A DNA stretch of 64,000 bases. Source: Escherichia coli. GTDB lineage: Bacteria > Pseudomonadota > Gammaproteobacteria > Enterobacterales > Enterobacteriaceae. Both the position numbers and the translations under genes were made by a program. The DNA lies in assembly GCF_003018255.1 (NCBI RefSeq), contig NZ_CP027440.1; one strand, 5' to 3'. Shown here piece after piece: positions 1 to 64,000 of this stretch. Numbering within the stretch: the first letter of the stretch is position 1; every line of letters starts with the position of its first letter. The notes beneath the pieces are model-generated. The model made no database searches and was not told the DNA's origin. It worked only from the letters and a program-made list of their open reading frames with translations.

Positions 1-2317
<2,317 letters not shown>

Positions 2318-2414
2318 ACAACGCCGAAGATGTTTTGGCGGATGAGAGAAGATTTTCAGCCTGATACAGATTAAATCGACATGTCATAACGAGACGTGTT
2401 GATAAAACAGAATT

Positions 2415-2534
2415 TGCCTGGCGGCCTTAGCGCGGTGGTCCCACCTGACCCCATGCCGAACTCAGAAGTGAAACGCCGTAGCGCCGATGGTAGTGTGGGG
2501 TCTCCCCATGCGAGAGTAGGGAACTGCCAGGCAT
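2415..2534 (+). rRNA. rrfE: 5S ribosomal RNA
   Basis: 120-nt match to E. coli 5S rRNA, from tgcctggcggcc to gaactgccaggcat. Confidence 0.96.
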
Positions 2535-2545
2535 CAAATTAAGCG

Positions 2546-2573
2546 AAAGGCCATCCGAAAGGATGGCCTTTTT
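2546..2573 (+). terminator. rrn operon intrinsic terminator
   Basis: GC-rich hairpin aaaggccatcc-gaaa-ggatggccttt followed by a T tract, immediately after 5S. Confidence 0.85.
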
Positions 2574-2657
2574 GCATTGGCGCAGAAAAAATGCCGGATG
2601 CGACGCTGGCGCGTCTGCTCCAGCTTACGCAAGCACGATAGCACGATAGGGGGCAGC

Positions 2658-3101
2658 TTATTCCCCTACATATGCCAGATTCAGCAATGGATACGGTTTC
2701 CCCAAATCGTCCACCTCAGAGCGTCCCGTAACCTTAAAACCCATCTTCTTATAGAACCCAACAGCCTGCTTATTTTGCTCATTAACATTGGTTGTCAGTT
2801 CCGGTGCCATCGAGAGCGCATGTTCCACCAGCATCCGACCCACGCCGCAGCCGCGCACATCAGGATCGATAAACAGCGCATCCATATGCTGCCCACTTAA
2901 CAACATAAACCCAACCGGCCGATCCCGCTCATTAACCGCGACCCACAACGGCGCTTCCGGCAGGAAGGAACGAACTAGCTCCTCCAGCTCGGCCCGATAC
3001 GCTGCTGATAAAAAATCGTGAGTGGCATCGACAGAACGACACCAAATCGCAACGAGCTCCTCCCCTTCCTCATGCCGTGAGCGGCGAATACTAATAACCA
3101 T
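2658..3101 (-). CDS. yjaB: GNAT-family N-acetyltransferase YjaB
   Basis: 147-aa ORF with the acetyl-CoA binding motif region (RGCGVGRMLVEHAL); position between rrn and metA as in E. coli. Confidence 0.9.
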   Translation of the reverse strand: MVISIRRSRHEEGEELVAIWCRSVDATHDFLSAAYRAELEELVRSFLPEAPLWVAVNERDRPVGFMLLSGQHMDALFIDPDVRGCGVGRMLVEHALSMAPELTTNVNEQNKQAVGFYKKMGFKVTGRSEVDDLGKPYPLLNLAYVGE

Positions 3102-3214
3102 TTTCTCTCCTTTTCGTCATTCTTATATTCTAACGTAGCCTTTTCCTTGAAACTTTCTCACCTTCAATATGCAGGCTCGACATTGGCAAATTTTCTGGTT
3201 ATCTTCAGCTATCT

Positions 3215-3245
3215 GGATGTCTAAACGTATAAGCGTATGTAGTGA
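3215..3245 (+). promoter_or_regulatory. Tandem MetJ boxes in the metA promoter
   Basis: Consecutive 8-bp met-box-like repeats (gatgtcta aacgtata agcgtatg) just upstream of the metA start; MetJ consensus is AGACGTCT. Confidence 0.6.
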
Positions 3246-3257
3246 GGTAATCAGGTT

Positions 3258-4187
3258 ATGCCGATTCGTGTGCCGGACGAGCTACCCGCCGTCAATTTCT
3301 TGCGTGAAGAAAACGTCTTTGTGATGACAACTTCTCGTGCGTCTGGTCAGGAAATTCGTCCGCTAAAGGTGCTTATCCTTAACCTGATGCCGAAGAAGAT
3401 CGAAACTGAAAATCAGTTTCTGCGCCTGCTTTCAAACTCACCTTTGCAGGTCGATATTCAGCTGTTGCGCATCGATTCCCGTGAATCGCGCAACACGCCC
3501 GCAGAGCATCTGAATAACTTCTACTGTAACTTTGAAGATATTCAGGAACAAAACTTTGATGGTCTGATAGTTACCGGCGCGCCGCTGGGCCTGGTGGAGT
3601 TTAATGATGTTGCTTACTGGCCGCAGATCAAACAGGTGCTGGAGTGGTCGAAAGATCACGTCACCTCGACGCTGTTTGTCTGTTGGGCGGTCCAGGCCGC
3701 GCTCAATATCCTCTACGGCATTCCTAAGCAAACCCGCACCGACAAACTCTCTGGCGTTTACGAGCATCATATTCTCCATCCTCATGCGCTTCTGACGCGT
3801 GGCTTTGATGATTCATTCCTGGCACCACATTCGCGCTATGCTGACTTTCCGGCAGCGTTGATTCGTGATTATACCGATCTGGAAATTCTGGCGGAGACAG
3901 AAGAAGGGGATGCCTATCTGTTTGCCAGCAAAGATAAGCGAATTGCCTTTGTGACGGGCCATCCCGAATATGATGCGCAAACGCTGGCGCAGGAATTTTT
4001 CCGCGATGTGGAAGCCGGACTAGACCCGGATGTACCGTATAACTATTTCCCGCATAATGATCCGCAAAATACACCGCGAGCGAGCTGGCGTAGTCACGGT
4101 AATTTGCTGTTTACCAACTGGCTCAACTATTACGTCTACCAGATCACGCCATACGATCTACGGCACATGAACCCAACGCTGGATTAA
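3258..4187 (+). CDS. metA: Homoserine O-succinyltransferase
   Basis: 309-aa ORF starting [47 protein letters not shown], recognised as E. coli MetA. Confidence 0.96.
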
Positions 4188-4231
4188 TCTTCTGTGATAG
4201 TCGATCGTTAAGCGATTCAGCACCTTACCTC

Positions 4232-4255
4232 AGGCACCTTCGGGTGCCTTTTTTA
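4232..4255 (+). terminator. metA intrinsic terminator
   Basis: Hairpin aggcacc-ttcg-ggtgcct followed by tttttt. Confidence 0.8.
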
Positions 4256-4334
4256 TTTCCGAAACGCACCTCAGTAGGTGAATAAATTTTATTCATATTG
4301 TTATCAATAAGTTATCAAGTATTTTTAATTAAAA

Positions 4335-4357
4335 TGGAAATTGTTTTTGATTTTGCA
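4335..4357. promoter_or_regulatory. aceB promoter region with IclR operator
   Basis: tggaaattgtttttgattttgca about 100 bp upstream of aceB matches the known IclR box region of aceBAK; exact boundaries approximate. Confidence 0.55.
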
Positions 4358-4455
4358 TTTTAAATGAGTAGTCTTAGTTGTGCTGAACGAAAAGCGCACA
4401 ACGATCCTTCGTTCACAGTGGGGAAGTTTTCGGATCCATGACGAGGAGCTGCACG

Positions 4456-6057
4456 ATGACTGAACAGGCAACAACAACCGATGAATTGGCTTTCACAAGG
4501 CCGTATGGCGAGCAGGAGAAGCATATTCTTACTGCCGAAGCGGTAGAATTTCTGACTGAGCTGGTGACGCATTTTACGCCACAACGCAATAAACTTCTGG
4601 CAGCGCGCATTCAGCAGCAGCAGGATATCGATAACGGAACGTTGCCTGATTTTATTTCGGAAACAGCTTCCATTCGTGATGCTGACTGGAAAATTCGCGG
4701 GATTCCTGCGGACTTAGAAGATCGTCGGGTAGAGATTACCGGCCCGGTTGAGCGCAAGATGGTGATCAACGCGCTCAACGCCAATGTGAAAGTCTTTATG
4801 GCCGATTTCGAAGATTCACTGGCACCAGACTGGAACAAAGTGATCGATGGGCAAATTAACCTGCGCGATGCGGTTAACGGCACCATCAGCTATACCAATG
4901 AAGCAGGCAAAATTTATCAGCTCAAGCCCAATCCAGCGGTTTTGATTTGTCGGGTACGCGGTCTGCACTTGCCGGAAAAACATGTCACCTGGCGTGGTGA
5001 GGCAATCCCCGGTAGCCTGTTTGATTTTGCGCTCTATTTCTTCCACAACTATCAGGCACTGTTGGCAAAGGGCAGCGGTCCCTATTTCTATCTGCCGAAA
5101 ACCCAGTCCTGGCAGGAAGCGGCCTGGTGGAGCGAAGTCTTCAGCTATGCAGAAGATCGCTTTAATCTGCCGCGCGGCACCATCAAGGCGACGTTGCTGA
5201 TTGAAACGCTGCCCGCCGTGTTCCAGATGGATGAAATCCTTCACGCGCTGCGTGACCATATTGTTGGTCTGAACTGCGGTCGTTGGGATTACATCTTCAG
5301 TTATATCAAAACATTGAAAAACTATCCCGATCGCGTCCTGCCAGATAGACAGGCAGTGACGATGGATAAACCCTTCCTGAATGCTTACTCACGCCTGTTG
5401 ATTAAAACCTGCCATAAACGCGGTGCTTTTGCGATGGGCGGTATGGCGGCATTTATTCCGAGCAAAGATGAAGAGCGCAATAACCAGGTGCTCAACAAAG
5501 TAAAAGCGGATAAATCGCTGGAAGCTAATAACGGTCACGATGGCACATGGATTGCCCACCCAGGCCTTGCGGATACGGCAATGGCGGTATTCAACGACAT
5601 TCTCGGCTCCCGTAAAAATCAGCTTGAAGTGATGCGCGAACAAGACGCGCCGATTACTGCCGATCAGTTGCTGGCACCTTGTGATGGTGAACGCACCGAA
5701 GAAGGTATGCGCGCCAACATTCGCGTGGCTGTGCAGTACATCGAAGCGTGGATCTCTGGCAATGGCTGTGTGCCGATTTATGGCCTGATGGAAGATGCGG
5801 CGACGGCTGAAATTTCCCGTACCTCAATCTGGCAGTGGATCCATCATCAAAAAACGTTGAGCAATGGCAAACCGGTGACTAAAGCCTTGTTCCGCCAGAT
5901 GCTGGGCGAAGAGATGAAAGTCATTGCCAGCGAACTGGGCGAAGAACGTTTCTCCCAGGGGCGTTTTGACGATGCCGCACGCTTGATGGAACAGATCACC
6001 ACTTCCGATGAGTTAATTGATTTCCTGACCCTGCCAGGCTACCGCCTGTTAGCGTAA
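4456..6057 (+). CDS. aceB: Malate synthase A
   Basis: ORF-track 4438..6057; start moved to the internal ATG giving [20 protein letters not shown] (533 aa), the known AceB N-terminus. Confidence 0.95.
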
Positions 6058-6086
6058 ACCACCACATAACTATGGAGCATCTGCAC

Positions 6087-7391
6087 ATGAAAACCCGTAC
6101 ACAACAAATTGAAGAATTACAGAAAGAGTGGACTCAACCGCGTTGGGAAGGCATTACTCGCCCGTACAGCGCGGAAGATGTGGTGAAATTACGCGGTTCA
6201 GTCAATCCGGAATGCACCCTGGCGCAACTGGGCGCGGCGAAAATGTGGCGTCTGCTGCACGGCGAGTCGAAAAAAGGCTACATCAACAGCCTCGGTGCAC
6301 TGACTGGCGGTCAGGCGCTGCAACAGGCGAAAGCGGGTATTGAAGCAGTCTATCTGTCGGGATGGCAGGTAGCGGCGGACGCTAACCTGGCGGCCAGCAT
6401 GTATCCGGATCAGTCGCTCTATCCGGCAAACTCGGTGCCAGCGGTGGTGGAGCGGATCAACAATACTTTCCGCCGTGCGGATCAGATCCAATGGTCCGCG
6501 GGCATTGAGCCGGGCGATCCGCGCTATGTCGATTACTTCCTGCCGATCGTCGCCGATGCGGAGGCCGGTTTTGGCGGTGTACTGAATGCCTTTGAACTGA
6601 TGAAAGCGATGATTGAAGCCGGTGCAGCGGCAGTTCACTTCGAAGATCAGCTGGCATCAGTGAAGAAATGTGGTCACATGGGCGGCAAAGTTTTGGTGCC
6701 AACTCAGGAAGCTATTCAGAAACTGGTCGCGGCGCGTCTGGCAGCTGATGTGACGGGCGTTCCAACCCTGCTGGTTGCTCGTACCGATGCCGATGCGGCG
6801 GATCTGATTACCTCCGATTGCGACCCATATGACAGCGAATTTATTACTGGCGAGCGTACCAGTGAAGGCTTCTTCCGTACTCATGCGGGTATTGAGCAAG
6901 CGATCAGCCGTGGCCTGGCGTATGCGCCATATGCTGACCTGGTCTGGTGTGAAACCTCCACGCCGGACCTGGAACTGGCGCGTCGCTTTGCACAAGCCAT
7001 CCACGCGAAATATCCGGGCAAACTGCTGGCTTATAACTGCTCGCCGTCGTTCAACTGGCAGAAAAACCTCGACGACAAAACTATTGCCAGCTTCCAGCAG
7101 CAGCTGTCGGATATGGGCTACAAGTTCCAGTTCATCACCCTGGCAGGTATCCACAGCATGTGGTTCAACATGTTTGACCTGGCAAACGCCTATGCCCAGG
7201 GCGAGGGTATGAAGCACTATGTTGAGAAAGTGCAGCAGCCGGAATTTGCCGCCGCGAAAGATGGCTATACCTTCGTATCTCACCAACAGGAAGTGGGTAC
7301 AGGTTACTTCGATAAAGTGACGACCATTATTCAGGGCGGCACGTCGTCGGTTACCGCACTGACTGGCTCCACCGAAGAATCGCAGTTCTAA
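6087..7391 (+). CDS. aceA: Isocitrate lyase
   Basis: ORF-track 6072..7391; start moved to [22 protein letters not shown] (434 aa). Contains the isocitrate lyase signature KKCGHMGGK. Confidence 0.96.
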
Positions 7392-7414
7392 GCAACCGAT
7401 AAACGTTGCTGACT

Positions 7415-9331
<1,917 letters not shown>

Positions 9332-9347
9332 ATCAGAGGCGAAAAAG

Positions 9348-10172
9348 TCAGCGTATTCCACCGTACGCCAGCGTCACTTCCTTCGCCGCTTTAATCACCA
9401 TCGCGCCAAACTCGGTCACGCGGTCATCGGTAATACGTGAAATCGGTCCGGAAATTGAAATTGCGGCAAACGGTTCGCGGTGCTCATCGAAAATACACGC
9501 TGCAAGGCAACGCAGCCCCAGCGCATGTTCCTCATCGTCAAATGAATAACCCCGTTTGCGCGTTTGGGCGAGATCTTCTTTTAAATGCACAGGAGACACC
9601 AGCGTTGCGTGGGTATAGGCATGTAACCCTTTGCGGTGCAGCAGCTTCGTCACCTGTTCTTCGCTCAGTTGGGCCAGAAAGGCTTTACCCGCACCGGAAG
9701 CGTGCATCGGCAATTTACCGCCGATAGGCGCGGACATTCGCATCAGGTGAGTACACTGTACCTGGTCGATAATAATCGCTTCGTGATTGCTTTGATCAAG
9801 CACCGCCATATTGACCGTTTCGCCAGACTCTTCCATTAGATTGCGCAGGATAGGGTGAACAATCGCTAACAAATTACGGCTCTGGAGAAAGCTGCTACCG
9901 ACCATAAAGGCGTGTGCGCCGATTGCCCAGTGACCCAGTTCGCCGACCTGACGGACAAAGCCCTGTTGCTGCATCGTGGTTAGCAGGCGGTGGGTCGTGG
10001 AATTGGGTAACCCGGCTTGCTGTGCCAGTTCCGTGAGTGCCACACTGCCATTGGATTCGGCAATCCACTCCAGTAATTTCAGGCCACGCGTTAAAGACTG
10101 AACCTGTCCAGTCGCTGGTGCGGTGGCAACGGCGGGTTTTCTGCCGCGTTTTGCGGGAATGGGTGCGACCAT
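9348..10172 (-). CDS. iclR: Glyoxylate-shunt repressor IclR
   Basis: ORF-track 9348..10211; start moved to MVAPIPAKRGRKPAVATAPATGQVQSL (274 aa), the known IclR N-terminus. Confidence 0.94.
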   Translation of the reverse strand: MVAPIPAKRGRKPAVATAPATGQVQSLTRGLKLLEWIAESNGSVALTELAQQAGLPNSTTHRLLTTMQQQGFVRQVGELGHWAIGAHAFMVGSSFLQSRNLLAIVHPILRNLMEESGETVNMAVLDQSNHEAIIIDQVQCTHLMRMSAPIGGKLPMHASGAGKAFLAQLSEEQVTKLLHRKGLHAYTHATLVSPVHLKEDLAQTRKRGYSFDDEEHALGLRCLAACIFDEHREPFAAISISGPISRITDDRVTEFGAMVIKAAKEVTLAYGGIR

Positions 10173-10371
10173 GACAGTCTCCTTTTTCTGTATCGTGGAA
10201 ATCATTTTCATTTTTATTGTTAGCTAATGCAATAGTTGCTGAACTGATCCGATGAGTTAATGTTGAACAAATCTCATGTTGCGTGGTGGTCGCTTTTACC
10301 ACAGATGCGTTTATGCCAGTATGGTTTGTTGAATTTTTATTAAATCTGGGTTGAGCGTGTCGGGAGCAAGT

Positions 10372-14055
<3,684 letters not shown>

Positions 14056-14086
14056 TTCACAAATCTGTCACTTTTCCTTACAACAA

Positions 14087-14120
14087 ACAGGGCGCTCAAT
14101 GAGTGCCCTGTCTCTTTATT
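14087..14120 (+). terminator. metH intrinsic terminator
   Basis: Hairpin acagggcgctca-at-gagtgccctgt followed by ctctttatt. Confidence 0.7.
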
Positions 14121-14274
14121 AATATGAAACACTTATACTGGAAACAGGCTGGAATAATCTTAGCCGGAAAAACGAAGGTCAAAAGGCACAGTAAAGATGC
14201 CAGTCAGCGTGTTTCCGGTCCTTTGGTCATTCAATTGCTTCAGGAACATATAACGATAAGGAGAACCTGAACTC

Positions 14275-15906
14275 GTGTTAACGCTGCTTCACCTGCTTTC
14301 TGCCGTCGCCCTGCTGGTCTGGGGGACTCATATTGTTCGAACCGGCGTAATGCGCGTCTTCGGCGCGCGTTTGCGTACTGTCCTTAGCCGGAGCGTCGAA
14401 AAAAAGCCGCTCGCCTTTTGCGCGGGGATAGGCGTTACCGCACTGGTGCAGAGCAGTAATGCCACCACTATGCTGGTGACCTCGTTCGTCGCTCAGGATC
14501 TGGTAGCCCTCGCACCGGCTCTGGTGATTGTGCTGGGTGCAGATGTCGGGACGGCGCTAATGGCGCGTATTCTCACCTTCGACTTATCCTGGCTGTCACC
14601 ATTACTTATTTTTATCGGCGTGATTTTTTTCCTCGGACGCAAACAGTCACGCGCCGGGCAACTGGGCCGCGTCGGTATTGGTCTTGGGTTGATTTTGCTG
14701 GCGCTGGAGTTGATTGTGCAGGCCGTAACGCCGATCACCCAGGCAAACGGCGTTCAGGTGATCTTTGCCTCGCTGACCGGCGATATTCTGCTGGATGCGC
14801 TGATTGGTGCGATGTTCGCCATTATCAGCTACTCCAGCCTTGCCGCGGTACTGCTGACCGCGACTCTGACCGCCGCAGGCATTATCTCTTTCCCAGTGGC
14901 GCTTTGTCTGGTGATTGGTGCAAACCTCGGTTCCGGCCTGCTGGCGATGCTCAACAACAGTGCCGCCAATGCCGCAGCCCGCCGTGTCGCGCTGGGTAGC
15001 CTGCTGTTTAAGCTGGTGGGTAGCCTGATTATCCTGCCGTTTGTTCATTTGCTGGCAGAGACAATGGGGAAGTTGCCATTGCCAAAAGCGGAATTGGTGA
15101 TCTATTTCCACGTCTTCTACAACCTTGTACGCTGCCTGGTCATGCTGCCATTTGTTGACCCGATGGCACGGTTTTGCAAAACGATTATTCGCGATGAACC
15201 GGAACTGGATACCCAGCTACGGCCTAAACATCTGGATGTCAGCGCGCTGGATACGCCCACGCTTGCTCTGGCGAACGCTGCCCGCGAAACCCTGCGCATT
15301 GGCGACGCCATGGAACAGATGATGGAAGGGTTGAATAAAGTGATGCACGGCGAGCCACGGCAGGAGAAAGAGCTGCGTAAGCTGGCTGATGACATCAACG
15401 TTCTCTATACCGCCATTAAGCTGTATCTGGCGCGGATGCCAAAAGAGGAACTGGCAGAAGAAGAGTCGCGCCGCTGGGCGGAGATCATCGAAATGTCGCT
15501 CAACCTTGAACAGGCCTCCGATATCGTCGAGCGCATGGGGAGTGAAATTGCCGATAAATCGCTGGCAGCACGGCGGGCATTTTCGCTTGATGGCTTGAAG
15601 GAACTGGATGCGCTCTATGAGCAATTGCTCAGTAATTTAAAACTGGCAATGTCGGTTTTCTTCTCTGGCGATGTTACCAGCGCCCGTCGTTTGCGCCGCA
15701 GCAAGCATCGCTTTCGCATTCTTAATCGCCGTTATTCCCATGCTCACGTCGATCGCCTGCATCAGCAAAACGTGCAGAGTATTGAAACCAGTTCGCTACA
15801 TTTAGGCTTACTGGGAGATATGCAGCGTCTGAACTCGCTGTTTTGTTCGGTGGCTTACAGTGTGCTGGAACAGCCGGATGAAGACGAAGGACGGGACGAG
15901 TATTAA
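14275..15906 (+). CDS. yjbB: Na+/Pi-cotransporter family inner membrane protein YjbB
   Basis: 543-aa ORF with GTG start preceded by AAGGAG; N-terminal polytopic membrane domain and C-terminal PhoU-like region. Confidence 0.9.
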   Translation: MLTLLHLLSAVALLVWGTHIVRTGVMRVFGARLRTVLSRSVEKKPLAFCAGIGVTALVQSSNATTMLVTSFVAQDLVALAPALVIVLGADVGTALMARILTFDLSWLSPLLIFIGVIFFLGRKQSRAGQLGRVGIGLGLILLALELIVQAVTPITQANGVQVIFASLTGDILLDALIGAMFAIISYSSLAAVLLTATLTAAGIISFPVALCLVIGANLGSGLLAMLNNSAANAAARRVALGSLLFKLVGSLIILPFVHLLAETMGKLPLPKAELVIYFHVFYNLVRCLVMLPFVDPMARFCKTIIRDEPELDTQLRPKHLDVSALDTPTLALANAARETLRIGDAMEQMMEGLNKVMHGEPRQEKELRKLADDINVLYTAIKLYLARMPKEELAEEESRRWAEIIEMSLNLEQASDIVERMGSEIADKSLAARRAFSLDGLKELDALYEQLLSNLKLAMSVFFSGDVTSARRLRRSKHRFRILNRRYSHAHVDRLHQQNVQSIETSSLHLGLLGDMQRLNSLFCSVAYSVLEQPDEDEGRDEY

Positions 15907-15921
15907 TACCGTGACCCTGAA

Positions 15922-15988
15922 GGCCTGATAAGACGTGTAAAGCGTCGCATCAGGCACTATGTACAAGATGCCGGATCATGCATCCGGC
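15922..15988. repeat. REP-like palindromes between yjbB and pepE
   Basis: ggcctgataagacg...cgtcgcatcaggc and gccggatcatgcatccggc. Confidence 0.75.
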
Positions 15989-15995
15989 AATTCAC

Positions 15996-16685
15996 TTAAA
16001 AACGGTGACCCGCTTCCAGCGGAACCGCTTCTTCACCAGCCTTAAACACATAAGTGGTGTTCGGGCCACCCAGCGTTGCGTGACCTTTATTCACTGTGAT
16101 CCAGTTACCTTCCGGTAGACCAATAATTGTGAGTTCTGGCGCGACGACCAGCAGTTCGCGAATACGCTGTTCACGGGTTTCACCTTTATGGCCTTCCGGC
16201 AGCGCGTTGGTGAAGTGCGGGTTGATTTGCAACGGGAACAGATTCAGCGCATCGAAACCTTGTGGATCGACAATCGGCATATCGTTGGTGGTACGAATGG
16301 TTGGGCAAGCAAGGTTAGCGCCTGCGCTCCAGCCAATATACAGCGCGCCACGTTTCACCACGTCAGTAATGGGTGCCAGCAGCCCGCGCTCGCGGCACTG
16401 TTTCAGCAACTGGAAAGTATTCCCGCCGCCGACAATCACGATCTCAGCATTTTCAATCGCGGCAACGGGATCGACAACGCTATGAATACCGGTGACAGAA
16501 ACACCCAGCGGAGCGAGAACCGCAGCCGTTTTCGCTGTGTAATCATCCCAGGTCTGCGTTACGCCAGCGAAAGGGATAAACACCGCTGAGCGGCGACCCT
16601 GCAACTGTTCAGCAATTAGCGGCAGTGCATGTTCCAGCCAGGCTTTACCCGGCAGCGTCGAGTTACTCAATAAAAGCAGTTCCAT
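15996..16685 (-). CDS. pepE: Dipeptidase E (alpha-aspartyl dipeptidase)
   Basis: 229-aa ORF starting [28 protein letters not shown], recognised as PepE. Confidence 0.95.
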
Positions 16686-16808
16686 TACTTCTCCGGTTAG
16701 TAAGAAATCACGGAAGGCATGCTACCACTGCGAATTTAACCACTTACTGACATGGCTCACGATGTCACGTATTGCACAGGCGCTGAGACTGATGACAAAC
16801 ACAGCATT

Positions 16809-16906
16809 GCCTGATGCGCTACGCTTACCTGGCCTACCAGATAACTGCAATATATTGAATTTTCGAGATTATGTAGGCCGAATAAGGCTTCATTCCGCAT
16901 CCGGCA
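16809..16906. repeat. REP pair in the pepE-sorE spacer
   Basis: gcctgatgcgctacgcttacctggcctac and gtaggccgaataaggcttcattccgcatccggca. Confidence 0.8.
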
Positions 16907-16935
16907 TAAACAATGTGTACTTTGCCACCAATTTG

Positions 16936-16963
16936 AGCGCCCCTTAAGGCGCTGATATTTTTT
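16936..16963 (+). terminator. Terminator-like hairpin with T tract, no obvious plus-strand gene upstream
   Basis: agcgcc-ccttaa-ggcgct followed by gatatttttta; orientation is for plus-strand transcription. Confidence 0.4.
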
Positions 16964-17065
16964 ATCCTTCTCATGCAAATTGTGCTGCTTCAGCAATCAG
17001 CCGCACATCCGGTCGCGAAGTTGCCGCGGCGACCAGCCAGCGACATGCAGAGTTAAGTAGCGCGA

Positions 17066-18295
17066 TTAATCATGGGAAATTGCCTCTGCATGAGTGAGCA
17101 GATATTGCTCCGCCTCACCGGACCAGATCCCCTGATGACGCGCCAGAATTGCCGCCAGTGCTTGATCCTGAATCTGCGTGAGTGACATAAGCGGCAGGTA
17201 TTTCCCGGTATACACCAGCTTTTTGCCGCCGCCGACGGCAGGCAATTCAAGCGTGGTTTCGCCCGCGGCATTCAGCCCAAGAATATGTGTTACCACTTTT
17301 GCGGCCTGCACTTTTTTCTCTTCGATCAGTTTGACCGCCGCGCGCATGTCGTCGGTATTGCCGCCTGACGTGCCCACGTAGTGGGTAAATGCATAATGCA
17401 CATCGTAGAAATTAATTGGCGCGCTGAAATGTTTATCCTGCGGTCCGGCGAAGAAATTCAGGCAACCATCTGTCGCCAGCAAGGAAGAGGCGAGAGTCAC
17501 CAGTCCTTCATTAGGCACAAAGACGAAAATATCATCGAAGCCGTGACCGCCACTCAGCGCCATTAACGTATCAAATGCTGCATCAGTGGCATTGAGATAA
17601 TGAATCAGTGTTTGCGATTCTGATGGATAGTGCTTGCGCGCATAACTCAATTTATCGTTGTCGGTATCGGTAATGACGAGCAGCGACGGGTTAACGGGTC
17701 CATGCAGCGCATAATCAATCGCCAACAGTCCCATTGGTCCGGTGCCGCCGAGGATCAGCGTGCGCCCTTGCGGGCGAATCCCCATCGTGTGGTTATAACT
17801 ACCTTCCTGAAGATGATAGTTGGCGTTGAACGCGCCAATCACGCAGGAAAGCGGTTCAACCAGCGAGCCTTCAAAATAGGTTTCGCCGTCGTATGCCAGC
17901 AGGCAATCTTGTTCCATAACCTCATTTGGGATAACCACATGTGTGGCTTCACCGCCCACCCACGGGAAGGAGTAGCCGGGGCAGTCCGGGCGGTCGGGGA
18001 GTTGCAGGTTGGCCTGAATCACATAACGCTGACCCGGCTGGAATTTGTGCTGCCACTTTTTACCCACGGCCAGAATATCGCCGCAAAACTCGTGGCCGAT
18101 GATGATGGGGTTGGTCGCCACATCGTCGGGTACTTTTTTATGGTTTTCACCCAGATTGGCCTCTTTCCAGGAAGAGAGGCACAGGCTGTCGGTGACCACC
18201 GTCGCGAGGATTTCATCCTCCTGCATTTCAGGAAGATCAAAGGTTTCCAGGCGTAAATCACGTTTACCATAAAGACGCAGAGCTGTTGTTTTCAT
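17066..18295 (-). CDS. sorE: L-sorbose-1-phosphate reductase (zinc-dependent alcohol dehydrogenase family)
   Basis: ORF-track 17066..18307; start taken at MKTTALRLYGKRDLRLETFDLPEMQ. Medium-chain dehydrogenase features and last position in a sorCDFBAME-ordered operon. Confidence 0.85.
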   Translation of the reverse strand: MKTTALRLYGKRDLRLETFDLPEMQEDEILATVVTDSLCLSSWKEANLGENHKKVPDDVATNPIIIGHEFCGDILAVGKKWQHKFQPGQRYVIQANLQLPDRPDCPGYSFPWVGGEATHVVIPNEVMEQDCLLAYDGETYFEGSLVEPLSCVIGAFNANYHLQEGSYNHTMGIRPQGRTLILGGTGPMGLLAIDYALHGPVNPSLLVITDTDNDKLSYARKHYPSESQTLIHYLNATDAAFDTLMALSGGHGFDDIFVFVPNEGLVTLASSLLATDGCLNFFAGPQDKHFSAPINFYDVHYAFTHYVGTSGGNTDDMRAAVKLIEEKKVQAAKVVTHILGLNAAGETTLELPAVGGGKKLVYTGKYLPLMSLTQIQDQALAAILARHQGIWSGEAEQYLLTHAEAISHD

Positions 18296-18346
18296 AAACC
18301 ACCTCATGTTGAGCGATGGCCCCGGCAGTCGTGCCGGGGCGAAGAA

Positions 18347-19171
18347 TCAGGACAGGAAGCCCAGCACATTGCCGATAATCCCTAAGCCAAACAGGGCGAA
18401 AATCAGCCATACCGGGTTAATTTTTTTGTTGAGCAGACGAACCATCAGTAGCGTCAGACCGAGCGCCAGCAAACCAGGGCAAAGTTGGTCGAGAATGTTC
18501 TGCACGGTCATGGTGACGGTGGAGCCATCGGCGGCATGCGTTTGTGAAACCACCAACGGTACGTTGATTGACGTCCATTTGGTGACCAGCACGCCCATCA
18601 CAAACAGTCCGAGAATCGACGCGCCTTCGGTGAGTTTTTGCAGCACATTCCCGCCCATATCGCTGACGATATTCACCCCTTTGCGAAAGCCGAGCTGTAG
18701 GCCATACCACTTCATCGCCAGACGCACCGCGTTGAAAATAAAGAAGAACAGCAGGGGGCCGAGAATGTTGCCCGAAAGTGCCAGAGATGCGCCGAGCGCG
18801 GCGGTAATCGGGCGCAGCGTTCCCCAGACCAGTGGATCGCCAACCCCTGCCAACGGTCCCATCAGGCCGACTTTGATGCCGTTAATGGTACCGTCATCAA
18901 TTTCCGCGCCGTTGGCCCGCGCCTCTTCCATGGCGGCAGTGACGCCGATGACCGGGCCACATACGGCTGGCGTGGTATTGAAGAACACCAGGTGTCGCCT
19001 GAGCGCCGCAACCTGATCCTCTTTTAATGGGTAAAGTCGCTTGATGGCGGGGATCATGTCGTAGCAAAAACCCAGCCCATGAATACGTTCAAAGTTAAAG
19101 GACGCCTGTTGCAGGTTGGAGCGCAGAAACATGTTCACCAGATCGCTGCGTGTAATTTTTCTCTGTTCCAT
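18347..19171 (-). CDS. sorM: PTS sorbose-specific EIID component
   Basis: Mannose-family IID membrane protein. Start taken at MEQRKITRSDLV (GGAG 5 nt upstream); the ORF-track start at 19201 would overlap sorA by 20 nt and lacks a Shine-Dalgarno. Confidence 0.8.
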   Translation of the reverse strand: MEQRKITRSDLVNMFLRSNLQQASFNFERIHGLGFCYDMIPAIKRLYPLKEDQVAALRRHLVFFNTTPAVCGPVIGVTAAMEEARANGAEIDDGTINGIKVGLMGPLAGVGDPLVWGTLRPITAALGASLALSGNILGPLLFFFIFNAVRLAMKWYGLQLGFRKGVNIVSDMGGNVLQKLTEGASILGLFVMGVLVTKWTSINVPLVVSQTHAADGSTVTMTVQNILDQLCPGLLALGLTLLMVRLLNKKINPVWLIFALFGLGIIGNVLGFLS

Positions 19172-19181
19172 GATGGCTCCG

Positions 19182-19979
19182 TTAATTGTCAAGTTGGTCA
19201 AGGGCGGTGGAGGCGGTGGCCTGGAGTTGAGGTTCAGCTTTACGCCACTGTGGATTTAGCTGGATGTAGACCAGGGCCATGATCACGCCGACGCCACCGA
19301 ACGCCAGCAGACTGAGATCGAGGTAGCCACCTGCGAGGAAACCGAGGAAAAAGAAAGGCATCAAATATTTCACGCCCATCATGCGAAGCACCATGGCGTA
19401 ACCGACCACCACGATAAAACCGCCAGCAATCTGCAGTCCACGGGTCACAAATTCGGGAATGGCGCTCAGCATATTGCTCACCATATCAGCGCTGACGAAC
19501 AGCGAGACAATCAGTGCCGGAATAGCAACGCGCAGTGCCTGCACGCCAAGCGCGGAGACATGCAGAATATCGAGAGTGCGAAACCGTGCTTCTTCCGCTG
19601 CTTTATCCGCCGCGTGCTGGAACACTACGGTGATGGTACGGGCAAACACCGTCAGCACCTGGCCTGCCGCAGCCACAGGCAACGCGATGGCGATTCCGGT
19701 GGCGATGCTTTGCTGACCAACGATAACCAGAATGGCGGAGATTATGCTGGCGAGTGCAGAATCCGGAGATTGCGCCGCGCCGACGTTCATCCAGCCGAGA
19801 GCTATCAATTCCAGCGTACCACCGAGCATAATTCCGGTTTTTAAATCACCGAGAATTAAACCAATCACCGTACAGGCAATTAACGGACGATGAGTCTGAA
19901 ATTCATCCAGCACGCTGCCCATTCCGGCAATACAGGAAAAAAGAAATATAGCAATGATTTGTAGGGTACTTATTTCCAT
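19182..19979 (-). CDS. sorA: PTS sorbose-specific EIIC component
   Basis: 265-aa polytopic membrane protein of the mannose-family IIC type, between the IIB and IID genes. Confidence 0.88.
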   Translation of the reverse strand: MEISTLQIIAIFLFSCIAGMGSVLDEFQTHRPLIACTVIGLILGDLKTGIMLGGTLELIALGWMNVGAAQSPDSALASIISAILVIVGQQSIATGIAIALPVAAAGQVLTVFARTITVVFQHAADKAAEEARFRTLDILHVSALGVQALRVAIPALIVSLFVSADMVSNMLSAIPEFVTRGLQIAGGFIVVVGYAMVLRMMGVKYLMPFFFLGFLAGGYLDLSLLAFGGVGVIMALVYIQLNPQWRKAEPQLQATASTALDQLDN

Positions 19980-20044
19980 GATTTGTCACCTTTTAAGTGT
20001 CGTCATCCCTGCCTGTTAAAGCATATGTACACAGGCGCTATTAT

Positions 20045-20539
20045 TTAATTTGCGATTAACTGTTCGTTTATTTTGTCGATAATATTGATTGAGGGATCTG
20101 ACGCTACGACGCGTAAATCCAGTATGACGCCAAGATTATTTAACTCATGAAATGCGTTAATATCATCATCATCTAATGAAACCGCTTTGGTTAACTGTTT
20201 TTTACCGGGCCGCCAGGCCATGCCGCCAATATTCAGGGTGTCTATTTTTACCCCCTGGCGAACCATCGCTAAGGCATCCTGTGGGCGAGTGAAAAGATAA
20301 AAAACGGTTTCGTCCTGATATTGCGGGTTGTGATAAACCGCGACGGCTTTTTCAATATTGACCACGTTAACCTTCATTCCCGGTGGCGCAGCCTGACGCA
20401 ATAATGTCCGGCGCACTTCATCGTTATAAACTTCGTCATTGCAGATAATAATGTGCTGGGCATTAGCCACTTTCGACCAGACGGTAGTGACCTGGCCGTG
20501 GATCAGACGGTCATCAATGCGGGCGAGCGTAATGTTCAT
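20045..20539 (-). CDS. sorB: PTS sorbose-specific EIIB component
   Basis: 164-aa ORF with N-terminal RIDDRLIHGQV motif typical of mannose-family IIB domains. Confidence 0.88.
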   Translation of the reverse strand: MNITLARIDDRLIHGQVTTVWSKVANAQHIIICNDEVYNDEVRRTLLRQAAPPGMKVNVVNIEKAVAVYHNPQYQDETVFYLFTRPQDALAMVRQGVKIDTLNIGGMAWRPGKKQLTKAVSLDDDDINAFHELNNLGVILDLRVVASDPSINIIDKINEQLIAN

Positions 20540-20946
20540 CAGAAATCCTCCTCTGCCGTTGCCAGTTGTTTCCAGACAACGCAGGTTTGCTTTGCGATTT
20601 GCGTCAGGTGTTCACACAGTTCATCAACATTCATGCTGTGCTGGTTATCAACCAGTTCGAGCGCCAGCGGCAGAGAAAGGCCGCTGATTACCCGCAGACG
20701 AGGATTGCGCATCGCAAGCATCGCTGCCGCATTCCACGGGCTGCCGCACTGTAAATCCACGGCAATCAGCCACTCATCTTGATTGTGAATGCTTACTAAC
20801 TTTTCCAGCTTTGCTACGATGTCTCCGGCGTTTTCACCGGGCACAAATTCAACGGCTTCAACATTGGCGTTGCCGTAAACCATCTGAACCGATTCCAGCA
20901 TGGCGCAAGCTAATTTGCCGTGGGCACAAAAAATGGCGTTGACCAT
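20539..20946 (-). CDS. sorF: PTS sorbose-specific EIIA component
   Basis: 135-aa ORF of the mannose-family IIA type; AAGGAG upstream; its stop shares 1 nt with the sorB start. Confidence 0.88.
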   Translation of the reverse strand: MVNAIFCAHGKLACAMLESVQMVYGNANVEAVEFVPGENAGDIVAKLEKLVSIHNQDEWLIAVDLQCGSPWNAAAMLAMRNPRLRVISGLSLPLALELVDNQHSMNVDELCEHLTQIAKQTCVVWKQLATAEEDF

Positions 20947-20955
20947 AAAGCCTCC

Positions 20956-21762
20956 TTAGCCGCGCGTTTTGCCGCCCGCAATGTTAGTGGTTACTCCGGT
21001 GATATAGCTGGCGCGTTGAGACAGCAGATAACAAACAAAATCAGCGACTTCTGCTAATCTTCCGGCGCGCCCAATAGGAATGGCGTTTTTGGTATAGCCT
21101 TCACGCAGCTGCTCGACGGTGATATTGCGCGTCCACGCCAGCGCCTCTTCATATTCCGGCGTGCGTAGCCCGGTTTTTTCCAGAATCCCGGGCGCGATAC
21201 CGACCACACGGATGCCGTGTTTACCCAGCTCTTTCGACCAGGAGCGCGTGAAGCTATTGAGCGCGGCTTTGGTAGCGGCGTAACAGCTTTGGCCTTCTGA
21301 GCCTTCCAGTCCACTTTCTGAGGAAACATTCACAATCACGCCATCATGTTGTTTGACCATCTGTCGCGCCACCGCCTGCGACATCAGAAAAACGCCTTTC
21401 TGGTTGATATTGACCATTTTTTCGAATGCAGCTTCGTTGAGTTCATACTGCCCGGCAGGCGCTTTCTCATCGACCAGCAGACGCGGGAAATTGACCCCGG
21501 CGTTATTGACCAGACCGTCGATGCGACCAAAACGCTGGATAATTTCCGCTACCGTATGATTTACCTCTTTGGCGCTGGAAATATCGGTCGGCCAAAACTG
21601 ATAGCCTTTATGACCTTCATATTGTCCATCGCCACCGTGAATATCGACCATCTGTACATTCGCGCCTTGTGCTAATAATTCCTCTACAATCGCCAGACCA
21701 ATACCGCATGCGCCGCCGGTGACGATAATGATTTTATCCTGCAAATTTAACCACGTTTGCAT
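20956..21762 (-). CDS. sorD: Sorbitol(glucitol)-6-phosphate dehydrogenase, SDR family
   Basis: 268-aa short-chain dehydrogenase with N-terminal TGGACGIG cofactor motif and the YAATK catalytic motif. Confidence 0.87.
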   Translation of the reverse strand: MQTWLNLQDKIIIVTGGACGIGLAIVEELLAQGANVQMVDIHGGDGQYEGHKGYQFWPTDISSAKEVNHTVAEIIQRFGRIDGLVNNAGVNFPRLLVDEKAPAGQYELNEAAFEKMVNINQKGVFLMSQAVARQMVKQHDGVIVNVSSESGLEGSEGQSCYAATKAALNSFTRSWSKELGKHGIRVVGIAPGILEKTGLRTPEYEEALAWTRNITVEQLREGYTKNAIPIGRAGRLAEVADFVCYLLSQRASYITGVTTNIAGGKTRG

Positions 21763-21831
21763 AACAGACTCCTGATTTTAGATAATAGGGACCCGCCGTA
21801 ATTTTTATTACGATAAACATCGGGAAGATTT

Positions 21832-22779
21832 TTATTTCAGTAATAGTTCAGCTGTGCTGCTATTCGTTACCAGACAATTAATATATTTTCCACGCAGTGT
21901 ACCAATAATTCCGCTGTATTTTTCTTCACTCATGGCAATGCCAATGGAATACCGCGCCTGCTTTAATTTATTCATTTCGATAGAGAGTGTTTTTTCGCTC
22001 ATATTCGTTTCAACCATTGCGCCGTGAATATCAAAAAAGCGCGAGCAAATATCGCCAGCAACCTGGCGGGCATTCAGGTCGTCACTCTCTTCACCACCAT
22101 AAAACGCATGCCAGTTAGCGCCGTCGCGAATGGCCGGTGAGCCAATTCCCACCAGGGCGACATCCAGATTATCCCAGTAGGCAGAGATGGTTTTAAAGTG
22201 CTGAGACTGCATGATCCCATTACGAATTAATGGGTTATCCAGCAGAGCCGGAAAATCCGCGAGATGCGATTCCCCTTTCAGCTTCGCTGCCGCGCTGTAG
22301 GTTAATGTGTTTACGTGATAGCGGCTTTCGAGTTTACCGGACGGTCCGCCAATAATTGGTACGCAGATTAACTGCCGCGATTGCCCCGCCTGCGGCAAGT
22401 TTTCAACCAGTGCGCTCACCGCGCGACCCCAGGAAAAACCGACAATATCGCCAGGCTCCAGCAAGCGATCCAGCAGTTGCGCGCCGTGTAACCCCATCAT
22501 CGCCAGTTGAGTCTCTTCATCCTCATCATTTCCCGACACCACCACAACGTCTTTCAGGCCAAACTTTTGCTTCAGTTGCTGCTCCAGCCAGAGATTTTCG
22601 TTGTAGTCATAGTTGATGGCGATGGTGACAATTCCCTGATCGCGGCCTCGTTTAAGCAAGCGGCTGATGGTGGTGCGGTAAATACCCAGTTCGCGCGCGA
22701 TTTGCGCCTGCGTCATATCCTGTTCGTAATAGAGTTGGGCAATCTTCACAATCAAACGGATATCGTCACTGTTTTCCAT
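21832..22779 (-). CDS. sorC: Sorbose operon transcriptional regulator (SorC/DeoR family)
   Basis: ORF-track 21832..22863 begins at a TTG; start moved to MENSDDIRLIVKIAQLYYEQDMTQAQIARELGIYRTTISR (315 aa), preceded by AGGAGG. N-terminal helix-turn-helix plus sugar-phosphate binding domain. Confidence 0.85.
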   Translation of the reverse strand: MENSDDIRLIVKIAQLYYEQDMTQAQIARELGIYRTTISRLLKRGRDQGIVTIAINYDYNENLWLEQQLKQKFGLKDVVVVSGNDEDEETQLAMMGLHGAQLLDRLLEPGDIVGFSWGRAVSALVENLPQAGQSRQLICVPIIGGPSGKLESRYHVNTLTYSAAAKLKGESHLADFPALLDNPLIRNGIMQSQHFKTISAYWDNLDVALVGIGSPAIRDGANWHAFYGGEESDDLNARQVAGDICSRFFDIHGAMVETNMSEKTLSIEMNKLKQARYSIGIAMSEEKYSGIIGTLRGKYINCLVTNSSTAELLLK

Positions 22780-23126
22780 TGCCGCCTCCTGGTTCTGCAC
22801 ATTTGTGCAAATACGCTTTCTCACCGCTTGATCTGATATAACCCCATCATGAGGGCCTTTCAAAGCGATTTTTCACTCTTTGCATGGGGAGAAATAGCGC
22901 TTTCTCTTGCACATTTGTTTCTCTGCGTAGTAGTCATCAGCACAGGTGTGCAGCGATTCGTAATATGTTGATTATCCTTATTTTGCCAGGCAAATTTGCA
23001 TCGTACTTCCGGAGACACTTTTGTGATAAAAGGCGTGGCAGATCACATTTAATTTCGACGTTGCCGCATAACCCTGTTTTTCCCCGCTAAGAGGTACGGT
23101 ATATTCCGCGTTTTACAGGAGAATTT

Positions 23127-23999
23127 ATGCTGCCCGACTCATCAGTCCGTTTAAATAAATACATCAGCGAAAGCGGAATTTGCTCACGCCGCGAAGCGGA
23201 TCGCTATATCGAGCAAGGCAATGTGTTCCTTAATGGCAAGCGAGCCACCATTGGCGATCAGGTGAAACCCGGCGACGTTGTGAAAGTAAATGGTCAGTTG
23301 ATTGAACCTCGGGAAGCCGAAGATTTGGTACTTATCGCCCTGAACAAGCCCGTCGGTATTGTCAGCACCACCGAAGATGGCGAGCGCGATAACATTGTCG
23401 ATTTCGTTAACCACAGCAAACGCGTATTCCCGATTGGCCGCCTGGATAAAGACTCCCAGGGGCTGATTTTCCTCACCAATCACGGCGATCTGGTGAATAA
23501 GATCCTCCGTGCGGGTAACGATCATGAGAAAGAGTATCTGGTGACGGTCGATAAACCGATTACCGATGAATTTATTCGTGGTATGGGGGCGGGGGTGCCA
23601 ATCCTCGGGACAGTGACTAAAAAGTGCAAAGTCAAAAAAGAAGCGCCATTTGTCTTCCGCATTACCCTGGTGCAGGGGCTGAACCGTCAGATCCGTCGCA
23701 TGTGCGAGCACTTTGGTTACGAAGTGAAAAAGCTGGAACGTACGCGCATTATGAACGTCAGTTTAAGCGGCATTCCGCTGGGGGAGTGGCGCGATTTAAC
23801 CGACGATGAGTTAATCGACCTCTTTAAGCTCATCGAAAATTCCTCTTCCGAGGCAAAACCTAAAGCGAAGGCCAAACCGAAAACGGTAGGCATCAAACGT
23901 CCAGTCGTTAAGATGGAAAAAACGGCGGAAAAAGGCGGTCGCCCGGCGTCCAACGGTAAGCGTTTTACCTCGCCGGGGCGCAAAAAGAAGGGGCGTTAA
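23127..23999 (+). CDS. rluF: 23S rRNA pseudouridine synthase F
   Basis: 290-aa ORF with N-terminal S4 domain, RluA/RsuA-type catalytic region and Lys-rich tail; recognised as RluF. Confidence 0.93.
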
Positions 24000-24272
24000 T
24001 CAGCGCCTGCCGCGCGTCGACGTATTTGCTGACCAGCTAAATGACGCCTCAGGATCCGGTTTATAAGCCTGCTTTTTCTTCAATTGGCGGGCTTTTTTCG
24101 CTTCAGCCTCACGCTCGACCATTAATTTATCGATGTACTCTTTCTTAATGCTGTTGGTTTCGGAGTTGGTCAGTACGCGACCATGCGCAATCCGCGCCCG
24201 ATCCAGCAGTGTTTTAAGTTCACGCTGCTCGCGTTCAGTCATCTCTTTTTGGGTAATACGGGGGAGTGCCAT
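24000..24272 (-). CDS. yjbD: Uncharacterised protein YjbD (DUF3811)
   Basis: 90-aa ORF convergent with rluF; sequence recognised as YjbD. Confidence 0.85.
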   Translation of the reverse strand: MALPRITQKEMTEREQRELKTLLDRARIAHGRVLTNSETNSIKKEYIDKLMVEREAEAKKARQLKKKQAYKPDPEASFSWSANTSTRGRR

Positions 24273-24481
24273 GATGGTGCCCTCAGTGAGCCAGAGAGTT
24301 CAGTGTACGGGAATTCGTTTGCGAGCAGAACTGATAATATTCATTTTGCCTTCTCTTAACTATTTATCTCTTTCGATAATTAATTAGAGATGTAGATAAA
24401 AAAATTAAAGGCAATTATTCTCCGATAAAGACGTTGGTTAACAGAGTACAGGCTCGTTTATTTATGGGCATAATGACAAGA

Positions 24482-24516
24482 AAAACAATACGGCCCGAAA
24501 TAATGTCTTCCGGGCC
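24482..24516 (-). terminator. lysC intrinsic terminator
   Basis: On the minus strand, hairpin ggcccg...cgggcc followed by a T tract (plus-strand A run at 24481-24490), 10 bp past the lysC stop. Confidence 0.75.
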
Positions 24517-24525
24517 ATACTGTGT

Positions 24526-25875
24526 TTACTCAAACAAATTAAAATGCAGCTTCTGCACCACCTGCTCGGCATCTTCGCCGGGCACCAGGAAGCACAGGTT
24601 ATGGCTGGATGCGCCGTAACAAATCATGCGAATGTTGAACGGTTCCAGTACGCCGAATACCTCTTTGCCAACGCCGCAGGCTTTTGACAGGTCATTGCCA
24701 ATCAACGCGACCAGCGCCAGACCTTCCTCCACTTCTACCCGGCATAGTGCAGACAGCTCCATCAGCAGAGATTGCGTCAGCAAGGTATCGCCAGTGGAGG
24801 TTGAACCGGTGGTATCAAGGGTTAATGCCACGCTCACTTCTGACGTGGTGATTAAGTCTACCGAAATATTATGCCGCGCGAGGATGCCGAAAACTTCCGC
24901 GAGGAAACCGCGAGAATGCAGCATATTCAGGCTGTGCAAAGTGAGCAGAGTCTGATTGCGACGAAGCGCCAGCGCGCGGAACAGCGGCGGATTTTCAGTT
25001 TTATTGCACACCAGCGTACCACCTGCGCGTGGGTCTTTGCTGGAGCCGACAAAGACCGGGATATCGCTGCGTACTGCGGGTAGCAACGTTGCCGGATGCA
25101 GTACTTTTGCACCAAAAGTTGCCATCTCTGCCGCTTCGGCAAACGCGATTTCATCAATGCGTTTTGCTGCGGAAACCACGCGTGGATCGGTGGTGTAGAT
25201 GCCCGGGACGTCGGTCCAGATATCAACACGAGATGCGTGTAAAGCCTCCGCCAGCAAGGCTGCCGTATAATCGCTGCCTCCACGGCCAAGCGTCGTTGTA
25301 CGACCTTTATTTTCGCTGCCGATAAATCCCTGGGTGATCACTAAGCCTTCATTGAGGCGTGGGAGCAGTTGCAGCGCGGCCAGTTCCGCCAGCGCGGCTA
25401 CATCTGGCTCTGCACGACCAAATCGGTCGTTGGTACGCATCACTTTACGTACATCAAACCATTGTGCCTGAACATCGCGTTCGCGCAGGATCTCGACAAA
25501 CAGCAGGGTCGACATCAGCTCGCCGTGGCTGACCAGTTCATCTGTCAGGGCCGGAGACGTTGCCAGCGCCGCCGCTTCTGCCAGAACAGTAATGTTCTCC
25601 AGCAGACGTTCAATCTCTTCACGGATAACGTTCGGGTAACGCAGACGTTCCAGAATGGCAAACTGGATGTTGCGAATAGCGTCGAGTTTTTCGAATCGCT
25701 CGCCAGGTTCCAGTCCTTCAGCTAAAGCGACCAGCAGATTAGTGATACCAGCAGAAGCCGAGAGGACAACTAAACGCACGTTGGCATCAGAAAGCACAAT
25801 ATCAGCGCTGCGGTTCATGGCGTCAAAATCAGCTACGCTGGTACCGCCAAATTTGGAGACAACAATTTCAGACAT
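24526..25875 (-). CDS. lysC: Lysine-sensitive aspartokinase III
   Basis: 449-aa ORF starting MSEIVVSKFGGTSVADFDAMNRSADIVLSD, recognised as LysC. Confidence 0.96.
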   Translation of the reverse strand: MSEIVVSKFGGTSVADFDAMNRSADIVLSDANVRLVVLSASAGITNLLVALAEGLEPGERFEKLDAIRNIQFAILERLRYPNVIREEIERLLENITVLAEAAALATSPALTDELVSHGELMSTLLFVEILRERDVQAQWFDVRKVMRTNDRFGRAEPDVAALAELAALQLLPRLNEGLVITQGFIGSENKGRTTTLGRGGSDYTAALLAEALHASRVDIWTDVPGIYTTDPRVVSAAKRIDEIAFAEAAEMATFGAKVLHPATLLPAVRSDIPVFVGSSKDPRAGGTLVCNKTENPPLFRALALRRNQTLLTLHSLNMLHSRGFLAEVFGILARHNISVDLITTSEVSVALTLDTTGSTSTGDTLLTQSLLMELSALCRVEVEEGLALVALIGNDLSKACGVGKEVFGVLEPFNIRMICYGASSHNLCFLVPGEDAEQVVQKLHFNLFE

Positions 25876-25959
25876 AACTACCTCGTGTCAGGGGATCCAT
25901 TTTCAGCCTTGGCACAAGGGAAGAGCGGAAGACGGGTGGGCGCAGAGCGATACTTCGCT

Positions 25960-26160
25960 ACTATTTTCACCCAGAAGTGCTCCACCACTTGCGAAACGCC
26001 CGACTGCGAACGCTTCTGGTGACAACCCAGGGGATTCAGCCCCTGTAGCCGATGATGAACGTGGCCAGCCGTTCAATCACCTCGGCGATGCACCCCCTCA
26101 GGTGTTATCACAGGACTGGCTCCTCCAACACCGTTACTTGGGCAACGCGCCTCTTCTGGC
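25960..26160 (-). ncRNA. Lysine riboswitch (L box) in the lysC 5' leader
   Basis: About 300-nt untranslated leader upstream of lysC; minus-strand sequence GAAGAGGCGCGTTGCCCAAGTAACGGTGTTGGAGGAGCCAGTCCTGTGATAACACCTGAGGGGGTGCATCGCCGAGGTGATTGAACGG... is recognised as the E. coli lysC leader. Aptamer boundaries approximate. Confidence 0.85.
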
Positions 26161-26399
26161 CTGCGCTAGCGCAGGTAGTACATTTATAAATAAAGGGTGA
26201 GCGGGGCGGTTGTCAACGATGGGGTCATGCGGATTTTTCATCCACTCCTGGCGGTCAGTAGTTCAGCTAATAAATGCTTCACTGCGCTAAGGGTTTACAC
26301 TCAACATTACGCTAACGGCACTAAAACCATCACATTTTTCTGTGACTGGCGCTACAATCTTCCAAAGTCACAATTCTCAAAATCAGAAGAGTATTGCTA

Positions 26400-28049
26400 A
26401 TGAAAAACATCAATCCAACGCAGACCGCTGCCTGGCAGGCACTACAGAAACACTTCGATGAAATGAAAGACGTTACGATCGCCGATCTTTTTGCTAAAGA
26501 CGGCGATCGTTTTTCTAAGTTCTCCGCAACCTTCGACGATCAGATGCTGGTGGATTACTCCAAAAACCGCATCACTGAAGAGACGCTGGCGAAATTACAA
26601 GATCTGGCGAAAGAGTGCGATCTGGCGGGCGCGATTAAGTCGATGTTCTCTGGCGAGAAGATCAACCGCACTGAAAACCGCGCCGTGCTGCACGTAGCGC
26701 TGCGTAACCGTAGCAATACCCCGATTTTGGTTGATGGCAAAGACGTAATGCCGGAAGTCAACGCGGTGCTGGAGAAGATGAAAACCTTCTCGGAAGCGAT
26801 TATCTCCGGTGAGTGGAAGGGTTATACCGGCAAAGCAATCACTGACGTAGTGAACATCGGGATCGGCGGTTCTGACCTCGGCCCGTACATGGTGACCGAA
26901 GCACTGCGTCCGTACAAAAATCACCTGAACATGCACTTTGTTTCTAACGTCGATGGGACTCACATCGCGGAAGTGCTGAAAAAAGTAAACCCGGAAACCA
27001 CGCTGTTCCTGGTAGCATCTAAAACCTTCACCACTCAGGAAACCATGACCAACGCCCATAGTGCGCGTGACTGGTTCCTGAAAGCGGCTGGTGATGAAAA
27101 ACACGTTGCGAAACACTTTGCGGCGCTTTCCACCAATGCCAAAGCCGTTGGCGAGTTTGGTATTGATACTGCCAACATGTTCGAGTTCTGGGACTGGGTT
27201 GGCGGCCGTTACTCTTTGTGGTCAGCAATTGGCCTGTCGATTGTTCTCTCCATCGGCTTTGATAATTTTGTTGAACTGCTTTCTGGCGCACACGCGATGG
27301 ACAAGCATTTCTCCACCACGCCTGCCGAGAAAAACCTGCCTGTCTTGCTGGCGCTGATTGGCATCTGGTACAACAATTTCTTTGGCGCGGAAACTGAAGC
27401 GATTCTGCCGTATGACCAGTATATGCACCGTTTCGCGGCGTACTTCCAGCAGGGCAATATGGAGTCCAACGGTAAGTACGTTGACCGTAACGGTAACGTC
27501 GTGGATTACCAGACTGGCCCGATTATCTGGGGTGAACCCGGCACTAACGGTCAGCACGCGTTCTACCAGCTGATCCACCAGGGAACCAAAATGGTACCGT
27601 GCGATTTCATCGCCCCGGCTATCACCCATAACCCGCTCTCTGATCATCACCAGAAACTGCTGTCTAACTTCTTTGCTCAGACCGAAGCGCTGGCGTTTGG
27701 TAAATCCCGCGAAGTGGTTGAGCAGGAATATCGTGATCAGGGTAAAGATCCGGCAACGCTTGACTACGTGGTGCCGTTCAAAGTGTTCGAAGGTAACCGC
27801 CCGACCAACTCTATCCTGCTGCGCGAAATCACTCCGTTCAGCCTGGGTGCGTTGATTGCGCTGTATGAGCACAAAATCTTTACTCAGGGCGTGATCCTGA
27901 ACATCTTCACCTTCGACCAGTGGGGCGTGGAGCTGGGTAAACAACTGGCGAACCGTATTCTGCCAGAGCTGAAAGATGATAAAGAAATCAGCAGCCACGA
28001 TAGCTCGACCAATGGTCTGATTAACCGCTATAAAGCGTGGCGCGGTTAA
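26400..28049 (+). CDS. pgi: Glucose-6-phosphate isomerase
   Basis: ORF-track 26394..28049 begins at a TTG; start moved to [24 protein letters not shown] (549 aa), the known Pgi N-terminus. Confidence 0.96.
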
Positions 28050-28062
28050 TCATTGTCGATAT

Positions 28063-28139
28063 GTAGGCCGGATAAGGCGTTCACGCCGCATCCGGCAACC
28101 GATGCCTGATGCGACGCGGTCGCGTCTTATCAGGCCTAC
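28063..28139. repeat. REP element downstream of pgi
   Basis: gtaggccggataaggcgttcacgccgcatccggcaa...gcctgatgcgacgc...gcgtcttatcaggcctac. Confidence 0.9.
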
Positions 28140-28206
28140 AGGTCGATGCCGATATGTACATCGTATTCGGCAATTAATACATAGTACGATTGATTAAATA
28201 GCCTTA

Positions 28207-28240
28207 AAAACAATGCCGACTATAAGTCGGCATTGTTTTA
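28207..28240 (+). terminator. Intrinsic terminator after pgi
   Basis: Near-perfect palindrome aacaatgccgact-ata-agtcggcattgtt followed by ttta. Confidence 0.8.
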
Positions 28241-28546
28241 TCAGATAAATCCTCTTGTCTGTCATTTAACGAAAATCATACCGTGAGGTTAATCCTAAAA
28301 TAGATTTTTAATCGTGATTGATTTCGGAAAATACGCAGAGTAATTACTTTTTATTTTATTTTAACTTCATGATTTTTAATCTTATTTATATATAAGTCAA
28401 AGCTTATATTTGATATTCATTCCAATTGTCCTAAAACTCCATCACTAATTCCCTGCGCCGTAATTCGCATGCTTTAGTTGTGTATACTCGATCCCGCCCG
28501 AAATGTTTTGGGTAAATCTCCATTCATTCAATGAAGGGAAATTGTT

Positions 28547-28789
28547 ATGAAAAAAGTTCTGTATGGCATTTTTGCCATATCTGCGCTTGCGGCGACTTCT
28601 GCGTGGGCTGCACCTGTACAGGTGGGCGAAGCGGCAGGATCGGCAGCAACGTCGGTTTCGGCGGGTAGTTCCTCCGCGACCAGCGTCAGCACCGTAAGCT
28701 CGGCGGTGGGTGTCGCGCTCGCGGCAACCGGTGGCGGTGATGGTTCTAATACCGGGACCACCACAACCACGACCACCAGTACCCAGTAA
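28547..28789 (+). CDS. yjbE: Small secreted Ser/Thr/Gly-rich protein YjbE
   Basis: 80-aa ORF with signal peptide [21 protein letters not shown] and a low-complexity body ending in a poly-Thr run; first gene of yjbEFGH. Confidence 0.85.
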
Positions 28790-28903
28790 TAAAGTATGTA
28801 TCCCCAAAATAATTCGAGTCATCGCATCTGAAGCTTGAAGTATGAAGGGGATTAACCATAACCACACTCCGGTGTGGTTATTCTGCCCCTCTGGAGAAGA
28901 GTC

Positions 28904-29542
28904 GTGAAGCGACCTGCACTCATTCTTATCTGCCTGCTATTACAGGCCTGTTCAGCCACGACTAAAGAGCTGGGCAATTCACTATGGGACAGTCTGTTCG
29001 GTACGCCAGGCGTACAGCTGACGGACGATGATATTCAAAATATGCCCTACGCCAGCCAGTACATGCAGCTTAATGGCGGGCCGCAGTTATTTGTGGTGCT
29101 GGCCTTCGCTGAAGACGGACAACAAAAATGGGTCACTCAGGATCAGGCCACCCTTGTCACACAACATGGTCGTCTGGTGAAGACTTTGCTTGGCGGCGAC
29201 AACCTGATTGAAGTGAATAACCTTGCCGCCGACCCGCTGATTAAACCCGCACAAATCATTGATGGTGCAACCTGGACGCGCACGATGGGCTGGACCGAGT
29301 ACCAGCAGGTACGCTACGCCACCGCGCGCTCAGTCTTCAAATGGAATGGCACCGATACCGTCAAAGTCGGCAGCGATGAAACCCCGGTTCGCGTGCTGGA
29401 CGAAGAAGTCTTCACTGACCAGGCGCGCTGGCATAACCGCTATTGGATCGACAGCGAAGGGCAAATTCGCCAGTCGGAACAGTATCTCGGCGCGGATTAC
29501 TTCCCGGTGAAAACCACCCTCATCAAGGCGGCAAAACAATGA
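28904..29542 (+). CDS. yjbF: Lipoprotein YjbF
   Basis: ORF-track 28874..29542; start moved to the GTG giving (M)KRPALILICLLLQACSATTKE, a lipoprotein signal with lipobox LLQAC (212 aa). Confidence 0.8.
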   Translation: MKRPALILICLLLQACSATTKELGNSLWDSLFGTPGVQLTDDDIQNMPYASQYMQLNGGPQLFVVLAFAEDGQQKWVTQDQATLVTQHGRLVKTLLGGDNLIEVNNLAADPLIKPAQIIDGATWTRTMGWTEYQQVRYATARSVFKWNGTDTVKVGSDETPVRVLDEEVFTDQARWHNRYWIDSEGQIRQSEQYLGADYFPVKTTLIKAAKQ

Positions 29543-30276
29543 TTAAACAAACTATTGTCGCGTTGCTTTTGAGTGCGGGGGCGTCATCAGTCTTCGCGGC
29601 GGGAACCGTCAAGGTGTTCAGCAATGGCAGCAGTGAGGCCAAAACGCTGACGGGCGCAGAGCATTTAATCGATCTGGTAGGCCAACCGCGGCTGGCAAAC
29701 AGCTGGTGGCCCGGAGCGGTGATTAGCGAAGAGCTGGCCACGGCGGCTGCATTGCGTCAGCAGCAGGCGTTGCTGACACGGCTGGCAGAACTGGCTGCAG
29801 ATTCCAGCGCTGACGATGCCGCTGCGATTAACGCCTTACGCCAGCAAATTCAGGCGTTGAAGGTGACGGGCAGGCAAAAAATCAATCTTGATCCTGATAT
29901 CGTCCGCGTTGCCGAACGCGGTAACCCGCCGTTGCAGGGCAACTACACGCTGTGGGTCGGAACGCCGCCGTCCACGGTCACGTTGTTCGGGCTTATCAGT
30001 CGTCCTGGCAAGCAGTCATTCACTCCAGGTCGCGACGTGGCGAGCTATCTCTCTGACCAGAGCCTGCTCAGCGGTGCGGATCGCAGCTACGCGTGGGTGG
30101 TTTACCCGGACGGACGCACGCAAAAAGCGCCGGTGGCTTATTGGAACAAGCGTCACGTAGAGCCGATGCCCGGCAGCATTATTTATGTTGGCCTCGCGGA
30201 CTCCGTCTGGAGTGAGACACCTGATGCCCTTAACGCCGACATTCTTCAGACTCTGACGCAGCGGATACCCCAATAA
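29539..30276 (+). CDS. yjbG: Periplasmic protein YjbG
   Basis: ORF-track 29443..30276; start moved to [22 protein letters not shown] (signal peptide, 245 aa); ATGA overlap with the yjbF stop. Confidence 0.82.
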
Positions 30277-32372
30277 TGAAAAAAAGACATCTGCTTAGCT
30301 TACTGGCGCTGGGCATTAGCACAGCTTGCTACGGCGAAACATATCCTGCGCCCATTGGTCCGTCGCAATCGGATTTCGGTGGCGTAGGATTATTACAAAC
30401 GCCCACCGCGCGCATGGCGCGGGAAGGGGAGCTGAGCCTGAACTATCGCGATAACGATCAGTACCGTTATTACTCAGCTTCAGTGCAACTCTTCCCGTGG
30501 CTGGAAACAACGCTGCGCTATACCGATGTGCGCACCCGGCAGTACAGCAGCGTCGAAGCGTTCTCTGGTGATCAAACGTATAAAGATAAAGCCTTCGATC
30601 TCAAACTGCGTTTGTGGGAAGAGAGTTACTGGCTGCCGCAAGTGGCGGTTGGTGCGCGGGATATCGGCGGTACGGGGCTGTTCGATGCGGAATATCTTGT
30701 CGCCAGCAAAGCCTGGGGGCCATTCGATTTTACGCTCGGCCTGGGCTGGGGATATCTGGGCACCAGCGGTAATGTGAAAAATCCGCTCTGTTCGGCCAGT
30801 GACAAATATTGCTATCGCGATAACAGCTACAAACAAGCGGGATCTATCGACGGCAGCCAGATGTTCCACGGTCCGGCCTCACTGTTTGGCGGCGTGGAAT
30901 ACCAGACGCCCTGGCAACCGCTGCGCCTGAAACTGGAGTATGAAGGCAATAATTATCAGCAGGATTTTGCCGGTAAGCTGGAGCAAAAAAGTAAGTTTAA
31001 CGTCGGGGCGATTTATCGCGTTACCGATTGGGCCGACGTTAACCTTAGCTATGAACGTGGCAACACTTTTATGTTTGGCGTCACGCTGCGCACCAACTTT
31101 AACGATCTGCGCCCGTCCTACAACGATAACGCCCGCCCGCAATATCAACCGCAACCACAGGATGCCATTTTGCAGCATTCGGTGGTGGCGAATCAGTTAA
31201 CGCTGTTGAAATACAACGCCGGACTGGCCGATCCGCAGATCCAGACGAAAGGCGATACGCTGTATGTCACCGGCGAGCAGGTGAAATATCGTGATTCGCG
31301 TGAAGGGATCATCCGTGCTAATCGGATCGTGATGAACGATCTGCCGGATGGGATCAAAACGATCCGCATTACGGAAAATCGCCTTAACATGCCGCAGGTG
31401 ACGACGGAAACCGATGTCGCCAGCCTGAAAAATCATCTCGGCGGAGAGCCGTTGGGCCACGAAACGACGCTGGCGCAAAAACGCGTCGAGCCAGTGGTTC
31501 CGCAGTCCACCGAGCAGGGCTGGTATATCGACAAATCACGCTTTGATTTCCATATCGATCCGGTGCTGAACCAGTCGGTCGGTGGCCCGGAAAACTTTTA
31601 CATGTATCAGCTGGGCGTGATGGGAACGGCGGATTTGTGGCTGACGGACCATCTGCTGACCACCGGCAGCCTGTTTGCTAACCTTGCCAACAACTACGAC
31701 AAGTTTAACTACACTAATCCACCGCAGGACTCGCACTTACCGCGCGTTCGTACCCATGTGCGCGAGTATGTGCAGAACGATGTCTATGTGAATAACCTGC
31801 AAGCCAACTACTTCCAGCATCTGGGCAACGGCTTCTACGGTCAGGTCTACGGAGGTTATCTCGAAACCATGTTTGGCGGTGCGGGGGCAGAAGTGTTGTA
31901 TCGCCCGCTGGACAGCAACTGGGCGTTTGGTGTGGATGCCAACTACGTTAAACAGCGCGACTGGCGTAGTGCAAAAGATATGATGAAATTCACCGACTAC
32001 AGCGTGAAAACCGGACATCTGACCGCCTACTGGACGCCATCTTTCGCTCAGGATGTGTTAGTGAAAGCGAGCGTCGGGCAGTATCTGGCTGGGGATAAAG
32101 GCGGCACGCTGGAGATCGCCAAACGCTTTGATAGCGGCGTGGTAGTGGGGGGCTATGCCACGATCACGAATGTTTCGAAAGAGGAGTACGGCGAAGGGGA
32201 CTTCACCAAAGGCGTGTATGTCTCTGTACCGCTGGATCTCTTCTCGTCTGGTCCGACACGCAGCCGTGCGGCAATTGGCTGGACGCCGCTGACGCGTGAC
32301 GGTGGTCAGCAACTTGGGCGTAAGTTCCAGTTGTATGACATGACCAGCGACCGTAGCGTCAATTTCCGCTAA
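30276..32372 (+). CDS. yjbH: Outer-membrane lipoprotein YjbH
   Basis: 698-aa ORF with signal peptide and lipobox (LGISTAC); last gene of yjbEFGH; start overlaps the yjbG stop (TAATG). Confidence 0.88.
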
Positions 32373-32380
32373 GTCATGGG

Positions 32381-32416
32381 AAAGGTGCCAGTTTTCGCAC
32401 TCACTGGCACCTTTAT
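32381..32416 (+). terminator. Intrinsic terminator after yjbH
   Basis: Hairpin aaaggtgccag...ctggcaccttt followed by attctt. Confidence 0.7.
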
Positions 32417-32418
32417 TC

Positions 32419-32667
32419 TTAATGGCCTGTCGAGCCATCAGGAACGCAGTTCACCCCCGGTTTGCGATCTGGTGTGTAAAGGCGAAAACATTCTGTCTTC
32501 CTGTCCGTCGATATCGGTTGCAGGTCTGGTTGCCTGAGCGACTGGGCCATCATTGGGCTGGAGACATTGCTTTGCGGTAGGTCGGCTTTATCAGCAGTAC
32601 CGAGCGGACCAGCATAAGCAGGAAGAACAGAGACTGATAACATCAAAGCAGCAAAATAAGGCTTCAT
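32419..32667 (-). CDS. yjbT: Small periplasmic protein YjbT
   Basis: ORF-track 32419..32697 (92 aa); start preferred at MKPYFAALMLSVSVLPAYA (signal peptide; GGTGG upstream). The longer start cannot be excluded. Confidence 0.6.
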   Translation of the reverse strand: MKPYFAALMLSVSVLPAYAGPLGTADKADLPQSNVSSPMMAQSLRQPDLQPISTDRKTECFRLYTPDRKPGVNCVPDGSTGH

Positions 32668-32911
32668 TTTTACCACCTTTATCAGGTTACGTTTCATTTG
32701 TTCCAGAGGAACATTGTCGATTTTTCGCGCATTGCTGGTGGCTGGGAATCACCTGAATGGGTGATTTTTTTGGGCTGTGTGTTTTGCCAGATGCGACGTT
32801 GATGGGAGATGCCCACTTAATTGAGCTGAACAAAACATACACAAAAAATATAGATCTCCGTCACATTTTTGCGTTATACAGGAAGCTCGCCACTGTGAAG
32901 GAGGTACTGCT

Positions 32912-33322
32912 ATGACGTCACTCTCTCGTCCGCGCGTGGAGTTTATCTCCACCATTTTGCAGACCGTACTCAATCTTGGCCTGTTGTGCCTCGGCCTGAT
33001 TTTGGTTGTCTTCCTCGGCAAAGAAACGGTGCATCTGGCTGATGTGCTGTTCGCGCCAGAACAAACCAGTAAATATGAGCTGGTAGAAGGGCTGGTGGTT
33101 TACTTTCTCTATTTCGAATTTATCGCGCTGATTGTGAAGTACTTTCAGTCAGGTTTTCACTTCCCGCTACGTTACTTTGTCTATATTGGGATCACCGCCA
33201 TTGTGCGCTTGATCATCGTCGATCATAAATCGCCACTGGATGTGTTGATCTACTCGGCAGCGATCCTGTTACTGGTGATCACCCTGTGGCTGTGTAATTC
33301 GAAACGGCTGAAGCGGGAGTAA
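32912..33322 (+). CDS. psiE: Phosphate-starvation-inducible inner membrane protein PsiE
   Basis: 136-aa ORF starting [34 protein letters not shown], recognised as PsiE; AGGAGG upstream. Confidence 0.93.
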
Positions 33323-33345
33323 AAAAAGGCGCTCCGTGGAGCGCC
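33321..33345. terminator. Terminator between convergent psiE and malG
   Basis: aaaaaaa then hairpin ggcgctcc-gt-ggagcgcc; the A tract gives a T tract on the minus strand, so it mainly serves malG. Confidence 0.7.
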
Positions 33346-33415
33346 GAATAACAGTCACAAGTTGGGATAACGTAAGTTGAGGGTGCAGCGGCATAACATT
33401 GGCAGAACAACATCT

Positions 33416-34306
33416 TTAACCTTTCACACCACCTGCCGTCAGGCCGTTGACCAGCCAGCGTTGAGCCAGCAAGAAGACGATGGTGATCGGTAATGCAGAC
33501 ATCACGGCAGCGGCGGCAAAGTCACCCCACAGGTAGTTTTGCGGGTTGAGGTATTGCTGCATCCCCACGGCCAGGGTGTAGCTGTTTACGTCACGCAGTA
33601 ACAGCGATGCGACCGGAACTTCAGTAATAGCAGCGATAAACGACAGGATGAACACCACCGCCAGAATCGGTACTGACAGCGGCAACAGGACAAGGCGGAA
33701 GGCCTGCCACGGTGTCGCACCATCCAGCGCAGCCGCTTCTTCCAGCGAACTGTCGATGGTTTCGAAATAGCCTTTGATGGTCCAGACATGCAGCGCAATC
33801 CCACCCAGATACGCGAAAATTACGCCGCCGTGAGTATTCAGGCCAATGAATGGAATGTACTCACCCAGACGATCAAACAACGCATACAACGCGACCAGTG
33901 AAAGTACTGCCGGGAACATCTGGAAAATCAGCATTCCTTTCAGCAGCGTCGCTTTGCCTGGAAAGCGCATACGGGCGAAAGCGTAGGCGCAGGTGGTGGA
34001 GAGCGCCACAATGCCAATCGCGGAAATCCCGGCGACCTTTACCGAGTTCCACAGCCATAGCAGTACCGGAAACGGCGGCGGTGTAACGCGACCATCAGCC
34101 TGTTCCACGCTAAAACCTAATGCCAGTTTCCAGTGATCCCAGGAGATTTGCTCCGGGATCAGGCTGCCGGTCGCAAAGTTCCCCTGGCGCAGTGAGATAG
34201 CGACGACCATCAGTAGCGGGAACATAATCGCCGCGATAAAAAGTAGCAGTAGCAGGTGAGTAATAAACAAACGTGTTTTTTGCGATTTCGGTTGGACCAT
34301 TGCCAT
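33416..34306 (-). CDS. malG: Maltose ABC transporter permease MalG
   Basis: 296-aa ORF starting [32 protein letters not shown], recognised as MalG. Confidence 0.96.
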
Positions 34307-34320
34307 TTTTGTTATCTCCC

Positions 34321-35865
34321 TTAATCAAACTTCATTCGCGTGGCTTTCAGGTTCACTATCGCCAGCGCACCCACCAGCAGGAAGATCAGCGTGGCAATTG
34401 CTGCCGCCAGACCGAAGTCCTGACCCCCGCCGCCTTCAAAAGCGATGCGGTAGGTGTAGTTAACAAGCAGGTCGGTATAACCGGCTGGCGTGGTCGTGCC
34501 AAGACGATCCGGGCCGCCGTTGGTTAACAGTTGAATCAGCACGAAGTTGTTAAAGTTGAAGGCGAAGCTGGCGATCATCAGCGGCGTCAGCGGTTTAATC
34601 AGCAGCGGCAGCGTAATCTTAAAGAAGTTCTGGAACGGACCTGCGCCATCCATTGCTGAGGCTTCATACAAATCGTCCGGAATCGCTTTCAGCAAGCCCA
34701 TGCAGAGGATCATCATGTACGGATAACCCAGCCAGGTATTGACGATAATCAGCATCGTTCGGGCGGTGGTCGGATCGCTGAACCAGGCGGGCTTCACGCC
34801 AAACAGCGCGCTCAACATCATGTTGATCTCACCGAAGCTCTGGTTAAACAACCCTTTGAAAATCAAGATTGAAATGAACGATGGCACCGCATAGGGCAGA
34901 ATCAGCAGGACACGATAGACCGCTTTTCCGCGCAACGCTTCCCACTGCACCAGACACGCCAGAACCATGCCGACCGCCACCGTTAAAAAGACAGTGATCA
35001 GCGAGAACACCACGGTCCAGACGAAAATGGCGAGGAACGGTTTCTGAATGCCTTCGTCGGTGAAGACGCGGGTAAAGTTTTTCCAGCCAGTGGTCACGGT
35101 GTAACCGGGGCTTAGCTTTTCATCGCCCCAGTTGCCGTCGGCGGTAATGGACTGGTAAAAGCCAATTTGGTTATTCGGACGATATTTCACGCCGCTCTGA
35201 TTATTCGTCAACGTGCCGGCACCGTCGAGTGTGTAGAGCGGCTGCGTGCCAGAAAACTGGCGCAGGGAGCTCATCATCACTTTGTTGCCATCTGGCAGAA
35301 TGGCGGTAATGTCACTCAGCGCCTGACGATTCTGGGTAATCACGCGCAGATTCGCGCGTTCGCCTTCGGGCTGGGCGGTCGTTTCTTTCAGTTGCAGTTT
35401 TTGCTCGCCGCCAAATTTAAACGCGTCGGAGAGGTAATTTTTGCCGGTTTCGCCGTCGCTGAGCGCCAGTTGCCACTCATCGCCCGCCGGGTAAAGACCA
35501 AAATTATAGGTTTTGCCTGCTTGCCAGGAGCGATCTAACAACACTTCCTGTGCACGTTCAAAAGTCAGCTGGTTAGTGCTGCTGTAGTTGGTGAAGGCAA
35601 TGGCGATGGTGCAGACCAGAGGGAAGAGGACGAATAATCCCATTCCAGCCATTCCCGGGTAAACATAGCGCCAGGCGTAGGCTTTACGATTGGCGAAAAT
35701 ATACAGCCCCGCTGAACTCAATATCAGCGTGGTAATGGCGAACAGGTATTCCCCTTGTGTGTACATTAAAACAACAAGGTAACCCACCAGCAGGCCGAGC
35801 AGACCTAACACTGACCATTTCAGCGCGTCGCTTTGCCACCAATGTTTCTTTTTAATGACATCCAT
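34321..35865 (-). CDS. malF: Maltose ABC transporter permease MalF
   Basis: ORF-track 34321..35880; start moved to [26 protein letters not shown] (514 aa), the known MalF N-terminus. Confidence 0.95.
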
Positions 35866-35885
35866 GGGGTTCTTCCTCATTCCAG

Positions 35886-36008
<123 letters not shown>

Positions 36009-36018
36009 TTTCACAGCA

Positions 36019-37573
<1,555 letters not shown>

Positions 37574-38689
37574 ATGGCGAGCGTACAGCTGCAAAATGTA
37601 ACGAAAGCCTGGGGCGAGGTCGTGGTATCGAAAGATATCAATCTCGATATCCATGAAGGTGAATTCGTGGTGTTTGTCGGACCGTCTGGCTGCGGTAAAT
37701 CGACTTTACTGCGCATGATTGCCGGGCTTGAGACGATCACCAGCGGCGACCTGTTCATCGGTGAGAAACGGATGAATGACACTCCGCCTGCAGAACGCGG
37801 CGTTGGTATGGTGTTTCAGTCTTACGCGCTCTATCCCCACCTGTCAGTAGCAGAAAACATGTCATTTGGCCTGAAACTGGCTGGCGCGAAAAAAGAAGTG
37901 ATTAACCAGCGAGTTAACCAGGTTGCGGAAGTGCTGCAACTGGCGCATTTGCTGGATCGCAAACCGAAAGCGCTCTCCGGTGGTCAGCGTCAGCGTGTGG
38001 CGATTGGCCGTACGCTGGTAGCCGAGCCAAGCGTATTTTTGCTCGATGAACCGCTCTCCAACCTCGATGCTGCACTGCGTGTGCAAATGCGTATCGAAAT
38101 CTCCCGTCTGCATAAACGCCTGGGCCGCACAATGATTTACGTCACCCACGATCAGGTCGAAGCGATGACACTAGCCGACAAAATCGTGGTGCTGGACGCC
38201 GGTCGCGTGGCGCAGGTTGGGAAACCGCTGGAGCTGTACCACTATCCGGCAGACCGTTTTGTCGCCGGATTTATCGGTTCGCCAAAGATGAACTTCCTGC
38301 CAGTAAAAGTGACCGCCACTGCAATCGATCAAGTGCAGGTGGAGCTGCCGATGCCAAATCGTCAGCAAGTCTGGCTGCCGGTTGAAAGCCGTGATGTCCA
38401 GGTTGGAGCCAATATGTCGCTGGGTATTCGCCCGGAACATCTACTGCCGAGTGATATCGCTGACGTCATCCTTGAGGGTGAAGTTCAGGTCGTCGAGCAA
38501 CTCGGCAACGAAACCCAAATCCATATCCAGATCCCTTCCATTCGTCAAAACCTGGTGTACCGCCAGAACGACGTGGTGTTGGTAGAAGAAGGTGCCACAT
38601 TCGCTATCGGCCTGCCGCCAGAGCGTTGCCATCTGTTCCGTGAGGATGGCACTGCATGTCGTCGACTGCATAAGGAGCCGGGCGTTTAA
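37574..38689 (+). CDS. malK: Maltose ABC transporter ATP-binding protein MalK
   Basis: ORF-track 37484..38689; start moved to [44 protein letters not shown] (371 aa). Walker A and ABC signature LSGGQRQR present. Confidence 0.96.
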
Positions 38690-38730
38690 GCACCCCACAA
38701 AACACACAAAGCCTGTCACAGGTGATGTGA

Positions 38731-40101
<1,371 letters not shown>

Positions 40102-40112
40102 TAGCAAAACCT

Positions 40113-40242
<130 letters not shown>

Positions 40243-40338
40243 TAAAAACAGCTTTAAGGGGCGAAAGCCCCTCTGATTATCGGGTTTAGCGCGCTATTGC
40301 CTGGCTACCGCTGAGCTCCAGATTTTGAGGTGAAAACA

Positions 40339-41259
40339 ATGAAAATGAATAAAAGTCTCATCGCTCTCTGTTTATCAGCAGGGTTGCTGGCAAGCGCACC
40401 TGGAATCAGCCTTGCCGATGTTAACTACGTACCGCAAAACACCAGCGACGCGCCAGCCATTCCATCTGCCGCGCTGCAACAACTCACCTGGACACCGGTC
40501 GATCAATCTAAAACCCAGACCACCCAACTGGCGACTGGCGGCCAACAACTGAACGTTCCCGGCATCAGAGGTCCGGTTGCTGCGTACAGCGTCCCGGCAA
40601 ACATTGGCGAACTGACCCTAACGCTGACCAGCGAAGTGAACAAACAAACTAGCGTATTTGCGCCGAACGTGCTGATTCTTGATCAGAACATGACCCCATC
40701 AGCCTTCTTCCCCAGCAGTTATTTCACCTACCAGGAACCAGGCGTGATGAGTGCAGATCGTCTGGAAGGCGTTATGCGCCTGACACCGGCGTTGGGGCAG
40801 CAAAAACTTTATGTTCTGGTCTTTACCACGGAAAAAGACCTCCAGCAGACGACCCAACTGCTCGACCCGGCTAAAGCCTATGCCAAAGGCGTCGGTAACT
40901 CGATCCCGGATATTCCTGACCCGGTTGCTCGTCATACCACCGATGGCTTACTGAAACTGAAAGTCAAAACGAACTCCAGTTCTAGCGTGTTGGTCGGGCC
41001 TCTATTTGGTTCTTCCGCTCCAGCTCCGGTTACGGTAGGCAACACGGCGGCACCAGCTGTGGCTGCACCCGCTCCGGCACCGGTGAAGAAAAGCGAGCCG
41101 ATGCTCAACGACACGGAAAGTTATTTTAATACCGCGATCAAAAACGCTGTCGCGAAAGGTGATGTTGATAAGGCGTTAAAACTGCTTGATGAAGCTGAAC
41201 GCCTGGGGTCGACATCTGCCCGTTCCACCTTTATCAGCAGTGTAAAAGGCAAGGGGTAA
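40339..41259 (+). CDS. malM: Maltose-regulon periplasmic protein MalM
   Basis: ORF-track 40330..41259 begins at a GTG; start moved to MKMNKSLIALCLSAGLLASAPGISLA (signal peptide, 306 aa). Confidence 0.93.
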   Translation: MKMNKSLIALCLSAGLLASAPGISLADVNYVPQNTSDAPAIPSAALQQLTWTPVDQSKTQTTQLATGGQQLNVPGIRGPVAAYSVPANIGELTLTLTSEVNKQTSVFAPNVLILDQNMTPSAFFPSSYFTYQEPGVMSADRLEGVMRLTPALGQQKLYVLVFTTEKDLQQTTQLLDPAKAYAKGVGNSIPDIPDPVARHTTDGLLKLKVKTNSSSSVLVGPLFGSSAPAPVTVGNTAAPAVAAPAPAPVKKSEPMLNDTESYFNTAIKNAVAKGDVDKALKLLDEAERLGSTSARSTFISSVKGKG

Positions 41260-41291
41260 TTACGCCCCACAGTGCTGATTTTGCAACAACT

Positions 41292-41318
41292 GGTGCGTCT
41301 CCTGGCGCACCTTTTTTT
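41292..41318 (+). terminator. malK-lamB-malM operon terminator
   Basis: Hairpin ggtgcg-tctcctgg-cgcacc followed by ttttttt. Confidence 0.85.
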
Positions 41319-41437
41319 CTCCTCCTGTACTATTGTTGCGTTTTTGTTGCGCATTAGTTCACTTAATTTGCTTTACATCTCCCGTAAATATTTTTCTGCG
41401 ATACAATGCCTTTACGTTATGTAACGGAGAGTTCGGC

Positions 41438-41935
41438 ATGTCACACCCCGCGTTAACGCAACTGCGTGCGCTGCGCTATTTTACAGAGATCCCTGCCCTG
41501 GAGCCGCAACTGCTCGACTGGCTGTTGCTGGAAGATTCCATGACAAAACGTTTTGAACAGCAGGGAAAAACGGTGAGCGTGACGATGATCCGCGAAGGGT
41601 TTGTCGAGCAGAATGAAATCCCCGAAGAACTGCCACTGCTGCCGAAAGAGTCTCGTTACTGGTTACGTGAAATTTTGTTATGTGCCGATGGTGAACCGTG
41701 GCTTGCCGGTCGTACCGTCGTTCCTGTGTCAACGTTAAGCGGGCCGGAGCTGGCGTTACAAAAATTAGGTAAAACGCCGTTAGGACGCTATCTGTTCACA
41801 TCATCGACATTAACCCGGGACTTTATTGAGATAGGCCGTGATGCCGGACTGTGGGGGCGACGTTCCCGCCTGCGATTAAGCGGTAAACCGCTGTTGCTAA
41901 CAGAACTGTTTTTACCGGCGTCACCGTTGTACTAA
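41438..41935 (+). CDS. ubiC: Chorismate pyruvate-lyase
   Basis: ORF-track 41333..41935; start moved to [15 protein letters not shown] (165 aa), the known UbiC N-terminus. Confidence 0.93.
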
Positions 41936-41947
41936 GAGGAAAAAAAT

Positions 41948-42820
41948 ATGGAGTGGAGTCTGACGCAGAATAAGCTGCTGGCGTTTCATCGCTTAATGCG
42001 TACGGATAAGCCAATTGGCGCGTTACTGCTGCTCTGGCCAACATTATGGGCGTTGTGGGTGGCGACACCGGGCGTTCCCCAGCTCTGGATCCTGGCGGTG
42101 TTTGTCGCGGGCGTCTGGCTGATGCGCGCTGCTGGTTGCGTGGTGAATGATTATGCTGACCGCAAGTTTGATGGTCATGTTAAGCGCACGGCGAACCGAC
42201 CACTTCCCAGCGGTGCGGTAACAGAGAAAGAGGCGCGCGCGCTGTTTGTAGTGCTGGTATTGATTTCATTTTTACTGGTGCTGACGCTGAATACGATGAC
42301 TATTCTGTTGTCGATTGCCGCGCTGGCGCTGGCGTGGGTATACCCATTTATGAAGCGGTATACCCATCTACCGCAAGTGGTGCTGGGCGCGGCGTTTGGC
42401 TGGTCGATTCCAATGGCTTTTGCTGCTGTGAGTGAGTCGGTGCCATTGAGTTGCTGGTTAATGTTCCTCGCCAATATTCTCTGGGCGGTGGCATACGACA
42501 CGCAGTATGCGATGGTTGACCGTGATGATGATGTGAAGATTGGCATTAAATCCACCGCAATCCTGTTCGGCCAATACGATAAATTGATTATTGGTATTTT
42601 GCAGATTGGCGTACTGGCGCTGATGGCGATTATCGGTGAGTTAAATGGCTTAGGCTGGGGATATTACTGGTCAATTCTGGTGGCTGGCGCGCTGTTTGTT
42701 TATCAACAAAAACTGATTGCCAACCGCGAGCGTGAAGCCTGCTTTAAAGCATTTATGAATAATAACTATGTTGGTCTGGTACTGTTTTTAGGGCTGGCAA
42801 TGAGTTACTGGCATTTCTGA
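41948..42820 (+). CDS. ubiA: 4-hydroxybenzoate octaprenyltransferase
   Basis: 290-aa polytopic membrane protein with the UbiA prenyltransferase motif NDYADRKFD; immediately downstream of ubiC. Confidence 0.95.
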
Positions 42821-42826
42821 TGATGT

Positions 42827-42851
42827 AAAAAAGCCGGATGATCATCCGGCT
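42827..42851. terminator. Bidirectional terminator between ubiA and plsB
   Basis: aaaaaa then perfect palindrome agccggatgatcatccggct; the A tract gives a T tract on the minus strand for plsB. Confidence 0.75.
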
Positions 42852-42863
42852 TCCTTCTGGGTT

Positions 42864-42964
42864 GCCTGATGCGCTGCGCTTCTCAGGCCTACACAACATA
42901 TCGCAATTTATTGAATTTGCAGATCATGGTAGGCCGAATAAGGCGTTTGCGCCGCATCCGGCAA
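42864..42964. repeat. REP elements downstream of plsB
   Basis: gcctgatgcgctgcgcttctcaggcctac and gtaggccgaataaggcgtttgcgccgcatccggcaa. Confidence 0.85.
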
Positions 42965-42974
42965 TTCTCCCTGA

Positions 42975-45398
42975 TTACCCTTCGCCCTGCGTCGCACTCT
43001 CAATCGTCAAACGCACGTCTGATGTAATCAACTCCGCCAGCAACTGATACACCTTCATCGTTTCTGCCGGTTCGGCGTCGCCGCTATCGCTGATATACCC
43101 TTCATCACGCAGTGTCAGCACCAGAGAACTGAACACCGCCTTGTCGAAGAACTCCGGCGCGTTGATGCCGTGCAGCACGGAGAGACGTTGCGCGACGGTG
43201 CGGCTCTCTTTCTCCAGCGTACCGCGGTTGATCGACGGGTTGGCGCTCAACAGCCAGAAGGTGATGGCATAACGTTGCAGCGTTTCGCGCGCGCCTGCGG
43301 CCAGCAGCTGTAGCGTGCGAGAATGCGCCGGGTTGATATGCAACTCATCATCTTGCAGGGTAATCAGCCCCTGACGTTGCATCTCATTTGCCAGCGCATC
43401 AATAACGTCCGGCAACTCGTCGCGATCCCAGCGCAGGAACAGCTCCGCTTTCAGCATTGGGTAAAGCACATTGACGTGCTCCATCAATACGTCGCGGGAG
43501 ATGTGGCGATGCTGGGTGACAATTGCCGCCATCAGCGAAGGCAGCACCAACATATGCGCAATGTTGTTGCGATAGTAGGTCATCAGCACCGCTTGCTCGC
43601 GCGGCAGAATGATGATGTCGCCGATCGTGTCTTTCTCGACTTCAAACTTGTTCATTTGCAGCGCGTGATCGATAAGCTCGCTGGCGCTGGCTGAAGGAAC
43701 GGTAGAGTCCGTGGAGTAAGGCACGTTGCGCATCAGATCCAGGTAGCAGTTGAGTTGCTCGGTTAACTGCTCGCGGGTGAGTGAGCGCTGACGTGATGCC
43801 AGTAGCGCAGTACAGCACAGGTTCATGGCGTTTGCCGCGCCTGCGTTGTTAATGCGTACCATCAGATCGGCAGCAATATTATTGACCGTCGGCGTTAACC
43901 ATGCCGGACGCACCGCTTCGATGGGATCGATAGATTCACGCCAGTCTGGTACGTGCTGGTTAAGGTAGGTCATCAACGGCATTGGTTCACCGAAATTGAC
44001 GTAACCCTGGCCGAGATTACGCAGCTTGCTTAAACCGCGCAGCATCTGCGGCAGGCTCTCTTTCTCTTTCGTCGCGCCGCGCAGTTCTTTGGCGTAAGTA
44101 CCCACTTCCATGACGTGCTCATAACCGATATAGATCGGAATCAGCGTAATCGGACGCGTGCCGCCACGCAGCATCGCCTGAATGGTCATCGACAGCGTAC
44201 CGGTTTTCGGATCCAGCAAACGCCCCGTGCGGGAACGACCGCCTTCCACGAAGTACTCGACGGAATAACCACGGCTGAACAGTTCGCCGAGATACTCACG
44301 GAAAACGGTGGAATAAAGTTTATTGCCTTTAAAAGTACGGCGAATAAAGAACGCCCCCAGACGGCGGAAAATCGGCCCGGCCGGCCAGAAGTTTAGGTTG
44401 ATCCCGGCGGCGATATGCGGCGGCACCAGCCCCTGGTGATACAGCACGTAAGAAAGTAGCAGGTAGTCCATGTGACTGCGGTGGCAAGGCACATACACCA
44501 GCTCATGACCGTCGTGGGCCAGCTGGCGAACGCGCTCGGCGTTATGGACGTTGATGCCCTGATAAAGTCGGTTCCAGGTGAAGCCCAGAATGCGGTCAGT
44601 CAGGCGGATCATCTCGTAAGAGAAATTCGCCGCAATCTCTTCCATCAGCGCAATCGCGTTCTGCTGCGCTTTTTCATGGGAGATTTTTTTGCTGCGCGCT
44701 TCATCTTCTACCGCTTTGGCAATGGCGCGGGAGGCGAGCAGCTTATTAAACAGATCCTGACGAGCAGGCAGACGTGGTCCTACGGCAGCCAGACGTTGAC
44801 GGGCAAAGTGCATACGCGCCACGCGCGCCAGTTTCTGCGCGATAGTTTTATCCGTGCCGTGTTCATCCGCCATACGGCGCAGCGAAACTGACGGCGAGAA
44901 ACGCACAAAACTGTCGCGACCGAGCCACAGTACAGCGAAAAATTTCTGTACGCCGTTAAGCATACGCAGCGGCGGGTTCACTTCGCCTTTTTCACGCCCC
45001 GGCGCGCGACCAAACATCACCGACACTGGCACCATCTGCACATCCAGATTTGGGTTACTGCGGTGCAAATCGAGATAGTCGTGGAACAGCTTAATAGACT
45101 CTTCTTTCGGCGTGTAATAGGTGAATACACGCGGCCCGCCGTGAATGAACACATAGCGCGGCAGTAGCGTGCCGTCGATTTCCAGCGGCTCTAACGGGTC
45201 AGGCAGGTCATGTGCCAGACACTGGGCGCGCAACGTCAGCAAGTCTGCTTTCGAGTTGTACGGTAAAACGTACATAATTGGACGAGAGGTATCCAGCCCC
45301 AGTTCCGGGGCAGGATCTGCCGGAATAGACTTGCTTTTTACCAGGATGCTTAATGGTAAATTCAGTAATTTGTAGTAAATTCGTGGCCAGCCGGACAT
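42975..45398 (-). CDS. plsB: Glycerol-3-phosphate acyltransferase
   Basis: ORF-track 42975..45458; start moved to [29 protein letters not shown] (807 aa). Acyltransferase HXXXXD motif ([10 protein letters not shown]) present. Confidence 0.95.
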
Positions 45399-45568
45399 AA
45401 ACGATGTAAAGCCTCTGGTTAATAATGCAAATGCGCGGCAAGGATAGCAGAAAGTCATGGGAAATTCTGTGGTATCCGCTCATGTTTCGCGCGGCGTTAC
45501 GCAAACCCGAATCATCGGATTTAACGGTACACTGATATTGACGCTCATAATGTAAAAAGGTTCTTTCA

Positions 45569-45937
45569 ATGGCCAATAATACCACTGGATTCACCCGAAT
45601 TATCAAAGCTGCTGGCTATTCCTGGAAAGGTTTACGCGCTGCATGGATCAACGAAGCGGCATTCCGTCAGGAAGGTGTAGCGGTATTGTTAGCGGTGGTT
45701 ATCGCCTGCTGGCTGGATGTGGACGCGATTACCCGCGTACTGCTTATCAGCTCCGTGATGCTGGTGATGATTGTGGAAATTCTCAATAGCGCCATCGAAG
45801 CGGTGGTTGACCGAATTGGCTCTGAATACCATGAGCTTTCCGGACGCGCTAAAGATATGGGATCCGCCGCAGTGCTGATTGCCATTATCGTCGCCGTGAT
45901 TACCTGGTGCATCCTGTTATGGTCGCATTTTGGATAA
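45569..45937 (+). CDS. dgkA: Diacylglycerol kinase
   Basis: 122-aa ORF starting MANNTTGFTRIIKAAGYSWKGLRAAW, recognised as DgkA; divergent from plsB. Confidence 0.96.
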   Translation: MANNTTGFTRIIKAAGYSWKGLRAAWINEAAFRQEGVAVLLAVVIACWLDVDAITRVLLISSVMLVMIVEILNSAIEAVVDRIGSEYHELSGRAKDMGSAAVLIAIIVAVITWCILLWSHFG

Positions 45938-46001
45938 CCCTTCCAGATTTCGATAAATCTCTGGTTTATTGTGCAGTTTATGGTTCCAAAATCGCCTTTT
46001 G

Positions 46002-46038
46002 CTGTATATACTCACAGCATAACTGTATATACACCCAG
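46002..46038 (+). promoter_or_regulatory. Two SOS boxes (LexA operators) of the lexA promoter
   Basis: ctgtatatactcacag (46002-46017) and ctgtatatacacccag (46023-46038); both fit CTGT-N8-ACAG and lie directly upstream of the lexA ATG. Confidence 0.92.
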
Positions 46039-46046
46039 GGGGCGGA

Positions 46047-46655
46047 ATGAAAGCGTTAACGGCCAGGCAACAAGAGGTGTTTGATCTCATCCGTGATCAC
46101 ATCAGCCAGACAGGTATGCCGCCGACGCGTGCGGAAATCGCGCAGCGTTTGGGGTTCCGTTCCCCAAACGCGGCTGAAGAACATCTGAAGGCGCTGGCAC
46201 GCAAAGGCGTTATTGAAATTGTTTCCGGCGCATCACGCGGGATTCGTTTATTGCAGGAAGAGGAAGAAGGGTTGCCGCTGGTAGGTCGTGTGGCTGCCGG
46301 TGAACCGCTTCTGGCGCAACAGCATATTGAAGGTCATTATCAGGTCGACCCTTCCTTGTTCAAGCCGAATGCTGATTTCCTGCTGCGTGTCAGCGGGATG
46401 TCGATGAAAGATATCGGCATTATGGATGGCGATTTGCTGGCAGTGCATAAAACTCAGGATGTACGTAACGGTCAGGTCGTTGTCGCACGTATTGATGACG
46501 AAGTTACCGTTAAACGCCTGAAAAAACAGGGCAATAAAGTCGAACTGTTGCCAGAAAACAGCGAGTTTAAACCAATTGTCGTTGACCTTCGTCAGCAGAG
46601 CTTCACCATTGAGGGGCTGGCGGTTGGGGTTATTCGCAACGGCGACTGGCTGTAA
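46047..46655 (+). CDS. lexA: SOS repressor LexA
   Basis: 202-aa ORF starting [69 protein letters not shown], recognised as LexA. Ala-Gly cleavage site and Ser/Lys dyad present. Confidence 0.97.
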
Positions 46656-46673
46656 CATATCTCTGAGACCGCG

Positions 46674-48053
46674 ATGCCGCCTGGCGTCGCGGTTTGTTTT
46701 TCATCTCTCTTCATCAGGCTTGTCTGCATGGCATTCCTCACTTCATCTGATAAAGCACTCTGGCATCTCGCCTTACCCATGATTTTCTCCAATATCACCG
46801 TTCCGTTGCTGGGACTGGTCGATACGGCGGTAATTGGTCATCTTGATAGTCCGGTTTATTTGGGCGGCGTGGCGGTTGGTGCAACGGCGACCAGCTTTCT
46901 CTTTATGTTGTTGCTGTTTTTACGCATGAGCACCACCGGGCTGACTGCACAGGCTTATGGTGCCAAAAATCCTCAGGCATTAGCCCGTGCGCTGGTGCAA
47001 CCGTTGCTGTTGGCGTTGGGGGCTGGGGCGTTAATTGCGCTGCTGCGTACGCCGATTATCGATCTGGCGCTGCATATTGTTGGCGGTAGTGAAGCAGTCC
47101 TGGAACAGGCGCGACGCTTTCTTGAAATCCGCTGGTTAAGCGCACCGGCGTCGCTGGCGAATCTGGTATTACTTGGTTGGTTACTCGGCGTGCAATATGC
47201 CCGTGCGCCAGTAATTTTGTTAGTGGTCGGCAATATCCTCAACATTGTGCTGGATGTCTGGCTGGTGATGGGGCTGCATATGAACGTGCAGGGCGCGGCT
47301 CTGGCAACGGTTATTGCGGAATATGCAACATTGCTGATTGGTCTGCTAATGGTGCGTAAAATCCTCAAACTACGCGGAATCTCCGGCGAAATGCTGAAAA
47401 CAGCCTGGCGAGGAAACTTCCGTCACTTGCTGGCGCTTAACCGCGATATCATGCTGCGCTCGCTGTTGCTGCAACTCTGTTTCGGCGCGATCACTGTACT
47501 TGGCGCGCGACTGGGGAGTGACATTATCGCTGTTAACGCGGTTCTGATGACGCTACTCACCTTTACCGCCTATGCGTTGGATGGTTTTGCCTACGCGGTT
47601 GAAGCACATTCCGGTCAGGCATACGGTGCGCGCGACGGTAGTCAATTGCTGGATGTCTGGCGGGCAGCGTGCCGCCAGTCGGGGATCGTAGCGTTACTGT
47701 TTTCGGTGGTTTATTTGCTGGCAGGGGAACACATCATTGCGTTGCTGACGTCGTTAACCCAGATTCAGCAGCTGGCTGACCGCTATCTTATCTGGCAGGT
47801 GATTTTGCCGTTGGTCGGCGTCTGGTGTTATCTGCTGGACGGCATGTTTATAGGCGCAACGCGTGCCGCCGAAATGCGTAACAGTATGGCGGTGGCCGCC
47901 GCAGGTTTTGCGCTGACGCTCCTTACGCTGCCGTGGCTGGGGAATCATGGTTTGTGGCTGGCGTTAACCGTCTTTCTGGCGTTACGCGGGCTTTCTCTGG
48001 CGGCTATCTGGCGGCGTCACTGGCGTAACGATACCTGGTTTGTCGCAACGTGA
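46674..48053 (+). CDS. dinF: MATE-family efflux protein DinF
   Basis: 459-aa polytopic membrane ORF 19 bp downstream of lexA. An alternative start at MAFLTSSDK (46728) cannot be excluded. Confidence 0.88.
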   Translation: MPPGVAVCFSSLFIRLVCMAFLTSSDKALWHLALPMIFSNITVPLLGLVDTAVIGHLDSPVYLGGVAVGATATSFLFMLLLFLRMSTTGLTAQAYGAKNPQALARALVQPLLLALGAGALIALLRTPIIDLALHIVGGSEAVLEQARRFLEIRWLSAPASLANLVLLGWLLGVQYARAPVILLVVGNILNIVLDVWLVMGLHMNVQGAALATVIAEYATLLIGLLMVRKILKLRGISGEMLKTAWRGNFRHLLALNRDIMLRSLLLQLCFGAITVLGARLGSDIIAVNAVLMTLLTFTAYALDGFAYAVEAHSGQAYGARDGSQLLDVWRAACRQSGIVALLFSVVYLLAGEHIIALLTSLTQIQQLADRYLIWQVILPLVGVWCYLLDGMFIGATRAAEMRNSMAVAAAGFALTLLTLPWLGNHGLWLALTVFLALRGLSLAAIWRRHWRNDTWFVAT

Positions 48054-48168
48054 CGGTTAAAAATTCTGAATAAATAATCCTAAGCCAAATTGCTGACTAC
48101 ACTTAATCTCACGTTCAGAAGAAAAGTGAACGTACTCTCATTCACAACCTAACGATGAGGTCTTGATT

Positions 48169-48378
48169 ATGAATAAAGATGAAGCCGGCGGTAACTGGAA
48201 ACAGTTTAAAGGTAAAGTGAAAGAGCAATGGGGCAAACTGACCGATGATGATATGACGATCATTGAAGGAAAACGTGATCAGTTAGTGGGTAAAATCCAG
48301 GAACGCTACGGTTATCAGAAAGATCAGGCAGAAAAAGAGGTTGATAGTTGGGAAAAACGCCATGATTACCGCTGGTAA
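48169..48378 (+). CDS. yjbJ: CsbD-family stress protein YjbJ
   Basis: ORF-track 48163..48378 begins at a TTG; start moved to MNKDEAGGNWKQFKGKVKEQWGKLTDDD (69 aa). Confidence 0.88.
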   Translation: MNKDEAGGNWKQFKGKVKEQWGKLTDDDMTIIEGKRDQLVGKIQERYGYQKDQAEKEVDSWEKRHDYRW

Positions 48379-48419
48379 TTAATCCCTCCTGCCCGACATG
48401 TACAAGGATGTACACCCTT

Positions 48420-48935
48420 TTAGCGAGGTTTCTTTTTCACCTGAATAGAGTGGTCATGATGGCACTGTTCGGGATGACGACACGCTTCTACTTCTACACA
48501 TGCTGAACATAATCCATGTGCTTCAATAACATTATGCCGCAGGGCAAAACCCATTTTTGCCGCCAGCGTATGCATGATGTCTTCCACGCCTTCAGCACAT
48601 TCTTCTTTCACCGCGCCGCAGCGATCGCAAATAAACATGGCTGAAGTATGGGTGGGCTGATCGAACAGATGACAGAGCACATAACTGTTGGTGGATTCCA
48701 CCTTATGCACAAAACCTTGTTCAAGCAGAAACTCCAGCGCGCGATAAACCGTTGGCGGCTTGGCTTGCGGTTCAGCTTCGCGCAGCAAATCAAGCAGATC
48801 ATAAGCACTGATAGCGCCATCCTGCAGACTCATCAGGCGCAACACTTCGAGACGCTGTGGGGTCAGGCGCACATTACGCTGTGCGCAGATTTTTTCAGCC
48901 TGCGCTAATAACTCCTGCGTTGTGGTCTTTTCCAT
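48420..48935 (-). CDS. zur: Zinc uptake regulator Zur
   Basis: ORF-track 48420..49106; start moved to MEKTTTQELLAQAEKICAQRNVRLTPQRLEVL (171 aa). Fur-family fold with C-terminal Cys/His cluster. Confidence 0.92.
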   Translation of the reverse strand: MEKTTTQELLAQAEKICAQRNVRLTPQRLEVLRLMSLQDGAISAYDLLDLLREAEPQAKPPTVYRALEFLLEQGFVHKVESTNSYVLCHLFDQPTHTSAMFICDRCGAVKEECAEGVEDIMHTLAAKMGFALRHNVIEAHGLCSACVEVEACRHPEQCHHDHSIQVKKKPR

Positions 48936-49090
48936 TGGGCACCTCGACAGTGGGGTTAAGAATGTCCTTACTTTACCATAGTTCTCACTTAAACGCCGAG
49001 AACAGGGTGTCATGGCTGTCACATTGCCTGATCGCATATTCGTTATGCTATAGTAGCGCCCCCAATTTACCAGATGCTTAAAAAGTCGCC

Positions 49091-50086
49091 ATGCCAGCAG
49101 AATCACACACTGTTTATCCCGCTTACCGTTTCTCGATTGCCCCGATGCTCGACTGGACGGACAGACATTGCCGTTATTTCCTGCGTCTGCTTTCCCGCAA
49201 TACGTTGCTGTATACCGAAATGGTGACCACAGGGGCGATTATTCACGGTAAAGGTGATTACCTGGCGTACAGTGAAGAAGAACATCCGGTAGCGTTGCAA
49301 CTCGGGGGTAGCGATCCGGCGGCGCTGGCACAGTGTGCGAAGCTGGCAGAAGCGCGCGGATATGATGAGATCAACCTGAATGTCGGCTGCCCGTCTGACC
49401 GGGTGCAGAACGGCATGTTTGGTGCGTGTCTGATGGGTAATGCGCAGCTGGTTGCCGACTGCGTGAAAGCGATGCGCGATGTGGTGTCGATTCCGGTGAC
49501 GGTGAAAACGCGTATTGGCATCGATGATCAGGACAGCTATGAATTTCTCTGCGATTTCATCAACACCGTTTCCGGCAAAGGTGAGTGTGAGATGTTCATC
49601 ATCCACGCACGTAAAGCCTGGCTTTCTGGGTTAAGTCCGAAAGAAAACCGTGAGATCCCGCCGCTCGATTATCCGCGTGTGTATCAACTGAAGCGTGACT
49701 TTCCGCATCTGACGATGTCGATTAACGGTGGTATCAAGTCGCTGGAAGAAGCTAAAGCGCATTTGCAACATATGGATGGCGTGATGGTCGGGCGCGAGGC
49801 GTATCAGAATCCGGGTATTCTGGCGGCGGTAGACCGAGAGATTTTTGGTTCCTCGGATACTGATGCTGATCCGGTGGCGGTAGTGCGCGCCATGTATCCG
49901 TACATTGAGCGTGAACTCAGCCAGGGTACGTATCTCGGCCATATTACCCGGCATATGCTGGGCTTGTTCCAGGGTATTCCTGGCGCGCGGCAGTGGCGGC
50001 GTTATTTAAGTGAAAATGCCCATAAAGCGGGTGCAGACATTAATGTGCTGGAACACGCGCTCAAACTGGTGGCGGATAAGCGTTAA
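49091..50086 (+). CDS. dusA: tRNA-dihydrouridine synthase A
   Basis: 331-aa ORF with the Dus-family TIM-barrel and conserved [16 protein letters not shown] region; divergent from zur. Exact N-terminus uncertain. Confidence 0.9.
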
Positions 50087-50122
50087 CTTTTCACCAAAAA
50101 GTAGTCAAATTCACCACGCCCT

Positions 50123-50146
50123 GCGCCCCGTCGCGGGGCGTTTTGC
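50123..50146 (+). terminator. dusA intrinsic terminator
   Basis: Hairpin gcgccccg-tcg-cggggcg followed by ttttgctgtt. Confidence 0.8.
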
Positions 50147-50168
50147 TGTTAAATCAATAGATTATTTT

Positions 50169-50184
50169 TGGCATGATTCTTGTA
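50169..50184 (+). promoter_or_regulatory. Putative sigma-54 promoter of pspG
   Basis: TGGCAT-N5-TTGTA fits the -24/-12 GG-N10-G(C/T) architecture about 35 bp upstream of the pspG ATG; pspG is a known PspF/sigma-54 target. Confidence 0.5.
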
Positions 50185-50219
50185 ATGCCAGCAAGAGATT
50201 TCATATTTGGGAGAGCATC

Positions 50220-50462
50220 ATGCTGGAACTACTTTTTGTAATTGGCTTTTTTGTCATGCTGATGGTCACCGGTGTTTCGTTGCTGGGTATTATCGCCGCG
50301 CTGATTGTGGCGACGGCCTTTATGTTCCTCGGCGGTATGCTGGCATTGATGATTAAGTTGCTGCCGTGGCTGCTGTTGGCGGTTGCGGTGGTGTGGGTGA
50401 TCAGGGCGATTAAAGCACCAAAAGTGCCGAAATATCAGCGTTATGACCGCTGGCGTTACTAA
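50220..50462 (+). CDS. pspG: Phage-shock protein G
   Basis: ORF-track 50010..50462; start moved to MLELLFVIGFFVMLMVTGVSLLGIIAAL (80 aa), a small membrane protein ending ...PKYQRYDRWRY. Confidence 0.88.
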   Translation: MLELLFVIGFFVMLMVTGVSLLGIIAALIVATAFMFLGGMLALMIKLLPWLLLAVAVVWVIRAIKAPKVPKYQRYDRWRY

Positions 50463-50589
50463 GGGATTGTGCGGATGATCACAACCTAAGGTTTTATCCT
50501 TAGAACAAAATAGGAATTGATAATCAAATCTGTCATTATTGCGCGTCAAACAAATTCATCGAGCTGTACCCTACATACAGCCGAACTAT

Positions 50590-50626
50590 AAAAGAAAGGG
50601 CTTCCCAGGTGGAAGCCCAATTTCTT
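50590..50626. terminator. Bidirectional terminator between pspG and qor
   Basis: Hairpin gggcttccc-aggt-ggaagccc flanked by A-rich and T-rich tracts. Confidence 0.7.
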
Positions 50627-51610
50627 TTATGGAATCAACAGGCTGGAACCCTGCGTCGCCCGGCTTTCCAGAATCTCATGCGCACGCCGCGCATCCTTCA
50701 GCGGATATTTCTGCTGCTCGGCGACATCGACCTTAATCACACCGCTGGCAATCAAAGAGAACAGTTCATTACTGGCCTCGGTTAATTCCTCCCGCGTGGT
50801 GATATAGCCTTGCAGGGAAGGGCGTGTCACATACAACGAGCCTTTCTGATTGAGAATGCCTAAGTTCACACCGGTAACCGCACCTGATGAGTTGCCAAAA
50901 CTCACCATTAAGCCGCGGCGTTGCAGGCAATCCAGCGACCGTTCCCAGGTGTCTCTGCCCACTGAATCGTACACCACGCGCACTTTCTTACCACCGGTGA
51001 TCTCTTTTAACCGCTCGACCAGATTCTCTTCACGATAGTTAATAACCTGCCACGCGCCCGCTTTTAGCGCACTCTGCGCTTTTTGCGCGGTTCCTACGGT
51101 GCCGATAAGTTTCGCGCCAAGGGCTTTTGCCCACTGGCAGGCAATCAAGCCAACGCCGCCAGCCGCTGCGTGGAACAGGAACTGCTCATCGGGTTTAATT
51201 TCATAGGTTTTGCGCAGCAGATAATAAACCGTTAAGCCTTTCAGGAAGGATGCCGCAGCTTGCTCAAAAGAAATTGCCGCAGGCAGAATCGCCGCTTTAT
51301 CCGCATTAATGTTATGCACAGAGCTGTAAGCGCCTAATGCCGATTGTGCATAGACTACGCGATCGCCTGCCTTAATATGCTTTACACCACTGCCGACTTT
51401 ACTCACGATGCCTGCCGCTTCGGTGCCTAATCCGCTGGGTAGCGATGGCGGCGGGTAAAGGCCGCTGCGGATATACGTGTCGATAAAATTGATGCCGATG
51501 GCTTTATTTTCGACCTGGATTTCATTCTCCGCCGGATCGGCAGGAGTGAACTCTACGGCTTGAAGTACTTCCGGGCCACCGTGCTTGTGAAATTCAATTC
51601 GTGTTGCCAT
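50627..51610 (-). CDS. qor: NADPH:quinone oxidoreductase
   Basis: ORF-track 50627..51718; start moved to MATRIEFHKHGGPEVLQAVEFTPADP (327 aa). Zeta-crystallin-like medium-chain reductase with AAGGVG motif. Confidence 0.93.
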   Translation of the reverse strand: MATRIEFHKHGGPEVLQAVEFTPADPAENEIQVENKAIGINFIDTYIRSGLYPPPSLPSGLGTEAAGIVSKVGSGVKHIKAGDRVVYAQSALGAYSSVHNINADKAAILPAAISFEQAAASFLKGLTVYYLLRKTYEIKPDEQFLFHAAAGGVGLIACQWAKALGAKLIGTVGTAQKAQSALKAGAWQVINYREENLVERLKEITGGKKVRVVYDSVGRDTWERSLDCLQRRGLMVSFGNSSGAVTGVNLGILNQKGSLYVTRPSLQGYITTREELTEASNELFSLIASGVIKVDVAEQQKYPLKDARRAHEILESRATQGSSLLIP

Positions 51611-51692
51611 GTGTCCTCCAGAACGTATCGTCAGGGTCTGCTTCATATGGTAAAGTTTCGACCCATTCTTTATCTCGGTAACTCCATTCACT

Positions 51693-53108
51693 ATGGCAGG
51701 AAATAAACCCTTCAACAAACAGCAGGCTGAACCCCGCGAACGCGATCCACAAGTTGCCGGGCTGAAAGTGCCTCCGCACTCGATCGAAGCGGAGCAGTCG
51801 GTGTTGGGCGGTTTAATGCTGGATAACGAACGCTGGGATGATGTAGCTGAGCGTGTGGTGGCAGATGATTTTTACACCCGCCCACACCGTCATATCTTTA
51901 CTGAAATGGCGCGTTTGCAGGAAAGCGGTAGTCCTATCGATCTGATTACCCTTGCGGAATCGCTGGAACGCCAGGGGCAACTCGATAGCGTCGGTGGTTT
52001 TGCTTATCTGGCAGAGCTGTCAAAAAATACGCCAAGTGCGGCGAACATCAGTGCATATGCGGATATCGTGCGCGAACGTGCCGTTGTTCGTGAGATGATC
52101 TCCGTTGCTAACGAGATTGCCGAAGCTGGTTTTGATCCACAAGGGCGTACCAGTGAAGATCTGCTCGACCTTGCTGAATCCCGCGTCTTTAAAATTGCCG
52201 AAAGTCGTGCAAACAAAGACGAAGGGCCGAAGAACATCGCCGATGTGCTCGACGCAACCGTGGCGCGTATTGAGCAGTTGTTTCAGCAGCCACACGATGG
52301 CGTTACCGGGGTAAATACCGGTTATGACGATCTCAACAAAAAAACCGCTGGCTTGCAGCCGTCGGATTTGATCATCGTTGCCGCGCGTCCGTCGATGGGT
52401 AAAACGACATTTGCGATGAACCTCGTCGAAAACGCGGCGATGTTGCAGGATAAACCGGTGCTTATCTTCTCGCTGGAGATGCCATCAGAACAGATCATGA
52501 TGCGTTCTCTGGCGTCGCTGTCGCGCGTTGACCAGACTAAAATCCGTACCGGTCAGCTCGATGATGAAGACTGGGCACGCATTTCCGGCACCATGGGTAT
52601 TTTGCTCGAAAAACGTAATATCTATATCGATGATTCCTCCGGCTTGACGCCAACGGAAGTGCGTTCCCGCGCACGCCGTATTGCCCGTGAACACGGCGGC
52701 ATCGGGCTTATCATGATCGACTACCTGCAACTGATGCGCGTACCGGCGCTTTCCGATAACCGTACGCTGGAAATTGCAGAAATCTCCCGCTCGCTGAAAG
52801 CACTGGCGAAAGAACTGAACGTGCCGGTGGTGGCGCTGTCCCAGTTGAACCGTTCTCTGGAACAACGTGCCGACAAACGCCCGGTCAACTCCGACCTGCG
52901 TGAATCTGGCTCTATCGAGCAGGATGCGGACTTGATCATGTTTATCTATCGTGATGAGGTGTATCACGAAAACAGTGATTTAAAAGGCATCGCGGAAATT
53001 ATTATCGGTAAACAACGTAACGGCCCAATCGGGACGGTACGCCTGACCTTTAACGGTCAATGGTCGCGCTTCGACAACTATGCGGGGCCGCAGTACGACG
53101 ACGAATAA
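51693..53108 (+). CDS. dnaB: Replicative DNA helicase DnaB
   Basis: 471-aa ORF starting MAGNKPFNKQQAEPRERDPQVAGLKVPPHSIEAEQSVLGGLMLDNERWDDV, recognised as DnaB; Walker A (GKT) present. Confidence 0.97.
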   Translation: MAGNKPFNKQQAEPRERDPQVAGLKVPPHSIEAEQSVLGGLMLDNERWDDVAERVVADDFYTRPHRHIFTEMARLQESGSPIDLITLAESLERQGQLDSVGGFAYLAELSKNTPSAANISAYADIVRERAVVREMISVANEIAEAGFDPQGRTSEDLLDLAESRVFKIAESRANKDEGPKNIADVLDATVARIEQLFQQPHDGVTGVNTGYDDLNKKTAGLQPSDLIIVAARPSMGKTTFAMNLVENAAMLQDKPVLIFSLEMPSEQIMMRSLASLSRVDQTKIRTGQLDDEDWARISGTMGILLEKRNIYIDDSSGLTPTEVRSRARRIAREHGGIGLIMIDYLQLMRVPALSDNRTLEIAEISRSLKALAKELNVPVVALSQLNRSLEQRADKRPVNSDLRESGSIEQDADLIMFIYRDEVYHENSDLKGIAEIIIGKQRNGPIGTVRLTFNGQWSRFDNYAGPQYDDE

Positions 53109-53160
53109 TAATTATTTTATGAATTAGGTAATTAAAGCAAACACTTATCAAGGAACACAA

Positions 53161-54240
53161 ATGCAAGCGGCAACTGTTGTGATTAACCGCCGCGCTCTGC
53201 GACACAACCTGCAACGTCTTCGTGAACTGGCGCCTGCCAGTAAAATGGTTGCGGTGGTGAAAGCGAACGCTTATGGTCACGGTCTTCTTGAGACCGCGCG
53301 AACGCTCCCCGATGCTGACGCCTTTGGCGTAGCCCGTCTCGAAGAAGCTCTGCGACTGCGTGCGGGGGGAATCACCAAACCTGTACTGTTACTCGAAGGC
53401 TTTTTTGATGCCAGAGATCTGCCGACGATTTCTGCGCAACATTTTCATACCGCCGTGCATAACGAAGAACAGCTGGCTGCGCTGGAAGAGGCTAGCCTGG
53501 ACGAGCCGGTTACCGTCTGGATGAAACTCGATACCGGTATGCACCGTCTGGGCGTAAGGCCGGAACAGGCTGAGGCGTTTTATCATCGCCTGACCCAGTG
53601 CAAAAACGTTCGTCAGCCGGTGAATATCGTCAGCCATTTTGCGCGCGCGGATGAACCAAAATGCGGCGCAACCGAGAAACAACTCGCTATCTTTAATACC
53701 TTTTGTGAAGGCAAACCAGGTCAACGTTCCATTGCCGCGTCGGGTGGCATTCTGCTGTGGCCACAGTCGCATTTTGACTGGGTGCGCCCGGGCATCATTC
53801 TTTATGGCGTCTCGCCGCTGGAAGATCGTTCCACCGGTGCCGATTTTGGCTGTCAGCCGGTAATGTCATTGACCTCCAGCCTGATTGCTGTGCGTGAGCA
53901 TAAAGCCGGAGAGCCTGTCGGTTATGGTGGAACCTGGGTAAGCGAACGTGATACCCGCCTTGGCGTAGTCGCGATGGGCTATGGCGATGGTTATCCGCGC
54001 GCCGCGCCGTCCGGTACGCCAGTGCTGGTGAACGGTCGCGAAGTGCCGATTGTCGGGCGCGTCGCGATGGATATGATCTGCGTAGACTTAGGTCCACAGG
54101 CGCAGGACAAAGCCGGGGACCCGGTCATTTTATGGGGCGAAGGTTTGCCCGTAGAACGTATCGCTGAAATGACAAAAGTGAGCGCTTACGAACTTATTAC
54201 GCGCCTGACTTCAAGGGTCGCGATGAAATACGTGGATTAA
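53161..54240 (+). CDS. alr: Alanine racemase (biosynthetic)
   Basis: 359-aa ORF with the PLP-binding site [10 protein letters not shown]; immediately downstream of dnaB. Confidence 0.95.
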
Positions 54241-54266
54241 TCGTTCTGTAATATTTGATTGTCTGT

Positions 54267-54297
54267 GCCGGATGCGGCGTGAATGCCTTATCCGGCC
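54267..54297. repeat. Single REP-like palindrome downstream of alr
   Basis: gccggatgcggcgtgaatgccttatccggcc. Confidence 0.6.
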
Positions 54298-54492
54298 AAT
54301 AAAATCTTACCAATTCAATAAGTTGATATTCTTTCATGCTCTTATAAAGGTCGTGCATCTGGCGGATGTACGTTTGTCATGAGTCTCACTCTGTTGCTAA
54401 TTGCCATTCGCCCCTGAACATCCTCTCGATCTTCGCCTTCTTCCGGTTTATTGTGTTTTAACCACCTGCCCGTAAACCTGGAGAACCATCGC

Positions 54493-55686
54493 GTGTTTCA
54501 AAAAGTTGACGCCTACGCTGGCGACCCGATTCTTACGCTTATGGAGCGTTTTAAAGAAGACCCTCGCAGCGACAAAGTGAATTTAAGTATCGGTCTGTAC
54601 TACAACGAAGACGGAATTATTCCACAACTGAAAGCCGTAGCGGATGCGGAAGCGCGCCTGAATGCGCAGCCTCATGGTGCTTCGCTTTATTTACCGATGG
54701 AAGGGCTTAACAGCTATCGCCATGCCATTGCGCCGCTGCTGTTTGGTGCGGACCATCCGGTACTGCAACAACAGCGCGTAGCAACCATTCAAACCCTTGG
54801 CGGCTCAGGGGCATTGAAAGTGGGTGCAGATTTCCTGAAACGCTACTTCCCGGAATCAGGCGTCTGGGTCAGCGATCCTACCTGGGAAAACCACGTAGCA
54901 ATATTCGCCGGGGCTGGATTCGAAGTGAGCACTTACCCCTGGTATGACGAAGCGACTAACGGCGTGCGCTTTAATGACCTGTTGGCGACGCTGAAAACAT
55001 TACCTGCCCGCAGTATTGTGTTGCTGCATCCATGTTGCCACAACCCAACGGGTGCCGATCTCACTAATGACCAGTGGGATTCCGTGATTGAAATTCTCAA
55101 AGCCCGCGAGCTTATTCCATTCCTCGATATTGCCTATCAAGGATTTGGTGCCGGTATGGAAGAGGATGCCTACGCCATTCGCGCCATTGCCAGCGCTGGA
55201 TTACCCGCTCTGGTGAGCAATTCGTTCTCGAAAATTTTCTCCCTTTACGGCGAGCGCGTCGGCGGACTTTCTGTTCTGTGTGAAGATGCCGAAGCCGCAG
55301 GCCGCGTACTGGGGCAATTGAAAGCAACAGTTCGCCGCAACTACTCCAGCCCGCCGAATTTTGGTGCGCAGGTGGTGGCTGCGGTGCTGAATGACGAGGC
55401 ATTGAAAGCCAGCTGGCTGGCGGAAGTAGAAGAGATGCGTACTCGCATTCTGGCGATGCGTCAGGAACTGGTGAAGGTATTGAGCACAGAGATACCAGAA
55501 CGCAATTTCGATTATCTGCTTAATCAGCGCGGTATGTTCAGTTATACCGGTTTAAGTGCCGCTCAGGTTGACCGACTACGTGAAGAATTTGGTGTCTATC
55601 TCATCGCCAGCGGTCGCATGTGTGTCGCCGGGTTAAATACGGCAAATGTACAACGTGTGGCAAAGGCGTTTGCTGCGGTGATGTAA
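54493..55686 (+). CDS. tyrB: Aromatic-amino-acid aminotransferase
   Basis: ORF-track 54451..55686; start moved to the GTG giving (M)[27 protein letters not shown] (397 aa). Class-I aminotransferase PLP motif [16 protein letters not shown] present. Confidence 0.95.
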
Positions 55687-55907
55687 TGCAGGAAAGCAGG
55701 CTGGAGTTATCCAGCCTGCAGTGAAATTAAACTGTCGTCGCTTTCACTCTTGCTTTATAGATGATTTTTTTGATGCCATCGTTCTACGTGAGAGGTAATA
55801 AAACGTTGTTAGTTCTAACTTGTTAAGTTTATCCCAATGTTCTGGAGTACTTTTCCCTGTTTTACCGTGTGGAATAATAATTTTTGCACATCTAACCATT
55901 ATTAAAT

Positions 55908-56411
55908 TTAATAATAAGTATCGGGTTTGTTACGATAGAATTTTTCTATATCCTCAAGAATATGCTTTGCCTTATTGCCTGTGACTATCTGAGATTCAAT
56001 TATAGTATCGTTAAATTCTAAAGTTAAAGAGAACTCTTTTTTTCCGCTTTGTGTAAGTTTAACCTTATATTGATTACCAATATCAAATAAAAAGGTCCTG
56101 TAATGAGAATAATCACCTTTAACCTCCTCGGCAAAACAGCAAAGCGTGCAAATATACATACAATCTTTCTTACCCCTGATTTTGTTAACTAAATCAATAA
56201 ATGCGTGAAAAACTGTACTTGCAATAGAACTTGATACTTCTTCTCCAGGTCTACAAAAATCTTTTGCAATTTTTAACTGTGTTTCTATATATAAAAAGAG
56301 ATCTTTGGCATAAGAGAAATCTTTGGCATAAGAGATACCTTTGTTATTTAGTGTATCTAGCTCTACAGGTAAAGATGTCGTGTTGTTGCTATTCACATTT
56401 GATATATTCAT
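55908..56411 (-). CDS. Hypothetical protein, no assignable family (AT-rich orphan gene)
   Basis: Intact minus-strand ORF in the AT-rich tyrB-aphA spacer. Start preferred at ATG 56409-56411 (MNISNVNSNN...), preceded by AAGGAG with an 8-nt spacer; the longest ORF starts at 56450 (180 aa) but lacks a Shine-Dalgarno. Asn/Ser-rich N-terminus, Cys cluster DCMYICTLCC, Lys-rich C-terminus; no signal peptide or TM segment evident. Confidence 0.6.
   Translation of the reverse strand: MNISNVNSNNTTSLPVELDTLNNKGISYAKDFSYAKDLFLYIETQLKIAKDFCRPGEEVSSSIASTVFHAFIDLVNKIRGKKDCMYICTLCCFAEEVKGDYSHYRTFLFDIGNQYKVKLTQSGKKEFSLTLEFNDTIIESQIVTGNKAKHILEDIEKFYRNKPDTYY
56301..56336. repeat. Perfect-frame 18-bp tandem duplication inside the orphan ORF
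   Basis: atctttggcataagagaa / atctttggcataagagat, two adjacent 18-bp copies identical at 17 of 18 positions, giving the duplicated peptide SYAKDF-SYAKDL. Confidence 0.9.
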
Positions 56412-56532
56412 ATCATCATCTCCTTCGGGAGTAATAAAATTAGTCACCATTGTAGGGTAGGGGGCTGGTCAATCAGAAATCATCTTTATAAACTTCGATT
56501 GTTTTGTAATGCTGTATCATTAAGTTTATTAA

Positions 56533-57525
<993 letters not shown>

Positions 57526-57530
57526 CAGAG

Positions 57531-57567
57531 CGGGAGAGCGTAATACTCTCCCGAATGCTGTTTTTTT
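57531..57567 (+). terminator. aphA intrinsic terminator
   Basis: Hairpin cgggagag-cgtaata-ctctcccg followed a few bases later by ttttttt. Confidence 0.75.
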
Positions 57568-57635
57568 AATCACACCTTTATCCTTTCGCTGTCTTGCTGC
57601 AAACTGATTAAGAGAGTTTTATCAAGGAGCAGCAC

Positions 57636-58052
57636 ATGTGGTATCAAAAGACGCTCACGCTTAGCGCCAAATCTCGTGGGTTTCATCTGGTAACGGATGA
57701 AATTCTGAATCAGCTGGCTGATATGCCGCGCGTTAACATCGGTTTACTGCATCTGTTGCTGCAACATACCTCCGCCTCTCTGACACTTAATGAGAACTGC
57801 GATCCCACCGTACGCCACGACATGGAGCGTTTTTTCCTCCGCGCCGTTCCCGATAACGGAAATTATGAGCATGACTATGAGGGAGCAGACGATATGCCTT
57901 CTCATATCAAATCCTCAATGCTGGGAACATCGCTTGTATTGCCGGTGCATAAAGGGCGTATTCAGACCGGCACCTGGCAAGGCATCTGGCTGGGGGAACA
58001 TCGCATCCACGGCGGATCGCGTCGCATCATCGCGACACTACAAGGGGAGTGA
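57636..58052 (+). CDS. yjbQ: UPF0047-family protein YjbQ
   Basis: 138-aa ORF starting [23 protein letters not shown], recognised as YjbQ. Confidence 0.9.
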
Positions 58053-58055
58053 AAA

Positions 58056-58412
58056 ATGACCATTTCGGAGTTGCTACAATATTGCATGGCAAAACCAGGC
58101 GCAGAACAGAGCGTGCATAACGACTGGAAAGCGACGCAGATCAAAGTGGAAGATGTGCTGTTTGCGATGGTGAAAGAAGTAGAAAATCGCCCAGCTGTTT
58201 CGCTGAAAACCAGCCCGGAGCTGGCGGAGCTGCTACGTCAGCAGCACAGCGATGTGCGTCCAAGCCGCCATCTGAATAAAGCGCACTGGAGCACCGTGTA
58301 TCTCGACGGTTCGCTGCCGGATTCGCAAATCTATTATCTGGTGGATACGTCTTATCAGCAGGCGGTGAATTTGCTGCCGGAAGAAAAACGTAAATTGCTG
58401 GTGCAACTCTGA
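58056..58412 (+). CDS. yjbR: Uncharacterised protein YjbR
   Basis: 118-aa ORF 4 bp after yjbQ, starting MTISELLQYCMAKPGAEQSVHNDWKATQIK. Confidence 0.88.
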   Translation: MTISELLQYCMAKPGAEQSVHNDWKATQIKVEDVLFAMVKEVENRPAVSLKTSPELAELLRQQHSDVRPSRHLNKAHWSTVYLDGSLPDSQIYYLVDTSYQQAVNLLPEEKRKLLVQL

Positions 58413-58418
58413 AAGAAG

Positions 58419-58441
58419 AAGGCCGCTCTGAAAGCGGCCTT
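58419..58441. terminator. Terminator between convergent yjbR and uvrA
   Basis: Hairpin aaggccgct-ctgaa-agcggcctt; flanks only weakly T-rich, so efficiency is uncertain. Confidence 0.6.
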
Positions 58442-58446
58442 AACGA

Positions 58447-61269
58447 TTACAGCATCGGCTTGAGGAAGCGCGCCGTATGCGAAGCTTCGCACTCTGCGAC
58501 GGTTTCTGGCGTACCGGAGACGAGGATTTCGCCGCCCCCACTGCCGCCTTCCGGTCCCAGGTCGACAATCCAGTCAGCGGTTTTGATCACGTCGAGATTG
58601 TGCTCAATTACCACAATGGTATTGCCCTGATCGCGCAGTTTATGCAGTACGTCGAGCAGTTGCTGAATATCGGCGAAGTGCAGACCGGTGGTCGGCTCGT
58701 CGAGAATATACAGCGTCTGCCCGGTGCCGCGTTTTGACAGCTCACGCGCCAGCTTCACGCGCTGGGCTTCACCACCAGAAAGTGTGGTTGCGGACTGCCC
58801 GAGGCGAATGTACGTCAGGCCAACATCCATCAGCGTTTGCAGCTTACGCGCCAGAGCTGGCACCGCATCAAAGAACTCACGCGCCTCTTCGATGGTCATA
58901 TCCAGCACTTCGTGGATGGTTTTGCCTTTGTACTTAATCTCCAGCGTTTCACGGTTATAGCGTTTGCCTTTGCACTGGTCGCACGGTACGTAAATGTCCG
59001 GCAGGAAGTGCATCTCCACTTTGATCACGCCGTCGCCCTGACAGGCCTCGCAGCGTCCGCCACGGACGTTAAAGCTGAAACGCCCTGGCGTATAACCACG
59101 CGCACGGGATTCTGGTACGCCTGCGAACAGTTCGCGTACAGGTGTAAACACGCCGGTATAGGTTGCCGGATTGGAACGTGGGGTACGACCAATTGGGCTT
59201 TGGTCGATATCGATCACTTTGTCGAAATGTTCCAGTCCCTGAATATCGCGATACGGTGCCGGTTCGGCGATGGTCGCACCATTCAACTGGCGTTGGGCAA
59301 TCGGGAACAGTGTGTCGTTAATCAGTGTCGATTTACCGGAACCTGAAACCCCTGTGATGCAAGTAAACAGACCCACCGGCAGCGTCAGCGTCACGTCTTT
59401 CAGGTTGTTGCCGCGTGCGCCTGTCAGTTTCAGCACTTTTTCCGGATTTGCCGGAACGCGCTTCTTCGGCACTTCAATCTTGCGTTTACCGCTCATGTAC
59501 TGCCCGGTCAACGACTCTGGCACCGCCATTATTGCTTCCAGCGGACCTTCCGCGACGACTTCACCGCCGTGTACACCCGCACCCGGACCGATATCGATCA
59601 CATGATCAGCGGCGCGAATCGCGTCTTCGTCGTGCTCCACCACAATCACGGTATTACCGAGATCGCGCAGATGGATAAGCGTACCCAGCAGGCGCTCGTT
59701 ATCGCGCTGGTGCAGGCCGATAGACGGCTCATCCAGCACGTACATCACGCCAACCAGGCCCGCACCAATCTGGCTCGCCAGACGAATACGCTGGGCTTCA
59801 CCGCCGGAAAGTGTCTCTGCTGAGCGGGAAAGTGTCAGGTAATTCAGGCCGACGTTAACGAGGAATTTCAGACGATCGCCGATCTCTTTAAGGATTTTTT
59901 CTGCAATCTTCGCCCGCTGACCTGCGAGTTTGAGATTGTTGAAGAATTCCATCGCATGACCGATGCTCATGTCGGAGATGGCGGGCAGCGGCGTATTCTC
60001 GACATACACGTGGCGTGCTTCCCGACGCAGACGGGTTCCTTCGCAGCTGGCGCACGGACGATTGCTGATAAACTTGGCTAATTCTTCACGTACCGCGCTG
60101 GATTCCGTCTCTTTATAACGGCGCTCCATATTGTGCAGCACGCCTTCGAACGGATGACGACGAATGGAGGTATCGCCACGATCGTTCATGTATTTGAATT
60201 CAATGTTTTCTTTGCCAGAACCGTACAACACCACTTTATGCACGTTCGCGCTCAGGCTGCCCCACGGCGCTTCGACGTCGAACTTATAGTGATCTGCCAG
60301 CGATTTCAGCATCTGGAAATAATAGAAGTTGCGGCGATCCCAGCCACGGATCGCACCGCCAGCCAGCGACAATTCCGGATTCTGGATCACGCGGTCAGGA
60401 TCGAAATATTGCTGTACGCCAAGACCGTCACAGGTCGGGCAGGCTCCCGCCGGGTTGTTAAATGAAAACAGGCGAGGTTCCAGCTCGCGCATACTGTAAC
60501 CGCAAATCGGGCAGGCAAAGTTGGCGGAGAACAGCAGCTCTTCCGCTTTCGGATCGTCCATATCCGCCACTACCGCGGTACCACCGGAAAGCTCCAGCGC
60601 GGTTTCAAACGACTCGGCAAGACGTTGGGTAAGATCGTCACGCACTTTGAAGCGATCAACCACCACTTCAATGGTATGTTTCTTTTGCAGTTCCAGTTTC
60701 GGCGGATCGGAAAGATCGCAGACTTCGCCATCAATACGAGCACGGATGTAACCCTGACTTGCCAGGTTCTCCAGCGTTTTGGTGTGTTCGCCTTTGCGCT
60801 CTTTAATGATTGGCGCGAGCAGCATCAGGCGTTTACCTTCCGGCTGGGACAACACGTTATCCACCATCTGACTGACGGTTTGCGCTGCCAGCGGGACGTC
60901 GTGGTCCGGGCAGCGCGGCTCACCGACGCGGGCGAACAACAAACGCAAATAGTCGTGGATTTCGGTGATTGTCCCCACCGTAGAACGCGGGTTATGAGAC
61001 GTCGATTTCTGCTCAATCGAGATGGCAGGAGAAAGCCCCTCAATATGATCGACGTCCGGCTTTTCCATCAGTGACAGAAACTGCCGCGCGTAGGCGGAAA
61101 GGGATTCAACGTAACGGCGCTGCCCTTCGGCATATAAGGTGTCGAAAGCGAGCGAGGATTTGCCAGAACCCGAAAGCCCGGTCACGACAATGAGTTTGTC
61201 GCGGGGGATAACGAGGTTGATGTTTTTGAGATTATGGGTGCGGGCGCCCCGAACTTCGATCTTATCCAT
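58447..61269 (-). CDS. uvrA: Excinuclease ABC subunit A
   Basis: 940-aa ORF starting [65 protein letters not shown], with two ABC ATPase modules and zinc-finger cysteines. Confidence 0.97.
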
Positions 61270-61353
61270 TCACCTTTCCCGGATTAAACGCTTTTTTGCC
61301 CGGTGGCATGGTGCTACCGGCGATCACAAACGGTTAATTATGACACAAATTGA

Positions 61354-61369
61354 CCTGAATGAATATACA
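61354..61369. promoter_or_regulatory. SOS box shared by the divergent uvrA and ssb promoters
   Basis: ctgaatgaatatacag (reverse complement CTGTATATTCATTCAG) fits CTGT-N8-ACAG, located between the uvrA and ssb starts. Confidence 0.88.
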
Positions 61370-61522
61370 GTATTGGAATGCATTACCCGGAGTGTTGTGT
61401 AACAATGTCTGGCCAGGTTTGTTTCCCGGAACCGAGGTCACAACATAGTAAAAGCGCTATTGGTAATGGTACAATCGCGCGTTTACACTTATTCAGAACG
61501 ATTTTTTTCAGGAGACACGAAC

Positions 61523-62059
61523 ATGGCCAGCAGAGGCGTAAACAAGGTTATTCTCGTTGGTAATCTGGGTCAGGACCCGGAAGTACGCTACATGCCAAAT
61601 GGTGGCGCAGTTGCCAACATTACGCTGGCTACTTCCGAATCCTGGCGTGATAAAGCCACCGGCGAGATGAAAGAGCAGACTGAATGGCACCGCGTTGTGC
61701 TGTTCGGCAAACTGGCAGAAGTGGCCAGCGAATATCTGCGTAAAGGTTCTCAGGTTTATATCGAAGGTCAGCTGCGTACCCGCAAATGGACCGATCAATC
61801 CGGTCAGGATCGCTACACCACAGAAGTCGTGGTGAACGTTGGCGGCACCATGCAGATGCTGGGTGGTCGTCAGGGTGGTGGCGCTCCTGCAGGTGGCAAT
61901 ATCGGTGGTGGTCAGCCGCAGGGCGGTTGGGGTCAGCCTCAGCAGCCGCAGGGTGGCAATCAGTTCAGCGGCGGCGCGCAGTCTCGCCCGCAGCAGTCCG
62001 CTCCGGCAGCGCCGTCTAACGAGCCGCCGATGGACTTTGATGACGATATTCCGTTCTGA
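61523..62059 (+). CDS. ssb: Single-stranded DNA-binding protein
   Basis: ORF-track 61460..62059; start moved to [44 protein letters not shown] (178 aa). Gly/Gln-rich linker and acidic tail DFDDDIPF present. Confidence 0.97.
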
Positions 62060-62122
62060 TTTGTCTTTAAAACAATAGGTTATATTGTTTTAAGGTGGAT
62101 GATTAAAGCATCTGCCAGCCAT

Positions 62123-62152
62123 AAAAAAGAAGCCTCCGTTATGGAGGCTTCT
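62123..62152 (-). terminator. yjcB intrinsic terminator
   Basis: Plus-strand aaaaaa then hairpin agaagcctcc-gttat-ggaggcttct; on the minus strand this is a hairpin followed by a T tract just past the yjcB stop. Confidence 0.75.
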
Positions 62153-62157
62153 ACATA

Positions 62158-62439
62158 TCAAGTCAAAATCATTGGCCATTGTGGCGGTGTCTGATTCATC
62201 TCTTCTATCATCACCGACTCGATGTTGTGCCAGATGGCGGTGATATCCGCCATTGTGATGCCAAGCAACCCCATTGCGAACCAGCAGGCAGAAACCACGC
62301 CCAGACCGCTGCTGATCACTGCAAGCCCGACATAATCAGCCCGACGAAAACGGATGTTGAGCGTGCTAGCCAGAAACATCATTACGGCACTAAGAAGTTG
62401 CCAGCGAAAAAGAACCACGCCAGTGGTGAGGGTAGCCAT
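62158..62439 (-). CDS. yjcB: Small inner membrane protein YjcB
   Basis: ORF-track 62158..62538; start moved to MATLTTGVVLFRWQLLSAVMMFLASTLNIRF (93 aa), two predicted TM helices. Confidence 0.85.
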   Translation of the reverse strand: MATLTTGVVLFRWQLLSAVMMFLASTLNIRFRRADYVGLAVISSGLGVVSACWFAMGLLGITMADITAIWHNIESVMIEEMNQTPPQWPMILT

Positions 62440-62867
62440 CAAACAATTCCTCGGAAAAGAGCTGATGCCCTGGACAGCGCGGCGTTGTTCACGGGAGGCG
62501 TGATACACTCTGGCTATCGCGGGGCTTGCAGAACACAAAAATGAAACACTCTGTTTGTTTCATGAATTTTGTGAACTATATCACAATTGGTTGTTTGTTA
62601 GCCAGATTAGGCCGTGACTTTTATTGCCGTACAGATTATGTGTTTTTTCAGCGGCATTAAGGGTATATCTTCCCGCCGCCTCTGCATTCCTGAAGGTGAT
62701 TAATTTTTAAGATCAATGAATTATCGTCATCCTGGTGACGATTAAAAAGGTCTCAATTTTATATCAGGCAAAAGTGCTATTTATACCGTAAGATTTATCT
62801 AAAGACGTCGGTAGCCAGGGTTTCACCTTGCAATAACCGGGTATAAACAGGCAGGGAATTGATAGCA

Positions 62868-64000
62868 ATGAGTCATCGTGCACGACACCAATTACTGGCG
62901 TTTCCGGGCATTATCTTTTTAGTTCTCTTTCCCATCATTCTGTCGCTATGGATTGCCTTCTTTTGGGCAAAATCAGAAGTGAATAATCAGCTCCGAACCT
63001 TTGCTCAGCTGGCGTTGGATAAATCTGAGCTGGTCATTCGTCAGGCAGATTTAGTGAGCGATGCAGCTGAACGCTATCAGGGGCAAGTTTGCACTCCAGC
63101 CCATCAAAAGCGAATGTTGAATATTATTCGTGGCTATCTTTATATTAATGAATTGATTTATGCTCGTGATAACCATTTTTTATGCTCATCGCTGATAGCG
63201 TCTGTAAATGGCTATACGATTGCACCGGCCGATTATAAGCGTGAACCTAACGTTTCTATCTATTATTACCGTGATACGCCTTTTTTCTCTGGCTATAAAA
63301 TGACCTACATGCAGCGGGGAAATTATGTGGCGGTTATCAACCCTCTCTTCTGGAGTGAAGTGATGTCTGATGATCCGACATTGCAATGGGGAGTGTATGA
63401 TACGGTGACGAAAACCTTTTTCTCGTTAAGCAACGAGGCCTCGGCAGCAACGTTTTCTCCGCTGATTCATTTGAATGATTTAACCGTACAACGAAATGGC
63501 TATTTATATGCGACAGTTTATTCGACAAAACGCCCAATTGCAGCCATTGTTGCGACTTCATATCAACGTCTTATAACTCATTTTTATAATCATCTTATTT
63601 TTGCGTTGCCCGCCGGTATTTTGGGGAGTCTTGTTCTGCTATTACTCTGGCTACGTATTCGACAAAACTATTTGTCTCCCAAACGCAAATTGCAACGCGC
63701 CCTCGAAAAACATCAACTTTGCCTTTATTACCAGCCAATAATCGATATCAAAACAGAAAAATGTATCGGAGCTGAAGCATTGTTACGTTGGCCTGGTGAG
63801 CAGGGGCAAGTAATGAATCCGGCAGAGTTTATTCCGCTGGCAGAAAAGGAGGGGATGATCGAACAGATAACTGATTATGTTATTGATAATGTCTTCCGCG
63901 ATCTGGGCGTGTACCTGGCAACACATGTCGATCGCTATGTTTCTATTAACCTGTCGGCCTCCGATTTTCATACGTCACGGTTGATAGCGCGAACCAACCA
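62868..64000 (+). CDS. pdeC: c-di-GMP phosphodiesterase PdeC (YjcC), N-terminal part; continues beyond the window
   Basis: Open frame from ATG 62868 to the window end, not in the ORF track because no stop is reached. Starts [32 protein letters not shown] (TM helix), then a periplasmic sensor region, a second TM helix, and the start of an EAL domain ([20 protein letters not shown]). Confidence 0.88.

Follow-up and report, generated by a model that had tools for sequence, protein, structure and literature searches.

The yjbEFGH operon and its closest described relatives

The four genes yjbE, yjbF, yjbG and yjbH of Escherichia coli K-12 (b4026-b4029) follow each other downstream of pgi, and Ferrieres 2007 is cited for their co-transcription and a role in exopolysaccharide production. 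Activation of the operon by RcsA-RcsB is documented (PMC5461412, PMC5651002). The closest described relative is gfcABCD, which belongs to the group 4 capsule operon gfcABCDE-etp-etk and is built in the same way, with a small Thr-rich protein, secreted or in the membrane, ahead of the GfcB/YjbF lipoprotein, GfcC/YjbG and the GfcD/YjbH barrel. In both operons about 100 nt separate the first gene from the second, and the last three genes overlap by 1-4 nt, start/stop overlaps that have already been noted (PMC8592465). The C-terminus of GfcA, GDGGSHNTSTTTSTTR, resembles that of YjbE, with a terminal run of 3 Thr versus 7. The Pfam YjbE model did not recognize GfcA, and a BLASTP comparison of the two proteins gave E = 65; homology between gfcA and yjbE is therefore not demonstrable by sequence. 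Unlike the gfc operon, yjbH is not followed by wza/wzb/wzc-type genes (gfcE-etp-etk).

We analyzed a stretch of 64,000 nucleotides from E. coli (hereafter the window), in which pgi, ending at 28049, is followed on the same strand by the four yjb genes:

28547-28789, plus strand: yjbE, 80 aa, secreted, Ser/Thr/Ala/Gly-rich, signal peptide at about residues 1-21
28904-29542, plus strand: yjbF, GfcB-family lipoprotein with a GTG start (Pfam PF11102, 211.8 bits; K-12 annotation)
29539-30276, plus strand: yjbG, GfcC-family periplasmic protein (Pfam PF20616, 166.9 bits, and PF06251, 142.6 bits)
30276-32372, plus strand: yjbH, GfcD-family outer-membrane lipoprotein and beta-barrel (Pfam PF06082, 899.3 bits)
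32382-32413, unstranded: hairpin 3' of yjbH, probable operon terminator (-20 kcal/mol, z -4.9)
32419-32697, minus strand: yjbT, convergent to yjbH (Pfam PF17089 match)

The Pfam matches of all four proteins are far above cut-off (for YjbE, PF11106 with 113.6 bits and E = 5e-33), and the K-12 annotation and the RefSeq annotation of near-identical genomes agree, as the preliminary description of this DNA had proposed. The position downstream of pgi identifies the yjb paralogue, not the gfc one, and the pgi-yjbE synteny is kept in at least 65 of 78 species. As in K-12, yjbF and yjbG overlap by ATGA (29539-29542) and yjbG and yjbH by one base within TAATG (30274-30278), so that the start/stop overlaps claimed earlier are present at both junctions; yjbE and yjbF do not overlap and are separated by 114 nt. 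YjbE is 100% identical to its K-12 counterpart and 76-98% identical across genera; its AlphaFold2 model has a mean pLDDT of 48 and therefore no confident fold. The hairpin at 32382-32413 is common to yjbH and yjbT. Over the 861-bp region compared, identity is 95.5% to K-12 versus 99.5% to strains such as SF-468 and R8. We are confident that this locus is the already-known Rcs-regulated yjbEFGH operon, a gfcABCD paralogue in ordinary E. coli chromosome, with AT-rich upstream DNA that is most likely regulatory and a constrained Thr tract. The finding is an ordinary one.

The AT-rich DNA between pgi and yjbE

28066-28136, plus strand: REP/BIME pair directly after the pgi stop (Rfam naRNA4, RF02564, 79.5 bits versus a gathering score of 59.5)
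28211-28239, unstranded: pgi intrinsic terminator, hairpin CAATGCCGAC-TATAA-GTCGGCATTG at 28211-28235 and T-run at 28236-28239
28284-28297, plus strand: Site 1, putative full RcsB/RcsAB-type box TGAGGTTAATCCTA, about 250-263 nt upstream of the ATG
28322-28335, plus strand: Site 2, putative inverted RcsB-type half-site TTTCGGA, then conserved AAATACG
28429-28435, plus strand: Site 3, putative promoter-proximal RcsB-type half-site, TCCTAAA, with the predicted transcription start about 65 nt further downstream
28478-28490, plus strand: predicted promoter element TTGTGTATACTCG, including a putative -10 TATACT at 28483-28488
28496-28539, plus strand: predicted yjbE 5' UTR with two hairpins, 28496-28513 and 28519-28539

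The window as a whole has a GC content of 0.519; 100-nt intervals between 28150 and 28450 have 0.20-0.35, and 28201-28454 has 0.283, which bears out the earlier claim of some 300 bp of AT-rich DNA upstream of yjbE. That DNA had been placed after the pgi terminator. It is instead the REP/BIME pair that adjoins pgi, and the terminator lies at 28211-28239, therefore inside what had been called the AT-rich leader. The terminator folds with -21.5 kcal/mol (z -8.2) on the plus strand and -22.1 kcal/mol (z -7.8) on the minus strand, and in this strain it reads as a terminator on the minus strand too. Comparison of genera shows covariation in its stem (GC/AU in 9/7 sequences), and a TTTTTAT downstream of the stem is conserved on the plus strand. 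The presence of the REP/BIME pair differs among E. coli strains, many genomes aligning only from query base 138/145 on, and the length of the pgi-yjbE intergenic region ranges from 334 to 510 nt across species.

The upstream DNA had also been noted as a possible variation hotspot. This is true of its distal part, which is SNP-rich and diverges from K-12 at 11.0% of positions versus 3.6% in yjbF, but not of 28455-28546, in which 10 E. coli haplotypes show no differences. The predicted core promoter and UTR are identical to those of K-12 save one T in a T-run.

Putative RcsB-type sites

The envelope-stress induction anticipated in the preliminary description agrees with the RcsA-RcsB control established in the literature. 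The consensus of the RcsB box is TN(G/A)GAN4TC(T/C)NA (PMC7913699). Site 1 fits it at 13 of 14 defined or free positions, position 5 being G and not A, and resembles the box of the rcsA promoter, TAAGGTTTATCCGA. In these respects yjbEFGH would be comparable to other RcsAB/RcsB targets (such as the rcsA, wza, rprA and flhDC promoters). It differs from them in that Sites 2 and 3 are half-sites only, and Site 1, about 200 nt from the predicted start, is unusually far, most described RcsAB boxes being closer.

All three sites keep their position relative to the ATG in about 70 species. The Site 1 half-site TC[CT][TG]AAA is found at -238 to -268 in about 70 species, and Site 2 at about -197 to -228 in 67 of the 70 species with the motif. 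Site 3 lies at -116 to -121 in most of about 75 species; the exceptions are a Citrobacter group, in which it is at -107/-108, and three species in which it is absent or displaced. At all three sites in about 70 species, the pentamer is always TCCTA, TCTGA, TCCGA or TCTTA, and the variable positions of the three half-sites change independently while staying within TC[CT][TG]A. A laboratory-evolution sweep in K-12, T->C at 4,235,682 (PMC10044975), maps by alignment to base 28324 of the window, a T of the Site 2 half-site. The relaxed RcsB pattern, a degenerate one, shows no enrichment in the window, where it occurs 15 times against 19.9 expected. From the sequence and its conservation we infer that Rcs proteins may bind at Sites 1-3.

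Predicted promoter and 5' UTR of yjbE

Of 31 aligned sequences from about 20 named genera, 30 carry the element TTGTGTATACTCG unchanged, the remaining one having TTATG. The TATACT of this element is 58 nt before the ATG of yjbE, and transcription would therefore start near 28495, leaving a predicted 5' UTR of about 52 nt. The region before TATACT contains a poor -35, as would be expected for an activator-dependent promoter. A single-sequence fold of the UTR is, alone, not significant (z = -1.3); the RNAalifold consensus of 24 species recovers both hairpins. Pairing in the first (28496-28513) is kept through one-sided changes (GC/GU, UG/UA/CG). The second (28519-28539) pairs with the Shine-Dalgarno GAAGGGA and is nearly invariant, therefore uninformative.

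The sole deeply invariant promoter-like element thus speaks against the long leader put forward earlier. The description had set against its own proposal a leader both short and constitutive; the leader is probably short, but expression is, according to the literature, not constitutive. The AT-rich DNA is probably an untranscribed regulatory region.

A different view, that of the preliminary description, is that this DNA is a long transcribed leader, an H-NS-silenced promoter region, or both, and that its AT-richness serves the binding of nucleoid proteins. AT-rich tracts of such low GC commonly bind H-NS, the low GC extends over about 300 bp, and the SNP density is high, as is common for AT-rich spacers under weak constraint. 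The -35 of a second, distal promoter might lie in a conserved TTGAT near 28370, and the leader would then be longer. Nevertheless, a promoter scan returned no plus-strand sigma-70-like promoter in the AT-rich region, the only invariant -10-like element is the one close to yjbE, and the literature searched contained no paper linking H-NS or another nucleoid protein to repression of yjbE. Moreover, both the long intergenic region and the motif islands within it are conserved across genera, which favors specific sites over generic AT-richness. We consider this view improbable and retain that of a regulatory region carrying RcsB-type sites.

A small RNA candidate on the opposite strand

28202-28351, minus strand: match to Rfam STnc430 (RF02053), 72.8 bits versus a gathering score of 47, covering model positions 1-162 of 162

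STnc430 was predicted bioinformatically as a Salmonella sRNA candidate in the pgi/yjbE intergenic region, in the orientation -> <- ->, and it had 0 cDNA reads with or without Hfq co-immunoprecipitation and no Northern blot (Sittka 2008 Table S3). The match in the window is full-length, in the same syntenic position and on the same strand, antisense to both flanking genes (-> <- ->). Of the 20 genera sampled, 14 have a match at the syntenic place that exceeds the gathering score (47-164 bits); about 11 nt of the central part are lacking from the E. coli copy, which has the lowest score among close relatives. An Rfam sRNA model thus recognizes the conserved upstream blocks on the opposite strand, an observation that counts against the regulatory-DNA reading.

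These matches would be explained by a real sRNA, divergent from yjbE, whose minus-strand transcript would run from about 28351 to the bidirectional hairpin at about 28205; this scenario is compatible with the regulatory-DNA reading. A -10-like hexamer TAAAAT (28363-28358, minus strand), partly conserved, stands 7 nt before the first base of the model, and in this strain UUUUU follows the hairpin when it is read on the minus strand. The candidate is, however, a computational one, and the literature searched contained no report of its expression. RNAalifold gave no consensus structure for the minus strand of the region, and the sole covarying stem is that of the terminator, which serves pgi too. 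The arms of the main (5') stem vary independently: their N-N position is complementary in only 18 of 70 species, and neither arm leaves the RcsB half-site alphabet. The motif occurs a third time outside the RNA. The main stem therefore behaves like paired protein-binding half-sites and not like an RNA helix. Kluyvera lacks the minus-strand U-run, which is weak in Trabulsiella and K-12, and within E. coli no part of the locus is richer in SNPs than the body of the candidate. A real sRNA on this strand is thus unlikely, and we keep to the regulatory-DNA reading.

The yjbE-yjbF spacer

28800-28852, plus strand: hairpin-forming insertion of about 50 nt
28858-28881, plus strand: conserved hairpin ATAACCACAC-TCCG-GTGTGGTTAT (-14.8 kcal/mol, z -4.9)

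The 114 nt separating yjbE from yjbF compare with 60-65 nt in 62 of the 80 spacers measured (79 species and the window). In the species sampled, the insertion of about 50 nt occurs only in E. coli and the sole other Escherichia, E. whittamii; it is absent from EC1639, and 15 E. coli genomes cover less than 80% of the query spanning it. Its match to Rfam isrH is sub-threshold (25.6 bits versus a gathering score of 45). As for the downstream hairpin, 18 spacers from about a dozen genera all share its stem core TAACCACAC/GTGTGGTTA without change, and outside E. coli TTT(T/C)G comes next. The probable role of this hairpin is that of a partial terminator or a stabilizer, setting the ratio of yjbE to yjbFGH. 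The most strongly induced gene of the operon is reported to be yjbE (PMC12057083).

Proposed regulation

The elements described above could be combined as follows. Downstream of pgi, a strain-variable REP pair and the pgi terminator would precede three RcsB-type half-sites, the first part of a full RcsAB-like box near -255 from the ATG, the second inverted near -225 and the third near -118, and then the TATACT promoter with its weak -35. Under envelope stress, RcsA-RcsB would act at the three sites to activate this promoter. The transcript would begin with a UTR of about 52 nt carrying two small hairpins, the second of which would cover the ribosome-binding site, and its first product would be a small, secreted, presumably disordered Ser/Thr-rich protein. 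The conserved hairpin after yjbE would probably lower read-through into yjbFGH by attenuation, and translation of yjbF, yjbG and yjbH would be coupled through their overlapping stop and start codons.

The seven-Thr tract of yjbE

28757-28777, plus strand: Thr tract accaccacaaccacgaccacc, seven Thr codons (ACC ACC ACA ACC ACG ACC ACC)

The seven Thr codons at which yjbE had been said to end are indeed present, but the protein ends with T7-Ser-Thr-Gln. The tract is an imperfect ACCACN hexanucleotide repeat (x3), with at most 2 identical codons in a row. Among 5,420 complete E. coli genomes, about 5,315 have T7, 85 have T9, 18 have T5, one has T12 and one has a frameshift, so that the length of yjbE is not invariant across strains: 105 genomes (1.9%) carry another allele. 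The steps are of 6 or 15 nt (-6, +6, +15), in frame, and never of 3; the frameshift (-2) comes from one draft-style record annotated as a pseudogene. T5 and T9 are each found on at least 3 flanking haplotypes and are therefore recurrent events. In 73 of 79 other Enterobacteriaceae species the number of Thr is exactly 7, spelled by 56 different codon strings, and the length is therefore under strong selection at the protein level. The earlier suggestion of a length-variable tract stands insofar as other alleles exist, and fails insofar as they are so few: the tract is mutable but tightly constrained and is no free-running hotspot. Replication slippage probably adds or removes 6 or 15 nt now and then, and selection holds the tract at exactly seven, so that variants stay rare.

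That the run is instead a contingency locus, in which frequent slippage yields distinct YjbE lengths or an on/off switch exploited by selection, is very improbable: four in-frame length alleles and one frameshift do exist, two of the alleles are recurrent, and yjb mutations have been selected repeatedly under predator or phage pressure (PMC8540638, PMC10044975), but T7 is present in 98% of genomes, the repeat is imperfect, the changes are in frame with the lone frameshift in a pseudogene record, seven Thr persist in the other species despite saturated synonymous change, the published 'yjbE +9 bp' most probably denotes, in breseq notation, an IS1 insertion and its 9-bp target duplication, and the mutations selected in the laboratory are in yjbF, yjbG or yjbH or are IS insertions, none lying in the tract.

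Gene organization of the yjbEFGH locus

The DNA 3' of pgi in this E. coli chromosome segment carries the yjbEFGH operon known from K-12, which is paralogous to gfcABCD, with the following features.

Features between pgi and yjbT
ending at 28049: pgi
28066-28136: REP/BIME pair directly 3' of pgi (Rfam naRNA4)
28211-28235: hairpin which, with the T-run after it, forms the real pgi terminator
28284-28297: candidate Rcs site 1, a full RcsB/RcsAB-type box
28322-28335: candidate Rcs site 2, carrying the inverted half-site TTTCGGA
28429-28435: candidate Rcs site 3, a half-site
28547-28789: yjbE, 80 aa, Pfam PF11106
28800-28852: extra hairpin-forming segment of about 50 nt before the spacer hairpin, present among the spacers examined only in E. 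coli and E. whittamii
28858-28881: hairpin ATAACCACAC-TNCG-GTGTGGTTAT in the spacer between yjbE and yjbF
28904-29542: yjbF, GTG start, Pfam PF11102
29539-30276: yjbG, Pfam PF20616 and PF06251
30276-32372: yjbH, Pfam PF06082
32419-32697: yjbT, convergent, Pfam PF17089

The Pfam scores of all five yjb genes lie far above cut-off, and the K-12 record annotates the same gene layout. The spacing between yjbE and yjbF is 114 nt, while yjbF and yjbG overlap by ATGA and yjbG and yjbH by a single base (TAATG). The sequence itself, the Pfam matches and the base composition (GC of 0.283 at 28201-28454 versus 0.519 for the window) thus bear out what the preliminary description had observed, namely the four genes, both overlaps, the seven Thr codons and the AT-rich upstream DNA. 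The finding is real and already known: the literature covers the operon, its control by Rcs and its coupled overlaps, and both the overlaps and a Thr-rich first gene were described for the gfc/yjb family (PMC8592465). The discovery value is little, with three modest by-products for curators and for workers on the Rcs regulon and on gfc/yjb export. In gfcABCD, the C-terminus of the first-gene product GfcA (...GDGGSHNTSTTTSTTR) resembles that of YjbE, but GfcA does not match the Pfam YjbE model and its alignment with YjbE revealed no significant similarity; a search of NCBIfam found no matching model. Region 28050-28910 is matched in 5,425 of 5,426 complete E. coli genomes, with 99.4-99.5% identity to R8, SF-468 and like strains versus 95.5% to K-12 MG1655.

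The upstream region and the start of yjbE

The pgi-yjbE synteny and a long intergenic region (334-510 nt) are kept in at least 65 species. The stem of the pgi terminator covaries across genera, and the TTTTTAT downstream of it is conserved on the plus strand. Closer to pgi, the REP/BIME pair occurs in only some E. coli strains, and in single strains IS1 (AVS0528) or IS200C (CFSAN061770) has inserted between pgi and the AT-rich region.

Compared with K-12, 11.0% of positions differ in 28201-28454, against 3.6% in yjbF and 1.2% in yjbE, which makes the distal AT-rich stretch a hotspot of SNPs. When the 350 nt preceding the ATG were aligned for 31 sequences, near-invariant islands stood out amid variable AT-rich DNA, the strongest of which is TTGTGTATACTCG (28478-28490). 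We infer that the TATACT within it is the -10 element of a putative promoter, which would place the yjbE start near 28495 and give a 5' UTR of about 52 nt. The -35 that goes with this TATACT is a poor one, which is what an activator-dependent promoter would be expected to have; a promoter scan found no plus-strand promoter in the upstream region, and a literature search found no paper with a yjbE start site. Because of this putative start and because 28455-28546 presents zero SNPs among ten E. coli haplotypes, versus the SNP-rich 28201-28454, the distal AT-rich stretch is unlikely to be transcribed as a leader. The long leader proposed in the preliminary description is thus probably wrong, while its idea of a variation hotspot is right in part, for the SNP-rich distal DNA and for the rare recurrent alleles of the Thr tract. 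A link of H-NS to yjbE found no support in the literature searched.

The putative UTR folds into two predicted hairpins, the first of which keeps its pairing through one-sided changes. The second (28519-28539) covers the Shine-Dalgarno sequence and consists of an almost invariant segment, TCCATTCATTCAATGAAGGGA, whose structure is beyond covariation testing because the sequence does not vary. This segment can fold to hide the ribosome-binding site, but an sRNA or a protein might equally well bind there.

The threonine tract of YjbE

The seven Thr codons lie at 28757-28777 and are followed by Ser-Thr-Gln-stop. A 102-nt probe spanning the tract matched 5,420 genomes, at an identity of at least 99% in 4,738, of 95-99% in 579 and of 90-95% in 103, and the alleles, named here by their number of consecutive Thr codons, were resolved by fetching outlier sequences and by allele-specific queries.

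Alleles of the yjbE tract in E. coli
T7 (80 aa): standard, about 5,315 genomes
T9: ACCACA duplicated (+6 nt), 85 genomes
T5: ACGACC lost (-6 nt), 18 genomes
T12: 15 nt duplicated, 1 genome
frameshift: -2 nt, 1 genome, annotated as a pseudogene

Since the allele-specific identity bands leave no room for T6, T8 or T10, the tract changes in steps of 6 or 15 nt, which fit slippage on an imperfect ACCACN repeat and not on single codons. The T5 allele occurs in three or more widely differing flanking haplotypes, 6 to 75 differences apart over 1.46 kb, and T9 in three or more spacer haplotypes (probe identity complete in 28 genomes, 98.5% in 2 and 97.5%, with a 201-nt span, in at least 30); therefore, either such events happen repeatedly or recombination moves the alleles around. 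The tract is thus mutable, as the preliminary description had suspected in calling it a possible hotspot, but its recurrent alleles are rare, non-T7 forms making up only 1.9% of E. coli genomes in a census where larger insertions may hide in split alignments. A word-indexed YjbE protein search was of no use for allele lengths, since its matches were largely fragments, truncated or frameshifted, and did not include the main 80-aa cluster. Low-complexity proteins seem badly served by such searches and by exact cluster look-up, for which a K-12-identical YjbE was returned as absent.

Across species, YjbE was collected through a YjbF scan of species-representative genomes, giving 80 loci from several dozen named genera with YjbF identities of 63% to 97%. 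Exactly seven consecutive Thr precede Ser-Thr in 73 of 79 species, and the six exceptions (Kluyvera and relatives) present a T5-S-T3 tract. The tract is spelled by 56 different codon strings, and mature YjbE keeps 76-98% identity between genera whose YjbF proteins are down to 63-69%. With so many spellings of one length in a conserved mature protein, the tract length is thus held by purifying selection at the protein level, the opposite of a free-running hypervariable tract. YjbE, although of low complexity and predicted to be disordered (AlphaFold2 on a 28-sequence alignment gave a mean pLDDT of 48, without a confident fold), is still more conserved than YjbF, and the keeping of seven Thr across Enterobacteriaceae marks the tract as functional. 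For a low-complexity gene, the conservation of yjbE is unusually high.

What the length might serve is a matter for speculation. It is conceivable, though we consider it improbable, that the seven Thr of the C-terminus (...GDGSNTG-T7-ST-Q/R) act as a functional ruler, either as an acceptor for O-glycosylation or priming or by passing as a thread through the double barrel of YjbH/GfcD. In that case, polysaccharide export or Rcs activation, and hence mucoidy and resistance to phages or predators, would be tuned by the recurrent natural alleles with 5, 9 or 12 Thr. If true, this would open a first way into the function of the uncharacterised GfcA/YjbE class of proteins. Separately, a "yjbE +9 bp" mutation was published in mucoid clones (PMC8540638). 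We rejected its reading as a tract expansion, as the parent dataset writes IS1 insertions "IS1 +9 bp"; an IS1 insertion that duplicated 9 bp of its target is the likeliest explanation, so that no link of tract length to phenotype follows from it.

Candidate Rcs sites and the Rfam family STnc430

On the minus strand, 28202-28351 matches the Rfam family STnc430 over its full length (72.8 bits versus a gathering score of 47), and 14 of 20 genera tested match it at the syntenic place. STnc430 was proposed by a computational screen as a Salmonella pgi/yjbE intergenic candidate, for which Table S3 of Sittka 2008 gives 0 cDNA reads and no Northern blot, and no later report of its expression was found in the literature searched. 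The blocks which drive the match are the pgi terminator and an inverted pair of TC[CT][TG]AAA, and a third, direct copy is found beyond the putative RNA, some 118 nt 5' of the ATG. The three copies keep their positions in about 70 species, the pentamer being always TCCTA, TCTGA, TCCGA or TCTTA, a degeneracy exactly like that of the RcsB half-site, TC(T/C)NA (PMC7913699). Changes in one inverted copy are independent of those in the other, the variable position at their centre being complementary in only 18 of 70 species, and RNAalifold found no structure for the minus strand of the STnc430 region. The upstream copy belongs to a full 14-mer, TGAGGTTAATCCTA (28284-28297), near the box of the rcsA promoter, TAAGGTTTATCCGA, and the operon is a documented RcsA-RcsB target. 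Together, these points argue for reading the conserved blocks as candidate Rcs binding sites rather than as an RNA helix. The weight of this argument lies in conservation: taken by itself, the 14-mer pattern shows no enrichment in the window (15 matches versus 19.9 expected), and the RcsAB consensus TAAGAATATTCCTA with up to 3 mismatches has no match in the region, site 1 having 4, all at weakly specified positions.

A divergent minus-strand transcript from this region is possible, as a TAAAAT hexamer stands 7 nt before the start of the STnc430 model and, in this strain, the pgi hairpin reads as a terminator on both strands. As for the family itself, STnc430 probably represents conserved promoter-upstream DNA, made of paired RcsB-type half-sites and the pgi terminator, and not an sRNA.

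In a K-12 population selected with phage T7, which also had a yjbH Y102S change, a T->C change at K-12 position 4,235,682 swept (PMC10044975); this position maps to 28324, the conserved T of the inverted half-site TTTCGGA. Elsewhere in the window, a relaxed RcsB-box pattern was matched on both strands at 62789-62802 and 63015-63028, 226 nt apart (TAAGATTTATCTAA, TTGGATAAATCTGA).

The yjbE-yjbF spacer

The stem core of the spacer hairpin, TAACCACAC/GTGTGGTTA, is identical in every spacer examined and is followed outside E. coli by TTT(T/C)G. Such invariance at the nucleotide level is unusual for a stem and may point to a role beyond structure alone. The hairpin would most likely act as a partial terminator or stabiliser, yielding more yjbE than yjbFGH message, in agreement with a mucoid mutant in which, of the operon's genes, yjbE showed the strongest induction (PMC12057083). 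On one reading, the envelope would be stressed by YjbE when its export partners are not made along with it. This conserved hairpin and the three specific candidate Rcs sites are now defined for mutagenesis. A terminator scan missed the pgi, spacer and yjbH hairpins owing to its pattern rules, the first two being without a long enough T-run and the yjbH loop having 10 bases.

The extra segment at 28800-28852 has a partial, sub-threshold match to Rfam isrH (25.6 bits versus a gathering score of 45). It is missing from strain EC1639, where the deletion is visible in the alignment, and a query spanning it was covered at less than 80% in 15 E. coli genomes.

What the first reader, a model, noticed from the sequence alone, without database searches (positions are those of the whole stretch)
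56301..56336. In-frame 18-bp tandem duplication inside the orphan ORF
Two adjacent 18-bp units, identical at 17 of 18 positions, duplicate six codons (SYAKDF then SYAKDL) without breaking the frame. Such short tandem repeats expand and contract by slipped-strand mispairing, so copy number here may vary between strains and could modulate the protein or, with other copy numbers, switch it off.
Basis: seen in the sequence. Interest (0 to 1): 0.4.

Follow-up and report, generated by a model that had tools for sequence, protein, structure and literature searches.

The report
In-frame 18-bp repeat polymorphism in yjbS
A six-codon stretch is duplicated in tandem inside a small E. coli-only gene of unknown function (the full-length form of yjbS); strains carry one, two or three copies, but every copy number keeps the reading frame, so this is an ordinary length polymorphism and not an on/off switch.

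Summary
Window 56301-56318 and 56319-56336 match at 17 of 18 bases. TRF extends the array to 56297-56343 (period 18, 2.6 copies). No composition-matched simulation reached 17/18.

The repeat lies on the minus strand in a 167-aa ORF (55908-56411). This ORF is the intact form of K-12 yjbS, whose 67-aa product is a frameshift remnant. It sits in a ~970-bp AT-rich islet between tyrB and aphA.

Among 5,426 complete E. coli genomes, about 4,350 carry the locus:
- about 2,075 have one unit;
- 2,224 have two units;
- 50 have three units;
- none with four was seen.

Three-unit alleles occur on at least four flanking haplotypes. Their internal unit orders differ, and two of them show 0 flanking SNPs against a two-unit allele. 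Expansion has therefore recurred, as slipped-strand mispairing predicts.

Copy number is uniform in the sampled K-12 derivatives and O157 strains. Because the unit is six codons, copy number cannot switch the gene off. Where the ORF is broken, the cause is a 1-bp, 2-bp or 10-bp deletion or a nonsense mutation; IS1 copies also sit in the spacer in some strains.

The protein has no detectable relatives outside Escherichia and no known domain or fold. The repeat falls in a low-confidence N-terminal segment of the predicted structure.

Verdict: an ordinary coding minisatellite, with low interest. One useful by-product is that RefSeq labels intact alleles as "frameshifted".

The parts
56298..56342 (-). 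Tandem array in codon register. It has two full 18-nt units (coding strand AAAGGTATCTCTTATGCC and AAAGATTTCTCTTATGCC, encoding KGISYA and KDFSYA) plus a 9-nt partial third unit (AAAGATCTC, encoding KDL). This corresponds to residues 24-38 of the 167-aa protein.
   Evidence: Sequence read. TRF gives 56297-56343, period 18, 2.6 copies. Unit parsing across 17 alleles is.
56301..56336 (-). They match at 17 of 18 positions and are a different phase of the same array.
   Evidence: and the simulation.
55908..56411 (-). 167-aa ORF plus stop codon, the full-length form of yjbS. The likely start is the ATG at 56411, preceded by GGAG 8 nt upstream. This is the same start that RefSeq uses for K-12 YjbS.
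   Evidence: ORF list, allele translations, K-12 annotation. dN/dS among intact alleles is 0.13-0.64.
56412..56450 (-). Possible 13-codon N-terminal extension (MVTNFITPEGDDD) if the upstream in-frame ATG were used. No Shine-Dalgarno sequence precedes it, so it is probably not translated.
   Evidence: Some database gene calls start here (P0005, P0007-P0009).
56253..56268 (-). A third, degenerate copy of the repeat core (coding GCAAAAGATTT, encoding AKDF) lying 60 nt downstream of the array. It is the substrate of a 60-nt in-frame deletion seen in one database allele (P0008). Position 56254 is the base deleted in K-12, which creates the 67-aa YjbS.
   Evidence: the repeat finder family D3, the P0008 sequence, the alignment.
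56037..56043 (-). A7 homopolymer on the coding strand (GGAAAAAAAGAG). K-12 and L010 (both already broken upstream) have one A fewer here. L009, L012 and L016 lose one A plus a neighbouring T (2 bp); this breaks the frame in L009 and L016, while L012 already has an upstream stop.
   Evidence: Alignment, translations.
55701..56672 (.). AT-rich islet (about 30-34% GC, against about 50-57% in the flanking genes) occupying the tyrB-aphA spacer. About 80% of E. coli genomes have it. B2-type strains carry the kguSR island in its place.
   Evidence: Composition profile. Homology with strain NU14 stops at query 314 and resumes at 1287. PMC3694859 and PMC3661553.
55744..55899 (-). 51-aa ORF immediately downstream of the 167-aa ORF. 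It is open in the window-type haplotype and interrupted in the K-12-type haplotype. It has no family hits and is probably not a gene.

Best explanation
The feature is an in-frame coding minisatellite: an 18-bp, six-codon unit (consensus AAAGATnTCTCTTATGCC, encoding K-D-[I/F]-S-Y-A) present in one to three tandem copies. It lies near the 5' end of the full-length yjbS gene. That gene is restricted to Escherichia, has no known function, and sits in an AT-rich islet between tyrB and aphA; a published study lists the K-12 locus as H-NS-bound.

Copy number changes occasionally. The inferred mechanism is replication slippage or another RecA-independent misalignment between the direct repeats. Each change adds or removes one hexapeptide at the junction between a predicted disordered N-terminal tail and the first predicted helix.

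Every copy number keeps the reading frame, so the repeat is a length polymorphism of the protein and not an expression switch. Its effect is most likely neutral or nearly so, in a gene that is dispensable and already inactivated by unrelated mutations in a large share of lineages.

What is shown: the repeat, its frame, the copy-number spectrum, recurrent independent expansions, and ORF decay through other lesions. What is inferred: slippage as the mechanism, near-neutrality, and H-NS silencing in this particular strain.
For: Repeat and frame.

Copy-number spectrum in 5,426 complete genomes:
- A two-unit query gave 2,224 records at 90% identity or more; every listed row in that band spans 128 nt.
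- It gave 2,125 records at 80-90% identity; every listed row in that band spans 109-110 nt, meaning one unit.
- A three-unit query gave exactly 50 single-piece hits of span 146.
- A four-unit query gave no single-piece span-164 hit among the best rows.

Recurrence:
- Three-unit alleles have different unit orders: L001 is I,I,F; L013 and L016 are I,F,F; L014 duplicates the haplotype-specific GCT marker; L015 is a duplication in a different register.
- They sit on different flanking haplotypes. L014 and L015 differ from the two-unit L011 by 0 SNPs in about 1.2 kb. L013 differs from one-unit K-12 by 5 SNPs. L001 differs from the window by 6.
- One-unit alleles are of two kinds: K-12 retains the I unit and O157 retains the F unit.

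Frame is kept in all cases, with intact ORFs of 161, 167 and 173 aa.

Inactivating lesions lie elsewhere: a 1-bp deletion at 56254 in K-12, a 10-bp deletion in O157, a 2-bp deletion at the A7 run (L009, L016), GAG to TAG in L012, an early 1-bp deletion in L010, and truncation at 115 aa in L013 (lesion not pinpointed). IS1 copies lie in the spacer in H10, H35 and H240, and H40 has an IS1-associated deletion of the islet.

Stability within clones: every sampled K-12 derivative and every sampled O157/O55:H7 strain has span 110.

The ORF looks like a real gene. dN/dS is 0.13-0.64, for example 10 synonymous against 8 nonsynonymous differences over 90 against 375 sites. GGAG lies 8 nt before the ATG. 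The AlphaFold model gives pTM 0.61, with the C-terminal beta-meander and helix at pLDDT 80-90.

The repeat region (residues 24-38) lies in the low-confidence segment: 1-36 is below 50 and residues 31-40 average 46.

Islet context: with the H-NS and promoter-island listing in PMC3661553.
Against: No direct measurement of the mutation rate or of within-population heterogeneity was possible. Slippage is inferred from the pattern alone.

Recombination between alleles could account for some haplotype and copy-number combinations. It cannot explain the haplotype-specific marker duplicated in L014.

Purifying selection on the ORF (dN/dS below 1) means the protein matters, or once mattered, in some lineages, so hexapeptide number might not be neutral.

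Copy-number counts rest on BLAST identity bands checked against sampled rows, not on per-genome parsing. A four-unit allele on a divergent haplotype could be hidden among joined two-piece hits.

The structural model is only moderately confident (mean pLDDT 61, built from 12 near-identical sequences).
Confidence: 0.8

Rival explanations
1. The repeat is functional tuning of the protein. Under this view the number of KD[I/F]SYA hexapeptides adjusts the length of an N-terminal linker or helix and so alters an interaction or activity of a working Escherichia-specific protein. The roughly even split between one and two units would then be maintained by selection.
For: The ORF shows purifying selection (dN/dS 0.13-0.64) and a partly confident predicted fold. 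One-unit and two-unit alleles are both common, about 48% and 51%. The hexapeptide itself is conserved, with S-Y-A and K-D nearly invariant.
Against: In the spread sample, 26 of 60 rows (about 43% of locus-bearing genomes) show a broken ORF: the K-12 type, labelled yjbS, in 21 rows and the O157 type in 5. The gene is therefore dispensable. The repeat lies in the least confident, probably disordered part of the model. No function, domain or partner is known. The one-unit versus two-unit split largely follows lineage.
Confidence: 0.12
2. The repeat is a phase-variation (contingency) switch, in which changes in copy number turn the gene on and off, as the first reader proposed as a possibility.
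For: The array is a tandem repeat inside a coding region, and copy number does vary between strains.
Against: The unit is 18 bp, a multiple of three, so no copy number shifts the frame. Intact ORFs exist with one, two and three units. There are only one to three copies. Copy number is uniform in the sampled K-12 laboratory derivatives and O157 strains. All ORF disruptions map outside the array.
Confidence: 0.02
3. The repeat acts at the DNA level rather than in the protein. It would be a reiterated binding site, for example for H-NS or another nucleoid protein, or an element of the 'promoter island' in the AT-rich islet, with the ORF being incidental.
For: PMC3661553 lists a tyrB/yjbS site in K-12 as a promoter island that binds H-NS. 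TraDIS found few insertions in yjbS (PMC5821084). I attribute that to protein occlusion of the DNA; this is my inference, not a statement in the paper.
Against: The published promoter island (318 bp, starting at K-12 coordinate 4266514) is annotated between tyrB and yjbS. Whether it overlaps the repeat was not checked. The promoter-like site count in the islet equals the shuffled expectation (5 against 5.0). Variation within units follows codon logic, being synonymous or conservative I/F changes. No Rfam family matched. dN/dS below 1 supports coding constraint.
Confidence: 0.04
4. The duplication is an assembly or sequencing artefact in this one sequence.
For: None was found.
Against: The same two-unit arrangement occurs in 2,224 complete genomes from many laboratories and sequencing platforms. 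One genome matches the window 100% over 1,725 bp.
Confidence: 0

Closest known systems
In-frame coding minisatellites (VNTRs) in bacterial genes, as used in MLVA typing (for example the generic E. coli loci CVN001-CVN017)
   Same: It is a head-to-tail direct repeat with a unit that is a multiple of three. Copy number differs between strains and changes recurrently, in the way attributed to slipped-strand mispairing.
   Different: The copy range is very small (1-3), whereas CVN002 alleles reach 18 (PMC3407997). It is not one of the two MLVA loci given an 18-bp unit length in PMC8143711: the CVN002 primers and the CVN007 forward primer are absent from the window even with 3 mismatches allowed. 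Copy number is stable within clones, so it would have little typing resolution.
K-12 yjbS (b4621; 'protein YjbS', WP_001321562.1, 67 aa)
   Same: It occupies the same locus between tyrB and aphA, on the same strand and with the same start codon. K-12 residues 1-46 are collinear with the window ORF apart from one hexapeptide.
   Different: The K-12 product is a truncated frameshift remnant. It has a 1-bp deletion at the position matching window 56254, one repeat unit instead of two, and a further 1-bp loss in the A7 run. The window ORF is intact at 167 aa. RefSeq/PGAP uses the truncated K-12 protein as its model and so labels intact alleles 'frameshifted'.
Simple-sequence contingency loci (phase-variable genes of Neisseria, Haemophilus and Campylobacter)
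   Same: It is a tandem repeat inside a coding region that is prone to slippage.
   Different: Contingency loci use units of 1-7 bp that are not multiples of three, or promoter spacers, in long tracts that switch at high frequency. Here the unit is 18 bp, there are at most three copies, the frame is always kept, and copy number is uniform in the sampled clone members.
The kguS/kguR alpha-ketoglutarate utilisation island of uropathogenic E. coli (c5032-c5041 in CFT073)
   Same: It occupies the same chromosomal slot between tyrB and aphA (PMC3694859; NU14 locus).
   Different: It is an unrelated, much larger island with different gene content. It is the alternative occupant of the site in about 20% of genomes. 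The yjbS islet is about 970 bp and holds one orphan gene.

Membership tests
In-frame coding VNTR / minisatellite | Adjacent head-to-tail copies of one unit, more similar than chance allows | tested here: met
   The two units match at 17/18. TRF score is 73 with 2.6 copies. None of 300 window simulations and none of 5,000 islet simulations reached this.
In-frame coding VNTR / minisatellite | Unit length is a multiple of three and lies inside an ORF, so copy changes keep the frame | tested here: met
   The unit is 18 bp. Intact ORFs of 161, 167 and 173 aa carry one, two and three units.
In-frame coding VNTR / minisatellite | Copy number is polymorphic among strains | tested here: met
   About 2,075 records have one unit, 2,224 have two and 50 have three. 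Units were parsed directly in 17 alleles.
In-frame coding VNTR / minisatellite | Changes are recurrent and independent, not a single historical event | tested here: met
   The five sequenced three-unit alleles differ in unit order (three orders, plus marker differences), and the two that share one order lie on flanks 30 SNPs apart. Two-unit and three-unit alleles can have identical flanks, with 0 SNPs in about 1.2 kb.
In-frame coding VNTR / minisatellite | The mechanism is replication slippage | not testable with these tools
   This is inferred from the pattern. It needs a mutation-accumulation or reporter assay.
Phase-variable contingency locus | A copy-number change shifts the frame or alters a promoter, toggling expression | tested here: not met
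   The 18-bp unit lies inside the ORF and all copy numbers are in frame.
Phase-variable contingency locus | High-frequency switching visible among members of one clone | tested here: not met
   All sampled K-12 laboratory derivatives and all sampled O157/O55:H7 strains share one allele of span 110. Heterogeneity within a single culture was not testable.
YjbS (NCBI 'protein YjbS') | Same locus, strand and start, and collinear sequence with K-12 YjbS | tested here: met
   K-12 annotation and alignment. The two are identical in frame up to the K-12 1-bp deletion.
Generic E. coli MLVA loci given an 18-bp unit length in PMC8143711 (CVN002, CVN007) | Published primers flank the repeat | tested here: not met
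   CVN002 F and R and CVN007 F gave 0 matches in the window with up to 3 mismatches. Primer sequences are from PMC8143711.
H-NS-silenced, horizontally acquired AT-rich islet | Marked AT-richness relative to the flanks, and presence/absence polymorphism | tested here: met
   GC is 0.30-0.35 against 0.50-0.57 in the flanks. The locus is present in 4,378 of 5,426 genomes and is replaced by another island in NU14.
H-NS-silenced, horizontally acquired AT-rich islet | H-NS binding and transcriptional silencing | not testable with these tools
   This is reported for K-12 in the literature only (PMC3661553 Table 1).

The most novel reading that the evidence does not exclude
The intact 161-173-aa YjbS is a working gene born in the Escherichia lineage, with a fold not represented in the PDB. 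Its N-terminal KD[I/F]SYA hexapeptide number (1-3) is a selected tuning device, for example setting the length of a helix or linker that controls self-association or partner binding. On this reading, K-12 research has missed the gene because the reference strain carries only a frameshifted stump.
Probability: 0.08. Interest if true: 0.45.

Novelty: new member of a known kind. Interest (0 to 1): 0.2.

Why it matters
The finding matters little on its own. It is a textbook in-frame length polymorphism in a dispensable orphan gene, and it cannot act as a switch.

Three modest points are worth keeping:
- It corrects the reference picture of yjbS. The 67-aa K-12 protein is a truncated remnant of a 161-173-aa ORF that is intact in many strains. 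Automated annotation calls the intact alleles "frameshifted" because it uses the broken K-12 protein as its template.
- The locus is a clean natural example of recurrent 18-bp duplication and deletion. Internal SNP markers show which unit was copied, and in which register.
- The tyrB-aphA slot holds two alternative occupants, the yjbS islet or the kguSR island, and the orphan gene shows purifying selection. It is therefore a candidate for study as a taxonomically restricted gene.

Tried and rejected
- Domain and family searches on the 167-aa and 51-aa ORFs found nothing useful. Pfam, NCBIfam and PADLOC gave no hits, and PHROGs gave only E = 0.007 noise.
- The word-indexed search of 5.8 billion proteins gave 62 hits. 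Every source name shown is E. coli or Escherichia sp., and most are fragments or frameshift products.
- An exhaustive HMM profile search of 1.84 billion representatives gave 27 hits, all 26-142 aa and shorter than the 167-position profile; those examined in the word-indexed search are fragments of the same Escherichia ORF. No remote relatives appeared.
- A mobile-element origin was not supported. There was no match in 50,697 phage records. Of the eight 'plasmid' hits, seven are E. coli records of 0.37-4.9 Mb, which I read as chromosomes or chromosomal fragments filed as plasmids, and one is a 17-kb Klebsiella record carrying K-12-type sequence.
- A scan of GTDB species representatives for a conserved 20-mer returned only three matches, in Mesoplasma, Christensenellaceae and Flavobacterium, consistent with chance. 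No outgroup was obtained, so the ancestral copy number remains open.
- Identity with the known 18-bp MLVA loci was rejected, because the CVN002 primers and the CVN007 forward primer are absent from the window.
- A four-unit allele was not seen among the best-ranked hits. This check was not exhaustive for divergent haplotypes.
- No Rfam family matched the islet. No repeats bound the islet. Promoter-like sites are no more frequent than in shuffles.
- The short megablast query matched only 443 records, because of the word size, and joined pieces confusingly. It was replaced by blastn queries whose identity bands separate the copy-number classes cleanly.

Full report
**1. The observation**

Reading the window directly, + strand 56301-56318 is atctttggcataagagaa and 56319-56336 is atctttggcataagagat. 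The two units match at 17 of 18 positions. Tandem Repeats Finder extends the array to 56297-56343 (period 18, 2.6 copies, 89% matches, score 73). It is one of only four arrays scoring at least 50 in the whole 64-kb window.

The coding strand is the minus strand. In codon register the array is 56298-56342 and consists of:
- AAAGGTATCTCTTATGCC (K-G-I-S-Y-A);
- AAAGATTTCTCTTATGCC (K-D-F-S-Y-A);
- a 9-nt partial unit AAAGATCTC (K-D-L).

The repeat is not a chance match. None of 300 composition-matched simulated windows contained an adjacent 18+18 pair with at most one mismatch. None of 5,000 simulations of the AT-rich islet alone exceeded 16/18.

**2. What the repeat sits in**

The neighbouring genes place the locus in the alr-tyrB-aphA-yjbQ-yjbR-uvrA region of E. 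coli. tyrB occupies 54451-55686 and aphA begins at 56812. Between them lies a stretch of 30-35% GC, against 50-57% in the flanking genes.

On the minus strand this stretch carries an ORF at 55908-56450, which is 180 aa counted from the first ATG. The ATG at 56411 is preceded by GGAG 8 nt upstream and is the start RefSeq uses for K-12 yjbS. The product is therefore most likely 167 aa.

An alignment of 17 alleles shows that K-12's 67-aa "protein YjbS" is a remnant of this ORF. K-12 has lost one base at the position matching window 56254, which shifts the frame after residue 46. It has also lost one A from the A7 run at 56037-43.

The window allele is intact. A genome 100% identical to the window is nevertheless annotated by PGAP as "hypothetical protein, frameshifted". 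The cause is that PGAP's template is the truncated K-12 protein. The extra 18-bp unit plus the extra base then look like a 19-bp frameshift.

**3. Copy number across E. coli**

A 1,125-bp query of the spacer matched 4,378 of 5,426 complete genomes. Spans in the evenly spaced sample already suggested length classes differing by about 18 bp.

blastn queries built from flanks plus a defined number of units gave clean identity bands, which I checked against the spans of the sampled rows.

| Query | Result | Interpretation |
|---|---|---|
| Two units | 2,224 records at ≥90% identity (listed rows span 128) | two units |
| Two units | 2,125 records at 80-90% identity (listed rows span 109-110) | a different copy number, almost all one unit |
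| Three units | exactly 50 single-piece hits of span 146 | three units |
| Four units | no single-piece span-164 hit among the best rows | four units not seen |

The resulting estimate is about 2,075 records with one unit (48%), 2,224 with two (51%) and 50 with three (1.1%). The four-unit check is not exhaustive for divergent haplotypes.

**4. Are the changes recurrent?**

I parsed the units directly in 17 alleles and counted flanking SNPs over about 1.2 kb with the repeat masked. "I" and "F" denote units encoding isoleucine or phenylalanine at the variable position.

| Allele | Unit order | Flanking relationship |
|---|---|---|
| L001 | I, I, F(TTC) | 6 SNPs from the two-unit window |
| L013 | I, F(TTC), F(TTC) | 5 SNPs from one-unit K-12 |
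| L016 | I, F(TTC), F(TTC) | 24-30 SNPs from the K-12-like alleles |
| L014 | I, F(TTT..GCT), F(TTT..GCT) | 0 SNPs from the two-unit L011; it duplicates that haplotype's private GCT marker |
| L015 | I, F(..GCC), F(..GCT) | same flank as L011; a duplication of L011 in a register offset by two bases |

These five alleles therefore record five separate expansions.

One-unit alleles are also of two kinds. K-12 retains the I unit and O157 retains a TTT-type F unit. The one-unit K-12 allele differs from a two-unit allele (L008) by only 2 flanking SNPs.

A database allele (P0008) has a 60-nt in-frame deletion between the array and a third, degenerate copy of its core at 56257-56268 (repeat finder family D3). 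All of this is the signature of misalignment between short direct repeats.

The site is not hypermutable on clonal time scales. Every sampled K-12 laboratory derivative and every sampled O157/O55:H7 strain carries the same allele.

**5. Can it switch the gene off?**

It cannot. The unit is six codons, and intact ORFs exist with one unit (161 aa), two units (167 aa) and three units (173 aa).

The ORF is broken in many lineages, but always by lesions elsewhere:
- the 1-bp deletion in K-12;
- a 10-bp deletion in O157;
- a 2-bp deletion at the A7 run in L009 and L016;
- a GAG to TAG change in L012;
- an early 1-bp deletion in L010;
- a truncation at 115 aa in L013, whose lesion I did not pinpoint.

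IS1 copies also lie in the spacer in H10, H35 and H240, and in H40 an IS1 has replaced the islet and the start of aphA. IS1 insertions inside yjbS have been reported in evolved K-12 (PMC4999529).

In the evenly spaced sample, 21 of 60 rows carry the K-12-type truncated allele and 5 carry the O157 type. At least about 40% of locus-bearing genomes therefore have a dead gene.

**6. Is the ORF a real gene, and what is it?**

Evidence that it is, or was, a real gene:
- Nei-Gojobori dN/dS among intact alleles is 0.13-0.64. One example is 10 synonymous against 8 nonsynonymous differences over about 90 against about 375 sites.
- It has a good Shine-Dalgarno sequence.
- AlphaFold gives pTM 0.61, with three helices, a five-strand meander and a C-terminal helix. 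The C-terminal half reaches pLDDT 80-90, despite an alignment of only 12 close sequences.

What the protein does is unknown:
- Pfam, NCBIfam and PADLOC give nothing, and PHROGs gives only noise.
- 62 word-index hits are, wherever a source names them, E. coli or Escherichia sp..
- An exhaustive profile search of 1.84 billion representatives returns 27 hits, all shorter than the profile and, where examined, fragments of the same ORF.
- Phage records hold no match, and I read the "plasmid" matches as misfiled chromosomal DNA.

It is a true taxonomically restricted gene. The repeat encodes residues 24-38, at the boundary between the low-confidence N-terminal tail (1-36, pLDDT below 50) and the first predicted helix (30-51). 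That location makes tolerance of hexapeptide gain or loss plausible.

**7. Context of the islet**

About 20% of genomes lack the islet. In NU14, a B2-type uropathogenic strain, homology with the window stops 14 nt after tyrB and resumes 139 nt before aphA. This bounds the islet at about 55701-56672.

In its place NU14 has a sensor kinase, a sigma-54 regulator, an Ldh-family oxidoreductase and a DASS symporter. This is the kguS/kguR island, described as inserted between tyrB and aphA (PMC3694859).

For K-12, the tyrB/yjbS region is listed among "promoter islands" associated with foreign genes and H-NS binding (PMC3661553 Table 1). yjbS is also among genes with few transposon insertions in TraDIS (PMC5821084). 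These points come from the literature and were not tested here.

**8. Comparison with known things**

The closest known kind is the ordinary in-frame coding VNTR used in MLVA typing. I checked whether this array is one of the generic E. coli MLVA loci for which PMC8143711 gives an 18-bp unit length. The CVN002 primers and the CVN007 forward primer have no match in the window with up to three mismatches. CVN002 alleles also run up to 18 copies (PMC3407997). It is a different locus.

It fails both defining features of a contingency (phase-variation) locus. No Rfam family and no excess of promoter-like sites point to a role at the DNA or RNA level.

**9. Verdict**

The best explanation is a slippage-generated, near-neutral hexapeptide length polymorphism in the full-length yjbS orphan gene (confidence about 0.8). 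Its novelty is that of a new member of a known kind, and interest is low (0.2).

The most useful by-products are two. The first is the correction that K-12 yjbS is a truncated remnant whose intact alleles are mislabelled as frameshifted. The second is a tidy natural record of register-specific 18-bp duplications.

Noticed in passing
window 56189-56411 (PGAP pseudogene in the identical genome, L005 803-1025); also L001, L007, L008, L011: RefSeq/PGAP annotates the intact 167-aa and 173-aa ORFs as a 'frameshifted' hypothetical-protein pseudogene. Its template is the 67-aa K-12 YjbS, which is itself the frameshifted form. In some genomes the C-terminal 83 aa is called as a separate protein (WP_000275035.1).
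   Followed up: yes
L021 (E. coli NU14) 1-5862; window islet bounds ~55701 and ~56672: About 20% of E. coli genomes, including the B2 strain NU14, lack the yjbS islet. Between tyrB and aphA they carry a much larger island with a sensor kinase, a sigma-54 regulator, an Ldh-family oxidoreductase and a DASS symporter. This is the published kguS/kguR island (PMC3694859).
   Followed up: partly
hits H10, H35, H240 (IS1 inside the spacer) and L020 1630-2327 (strain SL124): IS1 copies have inserted repeatedly in this AT-rich spacer. In SL124 an IS1 has replaced the whole islet and the 5' end of aphA. IS1 insertions in yjbS were also reported in macrophage-evolved K-12 (PMC4999529).
   Followed up: partly
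window 55744-55905: The roughly 150 bp between the ORF stop and tyrB exists as two sharply different haplotypes. The window, L001, L005, L006 and L007 share one, and the K-12-like alleles share the other, with a switch point just after the ORF stop. This suggests a recombination mosaic. A 51-aa ORF is open only in the window-type haplotype.
   Followed up: no
window 56037-56043: The A7 run on the coding strand (GGAAAAAAAGAG) is shortened in five sampled alleles: K-12 and L010 have one A fewer, and L009, L012 and L016 lose one A plus a neighbouring T. Unlike the 18-bp repeat, this site can shift the reading frame, and it is the frame-breaking lesion in L009 and L016.
   Followed up: partly
protein P0008; window 56257-56268 vs 56317-56328: One metagenome-derived allele has a 60-nt in-frame deletion that removes 20 residues (SYAKDFFLYIETQLKIAKDF). 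The deletion lies between the array and a third degenerate copy of the repeat core 60 nt downstream.
   Followed up: partly
window 7404-7574; 44755-44796; 61903-61942: TRF found three other tandem arrays in the window: a 91-bp unit in 1.9 copies at 7404-7574, and two 21-bp units in 1.9 copies each at 44755 and 61903. The 91-bp unit looks like REP/BIME-type intergenic repeats, and I guess the last array lies in the ssb region. Neither impression was checked.
   Followed up: no
plasmid-collection hit H290 (NZ_CP069917.1, Klebsiella oxytoca, 17,275 bp): A 17-kb 'Klebsiella oxytoca plasmid' record carries a K-12-type yjbS allele. This looks like contamination with, or misassembly of, E. coli K-12 DNA. 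Several multi-megabase E. coli 'plasmids' in PLSDB appear to be chromosomes.
   Followed up: no
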